Source: Candidatus Bathyarchaeota archaeon RBG_16_48_13 (GTDB lineage: Archaea; Thermoproteota; Bathyarchaeia; RBG-16-48-13). From it: 64,000 nt of DNA. This document shows, piece after piece, positions 1 through 64,000 of this stretch. Under the pieces are notes generated by a model. It saw nothing but the letters and a program-made list of their open reading frames with translations. It did no database searches and was not told where the DNA came from. The DNA lies in the NCBI GenBank assembly GCA_001775995.1, contig MEZH01000001.1, positions 32,001 to 96,000 on the forward strand, given 5' to 3'. The position numbers and the translations under genes were made by a program. How positions within the stretch are numbered: position 1 is the first letter of the stretch; the number at the start of each line of letters is the position of its first letter.

Positions 1-810
1 ACTAAGGTAGATCTGTGGGATCTTATCAGTTCTGACAACCTTCGGATTCGCCTGATGCTCCCAGCCGGCACCATGAGCTTCTCTGCAAGCTTGGCGTCTT
101 CGGTTGTAGGAGTTGGACTTTCGACAGAGAACTCCATATTCTTTGGAAGGCTGCTTTTAACTATGATTGCCTTTTTATCTTTTCCAGTGAGAAAGTTGGA
201 TACAGTCTCAAGATTTCCTATGGTAGCAGATAATCCGATCCTCTGAAATTCTCTGCCTGAGAGTATTCTGAGCCTTTCCAGTGCGAGAGAGAGTTGGACA
301 CCCCTTTCGTCTGAAACGAGTTCATGGATCTCGTCTATAATGACCCAGCGAACCGCCCTCAGATGTTCTCTCATCTTCCTTCCAGGCATGATGGCTTGGA
401 GAGTCTCGGGAGTTGTAATGAGCATGTCAGGTGGCTCAAGAGCCTGGAGCCTGCGAGCGCTTGGACTGGTATCACCGTGACGAACTTGGATTTTTATGTC
501 TATTGCTTTGCCTAATTCCGTCAATCTCTTCAGTAAGTCTCGGTTCAAAGCTCTAAGGGGTGTTACGTAGAGGATCGAGATACCGCGCATCTTCTCGAGT
601 GACCTCCTATTCAGGAGGAGGTTGAAGACGGAAGATTACGGCCTCGGTCTTACCCGTGCCAGTGGGGGCCACAAGAAGAGCGTTATCCTCGTTCAAAATG
701 CAAGGGATAGCTAGAGCTTGTATCTCCGTTGGTCTCTCAAAGTCCAGTTGCTCGATTTGTCTTCTTAAAGTAGGTAAGAGAAGGTTGAATAGATTCTCAG
801 AAGTACTCAT
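1..810 (-). pseudogene. lhr: Lhr-like SF2 helicase, N-terminal part, frameshifted near 630; continues off the window start
   Basis: APTGTGKTEA (motif I) in 810-630. After a frame change: YVTPLRALNRD, RHGDT, LITTPETL, DEIHEL, RIGLSATIG. Confidence 0.85.
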
Positions 811-878
811 TACAGGTCTTTAAGCCTCTCTTGCCGTATTAGTAAAATCAACGGCATAAAATTCAGATACCTAGGATG

Positions 879-1013
879 TCAAGATTTCTGTTCGGCTTCT
901 TTCTTTTTCTCCGATCGGCCATAAGCCACGTAGAGAAAAGCGAAGGTAATCGCTATGAAAATCATGATGTTAATCCCAAACATTACTAGGGTGAAATACT
1001 CGTCAACGGTCAT
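879..1013 (-). CDS. 44-aa single-pass membrane protein (not in the ORF track)
   Basis: MTVDEYFTLVMFGINIMIFIAITFAFLYVAYGRSEKKEEAEQKS: one hydrophobic helix plus a charged tail. Confidence 0.55.
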   Translation of the reverse strand: MTVDEYFTLVMFGINIMIFIAITFAFLYVAYGRSEKKKEAEQKS

Positions 1014-1062
1014 TGTTCATCCCATGAATTCTCTTCTTCAGACAAAGTATTTAACAACGGTC

Positions 1063-1665
1063 ATGGAAAATCCATCTAGGAATTTATTAATGAAACAAGA
1101 GCCAGTTAAAAAGGTTTTCACTTTGAAGTATGATTTCACTCTGGCTCTGAAGAGGATCAGAGTCGATAAAAGCGCTTCAATGATTATGATTGCAGTGATA
1201 GGTCTTAGCGCTGCCTTGACGGAGTTGGCATATGCGAACCTGATATTCTCTCGAGTTTTCATGGAATCTTATGAGTTGCCTGCAGGAGATGAAGTTCACC
1301 TCTACATTGTGGCGGCGGCTTTCTTATTTATGGTTGCCATCATCGGGGTGGCGTCTTACCTGAGGATTAGAGAAGGTGAAGCAAATTATGAGGTTATGAA
1401 AACATGTGGAGCTTCCCCCGCTCAGATTTTAAAGTTGTGTCTGGCAGAGAATCTTGTTATAGGTCTAGCTGGCGGTACATTGGGAGCTTTTGGAAGCTTG
1501 CTCACATTCTTGATAATATGTGGTTCACAGTTTGGCTGGCCACTCTGGCTATTATCACCAACCTTCGAATATTTAGTTTCAGGTGCGATCACGGCAATCA
1601 TTTCCATCGGCGTCTCTATCTTATTCCCTATTTTGTTCTCCCACATTTCACTGAATAAGTATTAG
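1063..1665 (+). CDS. FtsX-like ABC permease domain protein (start probably 1063 or 1090, not 955)
   Basis: RIREGEANYEVMKTCGASPAQILKLCLAENLVIGLAGG resembles the FtsX/MacB permease signature; about 4 TM segments. Confidence 0.7.
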   Translation: MENPSRNLLMKQEPVKKVFTLKYDFTLALKRIRVDKSASMIMIAVIGLSAALTELAYANLIFSRVFMESYELPAGDEVHLYIVAAAFLFMVAIIGVASYLRIREGEANYEVMKTCGASPAQILKLCLAENLVIGLAGGTLGAFGSLLTFLIICGSQFGWPLWLLSPTFEYLVSGAITAIISIGVSILFPILFSHISLNKY

Positions 1666-1783
1666 AACTGAGGATTTTGACAAAGCTTTGATGTTCTTTG
1701 GAATGTATGATTCAAGCCTTTTTACCAAGACAAGCACTTGTATGGATGTTGAACAAACTTAGACCGCTGCAAAATTTTGGCGA

Positions 1784-2629
1784 CTATTCTGCCAGTTCTT
1801 TAACCCTCTTTATGTTCCCTTTTTCATCCCTTCGGTTATCCAGTGGGGTCTCAAGAATGAAGGGACGGTCTTGGAGTCCTTCATATTCTAAGAAGCTCCG
1901 AAAGCCTTTTTCTCCAATGTAACCTAGACCTATGTGTTCGTGTCTATCTTTTCCCGATCTTAGATCTCCTTTCGAGTCGTTTAGATGGATGACTTTTATC
2001 CGTTCTAAGCCCAGAACCCGGTCAAAGTGATCCAAAGTTTTTCTTATCGCTTCTGCAGTTCTCAAATCGTATCCAGCAGCGAAGGCATGGGCGGTGTCGA
2101 AACACAGAGCTACGCGGTTCTTGTTGTACATTCGATCGATGACACTTTTTATGTCTCCAAAGGTGGAGCCCATACTGTTAAGAGTCCCGGCCGTATTCTC
2201 AAGAAGTATAGTGACGGAGGCGTTCTGTGTCTCAAAGAGAGCCCGATCTATCAGATCCGAGACCCGTTTTATGCCGTTTTCCATTCCTCGTCCCAAATGA
2301 CTGCCCAAATGGGTTACCAGATAGGGTATTTTGAGCTGAGCACATCTCTCAAGTTCTTTTTCTAGGGTTTCACAGGATCTTGCATAGAGCTCTTCGGTTG
2401 AGGTGGCTAGGTTTGGGAGATATGGCATGTGGGCTACAGCAGGAGAAATATTATATTGGTTCACTTTCTCTACGAAATTCTTGATCTCTTCCGGCTTTAG
2501 GGCGGAGAATTCCCATCTACGGGGGTTTCTTGTGAATATCTGGAAGGTTGAGCAGCCCCTCTCTACAACACGGTCAACGGCTTTGTCGACCCCGCCCGCG
2601 ATGGATGCATGAAACCCCACATTTATCAT
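1784..2629 (-). CDS. nfo: Endonuclease IV
   Basis: GFHASIAGG, HMPYLPNL, LLENTAG, CFDTAHAF, HLNDSK, DRHEHIG, ILETP. Confidence 0.95.
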   Translation of the reverse strand: MINVGFHASIAGGVDKAVDRVVERGCSTFQIFTRNPRRWEFSALKPEEIKNFVEKVNQYNISPAVAHMPYLPNLATSTEELYARSCETLEKELERCAQLKIPYLVTHLGSHLGRGMENGIKRVSDLIDRALFETQNASVTILLENTAGTLNSMGSTFGDIKSVIDRMYNKNRVALCFDTAHAFAAGYDLRTAEAIRKTLDHFDRVLGLERIKVIHLNDSKGDLRSGKDRHEHIGLGYIGEKGFRSFLEYEGLQDRPFILETPLDNRRDEKGNIKRVKELAE

Positions 2630-2681
2630 GATCGATCAGCATCTATTACGACTCATTCGATGGACAAATAAACAAATCGAG

Positions 2682-3116
2682 TTACGAAGATTCTTTGAAT
2701 TCCCGCCATTCTCCCATAAGTAGGTCATAAAGGTCATCTTCTTCTTCGATCTTTTCGTAGAAATCTAGGGCTTCAGCCAGTCTTTGGGCTATTAAGTGGT
2801 AGCACAGGTGAGTTAAGCCGTCGATAACCCTGAAATAGAAATCGTCGCAAGTACAGTAATTGACTATCGGTAGAATCTGGTAGTCCCTTTCCCTCCCGAC
2901 AACTATCCAGGCTACCCTGTGGCTTGGAGAGAAGACATATTTCTTGATCCGACCCTCGTTGATAGCTTTCCAGGCGTTCTCAAACCTCTTTCCGAAGAGA
3001 ACACCCAAGTGGGTCATCTGAGGGCCAGTTATGGTTCCGGTCCTAACCATGTCTATGCATATCTTTTCCAGATCTTGGATTTCTCGATCTTTTCTCTCCA
3101 TCGCCTTCTCGTCCAT
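2682..3116 (-). CDS. SWIM zinc-finger protein
   Basis: YCTCDDF...CYHLIA (CxC...CxH). Confidence 0.8.
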   Translation of the reverse strand: MDEKAMERKDREIQDLEKICIDMVRTGTITGPQMTHLGVLFGKRFENAWKAINEGRIKKYVFSPSHRVAWIVVGRERDYQILPIVNYCTCDDFYFRVIDGLTHLCYHLIAQRLAEALDFYEKIEEEDDLYDLLMGEWREFKESS

Positions 3117-3208
3117 GAATACTGATCATTGTCACTGATCTTCGTTTGATTATCTCTTAATTTTAATATTATTGCAGACATTTTTTCAATATACGAGTTG
3201 CGAAAGTC

Positions 3209-4045
3209 TTGTTGAGACCATTTGTTCCATGGCCCGCCCTTCTATATGAGGAGAGAGGTGAGAAGACCCTGATCATAGGAGACCTTCACTTGGGTTATGA
3301 GATGGCTTTGGCCAAGGAGGGAATAAACATACCATCTCAGACGTTTAGACTTGAAAAAAGGTTGTTGGAGATTATCCGCGAGATAAAACCAGAGAGATTG
3401 ATTATGATCGGTGACGTGAAGCATAGTATTCCTAACATCTCTCTTCAAGAATGGACTGATATTCCCAAGTTCTTTGAAGATGTCAAAGCTGAGGTGGATG
3501 TGGTGGACGTGGTCCCAGGAAATCACGACGGCGACTTAGAGCCCCTCTTGCCTCGTGGGATCAATCTGAGGGATGCAAGGGGAGTACTATTAGGGGAAGA
3601 GAATAAGGTGGGCGTGTTTCATGGACATACTTGGCCTTCCCATGAGCTGTTAGCAGCGAGGTATCTTGTAACAGCCCATAACCATCCTATGGTTCAGTTT
3701 AGGGATCCGTCGGGGTTCAGAATTGTCAAGCAGACTTGGGTGAAAGCACCATGCGATGAGAAGGCCCTAGCCAGAAAGATTTTGGAGAAACTCCATATAA
3801 GGGACGAAGGGAACGAACTGAGAGTACTCCATGAAAGGTTCGGGATCAAGCTGGAAAAGATGACTCTGATCATAATGCCTGCGTTCAACGATATTTTGGG
3901 AGGAGTGATCGTGAATCGGATAGGCATTATGAGACATATTGGCCCTCTCGGAAGGTCAGACGTGACGGATATGAATGAGGCAGAAATCTATCTTCTGGAT
4001 GGTACGTATATCGGCCTAGTGAAAAATCTAAGGGGTCATCCTTAG
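3209..4045 (+). CDS. Metallophosphoesterase (archaeal ICC-like)
   Basis: IGDLHLG, GDVKH, PGNHD, FHGHT, AHNHP, MPAFN. Confidence 0.9.
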   Translation: MLRPFVPWPALLYEERGEKTLIIGDLHLGYEMALAKEGINIPSQTFRLEKRLLEIIREIKPERLIMIGDVKHSIPNISLQEWTDIPKFFEDVKAEVDVVDVVPGNHDGDLEPLLPRGINLRDARGVLLGEENKVGVFHGHTWPSHELLAARYLVTAHNHPMVQFRDPSGFRIVKQTWVKAPCDEKALARKILEKLHIRDEGNELRVLHERFGIKLEKMTLIIMPAFNDILGGVIVNRIGIMRHIGPLGRSDVTDMNEAEIYLLDGTYIGLVKNLRGHP

Positions 4046-4230
4046 GGTTTGACAGTTGACCGTTTCAGTAGCTCTCTAGACACTATCAAGCCTGAGGCTT
4101 GGATTAGTCCTCTTGTGATGCTTGCACCATCACCTATTGTGAAGAGGTTATGTATCTTCGTTTTCCAAGGGGCGTTTGAGTTCCAAGCGAGAGGATAGGA
4201 CTTTACCTAAATGCCATAGATAAGAATGTG
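4042..4230 (-). pseudogene. C-terminal remnant of an FAD-dependent oxidoreductase (COG2509-like)
   Basis: Pieced across frames: LIYGI*VK..SSRLELKRPLE/TKIHNLFTIGDGASITRGLIQAS, with an in-frame TAG and frameshifts. Confidence 0.6.
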
Positions 4231-4248
4231 TTGTCAAGATTTGTATCG

Positions 4249-4338
4249 TGGTGGGGCCGCCCGGATTTGGACCGGAGTCACGTGGGCTCTCGCCAAGTCC
4301 CGAGCCACGTAGCCTAGACCAAGCTAGCCGACGGCCCC
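4249..4338 (-). tRNA. tRNA-Pro(CGG), 12-nt intron at 37/38 (4287-4298), CCA encoded
   Basis: GGGGCCG/CGGCCCC acceptor; CGTGG/CCACG anticodon stem; BHB central helix CTCG/CGAG; T-loop TCCAAAT. Confidence 0.93.
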
Positions 4339-4495
4339 TCAACTTCTCTCTTGAGACCTTGCTGGAGAGATTCTCCTTCTAGGCTAAAAACCTTGATTCA
4401 GTTTTGGCACACACTCAATTGAAAACAGACAACAAACCGTCAACGAGGAATCAAGAAGTAAGAAAAAGGAAGAGGCCAGATTAGTCTCGCGCGGT

Positions 4496-5722
4496 TTATT
4501 TTTCCGGCGCTATTTCGTTGAAAGTCAGGAACCTCATATTCACTGGCCGTTTTGTGACATCGGAAATCCTATCCGCAACCAGAGTCTTAACACCTTTTTC
4601 GCCTGCTATGTCTACTAACCTTTGGGTTATAACCCCATCAAATACTACTGTGTCGGCACCTTCTATTTGTTGTAGTTTTTCCGCAAGTTCGTTCACCGGG
4701 AGTCTCAAAATAGTTGCCATGCTGCTGCTCAGGATAACAGCTTCTAGGGTGTTTCTAAGTTCGTTGACAACTTCTAGGATTTGCGATTGGACAGGGACTT
4801 TGGGGATCTCTTTTAGCTCGATGGATTCTTTGCGCTCTTTCGGTGCTGGTATTTCCCGAAACTCTCTTGGTTCTCTAGGCTCTCTGTGGTGGTGTTTCAT
4901 GCTCTCCTTGATTTGATCGATTGGGATCTTTTCTTTCAGCGCTTTCAATATTTCCTTTGGTGTAAGTTCCTCTACTTCTTTGCCTTGTGGCGCTCTTGCC
5001 ACGTAGTCAATATTTGCCACTTGAAGAAGTTCTTTTAGGATCAAGTCGCCACCTCTGTCCCCGTCCAAGAAGGCTGTGACCTCTTTCTCTCTGGATAGCT
5101 TACCGATGGTCTCAGGCATCTTGGCGCCCTCAACAGCTACGGTGTTCTTGATACCGCATCTAAGGAGATTTATGATGTCTGCTCTACCTTCGACTATTAT
5201 TATGGACGGGGAGGAAATCATTTCGGGTCCCGCAGGCAATTCGTCAGGACCATAACTCACCACGTCTTGAATTTTCATGGTGTCAGAGACTTCTTTTATG
5301 ACTTCGTCGATGCTAGGAATCGACTCAATGGTCCATTTTTGGAGTATTTGCTTAGCCCGATCTATGATGACTTTTCTCTTTTCTTCCCTAGCATCGTCTA
5401 TCTTCTCGATGCTCAACTTCGCGGCGCATGGACCTATCCTATCCACGCTTTCTATTGCAGCAACGATAATTGAAGTAGAAACTCGATCCAAGCTTGATGT
5501 TATTGTGATGGTACCATAAGTCCTGTCTTTCTTGGACTCTAAATCTATTTCTATTCTTCCGACCCTACCAGTTTTTTGGAGTTCTCTCAGGTCAAGCTCT
5601 GAACCGAATAGCCCTTCAGTTTGGCCGAATATTGCGCCTATTACGTCGGGTTTTTCGACAACCCCATCAACTTCAAATTTGCCTTTAATAACATATTTAG
5701 TTGTAAATTGTGATGCAACCAT
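4496..5722 (-). CDS. dnaG: Archaeal DnaG-type primase / exosome-associated DnaG
   Basis: KPDVIGAIFGQTEGL, IIVEGRAD, FLDGDRGG (TOPRIM). Confidence 0.95.
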   Translation of the reverse strand: MVASQFTTKYVIKGKFEVDGVVEKPDVIGAIFGQTEGLFGSELDLRELQKTGRVGRIEIDLESKKDRTYGTITITSSLDRVSTSIIVAAIESVDRIGPCAAKLSIEKIDDAREEKRKVIIDRAKQILQKWTIESIPSIDEVIKEVSDTMKIQDVVSYGPDELPAGPEMISSPSIIIVEGRADIINLLRCGIKNTVAVEGAKMPETIGKLSREKEVTAFLDGDRGGDLILKELLQVANIDYVARAPQGKEVEELTPKEILKALKEKIPIDQIKESMKHHHREPREPREFREIPAPKERKESIELKEIPKVPVQSQILEVVNELRNTLEAVILSSSMATILRLPVNELAEKLQQIEGADTVVFDGVITQRLVDIAGEKGVKTLVADRISDVTKRPVNMRFLTFNEIAPEK

Positions 5723-5835
5723 ATTTTGTCGCCTTTTCCTTTTTTCTTCAATTTCAAATTCCTCTTTACATTATGACCGTAATCGTGTGAGACAACTATT
5801 AGATCATTGTAAGAGGTATGTATCCCAAGTCGCTA

Positions 5836-6258
5836 TCATAGCTTAAGTGTACTTTTTAATCTTTCCATATATCTGGATAGACTTTCGATATCCTTTATTT
5901 CATGTCGCACTAGGCTCTTGATCCTTCTCCAGAATACCAGATTCGCCTTGACCCTATTTCCCTCCAATGAACCACGGAGGCGCCCCGCCAACTCGCGCCC
6001 ATAACGATCAAAGTCGGTCAATATTATGACGGAATTCTGCGTATCACTTATCTCCTCAACAAGATTAGTAAGAGCTTTGCCACTATTATGCAAACATATG
6101 ATTTTGCCTGTGACGCCTAATTCACGAAGGGCGACAACGTCTTTTCTTCCTTCAACTATGATAGCCGTCTCTTTGGATTCTTCAGCAAGTTTCTCCACGA
6201 GCTTTATTAACGTTTCTGCCCTTTGCTCAATGTTCAATTGCACACCTGTTCGGATCAC
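5836..6258 (-). CDS. Small TOPRIM-domain protein
   Basis: IIVEGRKD...ILTDFDRYG. Confidence 0.85.
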   Translation of the reverse strand: MIRTGVQLNIEQRAETLIKLVEKLAEESKETAIIVEGRKDVVALRELGVTGKIICLHNSGKALTNLVEEISDTQNSVIILTDFDRYGRELAGRLRGSLEGNRVKANLVFWRRIKSLVRHEIKDIESLSRYMERLKSTLKL

Positions 6259-7337
6259 CGAGTTATGCTTCTCTTATTTAGAAAATCGTATAGGTTCCTT
6301 GCTTCTTCATTCTCGGCAAAATACCTCCTGACGGGTTTCAATCGTTCATTAAGGACTTTTATGGTGCTGTTCTTCAGGTCCAAGGGATGTAACTTTCCTT
6401 CAGAATAGAAGGATGTCAATCGTTCGATCGATTCTATTGAGATATCTCCGCCGTATTTCCTAGGTCTGTCTATTGGCAGACTGAAGCTAGAGTCTGTGAA
6501 AAACAGATAGCGATTTAGATCGATTACTGGATTACCCTCAACAATTCTTGGTGGACAATAAGCAGCACTGATTTTTTTTTCTATTACTTCTTCCGAATCG
6601 TGGATGAAAATGGCGGTTTCGGGTTTGGATTTGCTCATCTTAATCTCCATAAGTTCCGTTTCAGATTTGGAGATATCCATTCTACCCGCCCCTGTAAGCG
6701 ATGACATAAGCGGTGTGTGGATTGCGATAACCCTCTTCTTGCCGAGTTTCTCTGCTGCATCCCGAGCTAACATATGAGCTTTCCTTTGGTCAGTTCCACC
6801 CAGACATATGTCGAGATTCAAATAGAAAATGTCAGCCACTTGCATGCACGGATAGACTAGTTTGGAGAAATCCATTGTTCCTTCCTTACCCTTTCTTCCC
6901 AGAATAGTCATAGTTCGTTTCATTCTGAGAAGAGATGAACTCTTGGCCACTTTCAGAACAAGCGCCCAATAATCCGGATCTTCTACCAGGTCATCTGCCG
7001 TTATGACCTTAAATCTATTCACGTTAATACCCAAGGCTCTGATGCAATGGATGATATAGTCACCACACTTCTGGATCGCTTTCATATCTCCACCGAGTTT
7101 GTCATTTATCCAAGCATGCCAAGTAGCTTGGAGGAAAACCATCTCAATATCGGCTTCGATCAGCTCCTTGAGTTTTGATGCCCAAATCATCCAACCCACG
7201 TGGAAAAAGCCACTAGGCTCAACCCCAATATATCCTCTTAACGGTTTCTTCTCTTGGAGCAGTTTCTTCAGATCTATTAGTGTGACCACTTCAGTAGCAT
7301 TCTTAGTGATCAGGGACAACTTTTCTGAGAAATCCAT
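6255..7337 (-). CDS. tyrS: Tyrosyl-tRNA synthetase
   Basis: YIGVEPSG, YPCMQVAD, GGTDQRKAH, KMSKS. Confidence 0.95.
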   Translation of the reverse strand: MDFSEKLSLITKNATEVVTLIDLKKLLQEKKPLRGYIGVEPSGFFHVGWMIWASKLKELIEADIEMVFLQATWHAWINDKLGGDMKAIQKCGDYIIHCIRALGINVNRFKVITADDLVEDPDYWALVLKVAKSSSLLRMKRTMTILGRKGKEGTMDFSKLVYPCMQVADIFYLNLDICLGGTDQRKAHMLARDAAEKLGKKRVIAIHTPLMSSLTGAGRMDISKSETELMEIKMSKSKPETAIFIHDSEEVIEKKISAAYCPPRIVEGNPVIDLNRYLFFTDSSFSLPIDRPRKYGGDISIESIERLTSFYSEGKLHPLDLKNSTIKVLNERLKPVRRYFAENEEARNLYDFLNKRSITR

Positions 7338-7373
7338 AGTAATCTCGCTCAGTTGCTAGAACTTTCATCGCAA

Positions 7374-7652
7374 GGTCCCTAATATGGGTTCTTAGCTTCC
7401 GGGAGGCGCAGCCTGTCTCCCAAGTAACTAACACTCAGTCTCACTGTAGGGCATTATGCCCACCTAAACTGAGCTCTCAGGTCATGGGATGTTGGCGTCT
7501 CCCGCCCCCGTCTGTCCCATATCTGGATAAACCTTTCTTCATTGAGGGGCTCTCGCCTATCTTTGTCAGGACCGTCTATATGGGGCGTAAAGCAATCTAC
7601 GGAGGTTCGCGGTCCTTCTGGGACCGCTAGATAGAGTTTATCTCACTATGGG
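7374..7652. ncRNA. Unidentified, highly structured intergenic element; strand uncertain (G-U pairs favour +)
   Basis: No ORF. Helices by eye: GGGAGGC/GTCTCCC, CTCAGT/ACTGAG, GGGCA/TGCCC, ATGGGAT/GTCCCAT, GCGGTCC/GGACCGC, GATAAAC/GTTTATC. Confidence 0.45.
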
Positions 7653-7670
7653 ATTAATCTTGCTACGCAT

Positions 7671-9338
7671 TCATTCTTCAGACTGAGTCAGAAGTTCAGT
7701 CATGTTGATCTCTAGGGCTACAACGGGATTTTCAAGCTCGAAGTTTTTGAGAACCTCAGGATGGATTTCGCCTAGAATAGCTATCTCGGCATCCTCTGTC
7801 CTAATTTGCGCAGATCTTCCGTCAATGAAACTGGGGTGGTGAGAACCCTCGATGCTCCAATGCTTTAGGTTGAGAGTCTTAAAAGTTGTATATGCTATGG
7901 ACTGAACCTCCTCGAAGCTAGCCTTGTAGTTGCATATAACGGCGGCCAGCTTCCTCAGGGTTCTTGGAGAGGATTTTGGGGCGTAGCCTATCACGTCGCC
8001 GCATTCAAAAATCTTTTGCGGATACTGAACATGTCGATTGAAGCTGAGATAGTTCAGAAGGCCAGGAATGAGGGAGTCACGTAACATATGATATTCCATT
8101 GACATGGGATTTGAGATCTCTATTAGATTGTCTGCCTCTCTTTTCATCTTCGTGCAGAGTATATTCTTGTTGCTTAGGATGTAGTTTAGAACCTCTTGGA
8201 AGGCGAAGCCTACCATTATCTCTCTGGCCGTCCGAGTCAATGTTGAAATTGCAAGTTCTTTTCCAACCGTGGCCGTGGAGGGAAGCTCTGGGGTTAGGTT
8301 GTTGAAGCCATAAGACATCACCACATCCTCCACTAGATCAATCTGGTGAAGAATATCACATCTGTATGGTGGAATCAAAACTCGTATTTTGCGCCCATCT
8401 ATAGGTTTAGCACTATGTCCAGCTCTTCGGAGTAATCTCGTCATACTCCCCGCGCCCATGGAGAGGCCGAGGGTTTGATTCGCATAATCTATGTTCATAG
8501 TCATCTCAGTTGGCTTGAGGAGTGGAGTAGCTATTTTCCGACCAGTTGAATATTTGATCGAGACGATTTCCGGATTGCCGCCTCTAAGAGCTAGATTATA
8601 TATGAGTATGTTGTTGACAGAATTTACCAGGCGCTCATCGAGTCCTGTGACGTCGATGAAAAGGTCTTCTGTAAGGGATGTGACACGCGTGTCCTCGCTG
8701 TTCAAGATAGGCGGCATCGAAAGGACAATTCCGTTTTCGTCTCTGAGAAGAGGGTAGACGCGCAGTTGCTTTATTATTGGGGCATATCTAATGCCTTTAT
8801 CCGTCCTCTCTAGGATTTCCGTTCCACTCATCTTCTCATTTGCATCCAAGGGAACGAAAGAGATCTTACCAGGCGAAACTGCCTCATATATTATGTTGGG
8901 GCTGACTCTATCCAAGTCATATATGCCAATGGAGGCTTTCCTCCTATTTCGGCAATAAGTTTCGTGAAGTTTCTCTTGAAGTTGCATCATCTGCCTTACT
9001 ATCTCGTCTGATAGTTTTATTCCTCTCAGAATCGAGCAGGCTATGAATGGCCTGACCTTTTCGGTAGAAGCTAGGACTTTAACGTTTACCGGCCCCTTTT
9101 TTGCCATAATCTTTTGGGGACCAGTTTTCATTTCCATAAAACTTCTCAGTGCCCTTACAACTCCCTCAACGCTCAACATGTCGGGGCGATCCGAGTTCAG
9201 TTCGAGCGTTATTTCGTCGCCAATGGTCGCTTTTACCTCGCATTTTATGGAAGGGAGATAAACTTCGAGCTCACCTAGAGTCATCTCTTTCTTAAGGAGT
9301 TCGCACAGGTCGCTATGGCTTACTGTAATCGTTGGCGT
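7671..9338 (-). CDS. pheT: Phenylalanyl-tRNA synthetase beta subunit (probable start at ACG 9338; first ATG 9284)
   Basis: SDRPDMLSVEG, LQEKLH, RCDILHQIDLVED, GEIHP. The N-terminal PTITV lies upstream of the first ATG. Confidence 0.93.
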   Translation of the reverse strand, partial: TPTITVSHSDLCELLKKEMTLGELEVYLPSIKCEVKATIGDEITLELNSDRPDMLSVEGVVRALRSFMEMKTGPQKIMAKKGPVNVKVLASTEKVRPFIACSILRGIKLSDEIVRQMMQLQEKLHETYCRNRRKASIGIYDLDRVSPNIIYEAVSPGKISFVPLDANEKMSGTEILERTDKGIRYAPIIKQLRVYPLLRDENGIVLSMPPILNSEDTRVTSLTEDLFIDVTGLDERLVNSVNNILIYNLALRGGNPEIVSIKYSTGRKIATPLLKPTEMTMNIDYANQTLGLSMGAGSMTRLLRRAGHSAKPIDGRKIRVLIPPYRCDILHQIDLVEDVVMSYGFNNLTPELPSTATVGKELAISTLTRTAREIMVGFAFQEVLNYILSNKNILCTKMKREADNLIEISNPMSMEYHMLRDSLIPGLLNYLSFNRHVQYPQKIFECGDVIGYAPKSSPRTLRKLAAVICNYKASFEEVQSIAYTTFKTLNLKHWSIEGSHHPSFIDGRSAQIRTEDAEIAILGEIHPEVLKNFELENPVVALEINMTELLTQSEE

Positions 9339-9342
9339 ATGC

Positions 9343-10851
9343 TCACCTCAAGGGTTTCGCGCGAAGCCAATCCAGTTTTTTTGTAAAAAGCTCTCTAATG
9401 TCATCTATTCCGAGAGATGCCATGGCGATCCTATCTATGCCTATTCCCCACGCTAGGACTGGGCAATCTAGCCCCAACGGCTTGATAACTTCAGGTCGGA
9501 AAATTCCTCCTGGCAGGCATTCGATCCAGCCGAGCCTTGGGTGCTGCACAAACCCCTCCACGCTGGGTTCTGTGAAAGGAAAGTATCCCGGCTTGAACTT
9601 GACCTTGTCTATCCCAAAAGCCCTTGAGAACTCTTTGAGGAATCCCAGAAGGTGTCTGAAGTTCGCGTCTTTGCCCATCACTATTCCTTCGCATTGATAG
9701 AACTCCATTGAGTGAGTTGCATCCAAGAAGTCAGGTCGGAAATTGCGGGAAATGCAAAACATCTTCACTGGAGGCCTCTTGTGAGTTGAGAGATAATGTA
9801 TAGAGGTGGCAGTAGTCTGAGTTCTTAGGATGAGGCGGCGGGCGATCTCAGGGTTCCATTTATATCTCCAGCCTGTTGATCCGGTTATCCAGCCATTCTC
9901 ATGGGTCCACATGACTCTTCTCATGAGCCCTCTGTCTGAGATTCTCCCCTTTGTAGGGTTCTTGAGGGCATAGCTATCATGAACCTCACGCGCAGGGTGA
10001 TCTTGGGCTTGAAATAGCACATCGAAATTCCAGAACTCAGTCTCAATATATGAGCTCTCAGCTTCTGCAAATCCCATACTTATTAAGAAACGCCGCACAT
10101 CCTCGAGGAATTCCAGATAGACATGCTTCTTTCCTGGATATACGACCGGCGGCTCGGCCTTCACGTCATAGGGAACGAACTTTGCCTCCTTCCAGAGGTC
10201 ATATTTCAATACGTCGGCGGTCAGCGCGCTTATCTCTCGAATTCCCTTCAAATCTTTCTCAGATAGGGAGCGCCCCTTCTCTGTAAGATAAGCCTCTCGC
10301 AGAGTTCTCTCCACAACTTCCAAGAGGTTCCTCTTGCGAAGGACGTTCAATGCCTCTCTACACTCCGAGGTCAGGTCGTCTATTGGGAGCTCGTTTTTCT
10401 TCTCAAACAGAATTAGGAGCTGTTCATCTAGCCCTTGTTCCTGGTCTCTCTTGGCAGATATGAGAATTCCGCCATCTCTTCTCGTTAATGTGGCCCATCC
10501 TTTCTTCTTAAGCCAGCCAAGAGCCATGTTAATGACACTTTCATCTAGGCCAGTATGTTTGCCGACGTCATACGTAGTCAGTTCTCCACCCTTGTCCAAT
10601 ACAGCTTCAAGTATCTGTCTTTCGGGCAGACCTTTCGACAAGTATGAAGAGCCTTCCTCTAAAAGATATGCGAAGCTCTGGTTTCTTTCTCTCAGTTCGA
10701 CCAGTCTCTTTTCTGAAAGCGCGAATATTGCTTGCATTAGAGCAGGGCCTTTGAGCTCGCTTATTTGGGTCAACCTTTCTACGTCTGTATGATCATCGAC
10801 CTTTTTCAAGGCGAGAATCGCAAGACGCTCGTTTTCCCTTAGGTCAGTCAA
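9343..10851 (-). CDS. pheS: Phenylalanyl-tRNA synthetase alpha subunit
   Basis: QDHPAREVHD, LRTQTT, FRPDFLDATH, YFPFTEPS, GIGIDR. Confidence 0.95.
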   Translation of the reverse strand: MTDLRENERLAILALKKVDDHTDVERLTQISELKGPALMQAIFALSEKRLVELRERNQSFAYLLEEGSSYLSKGLPERQILEAVLDKGGELTTYDVGKHTGLDESVINMALGWLKKKGWATLTRRDGGILISAKRDQEQGLDEQLLILFEKKNELPIDDLTSECREALNVLRKRNLLEVVERTLREAYLTEKGRSLSEKDLKGIREISALTADVLKYDLWKEAKFVPYDVKAEPPVVYPGKKHVYLEFLEDVRRFLISMGFAEAESSYIETEFWNFDVLFQAQDHPAREVHDSYALKNPTKGRISDRGLMRRVMWTHENGWITGSTGWRYKWNPEIARRLILRTQTTATSIHYLSTHKRPPVKMFCISRNFRPDFLDATHSMEFYQCEGIVMGKDANFRHLLGFLKEFSRAFGIDKVKFKPGYFPFTEPSVEGFVQHPRLGWIECLPGGIFRPEVIKPLGLDCPVLAWGIGIDRIAMASLGIDDIRELFTKKLDWLRAKPLR

Positions 10852-10902
10852 TTGAGAGAATCACCATTAGAGTCATTTTCCCATGGATGAAATTTCAACT
10901 AT

Positions 10903-12054
10903 CTATTTTAGAGATAATATTAGTTGCTCCCTACTCCTAGCCAATAGCTCACGGGATTTGTCGATGAGCTTGGCTTTTCTTCTCTGATGCTCATTCAAGA
11001 AGTTCGTAACGAGCTCCGCCGCCTCCTTCTTGCAGTCGCCACATATTCTCTTGCCTTGCACGCATTCATTGTAGATCTTCTTGACCAATGCGTCGTCTTC
11101 AGCGAAGTGTATGACACACAGCTCATAATTAACACATTTCTCGGGTTCGCCGCCGTACTTCTTCTGGTTCTCAGTGGTCTCTCTGCCGCCTGTGAAGCAA
11201 CTCATTACTTTCTTTTTAGCCAACGTTGGGTTGTCGTCAAGAGTCAGGAGGCTAAGAGGATCCCTCTTAGACATCTTATACTCCCCTGAAAGCGAACGGG
11301 TCAGCTTATGGTATATGGCGCTGGGCAAGACAAATTTAAAATCCGGATAATATTTTTTTGCTAAGTCACGGGCAAGCCGGATATGAGGATCTTGATCCGC
11401 ACCAACCGGAACTAGCACTGGCTTAGGTCCTCCAAAACCTTCAGTCTGGGGCAGGAGAATGTCGCCTGCTTGAATCAAAGCAGACACATAAAGCCCGAAG
11501 GGTTTCTTGCCATAGATTGCTTCCATCATATTATTGGTGACGCCCCGTGAAAAGATGAATGCCATGTTCATGACTGTCAGTGCCTCTGACTGTTTGTAGA
11601 CGTAGGCTCTATCTGGATCAAGCCCCAGAGCAAGTATATCTGCGACGTTATTCGTGGCTATTTCGGATGTCTCGGCAAAAGTAAGCCCATTGTCGCAGTA
11701 GGCTTCCACATCGGCTATGGCATAGAAAGCGCGAGCATTTCGCGAGATCTTTTGGAAGTATATAATATCATCAGCGGTCATCTTGCTTCCCAAATGAAAG
11801 GGCCCCGTGGGTTTGATGCCTGACATTACTGCGTAGAGTTCATTGTTCTCTATGGCCTTAAGAATACGCTCGAGATTCCTGTGGCCGAAATCAATATTCC
11901 TCCTTATGTAACGATTCGATTCGAAAGCTCTGAATTTCGATTTATCCAGAGGTTCTATACCAAATAGGTCAAAAAGCTTTGAGTAATCCCTTATGTCAGT
12001 AGTGCCCCAAGGATCGAGCTTTATAGTGTCTTTCAATGCCTCTCTAACCTCCAT
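10903..12054 (-). CDS. trpS: Tryptophanyl-tRNA synthetase
   Basis: SGIKPTGPFHLG, PVGADQDPH, KMSK. Confidence 0.93.
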   Translation of the reverse strand: MEVREALKDTIKLDPWGTTDIRDYSKLFDLFGIEPLDKSKFRAFESNRYIRRNIDFGHRNLERILKAIENNELYAVMSGIKPTGPFHLGSKMTADDIIYFQKISRNARAFYAIADVEAYCDNGLTFAETSEIATNNVADILALGLDPDRAYVYKQSEALTVMNMAFIFSRGVTNNMMEAIYGKKPFGLYVSALIQAGDILLPQTEGFGGPKPVLVPVGADQDPHIRLARDLAKKYYPDFKFVLPSAIYHKLTRSLSGEYKMSKRDPLSLLTLDDNPTLAKKKVMSCFTGGRETTENQKKYGGEPEKCVNYELCVIHFAEDDALVKKIYNECVQGKRICGDCKKEAAELVTNFLNEHQRRKAKLIDKSRELLARSREQLILSLK

Positions 12055-12530
12055 TCTCTCATCAATGCACCGTTTCGGTCAATTATCTTTTTCAATATTC
12101 TGTCGGAGGAGATTGGTTTCCCATCTTCGGCCAATACCTGTCTTATGGCTATTATTTTCAGAGGTTTTAGTCCTTTCTTGCGCCTTTTCACATTAATCTC
12201 TTTTGCTCTAACTTTGGTTTCTTCGCTTACAACGATCACATCTATGTCTTTAAGGGTAATTGCTGGACCATATGGATCAGTGATCGGAAATATGGAAAAC
12301 CGTTTGACCGCTTGTTCCTTGAGATATGTTGCCAAATTCCTCTCCCTCTCCTCATAGGTTGAGATGAGATGTTCTTTGGATCTTCGACCCATTTCATCCG
12401 TCGTCAAACCAATGAGTAGGTATTCGGCTGTTTGAGCCGCTTTTTTCAGTAGTGCCTCATGGCCTTTGTGAAAATGATCGAAAGTGCCACCAAGTATGGC
12501 TATCTTGTAGACTCGTGAGTCAGAATGCAT
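12033..12530 (-). CDS. coaD: Phosphopantetheine adenylyltransferase (archaeal)
   Basis: GGTFDHFHKGH, DPYGPA, IVVSEET, KPISSDRI. Confidence 0.88.
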   Translation of the reverse strand: MHSDSRVYKIAILGGTFDHFHKGHEALLKKAAQTAEYLLIGLTTDEMGRRSKEHLISTYEERERNLATYLKEQAVKRFSIFPITDPYGPAITLKDIDVIVVSEETKVRAKEINVKRRKKGLKPLKIIAIRQVLAEDGKPISSDRILKKIIDRNGALMREWRLERH

Positions 12531-12554
12531 GAATAATCACTGATCATGAGTCTG

Positions 12555-13276
12555 TCATAATTCAAGAGTCTCTCCAGGTTCAAGTATATGTATTTCAACT
12601 TCCGTCGCCTCTCTTTCAGCCATTGAGGCGAAGACCTCAACTTCTTGATGTATCCGCGTAAAAGTGTTGTAGTGACTGGGTATGACGATTTTGGGCTTCA
12701 CTAGCTTTATCGCCTCAATTGCTTCTATTGGACCCATGGTGTAGTGACCACCAATGGTACGATGAAGACCCGAGGGTGATACAATCTACCTATAATACTC
12801 ATGTCACCAAAGAGCGCATTATTACCTGGATGATATACAGAAGACCTAGCAGATTTTATTACGAAGCCAACAGGATTCCCTAATCTAGATGAGTGAACAG
12901 CATAAGTCATGATGAAGTTTAGTCCGTCCGCTTCCATGACGCCACCAATATTCATTCCAACAGTGTTCTTGACGCCTTTCGATGAAGCGTACTTGCTCAG
13001 TTCAGAGATGCTTACAAATGTGGCGTTAGTTCTTTTCGCTATTTTTAGTGCATCATTCAATCCGTGATCTGCATGGTCATGAGTCACCAAGATGTAATCC
13101 ACATCGGACATGTCTGCACTCTTTAGTGGCGCCTTTGGATTTCCCGTGAGCCGTGGATCAATCAGAGTCTTCTTGTTGTTTAAGGTCATCTCAAAGGCAG
13201 CGTGTCCGAGCCAGATTGTTTTTTCCAACTTCCCGCCTTCCTGAAGATTAAACTCCCATGAAAAATCATGGATCAT
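12555..13276 (-). pseudogene. UPF0173-type metallo-beta-lactamase-fold hydrolase, frameshifted near 12753
   Basis: WLGHAAF, THDHADH. Restoring 1 nt gives P(I)GGHYTMGP. HPGNNA stands where HAGDT is expected. Confidence 0.8.
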
Positions 13277-13337
13277 TAATAACTATTTATCTAGGTCAAT
13301 TATATACGACCAATTGTACAGAGCAAGGTGGTTTTAA

Positions 13338-14237
13338 TTGCTTTCTGAGGATATCGTTAAAAAATACATGCAGGCCGGCCATATTGCCTCAGAGGTAAGA
13401 AACTCAGCAAAGCAGTTGGTAAAAGCTGGAGCCCAGATCATAGATATTTGTGAAGGGATCGAGAGACTCATAAGAGCAAAGGGAGGAAACTCTGCTTTCC
13501 CCTGCAACGTCTGCATCAACGATATAGCAGCTCACTACACATCGCCTCCCAAAGATAACCACGTCGTTCCGCCTGACTCCATAGTCAAGGTCGATTTGGG
13601 GGTGCATATCGATGGTTATATCGCGGATACGGCAACCACCATATGTTTGGATAGGAGGTACGAAGACCTTTTTGCGACAGCTCAAAGAGCTTTGCAGGCT
13701 GCCATAGTCGAGATTCAGCCTGGAACAAAGGTCTCCAAGATTGGGTCAGTGATCCAGAAGACCATAGAATCCAATGGTTTCAAGCCTATATCGAATCTCT
13801 CAGGCCACAAAATGGATCAGTATATTATTCATAGCGGAAAGTCGATACCTAACGTTGGTCAGATGAATGGTACCAAGACCGAAGAATGGGAGGTTTATGC
13901 AATAGAACCTTTCGTAACTATGAATGACGCAGCTGGTCAGGTCAAAAATGGAAGGGATTCTTACATCTACAGATTCTTGAGAGATCGAAAACCAAAAGGG
14001 ATAGAAGCAAAAATCCTGCTTCAGAAGATACGATCATCCCAAAGAACATTGCCATTCCCAGAGAGATGGCTTTATTCCGGAACATCCGACGGTCAGAGGA
14101 GGGCCTTTTTGGAGATTCTAGCCTCCAAGAGCATTATGGCCTATCCAGTTCTGATCGAGGCGAGTGGAAGTCTTGTGGCCCAAGCTGAGCACACAGTTCT
14201 CATAAAGAAAGATGAGAGCGTGGTCATAACACTCTAG
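13338..14237 (+). CDS. map: Methionine aminopeptidase type II
   Basis: AFPCNV, AAHYT, VDLGVHIDGYIADTA, GHKM, YAIEPF, QAEHTV. Confidence 0.95.
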   Translation: MLSEDIVKKYMQAGHIASEVRNSAKQLVKAGAQIIDICEGIERLIRAKGGNSAFPCNVCINDIAAHYTSPPKDNHVVPPDSIVKVDLGVHIDGYIADTATTICLDRRYEDLFATAQRALQAAIVEIQPGTKVSKIGSVIQKTIESNGFKPISNLSGHKMDQYIIHSGKSIPNVGQMNGTKTEEWEVYAIEPFVTMNDAAGQVKNGRDSYIYRFLRDRKPKGIEAKILLQKIRSSQRTLPFPERWLYSGTSDGQRRAFLEILASKSIMAYPVLIEASGSLVAQAEHTVLIKKDESVVITL

Positions 14238-14671
14238 GCCTGTGATTTGGCCTTTTCGTCTTCCTGTTGATATATTGCAGTAATCATCAAGCTGTCTGCA
14301 GAGCATCGTGGACACAATTCAACGACCTTGAAGACGTGATCACCCTTCAAGAACTTGCGTAAGTTCTTAAATCCGCACTTGGCACATTCCAAGACTGAAA
14401 CGACTTCAGATTTCTGAACCATGGCGGTTATGGCCTCAGTTCTTCGCCTCATCTGAAATAGCATATATCCTGAGGTGGCTAAACCCATGGCTGCAATCAA
14501 TGTACTAGTCATAAACTCGTCCATTAGACCCTCTTGATAGAATATTATTGCCCTGAAGAGGAACCACATTGAGACCACGAAAATCAGTAGAATTATCAAA
14601 TAGAATGTGGAGAAGGTGTTGATGCCTTTCTTCTTTTGTGGTTGTTGTTCGGTCATGTTCAGCCTCCTCAT
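14234..14671 (-). CDS. Membrane protein with C-terminal zinc ribbon
   Basis: Two TM helices, then CAKC...CPRC. Confidence 0.75.
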   Translation of the reverse strand: MRRLNMTEQQPQKKKGINTFSTFYLIILLIFVVSMWFLFRAIIFYQEGLMDEFMTSTLIAAMGLATSGYMLFQMRRRTEAITAMVQKSEVVSVLECAKCGFKNLRKFLKGDHVFKVVELCPRCSADSLMITAIYQQEDEKAKSQA

Positions 14672-15810
14672 TGTGCCACACCGAGTGTGTTGCCAATCCC
14701 CGCAACAATAATAGTATCACCCTCTTTAGTCTTCTCGGCAATCAGTCTTCTCACGCGTTTGATGGAATCATCAACGCCGTCTATTAGACTCTTCTTCATA
14801 GCAGATATGGATTCTACCATGGATTCTTTTATGACAACAGCATTCACAGGGATTTTATACTTCGTTAGAACCTCTTCTATCTTGAATTTATCTACTCCTG
14901 GTCCGCCTATAGCTGCACCAATGCCTTCAAAGGCTTCTCCGGACTTTTCACCTTCGAGTTTCAATCCTGCATCTATCATTATGAGCATTGCTATTTTTCC
15001 GTTCCGCTCTTCTATCAGGTTGACTATACCGTCTCCAGGCTTGCCAACTGTCCCCCCCGGTCCTTCGGCCTTCAATACAAGGAGAGCCCTGCCGTCCATA
15101 GGCACCTCAGCCATGACCGTGTCTTTTGCAACTTTTCTGGTAGGCATACCATGCATTAGTTTTCCAGCTACCATGGCTCCCGCAGCGTCACCTATGGGTT
15201 GTCCCGCTGCGATGGCTTCTGCGGCTTTGGAATAGCTCTCAGCCATCTCCATGATTAGGGGCATTGACATTTGGAGTTGCATGATTGAATAAATACTCTT
15301 TGTCCTCTTACCTTGCACATAATAGTGTCTTACTACCCTGTAGAACGTGTTTAGGGCCGCAGCAACTTCTACAGAGAGACTATAATTGTTGATCTGGATA
15401 TCGTTAGCAGAAGGTGTAATCAGCCGAATATCCTCTTTGAACCTTTCTTCCTCCAAAGTTATCAAGTGGTCAAGTTTTCCGACTATACCCGCTGGGTCGA
15501 GTGAGACAGGTTCTATTAGGAAGAATTCCATCATGCGATCAAGTCTAGCCATCATGTCGTCGCTGGTCTTACCGGTGTCCTTCAAGGTATCTATGGTGAT
15601 CTGTTTTGTCTTGTCTCTCATGATTTTCAGCTTATTGAGAGATTTCTCAATATCCCAGAGCCATGTTCGAACCTGAAGCTTGTTACCGTATAGAAGGAAT
15701 ATTATGAAAAATAGTGGGTAGGCGACCTGGAAGAGGAGATTAATAAGCTGGGAGACCTGGTCTGTGGGGGCAATTTGACTGATGAATGACATTCTTTCTA
15801 CATTCTCCAT
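14668..15810 (-). CDS. DUF1512-family protein
   Basis: PIGDAAG, KAEGPGG, MIDAGLKLEGE, GIGNTLGVAQ. Confidence 0.8.
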   Translation of the reverse strand: MENVERMSFISQIAPTDQVSQLINLLFQVAYPLFFIIFLLYGNKLQVRTWLWDIEKSLNKLKIMRDKTKQITIDTLKDTGKTSDDMMARLDRMMEFFLIEPVSLDPAGIVGKLDHLITLEEERFKEDIRLITPSANDIQINNYSLSVEVAAALNTFYRVVRHYYVQGKRTKSIYSIMQLQMSMPLIMEMAESYSKAAEAIAAGQPIGDAAGAMVAGKLMHGMPTRKVAKDTVMAEVPMDGRALLVLKAEGPGGTVGKPGDGIVNLIEERNGKIAMLIMIDAGLKLEGEKSGEAFEGIGAAIGGPGVDKFKIEEVLTKYKIPVNAVVIKESMVESISAMKKSLIDGVDDSIKRVRRLIAEKTKEGDTIIVAGIGNTLGVAQ

Positions 15811-15903
15811 TGACGGACAGAAAAGAGAAGTAACCGTTTGATTTTATGATTTTCCATTCATAGGGTAGGGCTCAGAAAGATAAGTCTTTTGGATTATGTT
15901 GAA

Positions 15904-16029
15904 GTCGCTCGCCAGAATCCCGGGCCCTCGTAGGCTCTCGCACCACAGGGAAACGGGACGTGGTCCTGCTTAGCTTCCGAGTTCGGAATGGGATCGGGCG
16001 TTTCCAAGACCCTATGACCGGCGAACGAC
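15904..16029 (-). rRNA. rrf: 5S rRNA (stand-alone)
   Basis: CCCGATCCCATTCCGAACTCGGAAGCTAAG core; terminal helix GTCGTTCGCCGG/CTGGCGAGCGAC. Confidence 0.95.
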
Positions 16030-16182
16030 AAGAAAGAAACAATACGCTCCTACTTAAATATTTCAGTGTTAACATCTGGATACACCATGGAAGAGTGTTC
16101 TTGGACAGGTTTATTGATTCAAGTTCAGCGTGAGGAGGGAAAAAATGTCTATAAAGAAGAAAAAAAATGCCGGCGTCGGCTA

Positions 16183-16479
16183 TCACTTCTTCTTGGACTC
16201 TTTTTCAATTCTTTCGTATATAGGATAGACTTTTTCACTGGTAATGAGCGGATATGTTTCTCGTTCGGTATAGTTGAATAGTGGATCTCCGTTTATGGCT
16301 TCGAAAAGATCAATGTCGCTCTTGACGTCAAATATGATCACTCTTGCTCGTTTCCCTAGATATGCGGCAGTGAACTTTATTGTGCCCTGTTTCTCAAGTT
16401 TCTTTATATATTCTGCGTGTTCATTCGCCGCTTTGGCAAATTGCTGCAATGGGATCGGTAATGGCGCATAAGCTCTCAT
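16183..16479 (-). CDS. Muconolactone-isomerase-like / DUF3303-like small protein
   Basis: 98 aa; IIFDVKSDIDL...DPLF...YPL pattern. Confidence 0.55.
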   Translation of the reverse strand: MRAYAPLPIPLQQFAKAANEHAEYIKKLEKQGTIKFTAAYLGKRARVIIFDVKSDIDLFEAINGDPLFNYTERETYPLITSEKVYPIYERIEKESKKK

Positions 16480-16575
16480 TAGGTGTAAGAAGAGAATTTT
16501 TTATCACCTCCAGCAATCTGCAATTGATGCAAATATGGACTCTACACATATATAAAAACCCTGAAGCAGCGGGAA

Positions 16576-16735
16576 TGGTGGGGCCGGTGCGATTTGAACA
16601 CACGATCTACGGGTTTCCCCGAACGCTCCAGAGTTTCTTCATCCCTGGAGTACAGGTCAATCCATTTTATGTACTCTGGAGCCCTTAACGTCAGGTTATG
16701 CCTGATGTCGTCATCCCTAGCTAGACTACGGCCCC
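16576..16735 (-). tRNA. tRNA-Trp(CCA), introns at 28/29 (16685-16706) and 37/38 (16615-16675), CCA encoded
   Basis: BHB helices GACG/CGTT and CTCC/GGGG; removing both introns gives a 77-nt cloverleaf with ACGGG/CCCGT stem. Confidence 0.9.
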
Positions 16736-16855
16736 CCGCCATCATCTCCGTAGTCATACAACTGTGAAATATATAACTTTACCACTTGATCTTGAAGAAA
16801 ATGAGAATCATGAAAGACATAAATATGATTATGGATTGGTTCTTTGTTTGGGAGG

Positions 16856-16965
16856 GGGGCTGTCTGCTAGTCTGGTCTAGACATTATGGGATTAGCTTCG
16901 TGGCTTGGGTGCATATAGGCAAAGAAACCACGAGATCGCCGGTTCAAATCCGGCCGGCCCCACCA
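16856..16965 (+). tRNA. tRNA-Pro(TGG), introns at 22/23 (16881-16894) and 37/38 (16910-16926), CCA encoded
   Basis: BHB GTCT/GGAT; the spliced D-arm matches tRNA-Pro(CGG). Confidence 0.9.
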
Positions 16966-16976
16966 CATCAGTATAG

Positions 16977-17065
16977 AGCCTCGGGTGGGATTTGAACCCA
17001 CGATCAATGGCTTTCCTTAAGATATCGTACAAGGCCATCGCTCTGCTGGGCTAAGCTACCGAGGC
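16977..17065 (-). tRNA. tRNA-Thr(TGT), 15-nt intron at 37/38 (17013-17027)
   Basis: GCCTCGG/CCGAGGC, ATGGC/GCCAT, T73. Confidence 0.9.
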
Positions 17066-17185
17066 ACATGAGAGAACAGATTCAGCAAACCTTTTAAATT
17101 GTTCGCATCCATCACACAACTTACTCTGGACCAGAAAGCGTAGAAACGTTTTCTGGCAAATAGTGTGTGCCGAGGGGCCTTATAG

Positions 17186-17319
17186 GCCGGGGTTGGTCTC
17201 CGACTACCGAAAGCTCAGCCTGGTTAGATGAGTGACCTCAAACCAAAGCGCCAGACCTCTCTATGAGAGGAGCGTTACTCATAATCTGGAGATCGTGGGT
17301 TCGAAACCCACCCTCGGCT
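17186..17319 (+). tRNA. Elongator tRNA-Met(CAT), introns at 8/9 (17194-17211), 22/23 (17228-17246) and 30/31 (17255-17276)
   Basis: Three BHB/relaxed-BHB motifs (CGGG/ACCG, GGTT/AACC, CGCC/AGCG); the spliced product is a 75-nt cloverleaf with CCAGA/TCTGG stem. Confidence 0.85.
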
Positions 17320-17324
17320 TTACT

Positions 17325-18029
17325 TCAAATGATGCTCTTCCTAAGAACATGTACAGTGGTTTTGTTACCAACGTAGACCTCTGTGGCCATATCTAGGAAA
17401 AGCCCTGTTTCAACAATTCCGGGGATCGTCTTGAGTTTGTTTTCGAGGTTTCCCGGTTCTTTTATGACGCCAAAATCCACGTCAATTATGAAATTGTTAT
17501 TATCAGTAATGACGGGCCCAACTTTGCCCAAGGACTGCCTTAAGATAGGTTTTCCGCCCAGTTGTTGGATTCTTTTCGACGATGTCTGTAGGGCGATAGG
17601 GAATATCTCAAGGGGAACTGGATGATCTAGAATCGCGGCAATTTTGGTTTCATCTACGACTATCAAGAGGTCTTTAGCGGCACTGTCAATAATCTTCTCG
17701 CGGGTTAGCGCCGCGCCTCCGCCCTTTATAAGGTTCAGATCTCTAGAGACCTGGTCAGCACCATCAATCGCGATGTCTATCTCAGGGTTTTCGTTGAGGG
17801 TAGTCAGTCTTATTCCAGATTCAATGGCCAAAAACATCGATTGATAGGAAGTGGGAATCCCTAAAACATTCAGACCTTCCGTCGCGATTCTTTTTCCGAG
17901 TTCTCTTATGGCATAAGCTGCTGTGCTTCCACTCCCCAAACCAACGATTTGGCCATCTCTAATTCTCTTAAGAGCTTGTTCAACGGCCGCTCTCTTTGCA
18001 TCCTCTCTCCAGTCCTTCTCAAAGGACAT
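17325..18029 (-). CDS. rpiA: Ribose-5-phosphate isomerase A
   Basis: GLGSGST, DGADQV, KGGGAALTREK, GPVITDN. Confidence 0.95.
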   Translation of the reverse strand: MSFEKDWREDAKRAAVEQALKRIRDGQIVGLGSGSTAAYAIRELGKRIATEGLNVLGIPTSYQSMFLAIESGIRLTTLNENPEIDIAIDGADQVSRDLNLIKGGGAALTREKIIDSAAKDLLIVVDETKIAAILDHPVPLEIFPIALQTSSKRIQQLGGKPILRQSLGKVGPVITDNNNFIIDVDFGVIKEPGNLENKLKTIPGIVETGLFLDMATEVYVGNKTTVHVLRKSII

Positions 18030-18031
18030 TC

Positions 18032-18652
18032 TTAGATTCCAGCCTCGGTCTTGTCGAGTTTTTCGATGAGCTTCAGTACCTCTTCCCTGATATTCTCGAT
18101 CTTCTGTTCTGTTGGACTCTTAGGAGTTGGTGGCTTAGGCTTTGTCTCCTTTGGCCTAGTCTTTTCCGACGGAGTCTTGGCAGCCTCATCCTTGGGTTTC
18201 TCTTCAGCCACTTCGCTACGCTTTTGCCCCAAGAGGCCACGGACATCGTCGATCTTACGATTCAATTCATCTATCTTTTCGTAGAACATCCCGATTAGTT
18301 CAGATTGAGTCTCTTCCAGTTTGTATAAGTCTATGACGGACTGACTATAATCTAGTTTCTCTTCTATCTGACTAAGTTCTTCTTTATACTTCTTGGTGAG
18401 GTGGTCCCGTTCACCCTCGCTTATCTTTCCTTCAGCCTCTGCCTCATAGAGTCGCGTCAAGGCGTAGCTAGTGATCTCCTTCAAGAGGCTGGAGATCTTC
18501 AACTCCTCTTTCGCTTGAGTTGCCTCTTCATCTTTGATCGTCTTACTGGAGGTGAATGGCAATTTCATTCTTGGTTCTTCTGTAATGGGAAGAGTCGTCG
18601 ACTTTTCAGGCTCTTTCTTTTCTTTTCCGAAATATTTCATTATACGGCTCAA
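18032..18652 (-). CDS. Charged coiled-coil hypothetical protein
   Basis: 206-aa ORF, E/K-rich heptads, Pro/Lys linker. Confidence 0.7.
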   Translation of the reverse strand: MSRIMKYFGKEKKEPEKSTTLPITEEPRMKLPFTSSKTIKDEEATQAKEELKISSLLKEITSYALTRLYEAEAEGKISEGERDHLTKKYKEELSQIEEKLDYSQSVIDLYKLEETQSELIGMFYEKIDELNRKIDDVRGLLGQKRSEVAEEKPKDEAAKTPSEKTRPKETKPKPPTPKSPTEQKIENIREEVLKLIEKLDKTEAGI

Positions 18653-18882
18653 AGAATCTGAAACCTCGGCTACAGTTAGGAGTATCCTATCCCGGATTAT
18701 GTAATTTCTGGAGTAGTTCTTATAAGCGTAATTTCTTCAAATAAAACATTTCTTGTCAATGGATTCGTTGGGAGAAAATTGGAAAAACATGGGCAATCCA
18801 GTAGGATTGCCGATTTTCGGGGAGGGAAAACATAAAAGCTAATCTATAACCTTCTTGAATGTCAAATGTGCCCCGGCATCGA

Positions 18883-19019
18883 GCCTCGGTACCCAAACCT
18901 TGGGCGAGAGAGCTCAGCATGGTCAGATGCCTTGAGTGCGAAGGCGGGCTAAAGCGCCAGCTTGGTATCCATCAACAAAGAGCTGTAGGTCGCGGGTCCG
19001 AATCCCGCCCGGGGCTCCA
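18883..19019 (+). tRNA. tRNA-Thr(GGT), introns at 8/9 (18891-18910), 22/23 (18927-18952) and 37/38 (18968-18980), CCA encoded
   Basis: Strict BHBs CTCG/CGAG and GGTC/GGCT, relaxed third motif; spliced length 78 nt; T73. Confidence 0.87.
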
Positions 19020-19389
19020 AGATTTTCCACTTTAATTATGAAGGAAAAAAAGGAAGAATAATGATCACATGCCCGTGGAAGGGCACAATACCCGAAAAAG
19101 GCTATTCGTAACTACTTTTTCTTTGGTTTTGCTTTTGCTTTCTTCTTGGACATTATAGAGTTCTCCGACTCGATAATTTTGTAGCTTTTAGAATAAAAAA
19201 CTTTACATCGAGAAACTGGCCCTAAACCAATTCGAAGAAGAGTTTGGAACCAAACCGCACCTTAGACGCATTCTGGAGCGGTATTTGGAAGCTGTTATTT
19301 CATAGAAAAAATTTAAAGACTCGTTTTGAGTCAATTAAGCGCCTTTATAGAGGAAACTCGTCTTTAAGACTTCACAATGAGGAACCTAA

Positions 19390-20223
19390 ATGTACCAGAT
19401 AGTAGCCGAAATAGAACTGGCGCCTAACATAAAGCAATTCAGAATCAATGCCCCGCTGATAGCAAAGAAATGTATGCCAGGTCAGTTCATAGTTCTCCGA
19501 ACGAACGAGAAAGGAGAAAGAATTCCTCTAACTGTCTTCGAAAAAGATCCCGGGGAAGGGACGATTACAATAATATTCCAAGAAGTGGGGAAAACTACCA
19601 AGGAGCTCGGTAGATTGAGAACCGGGGAGGCCATTCAAGACGTCGTTGGACCGCTCGGCACTCCTTCCGAAATTAGAAATTATGGTCAAGTCGTGGCGAT
19701 AGCTGGCGGAACGGCTGCTGCTGTGGCTTATCCGGAGATTAAGGCTTTGAAACTAGTTGGAAACAAACTGATAACCATTTTGGGTGCTCGCAGTAAGGAT
19801 CTCTTAATTCTTGAGGAAGAAATGAGAAAATACAGTGATGAATTATACATAACGACCGATGATGGCTCAAAGGGTCACCATGGTTTTGTGACAGATGTTC
19901 TCAAGAAGCTTGTTGCTGATGGTAAGAAAATCGACATGGTTCTAGCTATAGGGCCAGCTATAATGATGAAGGTCGCTTCAGAGATTACTCGACCTTTCAA
20001 CATACGGACGATTGTTAGCGTCAACCCTATTATGTTGGACGCTACAGGGATGTGTGGCGTCTGTAGAGTAAGGGTGAACAACGAGATGAAGTTGGGCTGC
20101 GTTGACGGACCGGAATTTGATGGGCACCTAGTGGATTTTGATCAACTTATGGCCCGCCAAAATATGTATACAGAAAAGGAAAAGGAATCCCTTCACGCAT
20201 ACGAAGCCAAAATGAAAAAATGA
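19390..20223 (+). CDS. sudB: NfnA/SudB-type FAD/NAD-binding 2Fe-2S subunit
   Basis: PGQFIVLR, ERIPLT, GPLG, TDDGS, NPIMLDATGMCGVCRV, CVDGPEF. Confidence 0.88.
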   Translation: MYQIVAEIELAPNIKQFRINAPLIAKKCMPGQFIVLRTNEKGERIPLTVFEKDPGEGTITIIFQEVGKTTKELGRLRTGEAIQDVVGPLGTPSEIRNYGQVVAIAGGTAAAVAYPEIKALKLVGNKLITILGARSKDLLILEEEMRKYSDELYITTDDGSKGHHGFVTDVLKKLVADGKKIDMVLAIGPAIMMKVASEITRPFNIRTIVSVNPIMLDATGMCGVCRVRVNNEMKLGCVDGPEFDGHLVDFDQLMARQNMYTEKEKESLHAYEAKMKK

Positions 20224-20236
20224 AAGGTGCAGGATA

Positions 20237-21724
20237 TTGGAGCTAAATAAAATAGACACAGGAATTTCAACCAAAGAGATGATATTGAACATAGTACTTT
20301 ACAAGGAAGACCCAAACTATCCAACAGTCTACAGATATTTTAGAAGACAGGAAATGCCAAAGCAACCCATAGTAGAGAGGATCAAGAACTTCAACGAAGT
20401 TGCTTTAGGTTTTGAGCCGGACCAAGCTATAATGGAAGCGAGCAGATGTCTGCAATGCCAAGATCCTCAATGTCGAAGGGGCTGTCCTGTTGGCATCAAT
20501 ATCACATCTTTCTGCGGGTATGTTAGAGAAGGAAATTTTGACAAGGCCATCTCAGTGATTAGAGAAAGCAACAGTCTTCCAGCAATATGTGGCAGAGTCT
20601 GCCCTCAGGAGAGTCAATGTGAAGCTTACTGCGCGATGGGTCAAACAGGGTCGCCTCTAGCTATCGGAGCTTTGGAGAGATTCTTAGCTGATTACGAATT
20701 GAAGAAGGGAATTACGATGCCTAGTATCGCTCCAATTACTGGAAAAAAGGTTGCTGTAATTGGATCTGGACCAGCAGGATTGACTGTAGCTGGGGACCTA
20801 GCCAAGTTAGGTCACATTGTCTCTATCTTTGAAGCTCTCCACACACCAGGTGGCGTACTAGCTTACGGTATACCTGAATTCAGATTGCCTAAGTCGATTG
20901 TGGCTGCCGAGGTTGACTATGTCAAAAGACTTGGTGCAAAGCTGGAGACTAACATGGTAATTGGAAAGATTTTCACAATCGATGAACTCGTTGAAATGGG
21001 GTACCAAGCGATTTTTCTAGGGACTGGAGCTGGATCGCCTTATTTTCTTAGTATATCTGGAGAAAATCTGAATGGAGTCTACTCGGCAAATGAGTTCTTG
21101 ACCAGATGCAATTTAATGAAGTCATATCTCTTTCCAGAATACGATACGCCTCTGATTGTGGGAAAGGAAGTTGTAGTGATCGGAGGAGGAAATGTGACAA
21201 TGGATTCTGCCCGAACCGCTTTGAGGCTCGGGGTGGAGAAGGTACATGTGGTATATAGGCGATCTGAACAGGAGATGCCAGCTCGAAGAGAAGAGGTTCT
21301 GAATGCTAAAGATGAGGGGATACTGTTTAATTTCTTGACATACCCTCTGCGACTCATAGGCAACTCTAGGGGTTGGGTTGAGAAGGTAGAATGCGGAATG
21401 ATGGAACTTTGTGAGCCTGATGAAACGGGTAGGAGAAGACCAGTACCGATCCCCAATCATAGTTTCACGATAGATGCTCAGACAGTGATCATAGCTATAG
21501 GTCAGGGACCAAATCCGCTCCTGTCAAAAGTGACAAAAGATCTTGAAACGGACAGAGATGGCCGTTTCATAGCTGACGAATGGGGAAGGACATCAAAGAG
21601 GGGCATTTGGTCAGGGGGAGATGTTGCAACCGGGTGGGCGGATGCAACGGTCATCAACGCCATGGGTACGGGAAAGAGGGCGGCATCTTCAATTCATCAA
21701 TTCCTGACAACTGGCCAATGGTAA
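20237..21724 (+). CDS. sudA: NfnB/SudA-type (glutamate synthase small-subunit-like) oxidoreductase
   Basis: RCLQC..PQC..GCP, CGRVCPQE..CE, GSGPAG, GGGNV..D.AR, GGD. Confidence 0.88.
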   Translation: MELNKIDTGISTKEMILNIVLYKEDPNYPTVYRYFRRQEMPKQPIVERIKNFNEVALGFEPDQAIMEASRCLQCQDPQCRRGCPVGINITSFCGYVREGNFDKAISVIRESNSLPAICGRVCPQESQCEAYCAMGQTGSPLAIGALERFLADYELKKGITMPSIAPITGKKVAVIGSGPAGLTVAGDLAKLGHIVSIFEALHTPGGVLAYGIPEFRLPKSIVAAEVDYVKRLGAKLETNMVIGKIFTIDELVEMGYQAIFLGTGAGSPYFLSISGENLNGVYSANEFLTRCNLMKSYLFPEYDTPLIVGKEVVVIGGGNVTMDSARTALRLGVEKVHVVYRRSEQEMPARREEVLNAKDEGILFNFLTYPLRLIGNSRGWVEKVECGMMELCEPDETGRRRPVPIPNHSFTIDAQTVIIAIGQGPNPLLSKVTKDLETDRDGRFIADEWGRTSKRGIWSGGDVATGWADATVINAMGTGKRAASSIHQFLTTGQW

Positions 21725-21748
21725 ACCGCCGTCATTTCTTATCGCAGT

Positions 21749-22590
21749 TTGAGATTGCTTCTTGGGTGGAACGATGATTTGAACTGGAACACTCTCATAT
21801 TAGAGGCAGCCACAGAAGTAAAGCGAAGAGTCACACATCTAGTTGGGACAAATGAGGGCAGAAGATCTTTTGGAATTGGAGCTGGCGGGGACACCACAAG
21901 AAAAATAGACAAGGCTGCGGAAGAAGCGATCGTTGATACCTTGAATTATCAGTGTGCTGCACCTTTGTGAGCGAGGAAATGGGCACTAAGATCATAGGTG
22001 GAGAATCAGATTTATTCGTGGTGGCGGACCCTGTTGATGGGACAACTAACGCACTTCATAGCATAGATTTCTATGCTACATCCATAGCAATCTCTGACAA
22101 ACCATTTTTGGACGGGGTGTTCTACGGATTAGTAATGAATCTGGTGAATGGTGAAGTATTTGAGGCTGGAAGAGGAAGAGGAGCTCTCCACAACGGACAG
22201 CCATTAGAGGTATCAAGCGAGACGGACGTCGCTTCGAGCATTGTAGGTATAGACTTAAGTGGAATCGATAAAATCATGCTGAAAAGAGTTGAACCAATTA
22301 TTTTGAGTTGCCGTCATCTAAGGCATTTTGGCGCCAACGCATTAGAGTTATGTCAAGTGGCTTCTGGACTGATAGAAGTATTTATCGATATTAGAGATAG
22401 GATTCGAGCTACTGACATAGCAGCAGCTTACTTACTACTAAGAGAGGCGGGTGGAGTGGTGCTGGATCCTACTGGGGTTGAACTAAATGTACCCTTGACC
22501 CCCAAATCCAGAGCATCTTTGATAGCCGGAAACCCAAAGATATGCAATAGGATTCTGGACAAATTCAGAATAGCCTCAAAGATTTACTGA
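21749..22590 (+). pseudogene. Inositol monophosphatase / FBPase family, split by a frameshift near 21950
   Basis: GAGGDTTRKIDKAAEE in frame 1; VSEE, DPVDGTTN, RATDIAA in frame 2. Confidence 0.85.
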
Positions 22591-22672
22591 TCGTGGCAGC
22601 AGATGATTCTTACTCCTTAACGGATCGAAGCTAAGTCAGGATTGATGTGGGTAGGTGTTTTTAGGATTTCAA

Positions 22673-22760
22673 TGGTGCGGAGGAAGGGATTTGAACCCTT
22701 GGACTCCTGCGAGACAAGGTCCTGAGCCTTGCGCCTTTGACCAAACTTGGCTACCTCCGC
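22673..22760 (-). tRNA. tRNA-Leu(CAG), no intron
   Basis: GCGGAGG/CCTCCGC, long variable arm, CCA encoded. Confidence 0.96.
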
Positions 22761-22883
22761 TGCAAACTAACCATAAGGGATATGCTCTCTCCCTTAAATA
22801 TCATTACTTAGAAAGAACAGAAACATTTCCAATTGAGAATCTTTTGAGTAAAGTGGACGAAATTGAGTTTAGCTTTAGAAAGA

Positions 22884-22971
22884 TGGTGCGGGGAGTGGGA
22901 CTTGAACCCACGAAGGCCTGCGCCATAGGAGCCTCAGTCCTACTCCTTAGACCTAGCTCGGAAATCCCCGC
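22884..22971 (-). tRNA. tRNA-Leu(GAG), no intron
   Basis: GCGGGGA/TCCCCGC, long variable arm, CCA encoded. Confidence 0.96.
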
Positions 22972-23037
22972 CTTGCCGACCAGAATCTAGATGGAATATT
23001 TCTTAGCTATTAAGGTATTCCAATTCCAAATGAATGA

Positions 23038-23111
23038 AGCCTCGGCCGGGCTTCGATCCCGGGACTTACGGCTTACGAGGTCGTCGCTCTACCAGACTGA
23101 GCCACCGAGGC
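23038..23111 (-). tRNA. tRNA-Thr(CGT), no intron, atypical T-loop
   Basis: GCCTCGG/CCGAGGC, loop CTCGTAA, T-loop ATCGAAG. Confidence 0.85.
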
Positions 23112-23202
23112 ACACTAACTATTGGAGAGGTAGAGGTTTTTAAAGAAATTTTTCATAATCTAAGGATATTATGTATAGACTCCTAATTGTGGGGCGTGAT
23201 AA

Positions 23203-24237
23203 GTGTTGTTGAGAGCTAAGGATCTTGGGGAATGGAAGATAATAGATATCTTCCATAAGAATTTCGAGGAAGCTCCTGATCTTCTAGTGCCCTTTGGCGA
23301 TGATGTCTCTGTGGTTGACCTTGGAAAAGATGCTTTGGCAGCAATTAAGACGGATATGTTGGTAGCTTCGACCGATGTGCCACCTGGGATGACGGACTGG
23401 CAAGTGGGTAGAAAAGCAGTGGTCGGAACGATAAGCGATTTTGCAGCAAAAGGGGTCGAACCCAAGGCCGTACTGGTCTCTTTGGGTATTCCTGCTGAAT
23501 ATTCGAAAATCAGCTTGGAAGCTTTAGCCAAAGGAGTCAATGCCGGGGCCAGAGAATACGGTGCCTTTGTCCTCGGAGGTGACACAAATGAGTCCAGAGA
23601 TCTGGTAATTGCAGTTATGCTCTTGGGGGCGACAAGAAAAGGCCAAATAACTCTCCGAAGCACAGCGAAACCCAATGATATTGTAGCTGTCACTGGCCCA
23701 TTTGGGAAGACTGCGGCAGGGCTACAATGCCTTGTTGATAAAACGGTAAGAATTCGCAGGAAGCTGGAAGCGGAACTATTGGAAGCCTTGTACATGCCGA
23801 AAGCAAGACTAAATGAGGGACTGACCCTGAGCAAGCGTGGTCTAACAACTTCCATAATTGATTCTAGCGATGGGCTAGCTTGGAGTCTTCACGAATTATC
23901 CAAATCAAGTAGAAAGGGGTTCATTGTAGACAAGTTGCCAACAACTGAGTCTGTGAAGGAATATGCAAAAATGAGCAACATTAAGCTTGAGGATCTTATC
24001 CTCTACGGTGGCGAGGAATATGAATTGGTCATGACTGTAAACCAAGAGAAATGGGAAGAAGCCAAAGAGGCTATTGAACAAGTCGGTGGAAAACTCATTA
24101 GAATTGGTCGCACAACACGTGAGCGAGGTGTTAGATACAAAAGAGGTCATGATACGATACTTATTGAATCTCGTGGATGGGAACACTTCAAATCAGGTGA
24201 TCAAAACAAGGAGACTCTAGCAAGGAGATTCAGGTAA
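23203..24237 (+). CDS. thiL: Thiamine-monophosphate kinase
   Basis: FGDD, KTDML, SDFAAKG, GGDTN, DSSDGL, GGEEYEL. Confidence 0.93.
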   Translation: MLLRAKDLGEWKIIDIFHKNFEEAPDLLVPFGDDVSVVDLGKDALAAIKTDMLVASTDVPPGMTDWQVGRKAVVGTISDFAAKGVEPKAVLVSLGIPAEYSKISLEALAKGVNAGAREYGAFVLGGDTNESRDLVIAVMLLGATRKGQITLRSTAKPNDIVAVTGPFGKTAAGLQCLVDKTVRIRRKLEAELLEALYMPKARLNEGLTLSKRGLTTSIIDSSDGLAWSLHELSKSSRKGFIVDKLPTTESVKEYAKMSNIKLEDLILYGGEEYELVMTVNQEKWEEAKEAIEQVGGKLIRIGRTTRERGVRYKRGHDTILIESRGWEHFKSGDQNKETLARRFR

Positions 24238-24300
24238 AGATGACTAATTTGTGAAAGATCATCACGCATGCGATGCAAGCTTTCTCGCATGTAATTGTAG

Positions 24301-24445
24301 CGGGCCCGACGGGAATTGAACCCGTGACCCCCGGATTTCTTCTTTTCTCATTAAAAGTTTCACCGAAGCGCCATTTTCAGGCGACCTCTCCGATGCTCTT
24401 CCTAGCTGAGCCTCCCGGCCGAAACAAAGATCGGCTTACGGGCCC
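24301..24445 (-). tRNA. tRNA-Lys(TTT), introns at 9/10 (24412-24436), 30/31 (24359-24389) and 37/38 (24337-24351)
   Basis: BHB central helices CCCG/CGGG, CATC/GGTG, CTTT/GAAG; spliced length 74 nt. Confidence 0.9.
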
Positions 24446-24514
24446 ATGGACCCGCTAAGAAGCTTTCTCAAACGGAATCTTCCTAATAACTTTTCCTCTT
24501 CCATTTGTTATAGT

Positions 24515-24527
24515 AAAAATTTAAATA
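24515..24527 (+). promoter_or_regulatory. Probable BRE/TATA for tRNA-Asp
   Basis: AAAAA-TTTAAATA ending about 26 nt upstream of G1. Confidence 0.55.
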
Positions 24528-24553
24528 AAAACTGCTCATTCAATGTGATGGAA

Positions 24554-24683
24554 GCCCTGGTAGTATAGCCCGGCCTAGTATGTGCGGCTGAACCCGAAAA
24601 AAGGGTAGCCGAATCACCCGCACGACCCGGGTTCAAATCCCGGCCAAAGGAAAGAAAAGAATCTTTCCTACCGAAGGGCGCCA
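24554..24683 (+). tRNA. tRNA-Asp(GTC), introns at 34/35 (24591-24613) and 68/69 (24647-24675), CCA encoded
   Basis: BHBs CGGC/GCCG and CGGC/ACCG; spliced acceptor GCCCTGG/CCAGGGC, G73. Confidence 0.9.
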
Positions 24684-24769
24684 CACTTTGATAGTGCCGG
24701 GGCTTCGCCATTCCATCAATTGACCGGTTGTCATTTTTATAAGCTCCAAGAGCGATAGATCATTTCCAG

Positions 24770-25774
24770 ATGACGAAAATGGCAACTTTGGGAATAGCGA
24801 TAACTCCCAGTAAGAGTCCATTGGAATATGTTAAGATTGCCCAGTTGTGCGAAACGATGGGTGTAGAATATATCTGGGTGGCTGACGAAATACCTTCTTC
24901 TCCGTATCGAGACCCATTTGTAACTATGACAATCTTAGCCCTGAACACAAAGAAAGTGAAACTTGGCACAGACATCACAAACCCTTACACACGACATCTA
25001 GCACATATTGCCGCGGCGATGTTATCTATAGATGAGATTTCTAATGGAAGAGCCGTAATTGGTCTTGGGCCAGGTGGCTCCCTGACTCTTCAGCCTTTGG
25101 GAATAAGGTTATGGGACAAACCTTTACTAACTGTCAGAGAAGCAGTCAATCTTCTTGGACGACTCGTAAACGGGGAAATCGTAAACCACGATAGCTCCCC
25201 CATGAAAATGGTCAGAGTCCAAATGTTCCGCAAAAGTAAGATTCCTATCTATTTAGCTGCCCGAGGAGAAGGAATGCTGTCTCTTGCGGGCGAGATAGCC
25301 GATGGAGTCCTTCCCACATCTCCAATAAAACTATTGAGGAATCAGGTGAATTTAATAAAGGAAAGTGCTAGGAAAGCAGGTCGCGACATCTCGAAGATTG
25401 ACATAGCAAACACTATACCCCTTTCAGTTTCCATGAATGAAAACCAAGCGCGAGAAGCAATAAAGCCCGAGATAACCTACATGATCACCAATCTTCCAAA
25501 ATCATGGCTTGTACAACTAGACATGAGCGAAAACGAGCAAGAGATTGTTAGAAAAGCCCTCTTCAAGGGAGGAATAATAGAAGCACAAAAGAAGATTAAA
25601 GACAAAATGGTAGACGCTCTCGGAATAGTTGGTACTCCTAAAACTTGCGCACAAAAATTCAGGGAAATGATGAATGCTGGGGCGACCCAAGTAGTCTTGT
25701 CATCACCCTTTGGCCCGGATCTGAAGGAGGCTTTCAATCTCATAAAGGACGACGTTATACCGAGACTTAAATAG
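24770..25774 (+). CDS. LLM-class (Mer-like, probably F420-dependent) oxidoreductase
   Basis: WVADE, LGTDITNPYTRH, SNGRAVIGLG, IYLAA.G, AGEIADG. Confidence 0.85.
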   Translation: MTKMATLGIAITPSKSPLEYVKIAQLCETMGVEYIWVADEIPSSPYRDPFVTMTILALNTKKVKLGTDITNPYTRHLAHIAAAMLSIDEISNGRAVIGLGPGGSLTLQPLGIRLWDKPLLTVREAVNLLGRLVNGEIVNHDSSPMKMVRVQMFRKSKIPIYLAARGEGMLSLAGEIADGVLPTSPIKLLRNQVNLIKESARKAGRDISKIDIANTIPLSVSMNENQAREAIKPEITYMITNLPKSWLVQLDMSENEQEIVRKALFKGGIIEAQKKIKDKMVDALGIVGTPKTCAQKFREMMNAGATQVVLSSPFGPDLKEAFNLIKDDVIPRLK

Positions 25775-25797
25775 TCTTGGAAACAAATTCTTTATTT

Positions 25798-26805
25798 TCA
25801 AGCGTTCTCTTCAATTCTTGGGATTATATCTTCGTCAAGAAACCTAATCATCTTTTTCATATCTGCTCCAAGCGGAAATACTAGGTTGAACTCATCTATT
25901 CCTTTCTCTATGTATGCTCTAAAACGCCTCAGGCATTCTTGGGGAGTTCCCGTGATGGAGAGTTTCTCAACTACCTCATCTGATATTAGCTCGGAAGCCT
26001 TGTCCCAGTTGGGTACAGCATTCTGTATCGCTGCAACCTCTTCTAGGCCTATCTTGGCCATCTCCAACATCTGGTGTGGAGCCATTATCAGAAACTGAGG
26101 AAATGGAAAACGCTTGACTATGTTCCTCGCTGCATCACCATCCTCCGAGATCATGCACATTATGCAGTTTGCGTACCGAAAATTCTTCCTCCTGCCAGCA
26201 GTCTTTAGACCTTCTCCAACCTTGTTGATAGCATATCCAACGTACTCAACAGGCACCCCGTCTAAGAGAACTCCGTCAGCAACGCTCCCTGCTATCGTCA
26301 TCATCCTTGGCCTGCGGCAAGCTAGATAAATAGGCACTTCAGCTGGTCTTCGGTCAAGAAGGTGAGCCTCATGAGTCTCAAAAATCTCACCATCGTATGT
26401 GAGTTTCTCACCAGTCAGAATTCTCCTAACGATCTCTATGGTTTCTCTGCAACGTTTAACAGGCTGGTCCCATTTCATGTTGATGGCAGCAAGCATTTCT
26501 CTACTTCCAGCTCCAAGAGCTAAGAGAGCTCGTCCTCCGGAAATTTCGTTCAGATAGCCTATGGAAAAAGCTGTAACAAATGGATCGCGGGTGTATGGGT
26601 TGGTGGCTCCCAAGGCTAGTTCAACTCTCTTTGTTTCCCAGGCCATAATGTTTAGTATGGCGTATGGATCAGCATGAACCGCTCCGTCACCTGTCCAGAC
26701 AGTATCAATTCTTGATTCATCAGCGATCTTGCAGAACTCCTTTATCTCTTTCAAGCCGCCTCTGCTTATTGTAAAGGGTATTCCAGCTACTCCGAATTTG
26801 ACCAT
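25798..26805 (-). CDS. LLM-class (Mer-like) oxidoreductase, convergent paralog
   Basis: GATNPYTRDP, SGGRALLALGAG, PIYLA, AGSVADG. Confidence 0.85.
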   Translation of the reverse strand: MVKFGVAGIPFTISRGGLKEIKEFCKIADESRIDTVWTGDGAVHADPYAILNIMAWETKRVELALGATNPYTRDPFVTAFSIGYLNEISGGRALLALGAGSREMLAAINMKWDQPVKRCRETIEIVRRILTGEKLTYDGEIFETHEAHLLDRRPAEVPIYLACRRPRMMTIAGSVADGVLLDGVPVEYVGYAINKVGEGLKTAGRRKNFRYANCIMCMISEDGDAARNIVKRFPFPQFLIMAPHQMLEMAKIGLEEVAAIQNAVPNWDKASELISDEVVEKLSITGTPQECLRRFRAYIEKGIDEFNLVFPLGADMKKMIRFLDEDIIPRIEENA

Positions 26806-27177
26806 ATACTAGACCTTAATGTTCAAGTTAAAGATCATTTTCGTTGACATGTAATTTTTCTTGAGATGAAGTCGCCAGAATTCTGCAACACACAGAATTC
26901 TTCTTCCAATTTATGTCATAGAATTCAAAATGGAAAGATAGAGTATGAAAAAACTCTGACGGAAATATTGACAATGGTAATTGTCGAGTGAAAAGAATCA
27001 TTTTGAAAAATAATAACATGTACTGTTTTCGCGGAATGTAGCACGGAAAATTTAAAGTTGGAAGGGCTTGCGGCCGGATTTGCCAAATGACGATATGAAG
27101 GAGTTATGAACCTGCAGATTTGTAGCATGGCGGCACGCGCGCTCATGATAATTAATACTTTTGTTCTTTTCAAAGAG

Positions 27178-27640
27178 GGTACCAGTATGATACCAAGCGA
27201 TGACAGGGTCTCCAGTGGTACTACCACCACCCATCGGGGGTGTGTGGGTTTGTCCAGTACCCGGATGTGGTAAATCATACCCACTTGCGAATTAGGGGTG
27301 AGTGGAATGGCAGGGGGTGGCATATCTCAAAAGGAAGACTGGACCACCCGGGTACCAGTGGGTAGTATACCAGTGGTTTACCAGTGGTACCGGTAGGTAC
27401 CTGTAGTATACCGGGGAGGATCCCGGAAGTACTGGTGGTACCGGGGGTGGTACCCAAAAATACCAGTGAAGTACCAGGGGCCCCAGCGAGTACCGATTAA
27501 GAGCTAAACGACACACTCAGCGATCCTATAGGTGGTTCTGGGGACTCTGAAGACCCCAATAGTGGTTCAACTGACGGTGAAGTGGGGTAAGGTACCAGGG
27601 TGGGACCACCCACCAGGTCAAACCAAGGGGCTGGGTACCG
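27178..27640. repeat. Degenerate GGTACC / TACCAGTG-rich low-complexity tract
   Basis: Eight GGTACC sites (near 27178, 27351, 27386, 27396, 27437, 27449, 27591, 27634) plus further GTAC copies; visibly GC-richer than the flanks. Confidence 0.7.
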
Positions 27641-27870
27641 ACCAGGCCTACCACCCAGGTTCGCCTTTGACCCTGCCTCCATTCTAACATATATCGACAA
27701 ATACATTGACGAGAAACTCAAGAATGCGTTGAAGACAAGGGGTGCTGGGAGTTCCAAGTTCGAGGGGAGCGGACCGATGTACTACGAGGAGGATGGGATA
27801 CGGGTCTGGGAAACAAAAGACAACAACGCGCGCGCTCGGCTGCTTATTAATGTATTGACCCCACGGATTA
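27200..27870 (+). pseudogene. Degraded ORF: C2H2-like finger, low-complexity linker, C-terminal domain running into tRNA-Arg
   Basis: WVCPVPGCGKSY, then after a +1 shift GWHISKGRLDH; that frame continues with three in-frame stops into DPASILTYIDKYIDEKLK. Confidence 0.4.
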
Positions 27871-27987
27871 TGGCGGGCCCGGCAGGATTCGAACCCGCGA
27901 CTTCAGGCTCTCTCCACCTACAGAGGTGCCGAAGGCTTGCGCAATCTCTCCAGATTCTGCGCCCTATCCTGACTAGGCAACGGGCCC
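27871..27987 (-). tRNA. tRNA-Arg(TCG), introns at 29/30 (27937-27956) and 37/38 (27910-27928), CCA encoded
   Basis: BHBs GCGC/GCGC and CTTC/GGAG; CAGGC/GCCTG stem. Confidence 0.9.
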
Positions 27988-28092
27988 TAGAAATCTCTTT
28001 CATCAAGTGTTATGGCTATTTCAGACTTGAATCTATCGGTCTCATAGGATATCAATGTTTATTAACCAATTCTGCTCCATTCAGATTTTGGT

Positions 28093-28279
28093 CCCGAGGT
28101 AGCTCAGAGCTCACGGGAACAAAACCCTTGAACGGGTAACCTGGTAGAAAAGTGCCCAAGGTTGGGCCACGCCAAAAGCTTCCGGCTGTAGGCATTTGCC
28201 ATGAAGTGCAAGTACTACTCAGCCTATCAGGCTAACAGATACCGGAGTGTCAGGTGTTCAATTCACCTCCTCGGGACCA
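28093..28279 (+). tRNA. tRNA-Tyr(GTA), introns at 15/16 (28108-28139), 22/23 (28148-28176) and 37/38 (28192-28240), CCA encoded
   Basis: C1-G72 acceptor; BHBs GCTC/GGGT, TGGT/GCCA, CTGT/ACAG; spliced length 77 nt. Confidence 0.9.
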
Positions 28280-28445
28280 CATGTCAATATAAAAAAGATG
28301 AGTCCATAGATTTTCTTCGCTAATAGACAATAACCCAACGAAATAGGCATTATGTACCACCCCCAGCCTAGTCTAATAGAAAGTTTAAATATCTCATAGA
28401 GATTGCAGAAAAGGGATGTCGCTCTCCTATGGATAGGCTGAAAAC

Positions 28446-28958
28446 ATGAGGGGAAAATGTTACAGATTTTCAAAAGGGATGGCATATACTAGAAAGAAGT
28501 ACATCCACGGTTCGCCCCAGAACAAAATCTCCAAATTCACTATGGGAGACCCAGCGGGTAGCTTTGACCTTCGGGCATCTTTGATAGTCTTGGATGGGGG
28601 CCAAATCCGCCATAACGCCTTGGAGGCAGCTAGAATCGCATCCAACAAGGTCTTATTTGATAAACTTGGAGAGAAGGGATATTGTTTAAGAATCATGGTT
28701 TACCCGCACATGATCCTCCGAGAGAATAAAATGATGGCATTCGCTGGAGCTGATCGACTTCAAGAGGGAATGAGAAAAGCATTTGGCAAACCTATAGGCA
28801 GCGCTGCGAGAGTTAAACCGGACCAGGTAATAATAATCTCAGAGGTACCCTCCGCGGCCTTGGATTTAGTTAAAGTATCAATGAGAGTTGGATCTTCCAA
28901 GATCCCTCTTCCATGCAGAGTTGAGATAGTCAAACTCGAGAAAGCCATCGCACCATGA
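28446..28958 (+). CDS. rpl10e: Ribosomal protein uL16 (L10e)
   Basis: QIRHNALEAARI, YPHMILRENK, GADRLQEGMRKAFGKP. Confidence 0.95.
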   Translation: MRGKCYRFSKGMAYTRKKYIHGSPQNKISKFTMGDPAGSFDLRASLIVLDGGQIRHNALEAARIASNKVLFDKLGEKGYCLRIMVYPHMILRENKMMAFAGADRLQEGMRKAFGKPIGSAARVKPDQVIIISEVPSAALDLVKVSMRVGSSKIPLPCRVEIVKLEKAIAP

Positions 28959-29019
28959 TGCGACGCCGTCTTAAAAGGCTTCTTTATACATATATCTCTA
29001 GTCGGTGCATAACATATAG

Positions 29020-30009
29020 ATGTTTGAGTTGGAAGAAGAGAAGCTTCTTAGGAAACTGACAAAAATCGGCCCTAGACTCATTCTGATTCAGCTTCCTGAA
29101 GGCTTAAAGAAGGAAGGATTCACCCTAGCCCAGCTTATTGAGGGTAGAACCAATATCGATGTGGCGGTCTCTGCAGATCCCTGTTACGGCGGCTGTGATG
29201 TGGCGATAGATGAAGCCTTGCTTCTGGGAGCAGAGTTGGTAGTCCATTATGGTCACACGCCATTTCTGAGCAAGACAGAGATCCCCGTAATATATATGCG
29301 AGCAAAATCAAGAGTGAATGTTGCCAAAATCGTGAGAAAATCCATCCCCACCCTATCACCATACAACGTGATAGGTTTGGTTGCAACTGCACAAAACGCA
29401 AGCAAATTGAAGGAAGTTAAGAGGATCCTCGAAGACGCTGGAAAAATAGTACGCATAGGCAAGAAGAGCGGCTTGGCAAAGATGGATGGCCAAATATTAG
29501 GTTGTGATTATTCGACAGCAAGATCCATCGTGAAATCCGTGGACGCCTTTCTTTTTGTAGGTGGTGGCGATTTTCATCCATTAGGATTGGCCATGAGAAC
29601 GAGAAAAAAAGTCGTAGTAGCTGACCCTTATAGAAATCGAATAATAGATATGGAGAGTCTGGCAAGAATTGCGCTAAATCAAAGATGGATGGCCATAGAA
29701 GAAGCCCGTAAAGCAAAGAGGTTTGGCATAATAATCGCGCTAAAGCTGGGTCAAAAGAAAATCTCTGACGCTAACAAGATTCGGGAGAAGTTGAAAAGGA
29801 GTGGAAGGAACTCCGTGCTATTGGCGGCCAGAGAAGTGATCCCTGAAAGTCTGCTGAACTTTCAAGACATCGAAGCGTTTGTGATAACCGCTTGTCCACG
29901 TATAGCTATTGATGACTCGCAAAGATTTTTGAAGCCCGTTCTAAACCAAGAGGAATTCTCCATAATGATTGGAGAAAGACCATGGGAAGACTACACAGAG
30001 AAATGGTAA
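29020..30009 (+). CDS. dph2: Diphthamide biosynthesis enzyme Dph2
   Basis: QLPEGL, PCYGGCD, HYGH, ILGCD, FHPLG, ACPRI. Confidence 0.93.
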   Translation: MFELEEEKLLRKLTKIGPRLILIQLPEGLKKEGFTLAQLIEGRTNIDVAVSADPCYGGCDVAIDEALLLGAELVVHYGHTPFLSKTEIPVIYMRAKSRVNVAKIVRKSIPTLSPYNVIGLVATAQNASKLKEVKRILEDAGKIVRIGKKSGLAKMDGQILGCDYSTARSIVKSVDAFLFVGGGDFHPLGLAMRTRKKVVVADPYRNRIIDMESLARIALNQRWMAIEEARKAKRFGIIIALKLGQKKISDANKIREKLKRSGRNSVLLAAREVIPESLLNFQDIEAFVITACPRIAIDDSQRFLKPVLNQEEFSIMIGERPWEDYTEKW

Positions 30010-30647
30010 AAACCAATAAAAGTGGGCTCTCTAATATGCAGACCTTTAAAAAACGGAACCTGGAAATGCTTCTAAGCACTCTAACGTCCTTCGAATGCCC
30101 AAGAATCATGCTGGAACAATATACAACACCTCCCAGAGTCGCATCTGAGATGCTCTTCCTGGCCGCTTTCATAAATGATGACATACGCGACAGGCGAGTT
30201 CTAGATTTAGGTAGCGGGAATGGATGTCTGGCAATAGGTGCAAAATTGACGGGAGCGAAGGAGGCCGTGGGGGTGGAAATTGACCCAAATATTATTAGAT
30301 TAGCCATAGAAAATGCTAGAAAGATCGGCGTCAACATCGAATGGATTAATGCACCGATTGACGTTGTTCTTCCACCATTTGACACTATAATAATGAACCC
30401 CCCCTTTGGCACAAGAAGGGAACATACGGATAGAGAATTCCTTGAAAAGGCTATGGAAATAGGTGAAGTAATCTATTCTATCCACAAGACAAGTACAAGG
30501 GACTACCTAATCAAATATATTCATTCCATGAAGAGAAGAGTGGATACGTTACTTCAAATGAAACTAGAAATTCCTTACTTATATAAATTCCACACCAAGA
30601 GGAAGGGGTTGATTGAAGTTGATCTATTCAGAATAACGAGATCATAG
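29982..30647 (+). CDS. METTL5-family SAM-dependent methyltransferase
   Basis: LEQYTTP, DLGSGNG.LAIG, MNPPFG. Confidence 0.88.
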   Translation: MGRLHREMVKTNKSGLSNMQTFKKRNLEMLLSTLTSFECPRIMLEQYTTPPRVASEMLFLAAFINDDIRDRRVLDLGSGNGCLAIGAKLTGAKEAVGVEIDPNIIRLAIENARKIGVNIEWINAPIDVVLPPFDTIIMNPPFGTRREHTDREFLEKAMEIGEVIYSIHKTSTRDYLIKYIHSMKRRVDTLLQMKLEIPYLYKFHTKRKGLIEVDLFRITRS

Positions 30648-30769
30648 AGGAAAGGAAAGATCGGCGTAGATAAAGGTTAAAAGAGGCGACGCACCCTAAA
30701 AGACCGCTACTAACCTGATAAGTCTCTAATGAATTCTCATGGTAATGACCCTTTGTCTGAGGCAAGAAA

Positions 30770-31381
30770 TTGGACGACAATGGCATGCGTAAAAAGAAGC
30801 AAGGCACTCATAATGATAGAGAAAATGAAAAAACTCAGATAATTATCCCAGGAGACAAACTCGGCGTAATAGAAGAGTATGTGCCTGGTCAGGGCACATT
30901 CACGAATGATGGCAATATTATTTCCTCTGTGATAGGAAAGAAAGAGATATCTCCCAAGACTCGAAGTATTTCCATCGGCCCAGCAAGGCCTCTAACAATG
31001 CCTACTCTTGGAAGCCTTGTTGAAGGCCAAGTTACCAGCGTTCAGGATAAGATGGCGAATATCCGTATCCTAAAAGTTGGCGAAAAAATCCCATCAGGTT
31101 TCTTCACAGGTGTGATCCACATTTCCACAGCAAGTGACGACTACGTGAAAGTGATGCCTTTTGTGTGTAAACCAGGTGATATAGTGAGAGCGAAGGTCAT
31201 AAGCGACAAGAATCGAACATATCAACTTTCCACAGCAGAGAAGAACCTGGGAGTGATACACGGTTTTTGTTCAAGATGTGGAGGTAGCCTATTCAAAAGA
31301 GGAAGAATCCTCCAATGTAACACCTGCCAGAATACCGAAGAAAGAAAGACCGCGAATGACTACGGAAACGGTGCGCAGTAA
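30770..31381 (+). CDS. csl4: Exosome subunit Csl4
   Basis: PGDKLG..EEY.PG.G, S1 domain (PGDIVRAKV), CSRC...CNTC zinc ribbon. Confidence 0.92.
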   Translation: MDDNGMRKKKQGTHNDRENEKTQIIIPGDKLGVIEEYVPGQGTFTNDGNIISSVIGKKEISPKTRSISIGPARPLTMPTLGSLVEGQVTSVQDKMANIRILKVGEKIPSGFFTGVIHISTASDDYVKVMPFVCKPGDIVRAKVISDKNRTYQLSTAEKNLGVIHGFCSRCGGSLFKRGRILQCNTCQNTEERKTANDYGNGAQ

Positions 31382-31394
31382 GTGGAGGCAGAGG

Positions 31395-31694
31395 ATGAAC
31401 ATAAGAATCATAAGCAAAACTAAGAACAACGTGAAGATCGAGATTGAAGGTGAAGGTCATACCTTTTGTAATATTCTACAAAAAACTCTGCTTCTAGATC
31501 GGGACGTTGAATATGCGGGATACAATGTTCCTCATCCTCTTACAAATAACTCATTTGTAGAGTTGAAGGTCAAAGGTAGCAGGAAAGCAGAGAAAATACT
31601 GATCACTTCTGCCAAGAAGATTGGAGACGAGGCCAAGGAGTTCGAAGAGAAAATTGGAAAAGCTCTAGTTAAGTACTCGCCCAAAAACGAGTAA
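31395..31694 (+). CDS. rpoL: RNA polymerase subunit L (Rpo11)
   Basis: GEGHTFCN, AGYNVPHPL; ATG at 31395. Confidence 0.92.
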   Translation: MNIRIISKTKNNVKIEIEGEGHTFCNILQKTLLLDRDVEYAGYNVPHPLTNNSFVELKVKGSRKAEKILITSAKKIGDEAKEFEEKIGKALVKYSPKNE

Positions 31695-32138
31695 GTGTCA
31701 ATGCCCATCTTTCTGGAAGAGTACCTTCAAAAGAACTTGTTGAGATGTTCCATTCGAGAGATTCTTCTGGATAAAGAGTTAGCCCAGCTGGGCGACGCAT
31801 ACGTGAATTTCATTTACTCTCTCGCTCTATCTATTTCTGAAAGAAGACCGCTCGGAAAGAAGGTTTCCAGCGAGATCTTGGCAAACGCTATCAAGGAGAG
31901 CGATATCCGGCGGCTTCTACCCAGCGGATCTGATAGACATACTCAAGGAGATGCTGCTGAAGCATTAATATTATGCTCATGGATAACTGACAGGGTGACT
32001 ATTGAAGAAGCTGTCAGAATCTTGAGAAAAGAAGCTGACCCGGTAAAGGCGTTCAAAGGACTCCTACTGCAAGTAATGAAAGAGTTCTCCGAGAAAGGTT
32101 TAAAAGAAAGAGTAAGCGAACCACTTCGCGAGTTGTAG
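31695..32138 (+). CDS. Archaeal RNase III-like protein
   Basis: LAQLGDAYVNF, GDAAEALI. Confidence 0.75.
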   Translation: MSMPIFLEEYLQKNLLRCSIREILLDKELAQLGDAYVNFIYSLALSISERRPLGKKVSSEILANAIKESDIRRLLPSGSDRHTQGDAAEALILCSWITDRVTIEEAVRILRKEADPVKAFKGLLLQVMKEFSEKGLKERVSEPLREL

Positions 32139-32140
32139 CA

Positions 32141-32488
32141 ATGGATTTCTGTCCTAAGTGCGGGAGCAGACTTGTTCCGACGCCGAAGTCCGGGAAGAAG
32201 AAAGCTGCAGTAATATACGCGTGCCCGAAATGTGGATATGAAAAAGGGATTAGGGGCAGAGACGCTGAAGCTCTGCCAAAAGTAATAGAACATAGACCTC
32301 AAGAGCAGATAGCGGTCATAAGCCCTCAAGAGAATCCGCAGACCATGCCAACTATAAAAATAACGTGCCCTAAATGTCGCCATAATGAGGCTTCTTGGTG
32401 GCTTGTACAAACCCGCGGAGCTGACGAAAGCCCCACTCAATTCTATAGATGTATAAAATGTGGCTACACTTGGAGAGAGTATAGCTAG
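32141..32488 (+). CDS. tfs: Transcription factor S
   Basis: FCPKCG, CPKC, QTRGADE, FYRCIKCGYTWRE. Confidence 0.95.
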   Translation: MDFCPKCGSRLVPTPKSGKKKAAVIYACPKCGYEKGIRGRDAEALPKVIEHRPQEQIAVISPQENPQTMPTIKITCPKCRHNEASWWLVQTRGADESPTQFYRCIKCGYTWREYS

Positions 32489-32587
32489 AGCCAAGATGCG
32501 ACCGAAAGAATTTAATCCTTTTTATGCTACTCTAGTTCCAGACTCAATCTGAATTGTAGACAAGCAGACCTTTGGAGTGGAAAAGCT

Positions 32588-33343
32588 TTGTTCAGGATAA
32601 AGATGGAAGACGCCAAACTGTGGAAGAATCTCGTCTCGGCAATATCAACTCTCATAGACGAAGTCGGCTTCAACGCTACCCCTGATGGGATAGAATTGAG
32701 GGCTATGGATCCCAGCCACGTTGCCATGGTCGATTTCTATTGGCCTAAGATAGCCTTTGATGAGTACGAATGTGACAGGACCACTAAAGTTGCTTTCAAT
32801 GTAAAAGAGATGCTGAAATTACTCAGGAGAGTAAAAGGCGACGAAGACCTTGAGTTGACTCTAGATGAAAAGAGTGGAAAGATAGTAATCAAAATCAAAG
32901 GAAAATACCTTCGAATTTTCAACATAGCGATACTTGACATAACTTCAGAAGAAGTTCCTACTCCGAAAATATCATTCAATACTAAAGTCAAACTCACCAC
33001 TGAAAATTTGCGAGAAGCATTTGACGATGCATCACTTGTCAGCGATAACATAAAACTGGAGAGCTCCCCTGGAAAACTGACCCTCAGGGCTTCAGGAGAT
33101 ACGGGTAGTGCAGTGATAGAGATGGACAAAGAAAGCGCCGCCTTGTTAGATATTGAGGTCAAAGAGAATTCCAAGTCAACATTTAGCCTGAATTATCTAT
33201 TCAATATAGTAAGGGAAGCGTCAAGTATCTCGGAGATAGTCACAATGGAATTCTCTAACAATATGCCAGTAAGATTAGATTTTGAGTTGCTTCAACAGGG
33301 AAAGCTATCCTACTATGTAGCCCCACGCATAGAGACAGAATGA
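32588..33343 (+). CDS. pcn: PCNA sliding clamp
   Basis: RAMDPSHVAMVD, YYVAPR. Confidence 0.95.
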   Translation: MFRIKMEDAKLWKNLVSAISTLIDEVGFNATPDGIELRAMDPSHVAMVDFYWPKIAFDEYECDRTTKVAFNVKEMLKLLRRVKGDEDLELTLDEKSGKIVIKIKGKYLRIFNIAILDITSEEVPTPKISFNTKVKLTTENLREAFDDASLVSDNIKLESSPGKLTLRASGDTGSAVIEMDKESAALLDIEVKENSKSTFSLNYLFNIVREASSISEIVTMEFSNNMPVRLDFELLQQGKLSYYVAPRIETE

Positions 33344-33368
33344 TGCAACATTAATAATAAAGTTGAGG

Positions 33369-34703
33369 TCACTTGGTCTGTTGGAAACCCTTGAAAAAGG
33401 GCATCTTTCGCCTTTTTAGAGACTTCATCATCTTCTTCATGGCGAAGTATTGCTGAATCATGTCTTTAACATCTTTCTCTGAGGTCCCCGATCCTCGGGA
33501 AACCCTCTTTACTCTTGGGGAGTTGAGGATCTTTGGCTCTTCTTTTTCTTCCCTGGTCATTGATTGGATTATGAATCGCCATTTCTTGAGTCTCTCCTCT
33601 GCTACGTCCACGGCTTCATCTGGAACCTTGTACCCCAGTCCTGGAACCATCTTTAGAATCTGTTTGAATGGCCCAACCTTCTGCATGGCTTCGAGCTGCT
33701 CATACATGTCCTCTAGGGTAAGCCTACCGCTAATGATGGCCTTAACCTTCTTCTCGGATGTCTCAAGTTTGGCTGTCTTGACCTTCTCCACTAAGCCTTC
33801 TATGTCACCCATTCCTAAGAGTCGCCCAACGAACTGAGAGGGAACAAATGCCTCTAAATTCTCTAACCTTTCTCCTGTGCCAATGAACTTGATCGGTGCT
33901 CCTGTTACAGCTACGGCCGAAAGAGCGCCGCCACCTCTGGCTGAACCGTCAAGCTTAGAAACTATTATCGATCCTATGGGTGTCGCTTCGTGAAAGGCTT
34001 TGGCTTGGGCCTCAGCTTGCTGGCCGATAGTACCGTCTATAACGAGAATAATCTCATCAGGCTTAACAGCTTGAGACGTCATTTTCATGTCTTCTATCAG
34101 ACTCTTTTCATCCTTATGCCTGCCCATTGTATCAATGAATACTATGTCCAACCCTTCTTGTCGAAACTTTTCCAAACCCTGTTTTACTACCTTGACAGAG
34201 TCTTTCTCGGTTGAATCACCAAAGAGAGGTATGTTCACTTGGGATGCCAATTGCTTTAATTGTTGATATGCTCCCGGCCTGAATGTGTCTGCGCAGATAA
34301 GCCCTGTTTTGAACCCTCGTTTCTGATAGTACCGAGCTAACTTCGCTGTTGTGGTGGTCTTGCCCGAGCCCTGAACCCCAACCATCATAAATATATTCGT
34401 TCTACCTTGAGTGACGTCCAGTTTGGTAGTCTTTTCACCTAGAAAGTTTGTAAGCTCGTCGTAGACGACTTTGACTACATGCTCTCGTCGCGCCACGCCT
34501 GGAGGTAAATCCTCTTTTAAGGCTTTTTCTTCTATCCTTCTTGATATCTGAAGAACCAATTCGACTTTTACATCTGCCTGAAGCAGGGCCCTTTGAAGAT
34601 CTTTGACTAGTTCTTTTACTTGAGCCTCGTCGACTATCGTGGTCCTTAGAATTTTTCTCATGGCTTCATATAGGGATGATCCCAATCTTTCTAGAGCAGC
34701 CAA
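33369..34703 (-). CDS. srp54: Signal recognition particle protein SRP54
   Basis: [37 protein letters not shown] domain. Confidence 0.96.
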
Positions 34704-34748
34704 ACTTGATCCTTCGTTCTGTAAGAATATGTAATGTTCTTAAGTGCG

Positions 34749-35483
34749 TTATGGTGGCAATCGTTTGGGAATTGCTACTGCCTTCTTTATGACAAAATAT
34801 CCTGAATCATTGTGCCACAAGGTTTCAGACTCAAGAATTTTGATCCTATCCTTGAAAAGTGGACCATCTAAGACAAAGGTTTCACCTTCCCCACCCTCAA
34901 AGCTAAGGTGTACCCCATATCTTTCTCGGATCTTCTTCAAATCTCGCAGACAATCATAATCGATCTTTCTTCCAAGCCATTCTCTTGTCAAGCCCCTTGC
35001 CATACATGCAGTTATAATTGTATCAAAGCCCATCGATATTTCCTCCATGATGAGTTGTTCAGGATCACGTTGCCAAAGAGGGGCTATAGAAAAAAGACCT
35101 ACTGTAGAACATATCTTATCTATTCTGGACTTCTGATAGTCACTCTCTATCGCCCCGCTTACAATGGAGTCTATTTTGAAGCGCCCCTTTACCTCTTCAA
35201 TAGCAGCCTGTAGGTCTTTGAGTTCATTTTCTTTGTGACCTGTTGTCAATCTAGCCACTAGGGGTATTTCTAATGCCTCAGCCTGCAACTGCGTATGTTG
35301 AACGTTAGGATAGTGAAACATCCACGATTCATTATTCTCAGGAATCAAAGTGATAAGAGCCCGGATTTCATTACCATTCTCTTTGGCGAGACATAGAGCA
35401 TGATTTGAATCTTTTCCTCCAGAATAGAGAACAGCGGATTTCAAGTTATAATACCCTTTATGAGAATTGAAGAACTCAGCCAT
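34749..35483 (-). CDS. dph6: Diphthine-ammonia ligase
   Basis: SGGKDS, SWMFH, GAIESDYQ, EGGEGET. Confidence 0.88.
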   Translation of the reverse strand: MAEFFNSHKGYYNLKSAVLYSGGKDSNHALCLAKENGNEIRALITLIPENNESWMFHYPNVQHTQLQAEALEIPLVARLTTGHKENELKDLQAAIEEVKGRFKIDSIVSGAIESDYQKSRIDKICSTVGLFSIAPLWQRDPEQLIMEEISMGFDTIITACMARGLTREWLGRKIDYDCLRDLKKIRERYGVHLSFEGGEGETFVLDGPLFKDRIKILESETLWHNDSGYFVIKKAVAIPKRLPP

Positions 35484-36423
35484 TCATTAATTGGGCCAAT
35501 TGTAGAGCAGAGAGAACCATCAAAGGGAAAACGAATGTTGCGTCGCCTATGACAGTCACAAAGTTCCCTTTTCCTTTTATCTTTTTCCAAGATATCGCTT
35601 CTTCCAAGGGGGCACCGCTCAGACCGCCCCCCTCGGGTCTATCAAGAGTTATTTGAATAGCAGAGTCAACTCCATCTCTAAGGGTATTTATGTAAAGGGT
35701 ATGGTGCTTTGGAAGACCTCCACCGATGATTATAACTCCCACTTTCTTAGCCGTAAATACGATATCAGACAATTTACGAAAGTCAGCCAAGGGATCGATT
35801 TTGATCATATTCAGCTGACTGTAGGTCCATATATGAAGACCTAACATGGAATCTAGAAAACCTGGTGCAAAGACCGAAACATTATGCTTCAGAGACTGGA
35901 CTAGAATCGAATGTTGATCACTCAATCTCGAAGCCAATTCAGTAATAAGTTCAGATATGCCAATGCATTCCTTCTTCTTTTTAGGAATCAAGTTAAGTAT
36001 TCGGTAAAGTTCCTTTTCTAAACCAATGAAAGCACGCTGCTCCACGAATATGTCTCCAATCCTCCCAAGCTTCTTTTTCTTGAGCTCAACGTCGTCAGCA
36101 GAAAACGTTCCTATGTAGTGCCTATAACCCAAGGCCTCAATTATGTCGTGAACCAGATTGGCGCCAGTGCTTAATATTACGTTCACATACTCGTGTTCAA
36201 CTAGATAGGATAAGACATTTCGCAAGCCACCAGGAACCATCGGACCAGCTAAAGAGAGGAAGACTGTGTAATCAGGATCGTTGAACATTTCAGCCATGAT
36301 TTTGACCCCCTTAGCAAACCGTCCAGAACCCAATACGCTGCATTTTTCCATCTCTCCCACCAATTCCCTGAGGGTCATGTCCTCTTTGAAATGGAGCTGC
36401 TCTAGCGGTTTCATGAAATACAA
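35476..36423 (-). CDS. dys: Deoxyhypusine synthase
   Basis: STGANLVHD, GGGLPKHH, GGLSGA..EEAISWKKI (catalytic Lys retained). Confidence 0.92.
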   Translation of the reverse strand: MYFMKPLEQLHFKEDMTLRELVGEMEKCSVLGSGRFAKGVKIMAEMFNDPDYTVFLSLAGPMVPGGLRNVLSYLVEHEYVNVILSTGANLVHDIIEALGYRHYIGTFSADDVELKKKKLGRIGDIFVEQRAFIGLEKELYRILNLIPKKKKECIGISELITELASRLSDQHSILVQSLKHNVSVFAPGFLDSMLGLHIWTYSQLNMIKIDPLADFRKLSDIVFTAKKVGVIIIGGGLPKHHTLYINTLRDGVDSAIQITLDRPEGGGLSGAPLEEAISWKKIKGKGNFVTVIGDATFVFPLMVLSALQLAQLMNG

Positions 36424-36451
36424 CCTAATGTGATTCGCTTGATATGCCGGA

Positions 36452-36847
36452 TCACTGGCCTTTGATTCTCACTATTTTTATCCTATCTAGGACTTTCCAA
36501 TATTCAACTTCTATGCCTGAAGCAAGTTTTGTTCTTATCTCCTCTTCGGGCATCTTGGAATCGAAGATCCCATAGTTCTCAAGGTCCATTATTTGAATCT
36601 CGTTCTCACCAATGGATATGATTTGACCCGTCCTCTTCTCAATAAGTGGAACATCAACTCTGGCGTCGACAGGGCTGACGACGCTCTTCTTGGTTCCATC
36701 AAAGACCCCTATGGCTACCACCCGAGCTTTGGCTGCACCGTGCTTTCCCGGTTTGGATTTTTCGTACTCAACGACGCGACATGGCTCACCATCTATTATT
36801 ATGTAGCTACCGATCTTTACACTCCCTAGATCTACAGGTTTACTCAA
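36452..36847 (-). CDS. eif5a: Translation factor aIF5A
   Basis: SKPGKHGAAK hypusination loop. Confidence 0.96.
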   Translation of the reverse strand: MSKPVDLGSVKIGSYIIIDGEPCRVVEYEKSKPGKHGAAKARVVAIGVFDGTKKSVVSPVDARVDVPLIEKRTGQIISIGENEIQIMDLENYGIFDSKMPEEEIRTKLASGIEVEYWKVLDRIKIVRIKGQ

Positions 36848-36939
36848 TCGCTTAGCCTCTCAAAGGGTTGTCAGTCAATCCATTTGTAAGGTTTAGTGTT
36901 TAAATGTTAGCCACGCAAATAAATTGAAGAGGTGCCGAC

Positions 36940-37785
36940 TTGTTTAGAAGCGTTGGTATATACGCTAGACCAGATAAGAAAGAAGCGCTTGGACTCGCCT
37001 CGGACCTTTGTAAGTATCTTGAAAATAAGGGCTTGGATGTTAAGATTTCCCCGCAGCTTGCTAGATTTATGAAAAAACCGAAGTCGGCCGTAGAATTGAA
37101 GGATTTGACATCTGACTTCATAATAGCGGTGGGTGGAGATGGCACAATTCTAAGAATATGCATGGAAATCCCAAAATCAGATATACCATTGTTGAGCGTT
37201 AACATGGGGACAAAGGGATTCTTGACCGAAGTCACTCCGGAAGGAGCAAGAGAGGCAATTGACAGGTGTCTGAGAGGGAGATTTAATATAGAAAAATGCG
37301 TTAAGATTTCTACCTCTATAAGAGGTAGATCTATACCAGACGCTTTGAACGATGTTTTGATAACTGCTAGCACGCCTTCAAAAATGCTTCACATTGAGAT
37401 TCTTAAAGATGGCATTAGCGCACTAAAAATTCATGCTGATGGAGTTCTTCTGGCAACTCCTGTTGGATCTACAGGCTATTCTCTATCTGCTGGAGGTTCT
37501 GCTCTAGACTCAACATTAGAGGCATTTATTTTGACTCCTTTGTTTCCACTAGAGCCCACGAAACCAATCGTTTTTTCTGATGCCAGTACTTTTCAAATCC
37601 GGTTATTGGAGGATAAACCGAAGGCTTTGATAATAGTTGATGGAACATACCAACAGAAGATCTCTCCTGATGACAATATTATGCTCAAGAAGTCGGATAA
37701 GATTGCGGCGTTCATTCGTTTTAAGGAGCATTTCCCTAAGAGACTGAGAAGTAGGCTCGCCTTCGCTGGGGAAGACTTTGGGTAA
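36940..37785 (+). CDS. nadK: NAD kinase
   Basis: GGDGT, ALND, ADG...TPVGSTGYSLSAGG. Confidence 0.93.
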   Translation: MFRSVGIYARPDKKEALGLASDLCKYLENKGLDVKISPQLARFMKKPKSAVELKDLTSDFIIAVGGDGTILRICMEIPKSDIPLLSVNMGTKGFLTEVTPEGAREAIDRCLRGRFNIEKCVKISTSIRGRSIPDALNDVLITASTPSKMLHIEILKDGISALKIHADGVLLATPVGSTGYSLSAGGSALDSTLEAFILTPLFPLEPTKPIVFSDASTFQIRLLEDKPKALIIVDGTYQQKISPDDNIMLKKSDKIAAFIRFKEHFPKRLRSRLAFAGEDFG

Positions 37786-38332
37786 TTCCCCCCACTGGCA
37801 GTTGCTAATACTGGATGCTTCGGCCTTTATAATGGGCTATGAACCATCAAATATCAAGACAAAACAATTTTCAGTTCCAAGCGTCCTTAGAGAACTGATA
37901 CCTGAAAGCACCCCGTGGATACGTTTTATGATAGCGCTAGAAGGATGCCTCTTACAGGTCCAAGCACCTACTGAGAGTTATTTAAAGGAAGTTGAAAAAG
38001 CCTCTGTAAAAGTCGGCGAAGGGAAGAAGCTCTCGGACACTGATCGTGATATCTTGGCATTAGCTTTGGAGCTCAAAGATAGGGGTAAGGAACCGGTCAT
38101 AGTCAGTGATGATTATTCCATTCAAAATATTGCTGAGAGCAAAGGAATTCGGTATATCTCTCTGTCGACATTGGGGATAAGATATCTTTTGAAACGGACT
38201 CTATACTGTCCAGCATGTTACAGACGATATCCGTCAAGCTATATCTCGGAAACTTGCAGAGTATGCGGTACCAAACTTAGGAGAAGGACCACAAGAAAGA
38301 CCCTTGCAACGAGAGGGGAAAAAGGGGAGTAA
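37778..38332 (+). CDS. nob1: Nob1-like PIN endonuclease with zinc ribbon
   Basis: LDASAFI, LSDTD..ILALA, SDDYSIQN, CPAC...CRVCG. Confidence 0.9.
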   Translation: MGNSPHWQLLILDASAFIMGYEPSNIKTKQFSVPSVLRELIPESTPWIRFMIALEGCLLQVQAPTESYLKEVEKASVKVGEGKKLSDTDRDILALALELKDRGKEPVIVSDDYSIQNIAESKGIRYISLSTLGIRYLLKRTLYCPACYRRYPSSYISETCRVCGTKLRRRTTRKTLATRGEKGE

Positions 38333-38335
38333 AGC

Positions 38336-39034
38336 ATCAAGAGAATCCTTCTCATATCAGATATCCACGCCAATCCTGTGGCTCTAGAGGCCGTTCTAAA
38401 GGATGCTGGAAGTGTGGATATGATAATCCATGCAGGGGACATTGTTGATTACAATCCATGGCCGATGGAAGCTCTTGACAAAATCAGAGACTTGAGCGTC
38501 ATAAGCGTCAAGGGAAATCATGACAGAGATTCAGCAAGTGGAAAACCCGAGGGCTACAATGTCTATGCTAAAGCCAGCTGTTTATGGACGCATGAACAGT
38601 TAACATATGAAGCAAGAGATTATCTGTCTAGTCTACCTGAGAAAATAAAGCTGAATATAGATGGGTTGAACTTTTTCGTATGCCATGGCAGCCCGCGCTC
38701 TCTAATTGACGAATACATATACCCACCTCCAATCACCCCCAGAAATGTACTGTTGACATTTCTTGACGAGACAGCAAGCGACATCATAATAATGGGTCAT
38801 ACTCACATTCCGTTTGTTGAAACATTTGCGGGAAGACGTGTCATAAATCCAGGGGGGCTTGGGCAGCCGCGAGATAATGTTCCTTTGGCAAGCTATACTA
38901 TTCTAGAGATAGAGGACGAGAAAGTGAATGTCAAGCATCGGAGAATTGTTTATGATATCGACAAAGTTGCGCGGGAAATAAGAAGGAGAGGACTTCCGAC
39001 TTTCTTGGCTCAACGGCTCTTTTGTGGAGTATAG
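38336..39034 (+). CDS. YfcE-like metallophosphoesterase (probable ATC start at 38336)
   Basis: SDIHAN, AGDIV, GNHD, CHGSP, GHTH, NPGG. The SDIH motif lies upstream of the first GTG (38378). Confidence 0.85.
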   Translation: MKRILLISDIHANPVALEAVLKDAGSVDMIIHAGDIVDYNPWPMEALDKIRDLSVISVKGNHDRDSASGKPEGYNVYAKASCLWTHEQLTYEARDYLSSLPEKIKLNIDGLNFFVCHGSPRSLIDEYIYPPPITPRNVLLTFLDETASDIIIMGHTHIPFVETFAGRRVINPGGLGQPRDNVPLASYTILEIEDEKVNVKHRRIVYDIDKVAREIRRRGLPTFLAQRLFCGV

Positions 39035-39039
39035 TTCAT

Positions 39040-39303
39040 TTTTTCGGTATACGCTTTACCTCAAATACTACCCCGTTAGGATCAGGGGCAATGGGTATAG
39101 ACTATGGATTTATCGCTTCCTTTTGCCCAAGGAAGATTGGCACCGCCAGTTAAGGCGGCAGCTTGCCAATACAAGTTGGTCGCTGCCTCCAAACAGGGCT
39201 TGCCATTAGTTGTTGTTCCATCGATCTCAAAATTCTCGCCAACTTTGTGACCATGCCCGCATTTGCCGACCTCTTTAACCGTTACCAATGATTTGTAGAT
39301 CAT
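39040..39303 (-). pseudogene. TIGR04076-like small protein, +1 frameshift at 39085-39088; 3' end approximate
   Basis: KCGHGHKVGENFEIDG...CLEA...CP*. Removing one C gives CPDPNGVVFEVKRI. Confidence 0.6.
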
Positions 39304-39396
39304 ATTGCGTCGCCTGCTATGGAAGAAAAAGACGAGAAATTTAAGACTTGTCCTCGCGAATTGAAGACAGCGGTAGCTCATTGATAATGAGCAAAT

Positions 39397-40701
39397 CTAG
39401 AAAGAGACCCTGATGGAACTAGGTTTCTTGCCAAAGATCTTCTCTGAGGCGTTCTGAACCTTTGCCCTATGCTGTGGAATGGTATAGACTCTAACAATGT
39501 TCACGTATCCTGCTAGAGCGTCAACAAGTTGAGATACTTCTGAGAGCCGTCTCAGGGTCTTGCTCCCATCAGAATTCCGTTGGAATACTGGAATATCGCT
39601 GTTGAAGGTTTGAAGCGGGTTATAGGGAACGGATGGAACTGTTGGTACATCTATCATAATGTAATCTGGGTCCACCTCACTCTCGGTGCTTATGTCATCC
39701 ACTATTTTTTCTCGTACCTCATCTCTACTAATGATGTTTGTGAAGAACTGATCCTTATGATGGAACATGACCTCATACGTACATTTCAACAGATTCCTGT
39801 TGTTGAACCGCTTGGCAAAGTCATAGGATATTCTCAGTCGTTTGTCTCTTTCGCCTTTAAGGCTAAGAAGACCTTGCATGACGCTTGAGTCGTCAAGTTC
39901 TAGATACTCCTCGGGACTTCTAAAATCAGTCAAGTGGATCTCGTCACGCGCATATTCCATCGCTTTGATGAGTAGTATTCCTGCAGCTCTGACCGTTCTG
40001 TGGAAGTAGACCGCCTTGAACATTTCATAACGCGCAATCAATAACGATTCAAGAGCATAGAAGGCGGTGAGATCCATAGCCAAAATACCATCGACCAACT
40101 CAACGGAGTTTATTAGCCTATTTACATCCACTCGTCCATATTCAACTCCTGTGAAATGAGAATCCCTTGGTAAATAGTCCAGAATGTCAGCGCTGAATTG
40201 ACCTGCTATGATTTGATTGACGAAACTATTTTTGGTTTCTTTCAAAGAACCGATCGCTAACGTTGCCATTTCCTTAGGTGAAAAGCCGTTACTTGATAAG
40301 ATATCTTTGACCTCACTTTTCTTGACAAGCCACTCAGTTAGTTCCTCGTGGGTGGTGTCGCGATATTTTTCTAGAAGTTCTTCATATACATGGGAGAATG
40401 GTCCATGCCCTATGTCGTGTAGTAGACCGGCAATTCGAAGTTTTTCAACCAATTCAATGTCTATGTACCCTTCTTGGACAAGATGGTTCGCAAATAGACC
40501 TGAAAGGTACATCACCCCCAGTGAGTGAACAAATCTGCTATGTTCTCCGCCTGCATAAGTTAGATGCGCACCTGCCAGCTGTTTTATTCTTCGAAGCCTT
40601 TGTAGAGGTAGCGCATCTATTATTTTTCGTTCAGCGTCAGTTATGTAGATGTAGCCATGAACTGGATCTCGAATCTCACTAACCCAGTCTTTCATTGTCA
40701 T
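39397..40701 (-). CDS. HD-domain phosphohydrolase (SAMHD1/YwfO-like)
   Basis: DPVHG, QRLRRIKQL, HSRFVHSLG, LLHDIGHGPFSH, D..DYL.RD. Confidence 0.9.
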   Translation of the reverse strand: MTMKDWVSEIRDPVHGYIYITDAERKIIDALPLQRLRRIKQLAGAHLTYAGGEHSRFVHSLGVMYLSGLFANHLVQEGYIDIELVEKLRIAGLLHDIGHGPFSHVYEELLEKYRDTTHEELTEWLVKKSEVKDILSSNGFSPKEMATLAIGSLKETKNSFVNQIIAGQFSADILDYLPRDSHFTGVEYGRVDVNRLINSVELVDGILAMDLTAFYALESLLIARYEMFKAVYFHRTVRAAGILLIKAMEYARDEIHLTDFRSPEEYLELDDSSVMQGLLSLKGERDKRLRISYDFAKRFNNRNLLKCTYEVMFHHKDQFFTNIISRDEVREKIVDDISTESEVDPDYIMIDVPTVPSVPYNPLQTFNSDIPVFQRNSDGSKTLRRLSEVSQLVDALAGYVNIVRVYTIPQHRAKVQNASEKIFGKKPSSIRVSF

Positions 40702-40771
40702 TCCTCGTCTGTTCTTCTAATTCAATATCAAGGAATATACATAAATTGATTTAGGAGATTTAGTGATTTGA

Positions 40772-41374
40772 GTGAAAGAATTGCGGGACCGAGGTGTCTT
40801 AATAGCTATTGAGGGCCTCGACGGCAGCGGAAAGACTACTCACGCACGAATTTTGAACGAAAACTTGAGAAGATATGGGTATAATTCTGAGTATACCAAG
40901 GAACCGTCCATTGGGAAGATAGGCAGCTTCATCCAAAGCATGATCCTCTATGGCAACATCATGACAGAACCTACGGTGGAAGCTCTACTCTTCGCTGCCG
41001 ATCGTGTCGATCATATAAAGAGTTTTGTCGAACCTAGTCTCAGGCAAGGAAGAATTATCATATCAGATAGATACGTTTACTCCTCGTTAGCTTACCAAGG
41101 AGCGAGAGGAGTCGACCTGAAGTGGCTGAGAAATATTAACGAGTTTGCGCCTAAAGCAGATATTAGTTTTTATATAGATGTACCACCAGAGGTCGCCTTA
41201 AGTAGAAAGAGAGGGACAAAAAGCGTATTTGAACGATTGGATTTTCAAACTAGAGTTAGAAACATCTATTTGGAATTTGCAAGAGCGAAAGAACTACATT
41301 TGATAAGCGGCAATAATCCTCTAAATCGGGTACAGGAAGAGCTTCTGAGCAGTGTAGAGAATTTTCTCAGGTAA
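40772..41374 (+). CDS. tmk: Thymidylate kinase
   Basis: EGLDGSGKTT, LFAADR, DRYVYSS.AYQG. Confidence 0.95.
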   Translation: MKELRDRGVLIAIEGLDGSGKTTHARILNENLRRYGYNSEYTKEPSIGKIGSFIQSMILYGNIMTEPTVEALLFAADRVDHIKSFVEPSLRQGRIIISDRYVYSSLAYQGARGVDLKWLRNINEFAPKADISFYIDVPPEVALSRKRGTKSVFERLDFQTRVRNIYLEFARAKELHLISGNNPLNRVQEELLSSVENFLR

Positions 41375-41389
41375 GTTCGAAAATCGAAT

Positions 41390-41920
41390 CTAGACAACGC
41401 GCATATTCGAAATAATCAATCCTTTGAAGCCCGCTTTCTCCAACTTTTCGCTTATTTTCTTTAAGATGTAGATGAGAAGTTCACGAATTTGAATTCTACG
41501 AACACCTTGCTCATGGAAAACCAAGATCTCAAAAGTCTTAGAAGAGAAGAGGAAACGCAATATGAAGTGATCAAATTTGAGAGGAACCCACTTCTCATTT
41601 TTGTTCCGGTGATATTTTACTATTAATAGAAAGTCAAGGATTGGCGAGGGATCGTTCCTAGTCAGCTGAAGCCAATACTGACTTACCTCATTGGGCTCTA
41701 AGTAATGGAAAAATGCGTCCTCAGCAATCCCAACCTCGAAGGAAGTAGCAACAACGAAATCTTCACTACTATTGAATTCGAAAGCAGCGGTTTCCCTTAT
41801 TGAGTTCAATTCACATAGACTCTGAATTATAAAGAATTGGATCTTATTGGAGACAAAGACATGAGTAAGTCTGGCTCGTCCATGGTATTTATTTGGGAAA
41901 TTTACGTATCGCCCAAACAT
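41390..41920 (-). CDS. Hypothetical protein
   Basis: 176-aa ORF filling the gap; no motif recognised. Confidence 0.6.
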   Translation of the reverse strand: MFGRYVNFPNKYHGRARLTHVFVSNKIQFFIIQSLCELNSIRETAAFEFNSSEDFVVATSFEVGIAEDAFFHYLEPNEVSQYWLQLTRNDPSPILDFLLIVKYHRNKNEKWVPLKFDHFILRFLFSSKTFEILVFHEQGVRRIQIRELLIYILKKISEKLEKAGFKGLIISNMRVV

Positions 41921-42005
41921 ATCAGCTATTTATCCTTTCCAAAGAGATAAAAAGCATTTATCTTCATCACTGGCTCTTACCAAGGATCGAAGATCTATAT
42001 CTCAA

Positions 42006-42420
42006 ATGGCAGAAGAGTTTGCAGCGCCTTCATTAATTCATGGTGGGATTGCTGAAAGAAGAGAGTATCAAGAGAGAATTGTTCAGACAAGGCTAAGAGA
42101 GAATACCCTAATAATTCTACCAACTGGCTTGGGCAAGACCGTTATTGCCGCCATGGTGGCAATCGAAAGATTGAGAACCTTTCCTGATGGACGAATTTTG
42201 GCCTGGGCACCAACCAAGCCCTTGGTTGAACAGCATTGTATGAGATTCAAAGAATTCCTAAATCGGAGAAAGTACAATGTTAGTAGCTACTCAAGTTGCT
42301 GAGAAAGGATTAGACATAAGCGAGCGCGACTTGGTGATCTTATGATAACGTTCCCAATACTATCCGATTTATTCAACGCCGTGGCAGAACAGGGGAAACG
42401 AGTCAGGGCGCATCGTGATT
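42006..42420 (+). pseudogene. hef: Decayed helicase part of Hef (motifs Q-Ia joined to broken motifs V-VI)
   Basis: REYQ, LPTGLGKT, APTKPLVEQH, then directly VATQVAEKGLDI and QRRGRTG in shifting frames. Confidence 0.85.
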
Positions 42421-43238
42421 CTATGGCAGAAAAACCAAAGGACGAAGCTTATTATTGGATAGCAAGGTCTAGAGAAAGGAAAATGCAGGAGAGTCTATCT
42501 AGCATGCACCAGAAAACGAAAAAGGATGCTGAACTACTCAAACTCGATCATTTCATTAGTCAGAGGAGGGGGGTTTCGATAATATCAAACGAAAAAAAGA
42601 TTCATATTCATATGGACAATAGAGAGACCTCATCTCTCATTGCCAGAGAGCTTTTGACTCTAGGTGCTGATGTCAAGCTATCCAATCTGCCAGTTGGAGA
42701 TTATATCCTTTCCGACAGAATAGCAGTGGAACGCAAGAATTCAAATGACATGATTTCATCGATCATCGACAGACGATTGTTTGACCAGTTGAAAGCTCTC
42801 AAAGAAGCGTATAGTGTTCCGCTTCTTCTTATAGAAGGAATTGACCTCTTGGGCATCAGAGGAATGCATCCTGAAGCCATAAGAGGAGCATTAGCTAGTG
42901 TGGTTGTCGATTACGGGATATCGATATTATGGACGATGAATCAAATGGAAAGTGCTCAAATGCTCTATACTATTGCTAAGAGAGAACAAACGGAAAGAGA
43001 GACTCGGGTCACAATACGGGGCGAGAAGAAGCCTCCCTCGATAAAAGAGATGCAGGAATTTTTGATAGCAGGTTTGCCAAACGTGGACTCAGTATTGGGT
43101 AAGCGACTTCTAGAGCACTTCGGAAGTGTGGAAGGAGTATTTTCTGCAACGAAAGAACGTTTAATGGAAGTACCAGGAATAGGAAAAAAGATTGCTGAAA
43201 AGATAAGGCTTGTTGCCTCTCATATGTACGGCAAGTGA
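42342..43238 (+). CDS. xpf: XPF/ERCC4 nuclease with HhH2 (open frame; true start probably an internal ATG)
   Basis: DNRE, GDY, ERK..ND...SIID.RLFDQ, GIGKKIA. Confidence 0.88.
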   Translation: MITFPILSDLFNAVAEQGKRVRAHRDSMAEKPKDEAYYWIARSRERKMQESLSSMHQKTKKDAELLKLDHFISQRRGVSIISNEKKIHIHMDNRETSSLIARELLTLGADVKLSNLPVGDYILSDRIAVERKNSNDMISSIIDRRLFDQLKALKEAYSVPLLLIEGIDLLGIRGMHPEAIRGALASVVVDYGISILWTMNQMESAQMLYTIAKREQTERETRVTIRGEKKPPSIKEMQEFLIAGLPNVDSVLGKRLLEHFGSVEGVFSATKERLMEVPGIGKKIAEKIRLVASHMYGK

Positions 43239-43239
43239 C

Positions 43240-43587
43240 TTATCGACTCCCTCGAATCCTCTTTATTCTCTCCAGAACCTCAAGAAATATGGAAAGCAGC
43301 GTGGCGATCTCCACGAGTTCTTTGGGGTCGTTCTTATCTGAAAGCTGCCTCTGAATTTCATCAATTTTCTTAGTAATGGTCAGCTCTATCTGATGCAAAA
43401 CAAGGCCACCATCGAGAATCTCCGTTTCGCTATTATTTTTTGCGATTATGATCCTTTTGTTGCATTTTGGACAAATGATGTCGCCCCTAACTTGGAAGAG
43501 AATAGTACCACATTCTGGACAAGTTGAAGCGAGCATCTTAGCCCCTCCCTTGAGAAGCTCGGCCATCCGCTTCACTTGATCATTCAT
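43240..43587 (-). CDS. UPF0148 / SSSCA1-like zinc-ribbon protein
   Basis: MAELLKGGAKML...CPECGT.LF....CPKC. Confidence 0.82.
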   Translation of the reverse strand: MNDQVKRMAELLKGGAKMLASTCPECGTILFQVRGDIICPKCNKRIIIAKNNSETEILDGGLVLHQIELTITKKIDEIQRQLSDKNDPKELVEIATLLSIFLEVLERIKRIRGSR

Positions 43588-43704
43588 AGAATCACCTGGA
43601 GGACATGATTTCGAGGGTGTCTTTTCATCTATTCTTATATTTTGAACTATAAGTTTTTAATTAGTTTATGTTCAAGAAGTGTGGTAGATTTGGGAGAGGT
43701 TATT

Positions 43705-43986
43705 TTGGCAGCCCGAAAAAAGAAATTGCAGGAATACTTGGACCGTATCAGTCAAGCTGTTCCTATATTGAGCCGCGTATCTGAAGATTCTACAACACCA
43801 AGGAACATAAGGCGATCTGCAAAGTCGGCCATGGACGCGCTTCAGAGTTTGGAGTTCACTCCTGCTGTGCGGGCCTCAAATGCAATAGCTACACTAGACG
43901 AGATTTCTCAAGATCCAAACATGCCGCCTTATACCAGGGTTCAGATATGGAATGTGGTTAGCATTCTTGAAGCAATAAAGGACTGA
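43705..43986 (+). CDS. UPF0147-family protein
   Basis: DSTTPRNIRR, LDEISQDPNMP.YTR; TTG after GAGGT. Confidence 0.85.
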   Translation: MAARKKKLQEYLDRISQAVPILSRVSEDSTTPRNIRRSAKSAMDALQSLEFTPAVRASNAIATLDEISQDPNMPPYTRVQIWNVVSILEAIKD

Positions 43987-44120
43987 CTCTGCTTTACTAT
44001 ACATAATTCTAGAATACCATCAGCAAACGATTATTGCATATTACAATACTCTGCTAATGGTTTTGAAATATTGTTAAAGATTTTTAGAGAGTTCTGTAAG
44101 AATTTGTATTAGGGATTGAG

Positions 44121-45125
44121 ATGTCAGTTGTAAATAGTGTGCTGGAGCTCATAGGGAATACTCCGCTCATGAAGCTGAATAGAATTACCGCAGACGTCCG
44201 CGCGAATGTCTTGGTAAAATGCGAATTTATGAACCCCAGCGGAAGCATAAAAGATAGAATGGCCCTTTGGATGATAGAAAATGCTGAAAAAGAGGGAAAA
44301 CTGAAGAAGGAAGGGATGATAGTTGATTCCTCGACAGGAAATACTGGTATAGCTCTCGCATTCATTGGAAATGTGAAGGGATACAAAGTACGCATTTTTA
44401 TACCTGAAAAATGGGGAGCTGAAGGGTACAGTCCTGAAGACAGATTGAAAATTATGCGATGTTTCGGTGCTGAAGTTGAGAAAGTTCCAGTTGAATTTGC
44501 AGCGACCCTAAAGCTAGCGGGTGGAGCTGCAGGTGGAGTAGTTGAACTTGGAGGAAGAAAGATTTGTTACGAAATGGAAAAGCAGGATCCAAAGGTTTGG
44601 TGGGCACGTCAGCTTTCAAACCCATACAACGTTTTAGCACATAAGAACACAACTGGTAAGGAGATTCTCGCCCAGACCCATGGGAAGGTTGATGCATGGG
44701 TGGCTTCGATAGGAACTGGCGGGACGTTACTCGGAGTCGCAGAGGCAATCAAAGAGGTGAATCCGCACGTCAAGATAATAGGGGTGGAGCCAGAGGCTAC
44801 GCCTCTGACTGAATGGTACAAAACGGGGGAAATAGACAGAGTTGTGGAGCAGCTAGGCTTGCCGAAAACAAAGAACATAATCAACACTATACTTGATAGA
44901 AATATTCTTGATCGAGTAATAACCGTAAGCGACAAAGACGCTAGAGACACTGCAAACAAGCTTTGCGCAAATGAGGGGTTATTCTGTGGTCTATCCTCAG
45001 GAGCAAATGTTTATGCGGCATTGAAGATTGCAAAGGAATTAGGAACAGGAAATATAGTTACGGTATTGGTTGATAGAAGAGATAGATATCTCGGTGAGTT
45101 TCCAGAAGAGCATTACGTGACTTAG
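44121..45125 (+). CDS. PLP-dependent cysteine synthase family protein
   Basis: IGNTPL, NPSGSIKDR, SSTGNTG, GTGGT, GLSSGA. Confidence 0.88.
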   Translation: MSVVNSVLELIGNTPLMKLNRITADVRANVLVKCEFMNPSGSIKDRMALWMIENAEKEGKLKKEGMIVDSSTGNTGIALAFIGNVKGYKVRIFIPEKWGAEGYSPEDRLKIMRCFGAEVEKVPVEFAATLKLAGGAAGGVVELGGRKICYEMEKQDPKVWWARQLSNPYNVLAHKNTTGKEILAQTHGKVDAWVASIGTGGTLLGVAEAIKEVNPHVKIIGVEPEATPLTEWYKTGEIDRVVEQLGLPKTKNIINTILDRNILDRVITVSDKDARDTANKLCANEGLFCGLSSGANVYAALKIAKELGTGNIVTVLVDRRDRYLGEFPEEHYVT

Positions 45126-45352
45126 TGGCATGTTTACACGAAACCAGTCTTGATGCTCTTTCAAAAGAAAAAAATCCGATCATAACGTTCGAGTATATTT
45201 CTACATGTAATGCCAGCATTTTAACAGCGATTGTCAAAACTGCTTTCTTAGTATGCATGTGACTTTTGAAAAGTGCTCTCTAATATAGCATAGAAATGCT
45301 GGTAAAACTTAAGAGTACATATGCATTCTAACAACAGAGAAGGTTAAGCCTT

Positions 45353-45544
45353 ATGAGTAAGAAGGACAAGTCGAAAAAGTCCGCACCAATGCCAGCTATG
45401 AGTGCAGGGTTGCTTCGTTTCTTTGAGGAGGAAACGACCGGAATAAAGGTGAAACCCGAGATTGTGATGGCCATCGCGGCTGCTCTAATAATGCTAGCCA
45501 TATTAGGACAACTGCAAACAAATGGTTTACTGCCCTTTTTCTAG
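45353..45544 (+). CDS. sec61b: Preprotein translocase Sec61-beta
   Basis: SAGLLRFFEEE...IKVKPE plus one TM helix. Confidence 0.9.
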   Translation: MSKKDKSKKSAPMPAMSAGLLRFFEEETTGIKVKPEIVMAIAAALIMLAILGQLQTNGLLPFF

Positions 45545-46659
45545 CCATGAATAAAATTCATCAAGGATGTCTGCTCTATAGTGGGCAGAGGGCGAGCAGC
45601 TATCTTGCATTCTTTTCTGATGTTTTGTGCCAGGACTTCAGAAGAGCCAAAGCAAGTGTAAACTCGAGAGGGATTAACCTCTTTAACATAGTCTATCAAG
45701 TGAGGATAGTCCGCATGGCTGCTTAATGGAAATGCGCCGTTCGGGGTCTTAAATCTCAATGCCCAGCCTGTAACCACGCTCCTTGCGGCTTTCCTCTCCG
45801 TTGGAATCATATTGCTGTTGCCATTAGATATCAAGTAAGCGCAATTACCGTGGCGAAGCAATTCTTGGCCTTCTTCCTCCGTAGAATCCAGAAAAACCAA
45901 TTTGTGGTTGTATTTAGAATAGATATGACTTGCTCTGGCAATAGGGGGATCCACTACCACCGGAAGATTGGTGAAGTCATTGAGCAAGGCGATAACCTCT
46001 TGCGCCTTTCCAATTGTATACAGCTGAAAGATGGGGACTCGGTTTTCCCTGATTTGTCTAATGACCCAACTAACAATATTGCCATAGGTGTCTTCTCGCT
46101 CGGGGAAAGCATAGAAAGGGTTACCGTAAGTGGCTTCCATTATAAGTATGTCACAATTGACGATGGAAGCTGACTTTGTCGTCAATGTTTCCAAGAGATT
46201 CATATCGCCAGTATAAATGATCGTACCAAAAGGCGTCCTAATTTGAAATTGTGCAGAACCTAAAATATGTCCAGAATCATGGGGAACTATCTCAACATCA
46301 TCAAACCTAATCTTATCTGAATAAGATAAGACCTTCTTGTTATCAGCCTTCGTTCTGGTTTTTGCTTCATAGAGTTCGCATGTTTCTTGAGTCGCAATCT
46401 TTTGATTCTTCGAATCAAAACCCTTTGTGTGATCATTGTGAGCGTGAGAAATAAATATTGAACCAGAAACCGTTTTCTTGCAATTCTGCGGATCAAATGT
46501 GAGGAGGGTGTCCCTAGTCGATATTACTATGCCATTGTTCCAGCCCACTTGGAGGTCTTTCAAAGATGTAGATTTTCCCTCATTAACAATGGGAAGAGAA
46601 GGTGTAATTAAGAGTTGCCGGACTGAAAACTTTCTTAAGTACATCTCTAATAATCTCAC
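45541..46659 (-). CDS. MBL/beta-CASP nuclease-like protein (start probably internal)
   Basis: ISHAHNDH, GHILGS, YTGD, MEATYG, SSHAD. Confidence 0.85.
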   Translation of the reverse strand: MRLLEMYLRKFSVRQLLITPSLPIVNEGKSTSLKDLQVGWNNGIVISTRDTLLTFDPQNCKKTVSGSIFISHAHNDHTKGFDSKNQKIATQETCELYEAKTRTKADNKKVLSYSDKIRFDDVEIVPHDSGHILGSAQFQIRTPFGTIIYTGDMNLLETLTTKSASIVNCDILIMEATYGNPFYAFPEREDTYGNIVSWVIRQIRENRVPIFQLYTIGKAQEVIALLNDFTNLPVVVDPPIARASHIYSKYNHKLVFLDSTEEEGQELLRHGNCAYLISNGNSNMIPTERKAARSVVTGWALRFKTPNGAFPLSSHADYPHLIDYVKEVNPSRVYTCFGSSEVLAQNIRKECKIAARPLPTIEQTSLMNFIHG

Positions 46660-46706
46660 TACCCCTAACTAATCGTGTTCCTATAAAATGGAGGACGGTT
46701 GGAATA

Positions 46707-48509
46707 ATGGATGACTATCTCAACTCCGCTATAAGTCACTACAAATCATTATTCAATCTACCCTCTTACAGAACCTTAGTGACTATTCTTTTCGTCTTGA
46801 CTTCTGTAAGCGAAGGTGTAGCCTTTTCTTTCATCAAATATCAGTCGATCCTGACAGGTGTTGCTTTTGGAATTACGGCATTCTTCTTTCCATGTATTAT
46901 GTCTGATTTCGTTACACAGAGAGCCTTCATGAGGGGTGATTCTCTCTTCACATTACGAAGACATGCTGGGCTATCATTGTTCTCATGCATTGTATGGGGA
47001 CTATCTTCGATTATTGGAGCAGCTGCAACTAATTTGTCAACTACTGCATTTGACCTCTTTAGTAAATCTCTATTACTGAGTTTCGCTTTCGTGACGGCCT
47101 TTCGTTTCTTAATCATAAACTCAACTTCTTCATTGGGTACGGGGCGGAAGGTTGCGACAATTCTTCTCCAGCCATTATTTTGCTTTGTTGTGGTCATTGC
47201 ATATTTCCCAATCCTAGGAGCAAAAGATTTCTTCCTTATTCTTTTTGATACGATCACACTGTTGGGTGCATCTATCGTCTTCAGTAGGATCATTGATTCA
47301 TACGGCAAGAGGACAATAGGCATCGGTGCTATTGACCTTTTCAAAGCTTTTGTCAATAGTTGGGCTGAAGGAATACCAACTGGTCTGGAATACCAATTTG
47401 AGAAACTGGGAGAAGAGATTGATGTGGAAATTGATCTCTTGGCATTCGAGGATTGTGAAAATCCCTTTGCCATAATGGTTGTCCCAGCACTTCATCCAGG
47501 TCCATTCAGAAATGTTGGAAGCAGCACGATACCTTATGATATACAAGAAAAGCTATCGAACAAGACTGGGGCGGTAGTCTGTGTACCCCATGGAACTGCG
47601 GGCCATGAACTGGACTTAACCTCAGCAGGACAACGTGAAAAAGTCATCCAGGCAGTAGTGGAATCCATTCCTATTAAGGGATCATTCAAAGGCATAACCC
47701 GAATGGTTAGAGTTGAGAAGGATTATTTCAAAGCGAGTTGCCAGGTGTTAGGAAGAAGCGCTTTGGTGACACTCACGTGTTCTCCAAGGAGTACCGAAGA
47801 TCTGCCGACGTCTTTAGGTAAGGCCTTGACCAAATTCAGTTTGGACTCTGGATTAGACGGTGCTGTTATTATTGATTCACATAATTGCATAGAACAAGAG
47901 GCCTCATTCTTATCAATGGCAGATACTCTAGTTTTGCAGGAATGTGCCAAGGAAGCTATAAGAAGGGTAGTAAATGAGAAGCGGAGCCACTTTGAGTGCG
48001 GAGTATCGCACATTGTCCCTGAGGAGTTCTCTATGAATGATGGAATGGGACCTGGAGGCATAGTGGTTCTTGTCCTCAAAACGAAAAGTGATCATACAGC
48101 ATATGTAACAATTGACGGCAATAATATGATCAAGGGAGTTCGGGAGAAGATTCTTGAATCAATTATTAATTTAGGGATCAATGACTGTGAGATTTTCACG
48201 ACCGATACTCACGTTGTTAATGCAATAGGCCCTTCGAAAAGAGGATATCATCCGATTGGTGAAAAAATTGACCAAAAAAAGCTACTCGACCTCATAAGGA
48301 AGGCAACACAAGAAGCTCTGAGTAACCTACGCGTGGCTAAGGTTGCTTTCAAGAAGATCAAGGTCAAAAAAGTAAAAGTATTGGGCGAGAAGAACATATT
48401 GGAAATCACGCGGCTAGTGGATGTCATTATGAAAAAAATAAAGACATTAGCTGTTACAATATTTCTTCCAGCGATAATTCTAGCCGTTGCCTTAACAGCT
48501 TTCTTTTGA
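46707..48509 (+). CDS. DUF2070-family membrane protein
   Basis: N-terminal TM block; HPGPF..VGSS, DSHN, DGNN, TTDTH. Confidence 0.82.
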   Translation: MDDYLNSAISHYKSLFNLPSYRTLVTILFVLTSVSEGVAFSFIKYQSILTGVAFGITAFFFPCIMSDFVTQRAFMRGDSLFTLRRHAGLSLFSCIVWGLSSIIGAAATNLSTTAFDLFSKSLLLSFAFVTAFRFLIINSTSSLGTGRKVATILLQPLFCFVVVIAYFPILGAKDFFLILFDTITLLGASIVFSRIIDSYGKRTIGIGAIDLFKAFVNSWAEGIPTGLEYQFEKLGEEIDVEIDLLAFEDCENPFAIMVVPALHPGPFRNVGSSTIPYDIQEKLSNKTGAVVCVPHGTAGHELDLTSAGQREKVIQAVVESIPIKGSFKGITRMVRVEKDYFKASCQVLGRSALVTLTCSPRSTEDLPTSLGKALTKFSLDSGLDGAVIIDSHNCIEQEASFLSMADTLVLQECAKEAIRRVVNEKRSHFECGVSHIVPEEFSMNDGMGPGGIVVLVLKTKSDHTAYVTIDGNNMIKGVREKILESIINLGINDCEIFTTDTHVVNAIGPSKRGYHPIGEKIDQKKLLDLIRKATQEALSNLRVAKVAFKKIKVKKVKVLGEKNILEITRLVDVIMKKIKTLAVTIFLPAIILAVALTAFF

Positions 48510-48733
48510 GAAAATTGTTACCAGAATTAAACATTAAAGAATCAATTTCTTACAGAGATTTGTGTAAAATTCAGTTGACTTTGAATAAAGTACTTTAATT
48601 CATACTGTTTGACTTAATATCCAGGATCTCTAATAAGGAAAAAACGCGAATATGCAACTTTGTAGATTAATAAGAAATGGTGACAATATTCATTCACTGA
48701 ATTCAGAATACCATTTCTGCTAGAGTAGGAGGT

Positions 48734-50863
48734 ATGGTCGATATGGTCTATATTTCGAGGGTCAGGAACATTCGAAAGCGCGATGGAAGGATAGTAGAAT
48801 TTGATCAGAGCAAGATCGTCAGTGCCATATATAGAGCGGCGGCCTCGGTTGGGATAGATAAGAAGAAACTCGCAAGAGAACTTGCAGGTAGAGTCACAGA
48901 GGAACTAAACACGAAGTTCGGCGAGCAGAAAATTCCAACTGTTGAGGATGTTCAAGATGTGGCAGAAAGGATATTGATGGAAGCAGGAGAGACTGAGATA
49001 GCTAAGTCTTACATTCTGTACAGACAGAAACGCAGAGAAATTCGGGAAACGAAAAAGGTTCTATTTGGGGTAGATGACGACCTAAAGCTATCAATCAATG
49101 CTGTTAGAGTTCTAGAAAGAAGATACTTACTGAAAGATAGCGATGGAAAGGTCGTTGAAACTCCGAGGCAAATGTTTCTCAGAGTCGCTCAAAATGTAGC
49201 TCTAGCAGATTTGATATACAATAAAGAAGTTGATCAAAAGAAGATTGAAGATGAATTCTTCCAGATGATGGCAAATCAAGAATTCATGCCAAATTCCCCG
49301 ACATTGATGAATGCCGGCACGGATCTAGGCCAACTCTCGGCATGCTTCGTGCTTCCTATAGAGGATTCAATGGTGAGCATATTCGATGCATTGAAAGGAG
49401 CAGCGTTAATCCATAAATCCGGAGGGGGTACCGGATTCTCTTTCTCCAGACTAAGGCCGAAAGGCGACTTCGTGAAATCAACCTTCGGTGTGGCCTCAGG
49501 CCCGCTATCATTTATGCGGATCTTTGATTCGGCAACAGATGTCATAAAGCAAGGAGGCAAGAGACGCGGAGCTAACATGGGAATATTGCGAGTTGACCAT
49601 CCTGACATCCTAGAATTTATTACGGCTAAAGAGCGCAACGACGTCCTGAACAATTTCAATATTTCAGTCGCTGTGACGGATAAATTCATGGATGCGTTAA
49701 AGAATGACCAAGAGTATGACCTTAGAAATCCACGAATGAATACTATGGTCAAAAGGTTGTTGGCCAGAAAGATTTTTGACCTCATGGTTACCATGGCATG
49801 GAAAAACGGCGAGCCAGGGGTAGTTTTTATAGACCGCATAAATCGAGATAACCCGACACCGAAGTTAGGAGAAATAGAGAGCACCAACCCCTGTGGAGAA
49901 CAACCTCTCCTCCCATATGAGTCATGTAATCTCGGCTCCATAAACTTGTCAAAGGTCGCAGAAGACGAGGAGATCAATTGGAACAAGTTAAGGAGAATAA
50001 TCAAGAGTGCAGTGCATTTTTTGGACAATGTAATAGATCAAAACAAGTATCCTTTGGCTGAAATAGAAAAGATGACAAAAGCGAATCGCAAAATTGGGTT
50101 GGGAGTAATGGGATTCGCAGATATGCTTGTTGCTCTTAATATATCATACAACTCTGAAGAAGCGATTAGTATAGCTGATAAGGTTATGGAGTTTATTCAT
50201 CTGGAGGCAAGGAAAGCTTCAATGGAATTGGCAAAGGAACGGGGAACCTTTCCGAATTTCAAGGACAGCATATGTGAGAACTCGGGGATGCCTCTACGGA
50301 ATGCCACAGTAACTACGATAGCCCCAACAGGCACTATCAGTATAATAGCGGGGTGCTCAAGTGGCATCGAACCAATATTCGCCATATCGTTCATCAGAAA
50401 TATTATGGACAACACGGAAATGTTGGAGGTTTATCCACTATTTGAAGAAGTAGCAAGAAGAGAAAGGATCTACTCGGATGATTTGATGAGACAAATAGCA
50501 AAAAAAGGTTCAATTCAGATGATAGAGGAAATTCCAAAAAAGATGCGTGATGTGTTCGTCACATCACATGATATCGAGCCGGAATGGCACGTCAGAATGC
50601 AGTCAACCTTTCAAAAACATGTTGACAATGCGGTATCAAAGACCTTGAACTTACCTACTGAAGCCACAGTTCAAGATGTGGAGAGGATCTTCCTCCTAGC
50701 TTATGAATTAGGATGCAAAGGTATCACTGTTTATAGGTATGGGAGTAGAGAGTCCCAAGTTTTGAATATAGAAGCAGTCAATAAAAGGCGTTCTCTTCCA
50801 GAAGATACTGTATTACAAGCTGAACAGAAAGAATACTCAGGCGGATGTCCCAATTGTTCATGA
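48734..50863 (+). CDS. nrdJ: Class II (B12-dependent) ribonucleotide reductase with ATP cone
   Basis: KRDGR ATP cone, [30 protein letters not shown]-terminal CPNC. Confidence 0.95.
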
Positions 50864-51055
50864 TAGATTAGATCATGGCAGGCGAGGAAGTCAAGTTCTG
50901 AGTCTATTTCAATGAAGTCACTTTAGTGCAACTTATTGAAGGAATATAGAGCTCCTAAGAACTTATCAAAAACGATAGACTTAGCATCATAGTTAGACAT
51001 CATTTGAAATGTGGTTTATGTAGCTAGAATATGAGATTATTGAACCCAAAATGGA

Positions 51056-51208
51056 GGCCGCCGGGGAGACTTTCCCATAGGGAACGGATCTCTCTATGCT
51101 TTGAACTCCCCCTCCCGGCTCCATTGGCCCCTTTACTGGTAAGGACAGGCCGGTACGCTGCCAGGTTCCGCGAAGACCCAAATAAGCCTTCACTACGTTA
51201 CGGCGGCC
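51056..51208 (-). tRNA. tRNA-His(GTG) with encoded G-1; three introns (15/16, 27 nt; 34/35, 22 nt; 59/60, 30 nt)
   Basis: G-1:C73; BHBs ACGT/GCGG, GGCC/GGCC, TTCA/GGAA; spliced length 74 nt. Confidence 0.85.
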
Positions 51209-51311
51209 ACCAGGTTTTAGTGAAACCCAGCGCATTTATCAACATTTCCTCGGAAAGGTATAAAACATAATTATTATGGTTTAAAGGATTTGCAGCTAGA
51301 TAGCAATCTGG

Positions 51312-51444
51312 GGGCCGGTAGCTCAGCCTGGTATGAATGCATGACTCAATAAAAGAGTAAGCAGTATTGGCACTCGGTTTGCAGGAATTCATAACATTCC
51401 AAAACACCGAGGGGTCGCGGGTCCAAATCCCGCCCGGTCCACCA
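51312..51444 (+). tRNA. tRNA-Ala(TGC), introns at 23/24 (51337-51369) and 37/38 (51384-51405), CCA encoded
   Basis: G3-U70; BHBs GTAT/GTAT and TTTG/CAAA. Confidence 0.92.
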
Positions 51445-51598
51445 TTGAAGAGGATTTGAATTATCGGAATTCTACGGAGCATGATGTTACAATTGCAGTT
51501 GGATGAATGATGGGTACGCGGTCCATGGACGATATAAAAATCTGGAAGACCCAAGTTGATTGCTTTCGAAAAGGTAGATTTCTAACGCTATCAGCAAT

Positions 51599-51742
51599 TC
51601 AATCGTCAATATCTCTCAATTTTCCATAACATAATTTGCAAAGTCAATGGGTAGCCATGCAGCTGTAGCATACGGTTTTATTGCATCATCTGCAGGTGAA
51701 TGCAGTAATCGATTTCTTACATATGGAACAGAATGTCTGCAG
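51599..51742 (-). pseudogene. Four-CxxC small zinc-finger gene with two in-frame TGA codons
   Basis: (CTG)QTFCSICKKSITAFTCR*CNKTVCYSCMATH*LCKLCYGKLRDIDD. Confidence 0.55.
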
Positions 51743-51758
51743 GATTTCACTCTTCCAT

Positions 51759-54700
51759 TCATATGAAATCTTGCAGTGTGACGACCTTCTTTTTCTCCTC
51801 TTGAAATAAAGATTCGAGATCTTCTCTTATTATGGCGATCCTTTGCTGATAATACTCATGTAGCCCATATTTCTTTGCCATTTCTTCGGTTATTTCGATA
51901 TATTTTGCTACGGCTCCTCTGTAAACAGTGAGAACCAAGTCGCCTCCGCACTTATTGCATTTACCATTCAACGGAATTCTCCTAAACTTTGTATTACAAT
52001 GCTTGCAGCGAAAGGTCTGGGTTGAAAAGGCCCTCATATTTCCAACTATATCACGTATCAAATGTGAGGTTAAAATTCTCTTTGCGACTTCCTTTACGTC
52101 AACTGCCATTATTTTCTCAGAGAGCAGAAGCTGAGCGTTCATTTTATCTTCCATGGTCTTTAGTTGTTTGTAAATACTTTCGTGGTTTCCTTGATTTATA
52201 TTTGAAACCGCGTGAGTGAAAAAGTAAGACTGATATTGCGCAGAGGTTCCCAATCTATGGGACACTAAATCGATTATTTTAGAGGTACTTTTTGCATCTT
52301 TCTCTTGGATAGATCTCTGATAGAATTCTAGAGGATAAGATGATCCTACATCCATATTGTGGACTTGATCATCTACTTCGAGAGGATTAATTGTGGGTGT
52401 TATGAGTAGAGGTGCGTCCATAAGGCCGCCTATTTGTGAAGGAAGGAATAATTTGGAAAAGTTGATTAGAGCGTCCAAAAGTAGCATTATCGCATCTTCA
52501 TCACCATCACAATCTCGACGCTTGGCAGCATGCCAAAGTGGATGTGCATAGCAGACATTAGCGTTTGTGAATCCAATTATTCTACCTACGATTCCTACAG
52601 AAGTATGTGGCGCGAGACCTAATACTAATTGACCTAATAGGTTTAGATGTTCGGTTGTCTCATAAAATGGTGGGAGATTGTATACCTTTTGTAGTAGCTC
52701 ATTTAGGAAAATCGTGCATCTAAACAGATGGTCGAGGGCTTTGGATGGCACTATTATGTCCTGAATCATCAATTCGCATATTTGACTTGGATCGACCAGC
52801 GGTTCACCGTTCATATCATGAGTATAACCAAATTCAACAAGTCTACCTAGCGATACTCCGATCTCGGAAGGTTTGAAATGTGTCAACGGAACATTTGTCG
52901 CATCGAATCTTATCGTTCCGTCTTTGAAGACGTATAAGCCATGTTTTGATCTTAGGATGCCTTTTTCTATTATTTCGGGAGTCTTTGTCTCGCTCATCAA
53001 TCCTTTGACGCCCTTCACAAGCTCTGGAGGACTTGTTTTGAGTCTCTTTACTGCATCCTCAAAGAGAAGTTTCAAATTGGTTGGTCTATTCTCATAGAAT
53101 TGCCCCGGGACATTGCAGTTTGGGCATAGATCATTTTTGAGTACTCTTCCGCAAATATTGCATTTCTTTTCTTGTCTAGTCATTTCGTTGCATAAGGGGC
53201 AGACAAGTTCATGAGTGACTATTCCACATGGATCGCATTTCCGTGTTATTATGTCAACATTTATGATACCTTTTTTTGCAGCTTCTACAACGTTTCTGTG
53301 TGGTCCTCCATTCATACCGATAGGGAAGAGAACATGTACCGGAGGGGTTGTTTCCCTTTGTTTGGCCTTCTCCGGCCGGCCCATACGCGATCCTACAAAA
53401 GTCGGTGCATTGTCCTTAACTAACCCGTTTGTGATCTTCTGAACTAGGTTGAGTCCGTTTTCGACGCCATCTGTGGATATATTTGATCTATTTAGGCCCA
53501 AGCAAAACGAAAGAATCGAGAATTCTTCGCCAAAAACTATCGTATCATCCTTTATCGTAAACTGGAAAAGTAACTTTTCTAGAATATCTGTCACTTCCTT
53601 GTTCTTTGGAAGAGTAATACCGGTCTTCAAATGCTGTAGTGTGTCAGTAGAGTCTAGCAAGTGATTCCGGAGTCTGATAAAATCAGTGAGAGTCAAGTTA
53701 TTCCACATATAGGTGTAGCGGGGATGCAGAGGAACTGCCAACTCCCTTGAGAACTTCAGGGCTTCTTCGGGCGATGGATGGTAATGGGTAGGATTAGATA
53801 GAATCCTTTCGAGGTCTTGAGCAGTGAAATTCACAGATTCGGCTGCCCTTTCTAAAGAATTATCGAATCTACGCGCTATGATATGATTGAAGTCCTTGGC
53901 CCACCACTCTTCTACATATGCTGACGGAACAAGTGGCTTATTGTTTTCTAGAAAATCTCCAAAAGGAATGAGGATATCTCCTAGGAAGAGTATCTTGTCT
54001 ACGTCGCTTTTGATTTGCTTTGCCATATCTTCTGAATCTATTCTAACAACTGAGCCATCAAAAAGTTTCACAATTGGTCCTTCAATTGAGTCAACAGGCA
54101 TCACTACTCCGCCTTTCCCTGGTTTCTCTAGTCTTACTTGCGTGCCAGTTGCAAGGAAGCCATCTAGAAGTATTATGGTACAAGGATGTATACCAATGGC
54201 TGATATCCCGGTATTTCTAGCTCTTCCGTACCTTAGCCGGAATCCACCGGTTCTAGAAGGAAATGAGAAGATTGGGCGGCCTGCCAGGATATCTTCCATA
54301 AACATGAATTCTTTGGATTCCTCAAGTGAAACTTCTTTAAAATCTTGGATGTGTTTGAGCCATTCCCAACCAGTGATGTTAAGTCTTTCTATTATGCTTA
54401 GTACCTTCCTAGATCTTCCAATTATGCCATCGTTTACCACACGTAAGGCTCCAGCTCGAATCTGATTTGTCTCAATTCTACTCAGATTACGATATGATAC
54501 CACTTCTATTGGATCCGTGGATACCCCAGTGACTTCAACGGGAAGGTTTTCCAATACATTTCTCAATTCCATATCAGAAATATGATACTGGAATCTCGAA
54601 ACCTCTCTTTCGTAAATCCGGATCTCTTCTAGAAATCGATTCATTTCTTCTACGCTGGGTTTATACTTGTCTAAACCTTGAATCTTTCTGACGTAGTCAC

Positions 54701-55181
54701 CTATGACCAAAGTCAGTGCTTGGTCCGTGCCTCCTGCAGATCTTATTGGTCCAGCGAAATATATTGCTAGATACCTAGTTTTGTCGAAGTTTTGTTTCAC
54801 ATCAATTCTAGATATGCCTTGAAGAGGGGCAACGGTTATGCCTTCGGTTAGAATAGCAAGAGCAGTTCTGATGGCCTGATCCAGTGCCTGTTTTGAGTTT
54901 GTCTGAGCAAATTTACCATAAACAATTTCCTCTGCAATTTTGAAAGCCATCTCTTCTCGTTTCATGGACTTGGACAATTCTCTAATCCGTTCTGCAGCAC
55001 CCACTGGACCAACCATTTCTTCGACCATTTCAGCCATATCTCTTGCAGTATGAATCTCTGGTTCTGGAGATGGATCCAAACACTTGGCCCTAGCGCTCTT
55101 TGCGACTTCGTACAAGAACCCAAGGTTCCTATTGATATCTGAAAAGTAAGAACGGTATCTTTCGGAAAGCAATGATGGCAA
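51759..55181 (-). CDS. polC: DNA polymerase D large subunit DP2
   Basis: GPIRSAGGT, GGFRLRYGR, KRRDCDGDED, C-terminal zinc finger; no intein evident. Confidence 0.97.
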   Translation of the reverse strand: MPSLLSERYRSYFSDINRNLGFLYEVAKSARAKCLDPSPEPEIHTARDMAEMVEEMVGPVGAAERIRELSKSMKREEMAFKIAEEIVYGKFAQTNSKQALDQAIRTALAILTEGITVAPLQGISRIDVKQNFDKTRYLAIYFAGPIRSAGGTDQALTLVIGDYVRKIQGLDKYKPSVEEMNRFLEEIRIYEREVSRFQYHISDMELRNVLENLPVEVTGVSTDPIEVVSYRNLSRIETNQIRAGALRVVNDGIIGRSRKVLSIIERLNITGWEWLKHIQDFKEVSLEESKEFMFMEDILAGRPIFSFPSRTGGFRLRYGRARNTGISAIGIHPCTIILLDGFLATGTQVRLEKPGKGGVVMPVDSIEGPIVKLFDGSVVRIDSEDMAKQIKSDVDKILFLGDILIPFGDFLENNKPLVPSAYVEEWWAKDFNHIIARRFDNSLERAAESVNFTAQDLERILSNPTHYHPSPEEALKFSRELAVPLHPRYTYMWNNLTLTDFIRLRNHLLDSTDTLQHLKTGITLPKNKEVTDILEKLLFQFTIKDDTIVFGEEFSILSFCLGLNRSNISTDGVENGLNLVQKITNGLVKDNAPTFVGSRMGRPEKAKQRETTPPVHVLFPIGMNGGPHRNVVEAAKKGIINVDIITRKCDPCGIVTHELVCPLCNEMTRQEKKCNICGRVLKNDLCPNCNVPGQFYENRPTNLKLLFEDAVKRLKTSPPELVKGVKGLMSETKTPEIIEKGILRSKHGLYVFKDGTIRFDATNVPLTHFKPSEIGVSLGRLVEFGYTHDMNGEPLVDPSQICELMIQDIIVPSKALDHLFRCTIFLNELLQKVYNLPPFYETTEHLNLLGQLVLGLAPHTSVGIVGRIIGFTNANVCYAHPLWHAAKRRDCDGDEDAIMLLLDALINFSKLFLPSQIGGLMDAPLLITPTINPLEVDDQVHNMDVGSSYPLEFYQRSIQEKDAKSTSKIIDLVSHRLGTSAQYQSYFFTHAVSNINQGNHESIYKQLKTMEDKMNAQLLLSEKIMAVDVKEVAKRILTSHLIRDIVGNMRAFSTQTFRCKHCNTKFRRIPLNGKCNKCGGDLVLTVYRGAVAKYIEITEEMAKKYGLHEYYQQRIAIIREDLESLFQEEKKKVVTLQDFI

Positions 55182-55216
55182 GGTTTTTTCCTCTTTATTT
55201 GGGAAGAAAAAGAAAT

Positions 55217-55528
55217 TTACTCAGAATATATTCTGCAAAAGACTATGATATTCCACTTCTGTTTTGGTCTGCTGGTAGCCTTTTGGTAAGATTGTGATGC
55301 CAGCTCCGTTCTGTGATCTGCGCAATCTCTGCATTTATTGTGTCGAGTGTCAGATGGACCGTCGCATGAGCCGCAATTGAGGAGGAGGACTTCACCCAAG
55401 CTTCTCAAGGTTGTCCAGGCGTATTCTTGCTCTTCAAAATGCGGTTCAAAATCTGGCCAAACTTCATAGGCGTTTGGTGTGTCAAGCGATTTTTTGAGAG
55501 CCGAAAAAAAACTCTCAAATGATGTCAT
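55217..55528 (-). CDS. Small conserved hypothetical protein, Cys-containing
   Basis: CGSCDGP...CRDC. Confidence 0.7.
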   Translation of the reverse strand: MTSFESFFSALKKSLDTPNAYEVWPDFEPHFEEQEYAWTTLRSLGEVLLLNCGSCDGPSDTRHNKCRDCADHRTELASQSYQKATSRPKQKWNIIVFCRIYSE

Positions 55529-56307
55529 CCACTTTTTCTCCTTTCGACCGCCGAATGCATGCCATCCACGAACTTGGAGATATTCTCTTCTGCATTTATC
55601 TCATCTTCTATGGCTGTTCCAGTTACTAGGATATCAGCACCTGCTAATACGCTTTGGAATGCATCTTCCTTAGCTCGAATTCCACCTCCAACCACCAATC
55701 GTGATCCAGTCGCTTTTTTGACAATCTGAATCATATTTGGGGGTATTGGACTTTTTACCCCAGAACCGGCTTCTAAATATACGAAACGCATACCTAGAAA
55801 CTGCGCTGCAAGAGCATACATAGCTGCGATTTCAGGCTTGTCGTAAGGGATTGGATTTGCTTGACCGATAAAGCCTGCTGCTCCACCTTCTCCTATTATG
55901 AGGTAGCCTAAGGGGATTGTCTCAAGCCCAGTCTCTTTTATTGCGGGAGCCCCCAGAGCCTGCGCCCCTATTATGAAATATGGATTAGTAGAATTTAGAA
56001 GAGACATGAACCAAATTGCATCAGCATATGGACTTATACTTGTTATGTTATTTGGAAATATAATCACCGGGAGCTTGACAGACCGTTTTATCGACCTAAT
56101 CACATTATTCAACAGGTCGATAGAAGACAGGGTTGAGCCACCTATCATGATACCAGCTGAACCGGCCTTTTCTGCTGCAACAGATATTCGCTCGGATTTT
56201 TCCGGTGAAGCCTTCTCAGGATCCAGCAATGTAAAGTGGATGGCTCCTTCCCTAGATATGCGCTCAGTGATTAGAGTCTCAATCACACCCATAAAAGGAG
56301 TCCTCAA
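55525..56307 (-). CDS. Geranylgeranylglyceryl phosphate synthase
   Basis: HFTLLDPEK, MIGGST, FMSLLNS, YLEAGSG, VGGGIR. Confidence 0.93.
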   Translation of the reverse strand: MRTPFMGVIETLITERISREGAIHFTLLDPEKASPEKSERISVAAEKAGSAGIMIGGSTLSSIDLLNNVIRSIKRSVKLPVIIFPNNITSISPYADAIWFMSLLNSTNPYFIIGAQALGAPAIKETGLETIPLGYLIIGEGGAAGFIGQANPIPYDKPEIAAMYALAAQFLGMRFVYLEAGSGVKSPIPPNMIQIVKKATGSRLVVGGGIRAKEDAFQSVLAGADILVTGTAIEDEINAEENISKFVDGMHSAVERRKSG

Positions 56308-56313
56308 AGGTTG

Positions 56314-56544
56314 TTACTTTCCATAGAACTTATCGATAAATCTGCAATATATGTCAACTGGTTGATCTACACGCGTTATTGTCAATTGTTCTTTTAACCC
56401 ACAGCTTCCACATTGAACCGATGCACTGGTTATATCTGATGATAGCGCAACTTTTACAGACTCTTTGCCACATTTCGGGCATAGGAAAATTTGTGGAAGC
56501 CTCTTCTTGGGTATCTTAACTACTCTTCTTTTCCGGCGTCCCAT
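56314..56544 (-). CDS. elf1: Transcription elongation factor Elf1
   Basis: MGRRKRR, F.CPKC, CGSCG, VDIY..FID. Confidence 0.9.
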   Translation of the reverse strand: MGRRKRRVVKIPKKRLPQIFLCPKCGKESVKVALSSDITSASVQCGSCGLKEQLTITRVDQPVDIYCRFIDKFYGK

Positions 56545-56601
56545 ACAATGTCACTCATTCCAGAATGAGGAATTCTCGGGTATATTATTCTTATTGCGCT
56601 C

Positions 56602-57195
56602 ATGTTGAATCATACTCAACTCTATGTGAATCCATCCAATTTATTGGATTTCAGGTATAGTTTATATCTGTTAATACCTACGATTATACCCGCGAATACA
56701 AAAATGGCTCCACATGAGGTTATCTTAGTGTATGAAATGGAAGCTGAAATTCGTGAAAAAATGGATGACCTACTTAAAGATTCTATATTGACATTGCTGT
56801 TAAGCAGGAGTCAATTAACCCGAATACAGGCTGAGACTCTGTTTATAGAGGCATTAACGAACGATTTGGCAGAAAGAACATTAAATAGTGACGTAAAAGC
56901 TAAAATAAGGTCCAAAAATAAAGCTTTAACTAGAGGCGCCTTTAATAGGACATTAAGTCAGGCTAAATCTAATATAAGAAGGTCTATTTTCACAATTCTA
57001 TTGTTAAATTATGTAGGATTGCTTCCTAGTTTGGGGCTAACCTATTTTGAGGAGGCCACAAATAAACTCAAGGAGTACCTCGAGACATACAAAGGATTAT
57101 CGAATGCCGATGTATCATCAAGTGAATATTACAAAAAGCTTAGAATATTGCGAAGCGAACTAGAGGATCTATTTAGTCAACTGATGAAGATGTGA
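56602..57195 (+). CDS. Hypothetical helical/HTH-like protein (start probably later)
   Basis: RGAFNRTLSQAK.NIRRSIFTILLL.YVG. Confidence 0.65.
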   Translation: MLNHTQLYVNPSNLLDFRYSLYLLIPTIIPANTKMAPHEVILVYEMEAEIREKMDDLLKDSILTLLLSRSQLTRIQAETLFIEALTNDLAERTLNSDVKAKIRSKNKALTRGAFNRTLSQAKSNIRRSIFTILLLNYVGLLPSLGLTYFEEATNKLKEYLETYKGLSNADVSSSEYYKKLRILRSELEDLFSQLMKM

Positions 57196-57522
57196 CATAT
57201 TTGCGACTCTGTGATATCACATATTATGTGATACTCGGCCGATTTACAATTATTGTGCCTCTTTTATGAAAATCACGATAAAATCGGCGATTTCTCAAAC
57301 TATGTGATATCACATGCTAATATTGTGCGGTATTAGCAGTGCGAGATCAAATATGGTCGTGAAGTGAAACATTCCATTCCTGACATGCTCGCGAAGTGTT
57401 TCTCAGTCTACTCGTGAAGAACATGAGATCACAACTCAATCACGTGTATATCATACGTGATGTGACTATAGAAAAGCAAATAAATCGTAGGACAAGTATA
57501 TCACGTGATATGTGATATCACA
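57191..57522. promoter_or_regulatory. Array of TGTGATATCACA palindromes and GTGA/TCAC half-sites
   Basis: Perfect 12-bp palindromes at 57210, 57303 and 57511; TATCACGTGATA near 57498; many half-sites. Confidence 0.7.
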
Positions 57523-57530
57523 CTTCGGGG

Positions 57531-58131
57531 GATGGAATTGATAATAAAGGATGTCCCAATCGCCGATGATCTAAGAAGAATGCGGAAGAATGCGGGCTAC
57601 ACCCAGAAGATACTGGCAGTGAGAGCTGGCGTTAGCCAATCGCTCATCGCAAGAATTGAGAAGGGAGCTGTTGATCCAAGACTGTCTACGGTCCAGAAAA
57701 TTATGAGGGCATTGATAGTATTGAGCCAGAAAAAGATTGCGAGTGATATCATGCACAAACCGGTTGTGACGATAAGCGCAAACGAAAAAATCAGAAAAGC
57801 CGTTGAAGTCATGCGAAAGTACAACATCTCTCAGCTACCAGTCACGAATCAAGACGAAATTATTGGCAGTATCCAGGAGACGACCATAATAGAAGCACTT
57901 TTGGTAAGTAAAGATTCCACGAAAGTATTCGATGAAAATGTTGCGAATATAATGGAAACCGGTTTCATATCGGTCAACTCCCTTACACCCTTGGAGCATG
58001 TACTAGCGTTGTTGTCAAAGGGTCGATCAGCGGTTCTTGTAGAGGATAAGGGAAAGATTGTCGGGATAATCACGAAAATAGATGTTGTTGCCAGTTTAAC
58101 ACATGAAGAGATGGGAAATGATAATGATTGA
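57531..58131 (+). CDS. XRE-HTH + CBS-pair transcription regulator
   Basis: TQK.LA.RAGVSQSLIARIEKG..DPRLST, ISQLPV, GIITKID. Confidence 0.9.
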
Positions 58132-58849
58132 CTTGTTGCTAGTTTTGGGTTTGGTATCTTTATGTATTTTCATAATTCTCCGTTATTACGCGAAACTGAG
58201 CGCTGCATCTAGAGCATATGATGAAGCTAGAGGTACCGTTAAGAGCCTGTTATCAGGGATTAAACAGCGAATGAACGAACAAACTGTGGAAATTCGGACG
58301 ATAAGAGATGAGGTAGCTTTTTTTCAAGCTAGAAATGATTTTGGGAAAAGTGAAAGGAGAATAGATGCGGAAAAGTTGGATAATTTAAGTTCAGGTGTCG
58401 AAACAGCTTTAATGGCTACACAGAGATTTGGGAATGCTGTGATTTCAATTAAGCAGGATTATGACAAGGTCACTGAGGCGCAGGAAACACTCGCAAAGAA
58501 AGTGGAAGATCTTAGCATAAAACAAAGGGCCTTCGAAGGGCAAGGAGTAGAAACGATTGAAACGCCAAGAATAGGTCCATTTAGCATTGAGAAGAAGGAG
58601 GTTAGGAAGGGCCTAGATAAGCTCAACAGCACTGAGCTCAGAGTGCTTAACATGTTACTGGAAAAGTCAATGGCAGCACCTGAGATAGGAAGAGCTATAC
58701 TAAAAACTAGAGAGCATACGGCACGGTTGATGAAAAAGCTTTACGAAGAAGGGTATATCGAGAGAGAGACAAACAAGATTCCTTATGCCTACAAGATAAA
58801 CGAAAGTTTAAGGAATTTTCTCGAAGAAATAAAAGGTAGGGCTGTTTAG
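58120..58849 (+). CDS. TM anchor, coiled coil and C-terminal winged helix
   Basis: N-terminal TM helix; TELRVL..L...APEIG..I.KTREHTARLMKKLYEEGYIER. Confidence 0.75.
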
Positions 58850-59247
58850 AGAATTGTTTTCTCTTGAGCGACTAACATTCGCTTCATTCTATAACAACGT
58901 TTTGAAGGCCCCACATACGTTATTATATCTCGGCTTATCAATCTAGAAAAATATGTTGATACCGTGCTCAAGCTAATGGGCTCGTTAAACTCCTTTTCAT
59001 AATTCTCTTGAACCTTCGAAGAAGTAAAGGGCCCAACAGGGTAGTGGGTTTGAATCAATTTGACAACTCGATCGAATTTAGTGGCGAACTGTTTTGTGTT
59101 AGAATTGTAAGTATTGGATCCACCTAATAGCTCCACGAAGTCCAGTAATTGCAGGACTTTATCTCTGTTTATTTCACCGCTATAGGAAATTGAAAAATTG
59201 CCCCCGGTATTATCGGAGACTTCTATTTTTACTTTCTTAGAGGGCAT
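58846..59247 (-). CDS. Hypothetical protein with probable winged helix
   Basis: FTSSKVQENYEKEF.EPISLSTVSTY.SRL. Confidence 0.7.
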   Translation of the reverse strand: MPSKKVKIEVSDNTGGNFSISYSGEINRDKVLQLLDFVELLGGSNTYNSNTKQFATKFDRVVKLIQTHYPVGPFTSSKVQENYEKEFNEPISLSTVSTYFSRLISRDIITYVGPSKRCYRMKRMLVAQEKTIL

Positions 59248-59401
59248 TTACATCTGCTCAACAAAGAAATTTCTCAGTTATCTTGATGTAGTGGAGAAGT
59301 TGTGAACTTATATCTTTTGATATAATTTTTTCGTGTTTTTACTTCACATATTCACATGGAGTATAATGAATATCCAGACAAAAGAACCAAAGTAGGGCTA
59401 C

Positions 59402-59751
59402 TTCCAGTGGAAATAGAGGGGTCTATTAGTTTGGCTGTAAAATGGACCGTGACAGAGGAGGAATGGCTAAAATAAGAAGGAAAAGAAGAGATTTTCCATC
59501 AAATATTCACATGACTTCACACATATTTTGGTTTCAGATGCATGGAAGCCGACGAGGCCCTGGCCCCCTAGTTTCCTATGCAAGTAATAGTTGCACCCGC
59601 AATAACCTGTTAAAAAAATAGATCATTATGTCAAAAGAAGTTTAGAATTAGTGTTAAATATAGTGAATCTGAAGACCAATTGGAGACTATTCATCATCTA
59701 AATATAAAGAATCCAGAATTAACAAGACTATTCCACAGGAAAAGGTGGGGT
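59402..59751. other. Probable replication origin (oriC) with ORB elements and an AT-rich unwinding region
   Basis: TTCCAGTGGAAATAGAGGGGT (59402-59422, +), TTGCATAGGAAACTAGGGGG (59564-59583, -), TTCCACAGGAAAAGGTGGGGT (59731-59751, +); upstream of cdc6. Confidence 0.8.
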
Positions 59752-60062
59752 GTGGGTTGGAAGATCCTATCAATGAAATTGTTTCATTAATACCCCGACC
59801 TACACGGCTTGAACTATTCAAATTAGTCTACAAGAACTGTAACTCTAGCCCTAACACGGTTGCAAAAATCTTAGGAATGAATCCCCGACAAGTCTACTTC
59901 TATTTATCCAGCTCAAACCGAACAATACGAAACTATCCTAATGATCTTACGACATTAGTGGTATTGAGAGCCGCTCTACATTTGGCTCCTACACAAACGA
60001 GAAATCTGCTGAATAGAACTATCTCAAATTTCATTAGCCTTCTTGGAAAGGTCTCTGCTTAA
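59745..60062 (+). CDS. Small HTH-like protein between oriC and cdc6
   Basis: SPNTVAKILGMNPRQVYFYL. Confidence 0.55.
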   Translation: MGCGLEDPINEIVSLIPRPTRLELFKLVYKNCNSSPNTVAKILGMNPRQVYFYLSSSNRTIRNYPNDLTTLVVLRAALHLAPTQTRNLLNRTISNFISLLGKVSA

Positions 60063-60149
60063 ACTTTGTGTAGTCCTACGTCAAAATAATATATCCATAA
60101 ATCTTATTTCTGCAGTGGAAAAACCAGTGTTACTACTGGTCGTTCTATC

Positions 60150-61385
60150 ATGTATGAAGATTTGCTGAACCAGGTCTTCGACCGCTTTCTAACGGGCCCA
60201 CGACTGTTTAGAGATCGTGAAGTCCTGAGACCTGATTATGTTCCAAAGGAACTGCCACATAGAGAAGATCAAATATTACATGTCGGCAGGATATTAGTAC
60301 CAGTGCTAAAAGGATCAAGATCCTCAAATATCTTTCTTTACGGACAAACTGGCACCGGAAAAACCGCAGTTATCAAGTTCATTATAGATAGGTTAACAAA
60401 AAAGAGCCAAGAAATAGAAGCACCAGTTGTCGCTTGTTACATAAACTGCAGACTTACAGGTACCGATTATCGAGTCTTCTCAAAGCTATGTGAGGTAGTC
60501 GATATCAATGTCCCCTTCACAGGGTTAGCTACCAATGAAGTGTTCGACAGGTTTAAGGTCGCTCTTGATTCCAAGAAAATCCTACTGATTGTAGTGCTAG
60601 ACGAGATAGACTTCCTGGTTAGAGAACAAGGCGACGACTTACTATACGACTTAACTAGGGGTAATGAAAGTCTACAATCAAGCAAGGTTTCGGTTGTTGG
60701 AATTTCAAACGACTTACAATTCAAAGAGCACTTAGACCCAAGAGTCTTAAGCAGTTTGAGCGAAGAAGAAGTGGTTTTCAGGCCATACACGGCAATAGAA
60801 CTTGGCGACATACTCCAAGCTAGAGCGAATCTAGGGTTTGTGAGTGGAACGTTGACGAAAGGTGCACTGAATCTTTGTTCTGCGCTGGCTGCGACGGAAC
60901 ATGGAGACGCTCGACGTGCGTTGGACCTACTCAGAGTTGCAGGAGAACTCGCAGAGAGGGAAGGCAAATCTAAAGTGATTGAAGAACATGTTAGAAGTGC
61001 ACAGAATAAAATAGAGGAAGATCGGATAACCAGCACTCTGAAGACATTGCCTCTTCACTCAAAGTTGGTTCTTTGTAGTTGTTATTTAATCAAACAAGCA
61101 GGATATGACGGTGTCATAACTGGGAATGTGTACGAAGTCTACGGTGAACTATGCAGGAAAATTCAATTGGAATCCTTAACGCAAAGACGCGTCAGCGGCC
61201 TGATAAGTGAGTTAGATATTATGGGACTTTTGAATGCAAGTCTGATAAACATGGGCCGATACGGCCGTACCAAGAAAATCAAGTTGGGTATTCCGGAGAA
61301 AGTCATCCGAGAAATTTTTGTCAAAGACGAATGGCTTAGCACTTTGCTAGATTACAAGCCACGTTGCTTATGTAGCCTGAAATAG
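60150..61385 (+). CDS. cdc6: Orc1/Cdc6 replication initiator
   Basis: L.PDYVP..LPHRE, GQTGTGKT, VLDEID, GDARRALDLLR, GRYGRT. Confidence 0.97.
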   Translation: MYEDLLNQVFDRFLTGPRLFRDREVLRPDYVPKELPHREDQILHVGRILVPVLKGSRSSNIFLYGQTGTGKTAVIKFIIDRLTKKSQEIEAPVVACYINCRLTGTDYRVFSKLCEVVDINVPFTGLATNEVFDRFKVALDSKKILLIVVLDEIDFLVREQGDDLLYDLTRGNESLQSSKVSVVGISNDLQFKEHLDPRVLSSLSEEEVVFRPYTAIELGDILQARANLGFVSGTLTKGALNLCSALAATEHGDARRALDLLRVAGELAEREGKSKVIEEHVRSAQNKIEEDRITSTLKTLPLHSKLVLCSCYLIKQAGYDGVITGNVYEVYGELCRKIQLESLTQRRVSGLISELDIMGLLNASLINMGRYGRTKKIKLGIPEKVIREIFVKDEWLSTLLDYKPRCLCSLK

Positions 61386-61391
61386 AATAAC

Positions 61392-62915
61392 CTATGATTT
61401 TGTGAAGTCGATAGAAGTCATCTGAAGTTTCTGAAGATCAAGAATAGGTAGTATGCCTGGAGTTGGAACAAGGCCCATTTTCCTTTGGAATTCCGTTTGA
61501 TTTTGCCATGCGCCGCAGTTTACAATATTGACTCCCCGGTATACCTCACTCTTCATTACATGAATGTGCCCACACTGAAAAACATCTGGTGGCTCGTCGA
61601 TTATCAAATGATCTTTCATTTCGGCCGAAATTAGCGTCTTCTTTCCATATACTGGAGCAAGATGCCTAGCTCTCAATAGGTGTTCCATAGCTTTCTCTGG
61701 TGTCTGATAGGTCATGTACGGGACCATGCCTATAACATCCTCCAGACTTCTCCCGTGATACATAAGCAGATTAACACCATGGATCTTTACTCTCGCCGGG
61801 TTTCCCAAGGATATTACCTCCCGTGCCTCCATTATCGGTTCAAAATACTTCTTGGAAAGAGCTGGTTGGGGCATAGCCTGTCTGACTGCATCATGATTTC
61901 CGGGAATAACGATAACTTCTATATAATCTGGGATTCGCTCGATTAATTTGGCAAAACTCTGATATTGTCCATAAATATCTAGAATGCTAAGTTCAGCTTC
62001 CTGATTAGGATACACCCCTATCCCATCTACCAGATCACCTGCAATCGTTATGTATTTCACACGACCAGCGAGTTCCATCTGTTTAGAATTCCCTAGATCA
62101 CCGTTTAACCATCTAATGAATCTCTCAAAGGGTTCATCCAAGAAGGTTTTGCTTCCAATATGAATGTCTGATAAGAGCGCGGCGCATACCGGTACGGTTG
62201 CTCCCGTAACTTTTCTCTCAGGAACATCTGGCCACAAAACGTTCTTCCCTATAAATGCGTTATCTTGACCCTTGACAACATGGAAACATAACACCTCATC
62301 AAGAATGATTTGACGGAATCGTTCGAAGACAGCCTGTTCGATCGTGGGAAGGACTATCATGCTAGCGACATTTTCAAGATCCTCGATCTGAATCATGATG
62401 CTTCTTTTTCTTTCCTTCTTCTCCGTTACTATGGCAATTATTTTCATTTCACGTTTTGATGATGCATGTTGCGCATCAGCTATTGAGACGGCATCATGAA
62501 CATCTATCCGTTGCTTCAATATTTGCCTCAATCTTCTAAACCTGTCTTGGAAATATTGAAGAAAGTCCTTAATGTCTCCAGCAGTACCCAACTCCTTAGT
62601 GGGATCGCTAACAATTTGGATATCAGCTTCAACATCTTTTGCCAAGGAATAAAAGAGATCTTTTCCGGTAGAACCTATTGAAGAAATGTGTCTCTTAGAC
62701 GGAAAATAGCTCGCAATCGTAGATTGCAAATCCTTTCTTGTGATTATCTTCCTACTCTCAACTGACTGGTTGAGAACCTCTACAGTTCTTTTCAGAACTT
62801 CTTCCAAATCTCCATTTGTAGGAAATTCCTGCAAAAAGCTAAAGGCATCCTGCTCCATCTGATATCCTGAATTCAACGCAAAATGCAGAATTTTCCTTAA
62901 ATGTTCTTCCGTCAA
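61392..62915 (-). CDS. polB: DNA polymerase D small subunit DP1
   Basis: SDIHIGS, GDLVDGIG, PGNHD, YHG.S, GHIH. Confidence 0.95.
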   Translation of the reverse strand: MTEEHLRKILHFALNSGYQMEQDAFSFLQEFPTNGDLEEVLKRTVEVLNQSVESRKIITRKDLQSTIASYFPSKRHISSIGSTGKDLFYSLAKDVEADIQIVSDPTKELGTAGDIKDFLQYFQDRFRRLRQILKQRIDVHDAVSIADAQHASSKREMKIIAIVTEKKERKRSIMIQIEDLENVASMIVLPTIEQAVFERFRQIILDEVLCFHVVKGQDNAFIGKNVLWPDVPERKVTGATVPVCAALLSDIHIGSKTFLDEPFERFIRWLNGDLGNSKQMELAGRVKYITIAGDLVDGIGVYPNQEAELSILDIYGQYQSFAKLIERIPDYIEVIVIPGNHDAVRQAMPQPALSKKYFEPIMEAREVISLGNPARVKIHGVNLLMYHGRSLEDVIGMVPYMTYQTPEKAMEHLLRARHLAPVYGKKTLISAEMKDHLIIDEPPDVFQCGHIHVMKSEVYRGVNIVNCGAWQNQTEFQRKMGLVPTPGILPILDLQKLQMTSIDFTKS

Positions 62916-63050
62916 AAATTTTACCAGCCATAAAATAATTCAGTTGCATCTATTAAATCTGAAGGGAAGTGTTTGGTCTTATTACGCGGTCAAAGAACCA
63001 ACTAAATCTTAAAGATTAGTTTCAATTCTTCTTACCTTAGAGGGAAACAA

Positions 63051-63515
63051 ATGGATCTTAGGCGCCTTCAGGTTACCGGAGGTGGAACCTTCTCGGTATC
63101 CTTACCTATCTCTTGGGCCAAAAGAAACCATCTCACTCGCGGTTCTTTCATGGTAGTTACGGAAAGGAGTGATAGTTCCATAACAATAGATCCAAAATAC
63201 TCATCTTCGGTCGAGCTAATTTCAGTCGCAGTTCCCTTTTCCGCATCACTTGAAAGGGAAATAATTGGAAAGTATCTGCTCGGCTATGATATCATCAGTG
63301 TAAACTCCAAAGAGAGACTCAGCTCAAATGATATTAGCATCACAGAGAGCGTAGTAAAAAAACATTCTCTCGTCCACAAATCTCTGTATGATTTTGAAGA
63401 AACCACTGTATTGCAGGACATCAAATACTTCCTAACAATTTCCAATATTACCTCAGCGTTGAAGAGAATTTGTGACTGCGGTAAAGATGTAGCGGACCTG
63501 GTTGTCATACAATAG
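63051..63515 (+). CDS. AbrB-PhoU-type regulator, apparently internally deleted
   Basis: RRLQVTGGGTFSVSLP..W N-terminus and RICDCGKDVADLV C-terminus in only 154 aa. Confidence 0.6.
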   Translation: MDLRRLQVTGGGTFSVSLPISWAKRNHLTRGSFMVVTERSDSSITIDPKYSSSVELISVAVPFSASLEREIIGKYLLGYDIISVNSKERLSSNDISITESVVKKHSLVHKSLYDFEETTVLQDIKYFLTISNITSALKRICDCGKDVADLVVIQ

Positions 63516-63534
63516 AATTAACCGCGGGATCTTC

Positions 63535-64000
63535 ATGTACGACAAACTCTTTGGGACCTCTGGGATAAGGGGAGGTATAGTAGACAAAGTGACCCCGGAG
63601 TTGGCGCTTAAACTGGGTCTATCTGCAGCAAAATACCTCAATTTCGATGGAACTATAGCCATAGGCTTTGACAATAGGACTTCCAACGTTATGCTTGAAA
63701 AGGCATTTGTCTCGGGTGTGATTGCAGGAGGCTGTGATGCAGAGCTTCTGGGGATAGTTCCTTTACCTGTTTTGGCTTACGGAACGAAAATTTTGAAGTC
63801 AAAGACAGGGATTATGATAACCGCTTCACATAATCCCTCTTCAGACAATGGCTTCAAATTATTCGACTCGCAAGGAAAAGAGTATCTTCCTGCTGAGGAA
63901 AATGCCATTGAATGTATAATGAAGGCGCGCATTTCTCAATTCTCTAACAAAACGGGTTTGATTAAAAGTATCCCGAGCATCTCCCAGCAGTATGTTGAAG
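63535..64000 (+). CDS. Phosphohexomutase (PMM/GlmM family), runs off the window end
   Basis: LFGTSGIRG, MITASHNP..DNGFK. Confidence 0.92.
   Translation, partial: MYDKLFGTSGIRGGIVDKVTPELALKLGLSAAKYLNFDGTIAIGFDNRTSNVMLEKAFVSGVIAGGCDAELLGIVPLPVLAYGTKILKSKTGIMITASHNPSSDNGFKLFDSQGKEYLPAEENAIECIMKARISQFSNKTGLIKSIPSISQQYVE

Follow-up and report, generated by a model that had tools for sequence, protein, structure and literature searches.

A flanking copy of an acceptor strand accompanies acceptor-proximal introns in archaeal tRNA genes

In the genome of Candidatus Bathyarchaeota archaeon RBG_16_48_13, each of the six tRNA genes with an intron between positions 8/9 and 10/11 is preceded by a short copy of its own 5′ acceptor strand, compared to one of the 27 other tRNA genes (Fisher p = 6e-6). 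Three of these carriers (Met, Thr-GGT, and Lys) lie in the window, the 64,000-nucleotide stretch of DNA analyzed here, and three (Ser, Asn, and Gln) are on contig C7. A fourth gene of the window, tRNA-Asp, is interrupted at 68/69 and has a matching element in its trailer. Judging from complementarity and from folding models, the leader copy probably pairs with the orphaned partner acceptor strand during splicing. How archaeal precursors with introns in or beside the acceptor stem fold for the splicing endonuclease has had no explanation so far, and the flanks of the genes are ignored by present intron catalogues and tRNA finders.

Interrupted tRNA genes of the window

The four genes of the window were parsed by hand and by a script that kept only the splice pairs that restore the D-arm pattern. 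Removal of the introns restores a canonical tRNA with U8, a D arm, and a 7-bp acceptor stem, and hand parsing of the Met, Thr, Lys, Asp, Asn, and Gln genes gave the same result. The introns are like the non-canonical bulge-helix-bulge (BHB) introns of archaea as defined by Marck and Grosjean (2003), in which a 4-bp helix of exon and intron bases is accompanied by two 3-nt bulges. All four central pairs are present in 13 of the 15 acceptor-proximal introns, and three of four in the other two, Met and Asn of the source genome. A first-pass annotation had placed introns at 8/9 in Met and Thr(GGT), 9/10 in Lys, and 68/69 in Asp, each with a flanking complement of 7–10 bp to the free acceptor strand; the BHB parse reproduces these sites, and the complement is found in all four genes. 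The Met, Thr, and Asp genes are on the forward strand and the Lys gene is on the reverse strand.

The leader copy of tRNA-Met(CAT), GCCGAGG (17169–17175), is fully complementary to the 3′ acceptor strand CCTCGGC (17312–17318), which lies directly 3′ of the T arm, with 7/7 Watson-Crick pairs and a predicted pairing probability of 1.00 in the precursor. The true 5′ acceptor strand GCCGGGG (17186–17192), in which G5 wobble-pairs with T68, is followed by T8 (to 17193), an 18-nt intron at 8/9 (17194–17211), A9, and the D arm. The BHB of this intron is relaxed, its central helix (CGGG/ACCG) having 3/4 pairs. The hand parse gives two more introns, near 22/23 and 31/32, and BLAST is insensitive for orthologues of this three-intron gene.

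In tRNA-Thr(GGT), the leader copy GCCCCGG (18870–18876) likewise forms 7/7 Watson-Crick pairs with CCGGGGC at 19009–19015, the 3′ acceptor strand, which is followed by the discriminator T and an encoded CCA (to 19019). The true 5′ strand, GCCTCGG (18883–18889; with T8, to 18890), has a T4 that wobble-pairs with G69. The 20-nt intron at 8/9 (18891–18910) forms a canonical hBHBh′ motif, with 4/4 pairs in the central helix (positions 3–6 with intron CGAG), 5 bp in h′, and 4 bp in h, the last of which takes in leader bases −2 and −1.

The leader element of tRNA-Lys(TTT), TAGCGGGTCC (24448–24457), forms 10 bp (one G-U) with GGGCCCGCTA at 24307–24298 and has a predicted pairing probability of 1.00. 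Since its partner comprises positions 67–72, the discriminator, and three trailer bases, this copy is offset by 2 nt from the register of the true strand; the 3′ acceptor strand CGGGCCC occupies 24298–24308 together with the discriminator G and the trailer CTA. The true 5′ strand GGGCCCG (24445–24439) continues into T8 and A9 (the whole being 24437–24445) and then into a 25-nt intron at 9/10 (24412–24436), again a canonical hBHBh′ motif with a 4/4 central helix (positions 4–7 with intron CGGG), 5 bp in h′, and 4 bp in h.

The tRNA-Asp(GTC) gene mirrors this arrangement. Its 29-nt intron at 68/69 (24647–24675) draws its central helix from T-stem and acceptor positions 63–66, with 3/4 pairs here and 4/4 (CGGC/GCCG) in seven relatives, and a second intron lies at 34/35 (24591–24613). 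The 3′ exon has only four acceptor bases 3′ of the intron, GGGC (69–72), followed by G73 and CCA (24676–24683). The trailer copy CCGGGGCTTC (24697–24706) forms a 10-bp duplex of −19.9 kcal/mol with 24551–24560, which is leader GAA plus the 5′ acceptor strand GCCCTGG (24554–24560).

Association with acceptor-proximal introns

A chance origin of the copies is ruled out by genome-wide and cross-family controls. When leaders were compared with the 3′ strands of other tRNA families, 7/7 pairing was found in 0/172 cases. Within the window, no further tRNA has a leader with 7/7 pairs. Scoring of complementarity in genes with and without acceptor-proximal introns, as the first-pass annotation had suggested, separates the two groups in relatives as it does in the source genome. 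Among loci from 40 relatives, with 125 distinct tRNA genes, the nine genes with an acceptor-proximal intron have eight full copies and one partial copy, compared to none of the 115 others (0/110 normal genes and 0/5 with D-loop introns). The five D-loop introns without a copy rule out a link to just any intron of the 5′ region. One pattern match, locus L156 of genome G034, turned out not to be a tRNA.

Orthologues of Thr(GGT) and Gln were chosen by criteria that ignored the leader. The 8/9 intron is present in 11 Thr(GGT) genes, nine of which have a full copy and two a 5-bp copy; among the five Gln genes with the 10/11 intron, which belong to another class, four have a full copy and one has 6/7 pairs. 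Pooled, at least 6/7 pairs are present in 14/16, and these extend to a family of another order and to another class within the phylum. The copy is not a strict requirement, as two genomes of one genus have just 5 bp, one Gln has 6/7, and a near-copy stands beside one intron-free gene, tRNA-Gly(GCC). The intron and the copy are also present or missing together in several independent contrasts between orthologues. Both are found in Ser and Gln of the source genome (G000) and both are missing in a relative (G011), while the reverse is true of a Met gene with a GGGCCCG-type strand. In the case of Tyr, G011 has a 9/10 intron and the copy, and the source genome has a D-loop intron and no copy.

Four families from two orders of the class retain the copy, as does a fifth family, from another class; the spacers that separate it from the true strand (1–13 nt), by contrast, vary in length and sequence and have diverged. 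Where the copy and the true strand mismatch in register, pairing is preserved in 4/5 cases. Two-sided covariation was not seen in Thr(GGT), Gln, and Asp, whose acceptor strands are invariant among the orthologues found. The base directly 3′ of the copy is T in 0/15. A reading in which the true 5′ exon is the upstream copy and the intron is larger is rejected, since no T8 follows the copy and no BHB would join it to the body. The spacer itself is excluded as an intron, some spacers being only 1–3 nt long.

The position of the promoter places the copy at the predicted start of the transcript. A BRE/TATA-like motif begins 39–44 nt 5′ of +1 in 133 normal tRNA genes, and it begins 35–45 nt 5′ of the copy in 10/15 interrupted genes. 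This placement uses motif spacing, as correlation of AT profiles proved too weak.

Folding of the precursors

In the folding model, formation of the BHB central helix requires the 5′ copy. The mean probability of this helix falls from 0.56 with the native leader to 0.16 when the copy is scrambled and to 0.00 when the leader is missing (n = 15, Wilcoxon p = 6e-5; since related genomes are not independent, such p-values are overstated). Once the leader is removed, the acceptor stem takes over with a probability of 0.96–1.00 across the same 15 genes. In tRNA-Lys, the central-helix probability P(H) is 0.98 with the leader vs 0.00 without it. The splice helix has a low probability despite the leader in two of the three 5′ cases of the window, Met (0.20) and Thr (0.08), and also in Ser (0.00). 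When the intron is removed, the model still favors the copy over the true strand (0.87 vs 0.04), and displacement of the copy by the true acceptor stem after splicing is not predicted.

The trailer of tRNA-Asp behaves differently. In the minimum-energy fold it belongs to a 12-bp helix and is compatible with the BHB, but the modeled BHB probability is not raised by it (0.18 native, 0.18 shuffled, and 0.19 cut off). Trailer complements occur in eight genomes of the order that have the 68/69 intron. The median duplex energy is −10.95 kcal/mol in these eight genes vs −5.0 in 15 orthologues without the intron (p = 4e-4, subject to the same overstatement); in one family (f3) the pairing is weak, at −7.5 to −9.7 kcal/mol. 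Given the absence of a benefit to the BHB in the model, the Asp gene may not share the mechanism of the others. In the model, its trailer copy looks more like a clamp or tether for a very short 3′ exon than a placeholder. The placeholder helix proposed in the first-pass annotation for all four genes is supported computationally for the 5′ cases, where intron coupling, conservation, pairing-preserving changes, the predicted transcript start, and folding argue for it, and fits the Asp trailer less well than a clamp does.

A proposed mechanism

For an intron at 8/9 to 10/11, the 4-bp central helix has to draw on acceptor positions 3–8, and the outer helix is built from positions 1–2, in some cases the last leader bases, and the 5′ strand of the D stem. 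The BHB fold and the normal acceptor stem are mutually exclusive. We infer that the copy is transcribed, so that the transcript would begin with a copy of the 5′ strand (7 nt, with a range of 5–10 nt), 1–13 nt upstream of the real one. By pairing with the 3′ acceptor strand, this copy would protect the splice motif from displacement by that strand and would close the precursor, a minihelix stacked on the T arm being the probable form. Cleavage by the endonuclease and joining of the exons by the ligase would follow, after which the real 5′ strand would recapture the 3′ strand, and RNase P would remove the copy together with the leader. In tRNA-Asp, the mirror-image element would pair with the 5′ strand and leader, its most likely role being to keep the very short 3′ exon, with its four acceptor bases and GCCA, clamped to the body until the exons are ligated.

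The RNase P RNA is present in the source genome at full length (199 bits), and for this reason removal of the leader by the splicing endonuclease for want of RNase P is ruled out. The splicing endonuclease (PF01974) had no match in the source genome, which is 75% complete. This account as a whole, with a stand-in on the 5′ side and a clamp on the 3′ side of Asp, is favored with moderate confidence. It could be widened into a rule for archaea, in which an end-proximal BHB intron persists only with a cis-encoded acceptor stand-in (5′) or clamp (3′), the precursor being a two-state switch that is triggered by splicing and resolved by RNase P, and the helper being gained and lost with the intron and limiting where introns can sit. 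Such a rule is offered tentatively, as slightly more apt to fail than to hold.

Alternative explanations

An integrating element or homing cassette could have exchanged the 5′ (or 3′) part of the tRNA gene for one that carries the intron, with the former end persisting as a functionless direct repeat. There is precedent in Caldiarchaeum, where a 5′ fragment of tRNA-Thr(GGU) lies upstream of the copy of the gene that gained an intron and integration of a mobile element has been proposed (Sugahara et al. 2012, PMC3293823). The promoter is found 5′ of the copy, as though the copy were the original 5′ end, and one relative (G002) has a 5′ fragment of an Asp-like tRNA 167 nt upstream of its full tRNA-Asp. 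However, the repeat is limited to the seven acceptor bases with no T8 after it, and the 1–13-nt spacers hold no trace of a D arm or of an element. Functionless repeats also fit poorly with a copy that has been retained across families and in a second class although its spacers have diverged beyond recognition, that mostly differs from the true strand in ways that preserve pairing, and on which the BHB depends in the folding model. A scar could account for the origin of the copy but not its retention, and as the full explanation it is very improbable.

The copy could instead act after cleavage, holding a very short terminal exon (8–10 nt on the 5′ side, 8 nt on the 3′ side) to the tRNA body for the ligase. 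This suits tRNA-Asp, which has just four acceptor bases 3′ of the intron, a trailer clamp of 7–12 bp, and no modeled effect of that clamp on BHB formation, and it matches split tRNAs, whose halves are joined via leader and trailer helices (PMC4090602). For the 5′ introns, though, what the copy strongly affects in the model is formation of the BHB, not retention of the exon, and a freed 5′ exon of 8–10 nt has a complete acceptor strand and could hold on unaided. As the main role of the copy, exon retention is unlikely. In a third scheme, the copy orders the processing of the ends; a minihelix that it forms with the 3′ strand and the T arm would let RNase Z or the CCA-adding enzyme complete the 3′ end and bar RNase P from +1 before splicing. 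The predicted transcript does begin with the copy, which makes a 7-bp helix with the 3′ strand beside the T arm, an RNase P RNA is present, and in several genes the outer BHB helix takes leader bases −1 and −2, which early RNase P cleavage would remove. Many of these genes, however, encode CCA, and control of end processing has little probability as the reason for the copy. The stand-in for the 5′ introns and the clamp for Asp remain the preferred reading.

Relation to known systems

Leader sequences of bacterial rRNA precursors pair transiently with a segment of the mature RNA and guide its folding, after which the leader is cut off. The copies described here would likewise be a transcribed flank with a temporary pairing, but the RNA and the enzymes differ and splicing plays no part in the bacterial case. 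Closer to tRNA, sequence outside the tRNA pairs in the split and permuted tRNAs of Nanoarchaeum equitans, Caldivirga, and Cyanidioschyzon, presenting or holding the pieces for the splicing endonuclease. In those, one flank pairs with the other, and the BHB is made of the flanks themselves; each gene described here is in one piece with its parts in the usual order, the flank is a copy of a mature strand that pairs with the mature partner, and the helix of copy and 3′ strand contains no bulge-helix-bulge or splice site. The direct repeats at SSV- and pNOB8-type att sites and at the tRNA-Thr(GGU) of Caldiarchaeum (PMC3293823) also place a second tRNA end beside the gene, with intron gain in one documented case. 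However, such repeats span tens of bases, have kilobases of element DNA between them, and show no conserved pairing. The copies here are 7 nt long, lie 1–13 nt away with nothing in between, are conserved across families, and show no neutral decay of the redundant copy.

Multiple introns at non-canonical sites, up to three per gene, are already known from archaea (PMC4090602; PMC4033280; bioRxiv 10.64898/2026.10.13.758758), and the genes described here resemble them. A leader or trailer copy of an acceptor strand is not mentioned in these three papers. The word “leader” does not occur in the last of them, an Asgard census from 2026, and is used in the other two, both reviews, only for split or permuted tRNAs. 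Literature searches found no published description of such a flanking copy.

A conserved helper strand would account for the splicing of acceptor-proximal introns at all and would add a rule on where introns persist. It would amount to a compact RNA switch of natural origin and bears on the debate over intron gain in tRNA genes, since what is now the helper could be a leftover of the arrival of the intron that was later domesticated. It would also be a simple mark for spotting hidden acceptor-proximal introns.

Interrupted tRNA Genes of the Window

The window lies on contig C1 of an archaeal genome bin of 849 kb that is 75% complete, and its tRNA genes are heavily interrupted. Because ARAGORN and Rfam detect only part of them, T arms and acceptor strands were located by script, and the genes were then parsed by hand. 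The bulge-helix-bulge (BHB) splice motif was defined in the published wording, as confirmed in a 2026 Asgard census: a 4-bp central helix, in which four exon bases before the 5' bulge pair with intron bases before the 3' bulge, and bulges of 3 nt each, in which the cuts are located. The script accepted only introns whose spliced product restores a normal D arm. It assigned a relaxed BHB (3 of 4 central pairs) to an 18-nt intron at 8/9 in tRNA-Met(CAT) and canonical BHBs to introns at 8/9 in tRNA-Thr(GGT), of 20 nt, and at 9/10 in tRNA-Lys(TTT), of 25 nt; hand parsing placed the introns of tRNA-Asp(GTC) at 34/35 and 68/69. The positions named in the first-pass annotation, those of Met, Thr and Lys and the 68/69 site of Asp, were all recovered. 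In the three 5' cases, acceptor positions 3-7 supply the central helix, and positions 1-2 form the outer helix with some leader bases and the 5' strand of the D stem, so that the BHB and the acceptor stem are mutually exclusive.

tRNA-Met (window 17212-17311) holds two further introns, one near 22/23 with a clean central helix (GGTT/AACC) and one near 31/32, for which no canonical BHB was found in the unspliced sequence and which may therefore be spliceable only once another intron is out. A 5S rRNA gene scoring 78.5 bits is found at the cluster edge (15907-16025) and stands apart from any large rRNA gene of the window. Between tRNA genes, a 495-aa open reading frame (20237-21724) resembles bacterial sequences: its best hits, at 53-58% identity, all come from bacterial genome bins (Latescibacteria, Bacillota and Krumholzibacteriota), which suggests a gene gained from bacteria.

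A Second Copy of the Acceptor Strand

Just outside each of the four genes, where the earlier reading had put it, lies a short duplicate of the acceptor strand. The copy is in the leader of tRNA-Met (GCCGAGG, 17169-17175), tRNA-Thr(GGT) (GCCCCGG, 18870-18876) and tRNA-Lys (TAGCGGGTCC, 24457-24448, forming 10 bp with 24307-24298 at an offset of two bases), and in the trailer of tRNA-Asp (CCGGGGCTTC, 24697-24706, forming 10 bp with 24551-24560). Across the source genome, 30 tRNA genes with contiguous acceptor strands were scored and three more were inspected by eye. A leader complement to the 3' strand of at least 7 bp is present in 6/6 genes with an intron at 8/9 to 10/11 (Met, Thr(GGT) and Lys in the window; Ser, Asn(GTT) and Gln(TTG) on contig C7) compared to 1/27 other tRNAs (Fisher p = 6e-6). 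As a chance control, leaders were matched with 3' strands taken from other tRNA families, and 7/7 pairing was seen in 0/172.

The one other gene is tRNA-Gly(GCC) (L035:72-78; contig C7, 103271-103277), whose only intron is the canonical 37/38 one. Its 5' acceptor strand, GCGGTCG, has a near-copy, GCGGTTG, 11 nt upstream; this is either due to chance, with about one such case expected per five genomes of this size, or the remnant of a lost 8/9 intron.

The source genome is without close kin, and the nearest genomes belong to other families of the same order. All Rfam tRNA hits were taken from two further genomes, G011 and G004. In G011, Tyr, Met and Thr(GGT) carry a 9/10 or 8/9 intron plus a copy, as do both Gln genes of G004 with a 10/11 intron; the spacer is just 1-3 nt in four of these genes. 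Among 125 distinct tRNA genes over all loci from relatives, the nine with an acceptor-proximal intron have eight full copies and one partial, compared to 0/110 normal genes and 0/5 genes with D-loop introns (Fisher p = 8e-12, which is overstated since kin are not independent). Intron and copy are also coupled in presence and absence between orthologues: both are present in Ser and Gln of the source genome and absent in those of G011, while for the GGGCCCG-type Met it is G011 that has the pair and the source genome that lacks it. In family f2, all Thr(GGT) orthologues have the 8/9 intron and the leader copy; their spacers are unrelated in sequence, and the copy variants GCCTCGG and GTCCCGG retain pairing via G-U.

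Searches blind to the leader extend the observation beyond the window. Across 401 genomes of the class, a Thr(GGT) pattern of only the 5' exon and intron ends matched 11 genes, with a full copy in 9/11; another family, f21, contributes five genomes to these. The other two, from one genus (L143 in G024 and L144 in G031), have the 8/9 intron with only a shortened, conserved leader element, GACGCCCC, which pairs 5 bp with positions 68-72 and may be a sufficient minimum. A likewise leader-blind pattern for the Gln 10/11 intron found five genes in 151 genomes of the phylum, all in another class, with a perfect copy in 4/5 and 6/7 pairs in 1/5; a sixth match was not a tRNA. In the full texts searched, two reviews and the 2026 census, no description of an acceptor-strand copy in leader or trailer was found, though an earlier mention may exist elsewhere.

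Folding of the 5' Precursors

The first-pass annotation had proposed that the copy is a placeholder, pairing with the free acceptor strand while splicing occupies the true one. For 15 genes with 5' introns, partition functions were computed with ViennaRNA at 37 C. With the native leader, the mean probability of the central BHB helix is 0.56, the helix of copy and 3' strand stands at 0.59-1.00 and the true acceptor stem is near 0. Scrambling the copy lowers the mean to 0.16, and a transcript starting 2 nt before +1 gives 0.00 in every gene, with the acceptor stem at 0.96-1.00 (Wilcoxon p = 6e-5 for native against each). Within the folding model, the splice motif exists thanks to the copy. The central helix has a low probability despite the native leader in Met (0.20), Thr (0.08) and Ser (0.00).

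When the intron is deleted in the model, the copy is still favored over the true strand (0.87 vs 0.04), so hand-over to the real acceptor stem would need a factor outside the model, for which tertiary structure, loss of other introns and irreversible cleavage of a minor conformer by RNase P, whose RNA is encoded in the source genome, are candidates. For the 5' introns, the proposed placeholder role is well supported by sequence comparison and by computed thermodynamics; it probably does not extend to the trailer of tRNA-Asp.

Origin of the Copy

In 133 tRNA genes without interruption, a BRE/TATA-like motif (consensus GAAAGATTTA) begins 39-44 nt upstream of the mature 5' end. The best motif of 10/15 interrupted genes begins 35-45 nt upstream of the copy, at a distance of 45-58 nt from the true +1, and three more have the same spacing to the copy as judged by eye. 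Measured this way, the predicted transcript would begin right at the copy.

A promoter before the copy is also compatible with the copy being a neutral scar from the integration that brought the intron. Sugahara et al. 2012 (PMC3293823) described a case from Caldiarchaeum in which a 5' fragment of tRNA-Thr(GGU) remains upstream of the intron-gaining copy after mobile-element integration. In the relative G002, a fragment from the 5' end of an Asp-like tRNA lies 167 nt upstream of tRNA-Asp (L081, minus strand). It resembles the form that tRNA-Asp takes in sister genera (GCCTTGG T GGTGCAGT...), the complete tRNA-Asp downstream is of a different sequence type, and by analogy with the Caldiarchaeum model the fragment seems to be what is left of a gene end that was replaced. 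However, a neutral scar leaves unexplained why the copy is limited to exactly the acceptor bases: T8 follows it in 0/15 genes, and the spacers of 1-13 nt are without D-arm remnants. The copy is, moreover, conserved across families and classes while adjoining spacers have diverged, and the folding model requires it for the BHB. A scar may have been the raw material, but the copy looks to be maintained by selection.

The Trailer Element of tRNA-Asp

The Asp 68/69 intron is found in eight genomes from five families of the order. Its central helix consists of positions 63-66 and so rivals the T stem as well as the acceptor stem. Pairing of the trailer with the 5' strand (plus leader) has a median of -10.95 kcal/mol in genes with this intron, compared to -5.0 kcal/mol in 15 Asp orthologues without it (p = 4e-4). 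The element is less uniform than its leader counterparts; the position facing T5 is freely variable, and family f3 shows weak pairing. For the Asp BHB helix, the model gives a probability of 0.18 with the native trailer, 0.18 with a shuffled one and 0.19 after a cut at CCA, so the trailer has no effect there. The trailer pairing is included in the minimum-energy fold, and the BHB-constrained fold is just 0.4 kcal/mol costlier. The trailer element is real; as only four acceptor bases remain 3' of the intron, it probably works as a clamp that keeps the short 3' exon attached to the body until the exons are joined, which is a different role from that of the 5' stand-in. The fold predicted for pre-tRNA-Asp pairs the D-loop GCCCGG (24567-24577) with the T-stem 5' strand CCGGG (24627-24631), which is partnerless in the 68/69 BHB; this pairing may be a second, internal placeholder or a mere artefact of the model.

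Follow-up and report, generated by a model that had tools for sequence, protein, structure and literature searches.

A second 5' acceptor strand in the leader of an intron-bearing tRNA-Met gene of Bathyarchaeia as a putative placeholder during splicing

Results

A tRNA-Met gene with three introns and a duplicated acceptor strand

We identified an elongator-type tRNA-Met(CAT) gene in the window (the whole 64,000-nucleotide stretch of DNA analysed, from a genome referred to here as G000) that is interrupted by three introns and preceded by a second version of its own 5' acceptor strand (Table 1). The leader copy GCCGAGG starts 17 nt before the proximal strand GCCGGGG. Together with the proximal strand, the 3' acceptor strand CCTCGGC forms six Watson-Crick pairs and a G5.U68 wobble, whereas all seven of its pairs with the leader copy are Watson-Crick, so that the upstream copy is the better partner, as a preliminary description of this DNA had proposed. 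That description had claimed a perfect helix of 8 bp; seven of these pairs stand, and the eighth, G17176:C17311, does not, as it borrows the last base of the T stem, in which C17311 pairs with G17295. Because this eighth pair is absent from the orthologs, we regard 7 bp as the conserved unit.

After removal of introns 1-3, ARAGORN recognized a 75-nt tRNA-Met(cat), which it accepted with either 5' strand. The spliced product folds into a cloverleaf with a 7-bp acceptor stem, U8, a D arm, a T arm with the loop TTCGAAA, and an anticodon arm consisting of a 5-bp stem and a 7-nt loop with U33. The unspliced gene was reported neither by ARAGORN nor by Rfam, where RF00005 gave a partial match only (12.8 bits). 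N73 is U in the window tRNA-Met (T17319) and CCA is not encoded (17319-17323); in the orthologs of the related genomes G002 and G017, A73 is followed by CCA. The predicted hairpin in the spacer is one pair longer in the minimum free energy structure than had been described, with GGCCT (17176-17180) facing AGGCC (17184-17188) around the loop TAT. This hairpin overlaps proximal nt 1-3 and occurs in G000 only, without a counterpart in the orthologs.

Table 1. Positions in the window of the tRNA-Met gene, its parts and three further tRNA genes with a complementary flank
Feature	Position	Strand	Characteristics
tRNA-Met(CAT), including leader copy	17169-17319	+	elongator-type
Leader copy GCCGAGG (putative placeholder or decoy)	17169-17175	+	7/7 Watson-Crick with 3' acceptor strand
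Spacer GGCCTTATAG	17176-17185	+	10 nt; hairpin with start of proximal strand; G17185 pairs with T17215
True 5' acceptor strand GCCGGGG (nt 1-7) and U8	17186-17193	+	GCCGGGG at 17186-17192
Intron 1, position 8/9	17194-17211	+	18 nt; relaxed BHB
Exon, A9 and D arm to G22	17212-17227	+	spliced product
Intron 2, position 22/23	17228-17246	+	19 nt; clean BHB
Exon, nt 23-30	17247-17254	+	spliced product
Intron 3, position 30/31	17255-17276	+	22 nt; read from sequence, spliced product checked
Exon, nt 31-73	17277-17319	+	anticodon loop CTCATAA, T arm, CCTCGGC at 17312-17318, discriminator T17319
tRNA-Thr(GGT)	18870-19019	+	
Thr leader copy GCCCCGG	18870-18876	+	perfect to CCGGGGC at 19009-19015
Thr proximal strand GCCTCGG	18883-18889	+	U4.G69 in stem, U4-A in BHB
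Thr intron, position 8/9	18891-18910	+	4/4 BHB
tRNA-Lys(TTT)	24301-24457	-	strict 9/10 BHB using all of nt 1-7; CCA not encoded
Lys leader element TAGCGGGTCC	24457-24448	-	2 nt before G1
tRNA-Asp	24554-24706	+	intron 68/69 in 3' acceptor strand
Asp trailer element CCGGGGCTTC	24697-24706	+	10 bp with leader GAA and GCCCTGG

The intron at position 8/9 consumes the proximal acceptor strand

A BHB motif was defined by a 4-bp central helix, in which the four exon nucleotides ahead of the 5' bulge pair with the four intron nucleotides ahead of the 3' bulge, together with two bulges of 3 nt and a flanking helix that is 2 bp or longer. Intron 1 is an archaeal BHB intron of the relaxed class, with three of four central pairs (C17188-G17190 with C17207-G17209, plus a G.A mismatch), an outer helix of 3 bp (17185-17187 with 17213-17215) and an intron helix of 4 bp (17195-17198 with 17202-17205), and the same geometry is found in G002 and G017. 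G5 wobbles with U68 in the acceptor stem, yet inside this BHB it pairs with C17207 in Watson-Crick fashion. The BHB pair at position 5 covaries, being G-C in G000 and A-T in G002 and G017. Because the latter two have a proximal A5 and an intron T, this pair has been altered on both sides from A-T to G-C, with the copy still matched to U68.

For intron 2, the scan for BHB geometry gave the central helix GGTT (17222-17225) with AACC (17241-17244) and an intron helix of 4 bp; intron 3 has 3/4 central pairs and a 6-bp intron helix (17256-17261 with 17265-17270). Nearly every tRNA gene of G000 carries introns. The splicing endonuclease domain PF01974 was not detected in the 75%-complete G000 assembly even at E = 10, and the gene is probably missing from this assembly. 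Two EndA paralogs are present in each of five relatives, which fits the broad-specificity heterotetramer described in PMC5829648.

Leader copies accompany introns at positions 8/9 to 10/11

In the G000 assembly (0.85 Mb, 75% complete) 33 tRNA genes were catalogued. Each leader (-35 to -1) was scored against the 3' strand of its own gene, with 962 mismatched leader/3'-strand combinations as control. Ranks 1-6 of 32 in duplex energy went to the six tRNAs whose intron lies at 8/9 to 10/11 (Met, Thr-GGT, Lys-TTT, Phe-GAA, Ser-TGA and Gln-TTG); the classes were set by intron position alone, and three of the six genes were first noticed via the repeat, so that this six-for-six ranking is not fully independent. 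Their duplexes range from -15.1 to -22.0 kcal/mol (null mean -6.2, sd 2.9), and the Met value of -15.3 kcal/mol was reached by 0.6% of the 962 mismatched same-genome combinations. None of the 26 remaining tRNA genes has an intron between positions 8 and 11.

The BHB central helix uses proximal nt 3-8 in all six tRNAs, and the outer helix takes nt 1-2 and often also -1; central pairs number 4/4 in Thr, Lys, Ser and Gln and 3/4 in Met and Phe. No leader copy was found in multi-intron tRNAs with introns elsewhere (t19, t25, t29, t30, t33). The window also holds a tRNA gene of about 184 nt (28093-28276, + strand) with several introns and the acceptor strands CCCGAGG and CCTCGGG (C1-G72), without a leader copy.

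The tRNA-Thr(GGT) gene repeats the situation of Met at another base. Its copy has C4 where the proximal strand has U4, as the Met copy has A5 where the proximal strand has G5; in both genes the copy is perfect to the 3' strand, and the proximal base is wobble-compatible in the stem and forms a Watson-Crick pair in the BHB. We read this pattern as the signature of a proximal strand that serves two partners and of a second strand that is selected for its 3' partner only. The leader of tRNA-Lys(TTT) carries a shifted complement, which pairs over 10 bp with nt 67-76, including N73 and trailer.

Mirror symmetry predicts that an intron in the 3' acceptor strand should be accompanied by a copy in the trailer, and this is the case for tRNA-Asp, the sole tRNA gene of G000 with an intron in that strand. 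Its trailer element ranks first of 33 in trailer/5'-strand pairing, at -20.0 kcal/mol (runner-up -11.2). In G000, a flank complementary to whichever acceptor strand an acceptor-consuming BHB leaves unpaired occurs specifically in such tRNAs, on the corresponding side of the gene. Outside the window (contig C7:103289-103381), a tRNA-Gly(GCC) gene without a 5' intron has an imperfect copy, GCGGTTG, 18 nt before GCGGTCG, perhaps a placeholder in decay since the intron was lost.

The copy is conserved in relatives

The sequence tgtGCCGAGG precedes the Met gene in G002 and G017, both from another family of the same order. The spacers of these orthologs are gaacg and caaca (5 nt), against 10 nt in G000. 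Intron 8/9 and copy are both absent from the Met genes of G004 and G010, and in G006 the intron is gone and a decayed copy, GCCGGGA followed by aacga, remains. A pattern search for the Met copy gave about the same number of matches with the control pattern as with the real pattern, and the hits were therefore inspected individually: the six comprised three tRNA-Met genes (G000, G002, G017), one other tRNA with a chance copy (L019) and two non-tRNA sequences. An order-wide 8-mer pattern was too loose and gave mostly coding hits, from which only two tRNA-Met loci were taken.

The double strand of tRNA-Gln is present in many families of the class, with a 10/11 intron in 20 of the 22 loci inspected. 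An unbiased tRNA-Gln search of 301 Bathyarchaeia genomes, in which the proximal strand and intron start were fixed and 28 upstream bases were free, showed the copy in 24/24 intron-bearing tRNA-Gln genes (17 AGCCCGG, 7 GGCCCGG). When retrieved, the seven with GGCCCGG proved to be intron-bearing tRNA-Gln genes, and most of the 17 with AGCCCGG match loci that had already been inspected; a separate group of about 17 hits is rRNA. No intron-bearing tRNA-Gln without a copy was seen; the copy-less hits that were fetched (20/20) are not tRNA genes, and the few further copy-less hits lie in G072, repeating a fetched hit of G080, and in G076 (several). Two tRNA-Gln genes, L075 (G225) and L077 (G065), have AGCCCGG 3 nt upstream and lack the 10/11 intron, which points to a recent intron loss or to some additional role of the copy. 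For the copies before intron-less genes as a group (L075, L077 and Gly-GCC), a further role or slow decay may account.

The same arrangement was found for tRNA-Phe in about 24 fetched loci. In the tRNA-Phe leaders L022-L043 (family f27) the spacer ends in gcgg or cgcgg, which is able to pair with CCGC of the copy and would form a possible extra layer of leader structure. Across relatives, the spacer between copy and strand can be as short as 3 nt. Judged by sequence analysis, the copy is very probably a leader element that is conserved, specific and paired with the 3' acceptor strand, and it is widespread, occurring in many families of the Bathyarchaeia class and hence no peculiarity of one gene.

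Promoter spacing suggests a transcript start at the copy

Promoters were placed with a fixed TATA consensus, as an EM motif search drifted to a non-TATA motif and was discarded. A strong TATA box, gtttaaat, ends 24 nt (G002) and 26 nt (G017) before the distal Met copy. In the tRNA-Phe loci of relatives the box ttttaataaa ends about 23 nt before the copy, and clear TATA boxes end 25, 24 and 22 nt before the copies of G000 Phe, Ser and Gln, respectively. Ordinary tRNA genes of G000 mostly have the box 24-33 nt before G1. The spacing to the copy thus resembles the usual distance from TATA box to +1, so tRNA transcripts most likely begin at the leader copy, and the transcript of a copy-bearing gene would most likely start 12-20 nt ahead of the mature 5' end. 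The preliminary description had named a transcription start downstream of 17176 as the point on which its proposal would fall; the promoter spacing in G002 and G017 does not indicate such a start, and the Met promoter of G000 itself is weak and unclear.

Folding calculations

RNAfold predictions that included the leader placed the 3' strand on the copy with P 0.97-1.0 in five of the six tRNAs (Met 1.0) and with 0.34 in Ser, freeing the proximal strand. With the native leader, the modelled cost of forming the BHB averaged 7.5 kcal/mol; it rose to 11.0 when the copy was replaced by poly-A and to 11.8 when the leader was absent. The poly-A control was used instead of a shuffled copy, which was uninformative because shuffled GC-rich 7-mers still pair. 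The cost for Met with native leader, with poly-A and without leader was 9.0, 8.7 and 11.1 kcal/mol at 37 °C and 9.3, 11.3 and 12.2 kcal/mol at 65 °C, respectively, and the BHB pair probability was only 0.09 with the leader. The Met spacer hairpin of G000 competes for proximal nt 1-3. These model calculations lend weak thermodynamic support for the window tRNA-Met. After in silico splicing, and considering secondary structure only, the copy-bound form of Met was favoured by 5.0 kcal/mol at 37 °C and by 2.4 kcal/mol at 65 °C; the final strand exchange would therefore need help from tertiary folding or from RNase P capture.

Discussion

A proposed placeholder for the 5' acceptor strand

We favour, with reasonable confidence, the explanation that the leader copy is a transcribed placeholder, standing in for the 5' acceptor strand so that the BHB of the 8/9 intron could form before RNase P removes the leader. 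The sequence implies, and covariation supports, that the 8/9 intron can be cut only if proximal nt 1-6 pair with the intron and with G10-U12 as a BHB. The 3' acceptor strand, which is made last, would otherwise pull the proximal strand out of this motif. A copy at the 5' end of the transcript would offer the 3' strand a perfect 7-bp partner, a pairing that the folding predictions reproduce, and both structures could coexist. Once the splicing endonuclease and a ligase (RtcB) have excised intron 1, the freed proximal strand would displace the copy, aided by tertiary folding, and an RNase P cut between 17185 and 17186 would remove copy and spacer to leave a mature tRNA with G5.U68. RNase P RNA is present in G000. 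In co-transcriptional order, the BHB would form long before the 3' strand exists and the copy would spare it from invasion; we infer that such a co-transcriptional view fits better than equilibrium. With the trailer taking the part of the leader for 3'-side introns, a general and conserved archaeal RNA-folding device, in which a spare acceptor strand in the flank is a placeholder required for splicing, seems to us slightly more probable than not.

The alternative that comes closest is that the pairing of the copy with the 3' strand serves a purpose other than BHB formation, for example protection of a 3' end that would else be single-stranded from exonucleases, a helix for RNase Z or the CCA-adding enzyme, or a timer by which RNase P and the synthetase are kept away from a tRNA that is still unspliced. 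The helix of copy and 3' strand is predicted at P ~1, the modelled BHB gain for G000 Met is small and the copy persists in a few intron-less genes, all of which such a purpose would accommodate. What makes it unlikely in our judgement is that the copy is tied to introns whose motif takes the acceptor strand and not to general intron load. This explanation also overlaps with the placeholder, because the 3' strand is unpaired only while the proximal strand is occupied in the BHB.

A functionless relic of a local duplication, by slippage or intron gain, is very improbable. Across families, spacers differ freely in length and sequence but the 7-mer does not change; where the copies differ, it is the distal one that matches the 3' strand; and the association is 6/6 in G000 and 24/24 for tRNA-Gln. 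Short direct repeats close together are what a duplication would leave behind, and decayed versions are known from G006 Met and G000 Gly-GCC, but the intron is not flanked by the repeat, and the mirror arrangement of Asp is unexpected from a single duplication mechanism.

We give hardly any credence to the reading in which the distal copy is the real 5' exon, 17176-17192 is a fourth intron (position 7/8) and the mature tRNA has A5-U68. The preliminary description had raised a fourth acceptor-stem intron and found it unconvincing, and we came to the same judgement: no BHB forms, and U8 follows only the proximal copy. All eight registers were examined in seven instances (Met from three genomes, and Thr, Phe, Ser and Gln), with intron 1 either present or removed, and in none of the seven was there a register with at least three central pairs and a flanking helix that keeps the distal bases. 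The better acceptor stem formed by the distal copy, its persistence as preferred partner after three introns had been removed in silico, and its position at the usual tRNA +1 distance from the TATA box are the points that would speak for such an intron. However, U8 would be stranded between two introns as an exon of a single base, and in relatives the putative intron would measure just 10-12 nt, of which 7 nt are the proximal strand and the remaining 3-5 nt a spacer that could not by its length be an intron. The shifted complement in the Lys leader, which reaches N73 and trailer, cannot be an exon, and the changes in the proximal strand are exactly wobble-compatible, as expected for later pairing with the 3' strand.

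Further candidates were rejected. One large intron that begins at the distal copy and extends through intron 1 would leave no U8. Leader removal by the endonuclease through the AU-rich half-motif ATAG (17160-17163) and TTAT (17180-17183), which has four central pairs, was dismissed because it has no flanking helix and probably lies upstream of the transcription start. An att site or target-site duplication does not apply, because what separates the repeats is a spacer of 3-17 nt rather than an inserted element.

Significance of a leader placeholder

If the placeholder reading is true, it offers a simple and testable answer to how a BHB competes with a very stable acceptor stem, and it explains the persistence of introns next to or inside that stem. 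Pre-tRNA flanks would then fall into three functional classes, the other two being ordinary leaders and the flanks of split tRNAs. For annotation, tRNA finders miss or mis-start such genes, as ARAGORN and Rfam did with the tRNA-Met gene.

Comparison with known systems

Transient helices in flanking sequence that hold a strand until later processing are familiar from ordinary leader/trailer pairing in pre-tRNAs and from the placeholder helices of rRNA maturation. We know of no link between these helices and intron splicing, nor of a duplicated acceptor strand among them. The BHB motif is, to our knowledge, the sole recognition signal of archaeal splicing endonucleases.

Non-canonical and multiple BHB introns have been described in archaeal tRNA genes of Thermoproteales and other lineages (PMC4090602; PMC4033280; motif definition restated in 10.64898/2026.10.13.758758). 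Introns 1-3 of tRNA-Met are like these known introns in being short and in having a 4-bp (or 3/4) central helix, 3-nt bulges and at least one flanking helix. The texts searched on known BHB introns describe motif and enzyme; in tRNA-Met there is in addition a flanking element that would free the acceptor strand. A leader or trailer element with a placeholder role is absent from the reviews PMC4090602 and PMC4033280 and from the papers PMC3218864 and PMC3728597, and the words 'leader' and 'decoy' are absent from a preprint on Asgard tRNA introns (10.64898/2026.10.13.758758). A full-text literature search, with subscription papers outside its scope, returned no published description of such a helper element.

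The split tRNAs of Nanoarchaeum equitans and Caldivirga maquilingensis are alike in that base pairing by leader and trailer sequences outside the mature tRNA presents the splicing machinery with the structure it needs (PMC4090602; PMC4033280). In split tRNAs, complementary flanks pair mutually and form a BHB, and the endonuclease cuts them off. The tRNA-Met leader is unlike them, as it forms a plain, bulge-free 7-bp helix with an exon strand, lies outside the BHB and would be taken off by RNase P. Copy and exon nt 66-72 pair without interruption, T17168 faces T17319 and the helix stops short of the trailer, which sets the arrangement apart from the flanks of split or permuted genes. Permuted tRNA genes (Thermofilum pendens, PMC3218864; Cyanidioschyzon merolae, PMC3728597) were likewise recognized by a promoter too far upstream and by tRNA-derived sequence between it and the 5' end; in those genes, however, the upstream piece is the true 3' half, whereas in tRNA-Met it is a second copy of the 5' strand, followed by a complete collinear gene.

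Follow-up and report, generated by a model that had tools for sequence, protein, structure and literature searches.

A leader element in an archaeal tRNA-Lys gene pairs with the 3' acceptor strand and may stand in for the 5' strand while a 9/10 intron is spliced

In the split tRNAs of Nanoarchaeum equitans and Caldivirga, a GC-rich helix made by leader and trailer sequences holds the pieces together for the endonuclease and the ligase (PMC4090602, PMC4033280). Introns that border or invade the acceptor stem pose a known, little-discussed problem: the splice motif excludes the mature stem, and one of the exons is only a few bases long. In ribosomal RNA processing, the pre-rRNA leader or U3 snoRNA holds segments of 18S/16S RNA before the final helix forms. 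To our knowledge, no placeholder element of this kind has been described for tRNA introns. The tRNA-Lys(UUU) gene analyzed here is like the three-intron tRNA genes of the Thermoproteales in the number of its introns, and its first intron is, like the non-canonical and multiple bulge-helix-bulge (BHB) introns of archaea, an ordinary hBHBh' motif at a non-canonical site (PMC4090602, PMC4033280). Part of its leader additionally copies the 5' acceptor strand; in the texts searched, the archaeal BHB-intron literature covers the introns but no such leader copy alongside introns whose motif uses up that strand (PMC4090602, PMC4033280). Likewise, we found no published description of a leader-encoded acceptor-strand copy acting as a helper element in the openly searchable full texts on disrupted archaeal tRNA genes or in the main reviews. 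With a probability of roughly 0.6, sequence comparison and folding models together suggest that this leader element is under selection and replaces the 5' acceptor strand temporarily at the RNA level.

The gene is located on the minus strand at 24445-24302 of the window (the whole stretch of DNA analyzed, 64,000 nucleotides), in an archaeal assembly of 0.85 Mb that is 75% complete and whose nearest compared relatives belong to the same order. Neither ARAGORN nor an Rfam search at the gathering threshold gave a match at this locus; Infernal scored it at 24.9 bits, under the Rfam gathering cut-off, and at a loose covariance-model threshold the T arm alone was matched. On its sequence, the gene is nonetheless real despite being missed by the standard finders. 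Reading of the sequence and comparison with relatives showed that it is interrupted by three BHB introns. Exon 1 (24437-24445, 9 nt, positions 1-9, GGGCCCG-U8-A9) matches the 5' end of intron-less tRNA-Lys genes exactly and is followed by intron 1 (24412-24436, 25 nt, position 9/10). Exon 2 (24390-24411) was delimited by comparison with the intron-less gene of locus L008 and contains positions 10-30, i.e., the D arm and the 5' half of the anticodon stem. Intron 2 (24359-24389, 31 nt, position 30/31) has the central helix CAUC:GGUG and the bulges GG/A and AA/A, and its position is common to the same-order orthologues L006, L007, L009, L011 and L012. Exon 3 (24352-24358, positions 31-37) carries the anticodon UUU at 24355-24353, and intron 3 (24337-24351, 15 nt) occupies the canonical position 37/38, as it also does in the same-order orthologues. 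Exon 4 (24302-24336, positions 38-72) includes the T arm, found by covariance models, and the 3' acceptor strand CGGGCCC (24308-24302), found by a script that scanned for acceptor complementarity. The discriminator G73 and the trailer CUA follow at 24298-24301; CCA is not encoded. The gene is contiguous over 24457-24298, so it is a single transcript unit and not two units joined in trans. Excision of the three introns leaves a canonical cloverleaf tRNA-Lys(UUU) of 73 nt, with only 4 differences from the intron-less gene of locus L008, and the folding model gave this 73-nt product an acceptor-stem probability of 0.99.

Intron 1 has the features of an archaeal BHB: two 3-nt bulges on opposite strands, a 4-bp helix between them, and flanking helices. 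[quoted passage not shown] Because every one of the seven 5' acceptor-strand bases is taken up by the motif, the BHB and the acceptor stem are mutually exclusive. Splicing of this precursor by EndA and RtcB is an assumption of our analysis; a search for the splicing endonuclease (PF01974) found none in the 75%-complete assembly, and RNase P RNA is present in the source genome.

Directly upstream of the tRNA, the element TAGCGGGTCC (24448-24457, minus strand, reading from 24457 to 24448) is followed by the spacer AT (AU in the RNA; 24446-24447, positions -2 and -1) and then by G1 of the tRNA at 24445. In a constrained fold, U-1 of the spacer can pair with A14 and lengthen the outer BHB helix. 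The partner of the element is GGGCCCGCTA at 24307-24298, which consists of positions 67-72, G73 and the trailer CTA, and together they form a 10-bp helix with 9 Watson-Crick pairs and one G-U pair. The sequence-only reading had described this 10-bp pairing of the leader with the 3' acceptor strand and trailer, and it was confirmed by the sequence and by an independent repeat search, which returned the arms 24298-24307 and 24448-24457 as a 10-nt inverted repeat that is 90% complementary as DNA; the sole DNA mismatch is the G-U pair of the RNA. Over the whole window, the motif TAGCGGGYCC matched exactly at these two arms only. The GGGTCC part of the element precedes the true GGGCCC by 8 nt and can pair with positions 72-67 in the register of the true strand, while its TAGC carries the pairing on to positions 73-76. 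As GGGCCC is palindromic, a local hairpin of 6 bp between the leader and the true 5' strand is also possible. We looked for a BHB at the junction between the leader and +1, through which the endonuclease could remove the leader, and saw none.

The pairing of a single leader is weak evidence when taken alone. The chance that one 35-nt leader forms a helix of at least 10 bp with a 12-nt target was 0.0016 for shuffled leaders and 0.0013 for random genomic 35-mers, which is nothing unusual where a genome has about 40 tRNAs. What makes the pairing significant is its recurrence in relatives and in other tRNAs.

To define this recurrence, 401 genomes of the class were searched with a pattern restricted to the 5' strand plus the 3' end of the 9/10 intron. 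This search found 10 genes in 8 of the 401 genomes, and in 9 of the 10 the leader element lies 6-17 nt ahead of +1. A second scan, over named genomes, whose loci do not overlap those of the class search, added at least 10 archaeal genes, mostly from Bathyarchaeota/Bathyarchaeia MAGs; its pattern was degenerate, and among the matches listed most were random GC-rich bacterial DNA. Four Lys(CUU) genes and three initiator-like tRNAs with A73 are among the added genes. We scored each gene by its longest helix between leader and 3' end within 35 nt, and compared tRNAs with a GGGCCCG acceptor stem, the intron-bearing set being drawn from about 17 other archaeal genomes. The median helix was 9 bp in the intron-bearing genes (n = 18), with at least 7 bp in 13 of them, and 4 bp in the controls lacking the 9/10 intron (n = 26), none of which reached 7 bp. 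The Fisher and Mann-Whitney tests both gave 1.7e-7 for this contrast, a significance that is inflated by kinship among the genes. In-register equivalents of the leader element were present in 17 of 20 related intron-bearing genes. Furthermore, in five same-order orthologues introns 2 and 3 are present and intron 1 and the element are both absent. Conservation of the leader, on which the sequence-only reading had made its proposal depend, is therefore observed in 13-17 of the 18-20 genes that have this intron and in 0 of 26 controls.

Could chance complementarity, aided by a GC-rich and palindromic acceptor stem, explain the helix? The single-gene probability of only about 0.0015 and the modest fold z-score of the tRNA-Lys locus (-2.0) would leave room for it. 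However, the helix recurs in register in independent assemblies and with unrelated acceptor sequences, and is absent from the controls; coincidence is accordingly a highly improbable explanation.

Three of the 20 genes that have the 9/10 intron lack the element (L017/L037, L128 and L136), and in two others (L035 and L116) it is only 6 bp long. As judged from these genes, the leader element is not obligatory for the 9/10 intron. Among the intron-bearing Lys genes, the tRNA-Lys(CUU) gene L017/L037 (genome G026) is the one clear case in which a stand-in strand is missing. The leader of this gene contains GCCTGCCGCTT, 19 nt upstream, which is complementary over 11 bp to the 3' strand of the D-stem and the 5' strand of the anticodon stem; about 1% of shuffles (0.013) equal this match, in a type of search, leader against tRNA body with shuffles, that has little power. 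GCCTGCCGCTT may be an alternative tether. In L069 and L111, the leader from -19 to -9 contains GAGCCTTCGGC, complementary to the 5' strand of the T arm over 11 bp including G-U pairs, and this segment overlaps the start of the stand-in strand.

Six tRNAs of the source genome have an intron at 8/9 to 10/11: Met, Thr(GGU), Lys, Asn, Gln(UUG) and one class II tRNA. All six carry an in-register upstream copy of 7-10 bp, and their acceptor sequences are unrelated. A copy was found in only one of the 24 other tRNAs of this genome, Gly(GCC) (Fisher 1.2e-5, a significance overstated through kinship). In tRNA-Met (17169-17319, plus strand) and tRNA-Thr(GGU) (18870-19016, plus strand), the upstream copy is fully Watson-Crick with the 3' strand and the true 5' strand has one G-U pair; the Lys genes are reversed in this respect, with the G-U pairs in the copies. 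A metagenome scan for tRNA-Thr with an 8/9 intron returned at least two real genes, both with an exact upstream copy. As a separate observation, the T loop reads TCCRAAT in a number of tRNAs of this genome, among them Thr-GGU, Pro, Ala, Gly-CCC and Val, with C at position 55 as against the near-universal U, and the relatives L039 and L117 share this feature; sites include 18883-19016 (plus strand) and 4249-4338 (minus strand) in the window and C7:106977-107073 in the genome.

The tRNA-Gly(GCC) gene lies outside the window at C7:103245-103381 and has no 5'-proximal intron. Its leader copy, TGCGGTTG, is located 19 nt upstream, pairs over 8 bp, and corresponds to the 5' strand GCGGTCG with a C to T change plus a T facing A73. 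Either chance or the survival of a stand-in after loss of an intron may account for this copy.

Leader pairing with the 3' end of a tRNA affects RNase P cleavage in other systems. The helix might accordingly have a general role that is unrelated to introns, such as protection of the 3' end or tuning of RNase P or RNase Z, and the comparable copy of an intron-less tRNA-Gly is what such a role would lead one to expect. Nevertheless, the helix is missing in 26 of 26 intron-less tRNAs with the same stem and in 23 of the 24 other tRNAs of the genome, and where it is present it follows the position of the intron, to the 5' or to the 3' side. We consider a general role improbable.

The divergent neighbor of tRNA-Lys, tRNA-Asp (24554-24706, plus strand), with which it shares a 108-bp promoter region, has an intron inside the 3' acceptor strand, at about 68/69. 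Its trailer contains CCGGGGCTTC, which pairs over 10 bp with GAAGCCCTGG, a segment made up of leader and positions 1-7. We read this trailer element as the mirror image of the Lys leader element. Further downstream, 24824-24886 (plus strand) gave a weak match to the C/D-box sRNA sR11 (15.6 bits, E 3.9) within an open reading frame for a luciferase-like monooxygenase (24770-25774), which is probably due to chance.

Covariation between leader and trailer among relatives had been suggested as a check on the pairing, and it is observed: TAGC in the leader faces GCTA in this tRNA-Lys, and TGGC faces GCCA in others. Complementarity reaches the discriminator and CCA in 11-12 genes. At column 73, C:G pairs occur 11 times and T:A pairs twice, with T facing A73; at column 74, G:C pairs occur 11 times and A:T pairs twice, the genes with T74 carrying A; and at column 75, G:C pairs occur 10 times, with A:T in this tRNA-Lys. 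The leader bases that face G67-G69 are C or T in 47 of 51 cells, indicating that pairing is maintained while the sequence drifts. Spacers vary from 0 to 9 nt, the flanks are unalignable among the intron-bearing relatives, and the upstream copies of relatives are often without G7/U8.

These patterns bear on whether the copy is a neutral relic with no RNA function, left by a tandem duplication or consisting of the old 5' strand after its displacement by intron insertion. A duplication origin is suggested by the copies in other tRNAs, which are exact or near-exact direct repeats (GCCGGGA, AGCCCGG, GCCCCGG(TT) in L165), and the joint gain or loss of intron and copy is as expected from one event. 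On the other hand, because the pairing in the Lys genes extends to the discriminator and CCA/CTA and covaries there, the element is not merely a duplicate of the 5' strand, which could not supply this part. It also persists across several families, although flanks and spacers have diverged past alignment, and the changes within it are almost solely C to T and preserve pairing. We therefore regard a relic as unlikely, though it is the strongest of the rival explanations.

Another explanation takes the upstream copy for the genuine 5' exon and places the proximal strand within a larger or additional intron. The copies in tRNA-Met and tRNA-Thr, as perfect Watson-Crick partners of the 3' strand whose proximal competitors have one G-U pair, would suit this explanation. 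In tRNA-Lys, however, the copy reads GGGTCC and then AU, with G7 missing and U8-A9 out of place, and no BHB can be drawn for an insert of 8 nt. The proximal GGGCCCG-UA with the clean hBHBh' at 9/10 instead gives the 5' end of the intron-less orthologues. An extra intron is thus very unlikely. The sequence-only reading had considered the 8-nt offset too short for an intron, which agrees with spacers of only 0-9 nt, and for this reason had favored a placeholder over an extra intron; the comparison with orthologues supports that preference and leaves the copy as a putative placeholder.

Upstream of the leader element, a candidate BRE/TATA-like promoter element, GGAAAAG-TTATTA, was read from the sequence at 24484-24496 (minus strand), with TTATTA at 24489-24484, GGAAAAG directly before it, and the start of the TATA at -44 relative to the tRNA +1. 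TATA-like boxes (GTTATTAG, GATTATTAG and CTTTATTAG) also precede related genes, whether or not these have the intron, and begin at -35 to -46. Promoters of tRNA genes in Thermofilum pendens lie 30-49 nt upstream of the mature 5' end, and the TATA distances of tRNA-Lys and its relatives fall inside this range (PMC3218864). It had been proposed that this element would start transcription right at the copy, and the spacing is consistent with this, as the leader element begins 28-32 nt downstream of the TATA start, i.e., at the predicted transcription start, in 13 genes. From this spacing, the primary transcript probably starts 2-3 nt before the leader element, and the whole leader is predicted to be the element plus a short spacer. 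The possibility of a more distant promoter in the intron-bearing genes was rejected, as the boxes lie at about -35 to -46 in cases and controls alike.

We modeled the effect of the leader on folding with ViennaRNA and nearest-neighbor energies. With the native 25-nt leader, the probability was 0.00 for the acceptor stem and 0.98 for the central BHB helix; without a leader, the respective values were 0.99 and 0.00, and with shuffled leaders they were 0.81 and 0.03. In constrained folds, the full hBHBh' conformer, in which the leader helix and the T arm were also paired, was ahead of the acceptor-stem conformer by 4.5 kcal/mol when a 14-nt leader was present and behind it by 6.6 kcal/mol when the leader was removed. 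The sign of the energy difference between BHB and acceptor stem was unchanged at 65 C. Among 19 relatives that were modeled, the leader abolished the acceptor stem in 13, and the probability of the central helix exceeded 0.5 in only 8; in the remaining relatives, the model paired the 5' strand with the intron in a slightly shifted register. The leader helix was still favored after all introns had been removed, by 9.8 kcal/mol with the primary trailer, by 3.8 kcal/mol after trimming to G73, and by 6.4 kcal/mol after CCA addition. In these models, nearest-neighbor energies do not explain the return to the cloverleaf; since the leader helix is favored even after splicing, the return must rely on tertiary structure, on proteins or on an irreversible cut.

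If the leader element does stand in for the 5' strand, it would act as follows. In the precursor, the 3' acceptor strand, together with the discriminator and the bases that begin the trailer, would be paired with the leader. The true strand, G1-G7, would thereby be free to pair with the intron (C4-G7:CGGG) and the D-stem (G1-G3:C11-C13), and these pairings would form the BHB that the splicing endonuclease needs for the 9/10 intron. One expected effect is that the very stable GGGCCCG/CGGGCCC stem would no longer outcompete the splice motif. A second is that the cleaved 5' exon, only 9 nt long, would be held to the tRNA body by the 10-bp helix until ligation. Finally, RNase P and 3'-end trimming, which need a real acceptor stem, would be deferred until after splicing, and this would invert the usual archaeal order of processing; a precursor of tRNA-Lys with matured ends would be expected to lock into the acceptor stem. 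Following ligation, the true strand would displace the stand-in, and RNase P would then cut off the leader. In Methanopyrus kandleri, end trimming normally takes place before intron removal (PMC3695527), and an element that blocks the acceptor stem would therefore alter this order.

The leader elements and the mirror-image trailer element may be examples of something broader. We would give even odds to the proposal that stand-in strands are widespread in Thermoproteota, Asgard and DPANN archaea and form a class of cis-acting elements in pre-tRNAs that has so far gone undescribed, near-obligatory with BHB introns that invade the acceptor stem, and serving both as a programmed folding switch and as an exon tether that inverts the order of trimming and splicing. 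If true, a genome-encoded stand-in strand would explain how acceptor-proximal introns are tolerated. It would also provide gene finders with a new signature for hidden tRNA genes, such as the present one, which escapes ARAGORN and Rfam. A stand-in predicts a gene-specific reversal of processing order and would offer a simple natural RNA switch. In addition, it would constrain models of intron gain, as the intron and its stand-in must arise or be retained together.

Among known systems, the helix of the split tRNAs is like that of tRNA-Lys in being a GC-rich helix, supplied by flanking sequence outside the tRNA, that keeps (or, in tRNA-Lys, would keep) tRNA pieces together. However, the split-tRNA helix links two separate RNAs and lies directly against the BHB, and the endonuclease itself cuts it off, whereas the tRNA-Lys helix is formed in cis, lies far from the 9/10 splice sites, has no BHB at its end, occupies the mature 3' acceptor strand and would have to be removed by RNase P. 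The placeholders of pre-rRNA and U3 follow the same logic, in which a stable final helix is kept from forming by a temporary partner while an earlier processing step is completed, but they differ from tRNA-Lys in the RNA, the enzymes and the domain context.

Follow-up and report, generated by a model that had tools for sequence, protein, structure and literature searches.

A conserved trailer element beside the 68/69 intron of archaeal tRNA-Asp genes and its probable part in splicing

The tRNA-Asp gene, its introns and its flanks

The window, that is, the whole stretch of 64,000 nucleotides that was analysed, carries a tRNA-Asp gene that is spread over three exons, the last of which supplies just the final eight nucleotides of the tRNA. 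[quoted passage not shown]

24554-24683 (+): tRNA-Asp(GUC) gene with three exons and two BHB introns, 34/35 and 68/69 (sequence)
24554-24590 (+): exon 1, nt 1-34, last base G34 (sequence, Rfam, ARAGORN)
24554-24560 (+): 5' acceptor strand GCCCTGG, within exon 1
24591-24613 (+): intron 1 (34/35), 23 nt (sequence)
24614-24646 (+): exon 2, nt 35-68, with CCA (nt 66-68) at its 3' end (sequence, ARAGORN)
24627-24643 (+): T arm, within exon 2
24639-40 with 24677-78 (+): intron 2 BHB, outer helix H1, 2 bp
24641-44 with 24670-73 (+): intron 2 BHB, central helix H2, 3 bp and a C.A mismatch (24644/24670)
24645-47 and 24674-76 (+): intron 2 BHB, bulges CA/A and AA/G
24647-24675 (+): intron 2 (68/69), 29 nt (sequence)
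24648-54 with 24663-69 (+): intron 2 BHB, inner helix H3, 7 bp
24676-24683 (+): exon 3, GGGCGCCA, the final 8 nt, made up of GGGC (nt 69-72), G73 and CCA (sequence, ARAGORN)

The cut sites of both introns fall after the second base of each 3-nt bulge, and cuts at these positions give a correct mature tRNA. ARAGORN reads the spliced exons as a tRNA-Asp(gtc) of 78 nt, which has G73, CCA and an acceptor stem of 7 perfect pairs, and this product differs by one base (position 37) from intron-less tRNA-Asp of Bathyarchaeia. Removal of intron 1 restores the anticodon GTC, by which a tRNA-Phe identity for the gene is ruled out. In its unspliced form, the gene scores only 29.2 bits with the Rfam tRNA model, with a mis-aligned 3' end, and ARAGORN run on the window did not detect it. 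It is the sole tRNA-Asp gene of the 849-kb, 75%-complete assembly.

The BHB of intron 1 reads GTG, CGGC, bulge TG/A and ACCC on one side and GGGT, one extra A, GCCG, bulge AA/T and CAC on the other, so that all four pairs of its central helix are formed, plus the extra A. [quoted passage not shown] A preliminary description of this DNA had placed the intron inside the 3' acceptor strand, and the BHB, with cuts at the expected bulge positions, bears this out. What has to be added is that the motif takes up the T-stem 3' strand besides acceptor bases: it occupies nt 61-71, comprising the T-stem 3' strand (nt 61-65), C66-A68 and G69-G71, and therefore deprives two 5' strands, that of the T stem and that of the acceptor stem, of their partners. 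Introns 1 and 2 have a common BHB core, CGGC and bulge on one side and GCCGAA followed by the cut on the other (24585-24613 and 24641-24675), and this resemblance suggests that one may be derived from the other or that both may come from a common mobile intron.

The flanks of the gene hold the following features.

24508-24515 (+): second AT-rich box, giving a leader of about 15 nt if used (read from sequence)
24520-24527 (+): TATA-like box TTTAAATA, candidate tRNA-Asp promoter (read from sequence)
24546-24553 (+): leader TGATGGAA, of which GAA (24551-24553) pairs with TTC of the trailer
24684-24696 (+): spacer CACTTTGATAGTG between CCA and the trailer element
24697-24706 (+): A-type trailer element CCGGGGCTTC, stand-in 3' strand for leader GAA plus nt 1-7
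24712-24718 (+): second trailer segment TCCATCA, after a 7-nt bulge containing GCCA (precursor fold)
24744-24748 (+): first T5 run 3' of the gene, candidate stop of pre-tRNA transcription (read from sequence, inferred)

The predicted start of the tRNA-Asp transcript is based on the spacing rule for archaeal promoters, by which the TATA-like box at 24520-24527 would place the start near 24550, with about 4 nt of leader. Between the CCA and the trailer element, this locus has no T run of four or more. The genes downstream of tRNA-Asp are luciferase-like monooxygenase (LLM) genes, and the T5 run at 24744-24748 overlaps the TATA-like box of the LLM gene that has its ATG at 24770. Judged from its letters, CATTTTTATAAG (24744-24752) may be both the T-run stop of the tRNA and the LLM TATA box, in which case the LLM gene would be nearly leaderless.

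The trailer element begins 13 bases downstream of the CCA and pairs with GAAGCCCTGG (24551-24560) over 10 contiguous bp, the sole wobble being U5.G. Leader and acceptor strand, taken as a 15-nt probe, form a duplex of -23.1 kcal/mol with the 45-nt trailer (RNAduplex), an energy matched by 2 of 20,000 random 45-nt windows of the same genome; the energy of a 10-mer probe was reached by none of 20,000 such windows. The helix of leader and acceptor strand with the trailer is present in both the minimum free energy (MFE) and the centroid fold of the whole precursor (z = -4.4). In both folds, leader and trailer are joined by a further 7 bp, 24546-24552 with 24712-24718, in which the leader bases TGATGGA find an alternative pairing with TCCATCA and which matters only with a leader of about 8 nt or more. 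The leader:trailer helix is continuous, and a BHB that might let the splicing endonuclease trim the ends was sought in it and not found, the 7-nt bulge lacking BHB geometry. A CACT/AGTG hairpin that had been proposed between gene and trailer can be set aside, as it has 4 bp, does not rise above chance and is replaced in the MFE fold.

The 68/69 intron and its trailers in other archaea

The 68/69 intron is known from about 45 tRNA-Asp genes of Bathyarchaeia, Hadarchaeia and Nitrososphaeria. Within the order it occurs in 8 of 23 genomes, the source genome included, and one more genome was found among 378 others in the class, which makes nine Bathyarchaeia genomes in this survey. A pattern scan of one genome per prokaryotic species gave 31 archaeal loci, in Bathyarchaeia, many Hadarchaeia, Nitrososphaerales and Terraquivivens; with T loop, T-stem 3' strand and 3' end kept constant in the pattern, the scan samples Asp-like genes only, and three bacterial matches (L061, L076, L078) and one odd Thaumarchaeota match (L058) were left out. 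In Hadarchaeia, about 19 of the 39 genomes with a tRNA-Asp match carry the intron.

Every full-length trailer of these genes contains one of two elements. The A-type trailer is the complement of the 5' acceptor strand and runs 2-5 bp into the leader; it is carried by the source genome, G009, G004, the Hadarchaeum group, L051 and L073. The T-type trailer, which many relatives use and which the preliminary description did not have, is the reverse complement of nt 46-60, which span the T loop and the T-stem 5' strand; 13-14 of its 15 positions pair, and it begins at or just 3' of A76. Its carriers are most Bathyarchaeia, many Hadarchaeales and Terraquivivens. In the A-type spacer of the source gene, TTTGA resembles the part of the relatives' T-type trailers that is complementary to the T loop.

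A few of these loci have further peculiarities. In L049, L072 and L082, a run of 5-6 T lies between the CCA and the element and, going by its sequence, could end archaeal transcription before the element is reached. An extra intron in the T arm (53/54 region) is present in the tRNA-Asp of L046 (G004) and of L069/L121, and the use of an A-type trailer by G004 agrees with a need for its T-arm 5' strand in that further BHB. Bathyarchaeota BA2 (L067) has an isolated 3' part of a tRNA-Asp gene, which starts at about nt 47 and carries a 68/69 intron and a T-type trailer; no 5' half was found within 300 nt, and a complete tRNA-Asp without the 68/69 intron lies about 0.5 kb from the fragment (minus strand near 5494 and plus strand near 5930-6055). 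The fragment could be half of a split gene, an att remnant or a pseudogene.

The association of element and intron is close. Whereas all intron carriers have an element, 30 of 31 intron-less tRNA-Asp controls lack both the A-type and the T-type. When the trailer is paired with either leader plus acceptor strand or the T-arm 5' half, the mean of the best duplex energies is -20.4 kcal/mol for 33 genes with the intron and -8.1 kcal/mol for 18 intron-less Thermoproteota controls; within Hadarchaeia, the means are -21.7 kcal/mol with the intron (n=17) and -10.9 without it (n=13). The single exception among the controls is L116, an intron-less Hadarchaeia tRNA-Asp with an A-type-like element, CAGGGGC, placed after a T5 run. 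Five other intron-less Hadarchaeia genes (L100-L104) have (C/T)AGGGT(T/A)C, and this sequence and that of L116 may be relics of intron loss. Among the intron-less tRNA-Asp genes of Hadarchaeia, 8 of 13 end in GCCT, and the full CCA is encoded in every intron-bearing gene.

The presence of the trailer in relatives without the LLM genes had been named as a check on its origin, together with its presence in relatives without the intron. A search for related loci with the downstream LLM protein found no relatives, and no LLM homologue lies near tRNA-Asp in any relative that carries the 68/69 intron. As the trailer is present in all of these relatives, its distribution follows that of the intron, independently of the inserted genes.

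The pairing of the element has also been kept while its sequence changed. In T-type genes, the pair at nt 47 goes from A:T in Bathyarchaeia to C:G in Hadarchaeia, and that at nt 49 from C:G to T:A or T.G. Facing U49, the T-type trailer often carries an A in place of the G65 of the real T-stem strand and is thus not a plain copy of the latter. In A-type genes, leader and trailer are combined as gaa/TTC (source genome), gga/TCC (G009), ggt/ACT, cgg/CCG (Hadarchaeum) and tgg/CCA. Across leader positions -1 to -4, 34 of 48 cells are paired, compared with 23.8 after permutation of trailers among loci, and 34 was reached by 5 of 20,000 permutations; since the compared genomes are kin, rank tests overstate significance and such p-values are indicative, and the pattern repeats in three classes. 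Compensatory changes across lineages, as in a conserved structured RNA, are thus present, with relatedness lying outside the model. The 10-bp pairing of trailer with leader and nt 1-7, as originally proposed from the one gene, hence recurs, in A-type form or as its T-type counterpart, with every 68/69 intron found and in A-type genes co-varies with the leader.

The splicing endonuclease EndA (PF01974) was not found in the 75%-complete source assembly; it is present in 22 of 22 relatives from the order. Two or three matches of about 180-200 aa occur in 15 of them, as expected for an (alpha-beta)2 enzyme. One of two PF01974 paralogues lies 1-4 kb from tRNA-Asp in 6 of the 7 order relatives with the 68/69 intron (G012:C1, G015:C27, G017:C12, G002:C38, G004:C11 and G010:C4).

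Precursor folding, the proposed role of the trailer and its rivals

How might a trailer assist the removal of an intron from the acceptor stem? Cleavage of the 68/69 intron would require the BHB over nt 61-71, with which the normal cloverleaf, with its T and acceptor stems, would compete. The trailer would serve as a substitute partner for one of the freed strands, binding nt 1-7 together with the leader in A-type genes and nt 46-60 in T-type genes; this pairing is predicted to remove the competitor and make the cleavable BHB fold cheaper. A second benefit may come between cleavage and ligation, when the 8-nt last exon would by itself be held by 2-4 bp; in both types the trailer would add 10-15 bp and keep the exon that bears it attached to the rest of the tRNA. 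Trimming of the ends would come after splicing, an order that both proposed roles predict.

Constrained folding in silico is consistent with the first of these roles. In the source gene with its trailer, the BHB is favoured over the full cloverleaf by 8.0 kcal/mol; without the trailer it is disfavoured by 3.6 kcal/mol, and the difference is -0.9 kcal/mol with shuffled trailers. Over 27 loci, the corresponding means are -10.3 with, +0.7 without and -2.3 kcal/mol with shuffled trailers, and the effect has the same direction in 27 of 27. Relative to the whole ensemble, the computed cost of the BHB in the source gene drops from 9.9 to 4.6 kcal/mol with the trailer. The stronger idea that the trailer makes the BHB the most stable fold is rejected: with nearest-neighbour energies, no locus has the strict BHB as its global minimum, and this fold stays 2.4-8.3 kcal/mol above the ensemble. 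With its trailer, the source gene has a BHB that is 3.7 kcal/mol less favourable than a fold with the T stem only, and in A-type genes an intact T stem combined with the stand-in acceptor helix is still the favoured fold under constrained folding. The argument from conformers is therefore clearer for T-type trailers.

The presence of a trailer in every gene found with a 68/69 intron, in three classes, indicates that it is probably a built-in splicing aid. We accordingly consider it probable, with room for doubt, that CCGGGGCTTC acts in cis as a conserved segment of the tRNA-Asp precursor and aids 68/69 splicing, a role that we infer together with the order of the steps. A broader proposition, which we favour by a smaller degree, is that archaeal tRNA introns near the ends of the gene depend on a class of cis-acting flank elements that has not been described previously. 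The 68/69 tRNA-Asp trailer would belong to this class in either of two ways, by replacing the acceptor 3' strand or by sequestering the T-arm 5' strand and T loop.

An alternative is that the leader:trailer helix acts as a processing or quality-control gate, which, by masking the 5' end and the leader, would hold back RNase P, tRNase Z, exonuclease trimming or aminoacylation as long as the intron is present, or would guard the precursor from decay. The helix does cover the RNase P site and the whole short leader, inhibition of RNase P by leader:trailer pairing is generally known, and the computed gain of the BHB over the T-stem fold is small in A-type genes. A gate nevertheless leaves the T-type trailers unexplained, which bind nt 46-60 beside the BHB and leave the 5' end free, and it gives no reason for the restriction of the element to the end-proximal intron, so that we regard it as unlikely. 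Another idea sees in the element a neutral remnant: an integrating element (att-like), or else the event by which the intron was inserted, would have duplicated the tRNA 3' end, and the copy would since have been decaying. An att-like duplication had been raised in the preliminary description, and the likeness of CCGGGGC...GCCA to CCAGGGCGCCA, a Hadesarchaea gene (L079) with a complete second end CCGGGGCGCCA and the lone fragment in Bathyarchaeota BA2 speak for such an origin. Yet the two copies stand 13 nt apart with no element or integrase between them, the downstream LLM genes are absent from all relatives that carry the element, and the core is kept in three classes amid spacers that cannot be aligned. 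The extension pairs and co-varies with the leader where a copy of the 3' end would read GCCA, and T-type trailers are inverted complements of nt 46-60 and not direct repeats. A relic is very improbable on these grounds, and the att-like duplication found no support.

It could further be supposed that the genuine 3' acceptor strand lies in the trailer copy, with 24644-24696 as a 53-nt insertion, as ARAGORN accepts the joined form as a 75-nt tRNA-Asp. This reading is hard to credit at all, as it entails a U5.G68 wobble, puts U73 where every relative retains G73 and leaves no CCA next to it, the 53 nt are not bracketed by a BHB, and T-type relatives have no such alternative strand, while the product of 68/69 splicing is one base (position 37) away from intron-less Bathyarchaeia tRNA-Asp. 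As for coincidence, complementarity arises more easily in a sequence that is G+C-rich and semi-palindromic (CCGGGG), but the 2 in 20,000 random windows and the recurrence in all full-length intron-bearing loci make its probability practically nil.

Known systems, consequences and mirror-image leader copies

A role for the trailer in splicing can be compared with two known systems. Non-canonical tRNA introns of Thermoproteales and other archaea have been listed at positions from 3/4 to 59/60 (PMC4090602, PMC4033280). The tRNA-Asp gene is like them in having a BHB that is built partly from exon sequence, several introns in one gene and an expected broad-specificity (alpha-beta)2 endonuclease; it differs in that neither a 68/69 intron nor a need for leader or trailer in cis-spliced genes is given in these papers. 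The other system is that of split, trans-spliced tRNAs (Nanoarchaeum equitans, Caldivirga; Randau 2005) and permuted tRNAs (Soma 2007), reviewed in PMC4090602 and PMC3978253, in which flanks that are later discarded pair with each other, hold the exon pieces together and present a BHB to the splicing endonuclease. Unlike these, tRNA-Asp is one co-linear gene with one transcript, its trailer pairs with exon or leader sequence and not with another flank, and since the helix lacks both a BHB and bulges of BHB geometry, the endonuclease would not cut the flank off; in A-type genes, the flank moreover lies away from the splice motif. By analogy, the trailer may work like the flanks of split tRNAs without belonging to that family. 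In the literature found, whose coverage is incomplete, flank pairing is described for split and permuted tRNAs only (PMC4090602, PMC3978253), and no published 68/69 intron or helper flank on a cis-spliced tRNA gene was encountered.

If the trailer does aid splicing, flanks of tRNA precursors that are thought of as disposable can be required for splicing, and maturation would proceed by splicing and then trimming. It would also explain how an intron can persist in the acceptor stem, where the BHB must unfold the tRNA, in at least three archaeal classes. For gene finding, the stand-in strand is misleading, as seen from the gene missed by ARAGORN and from the wrong discriminator base that results when the trailer copy is taken as the 3' end. 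Conversely, complementarity of trailer or leader can be used as a search handle for hidden end-proximal introns. As the same orthologous gene comes with either of two interchangeable trailer designs, it lends itself to natural comparisons in work on RNA folding pathways.

The trailer had been likened at the outset to a mirror image of leader copies on tRNAs with introns near the 5' end, and the copies of tRNA-Lys and tRNA-Met in the window are real. The tRNA-Lys(TTT) gene, which has a 9/10 intron, and its leader lie on the minus strand, at 24447-24456 and 24301-24455. In a mirror image of the tRNA-Asp trailer, this leader, TAGCGGGTCC, pairs over 10 bp with a target (GGGCCCGCTA) that runs from the 3' acceptor strand through G73 into the trailer. 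The elongator tRNA-Met gene with an 8/9 intron lies on the plus strand at about 17186-17318, with a leader copy at 17169-17175. The copy, GCCGAGG, is 10 nt 5' of G1; its complementarity to the 3' strand CCTCGGC is perfect and exceeds that of the real 5' strand GCCGGGG.
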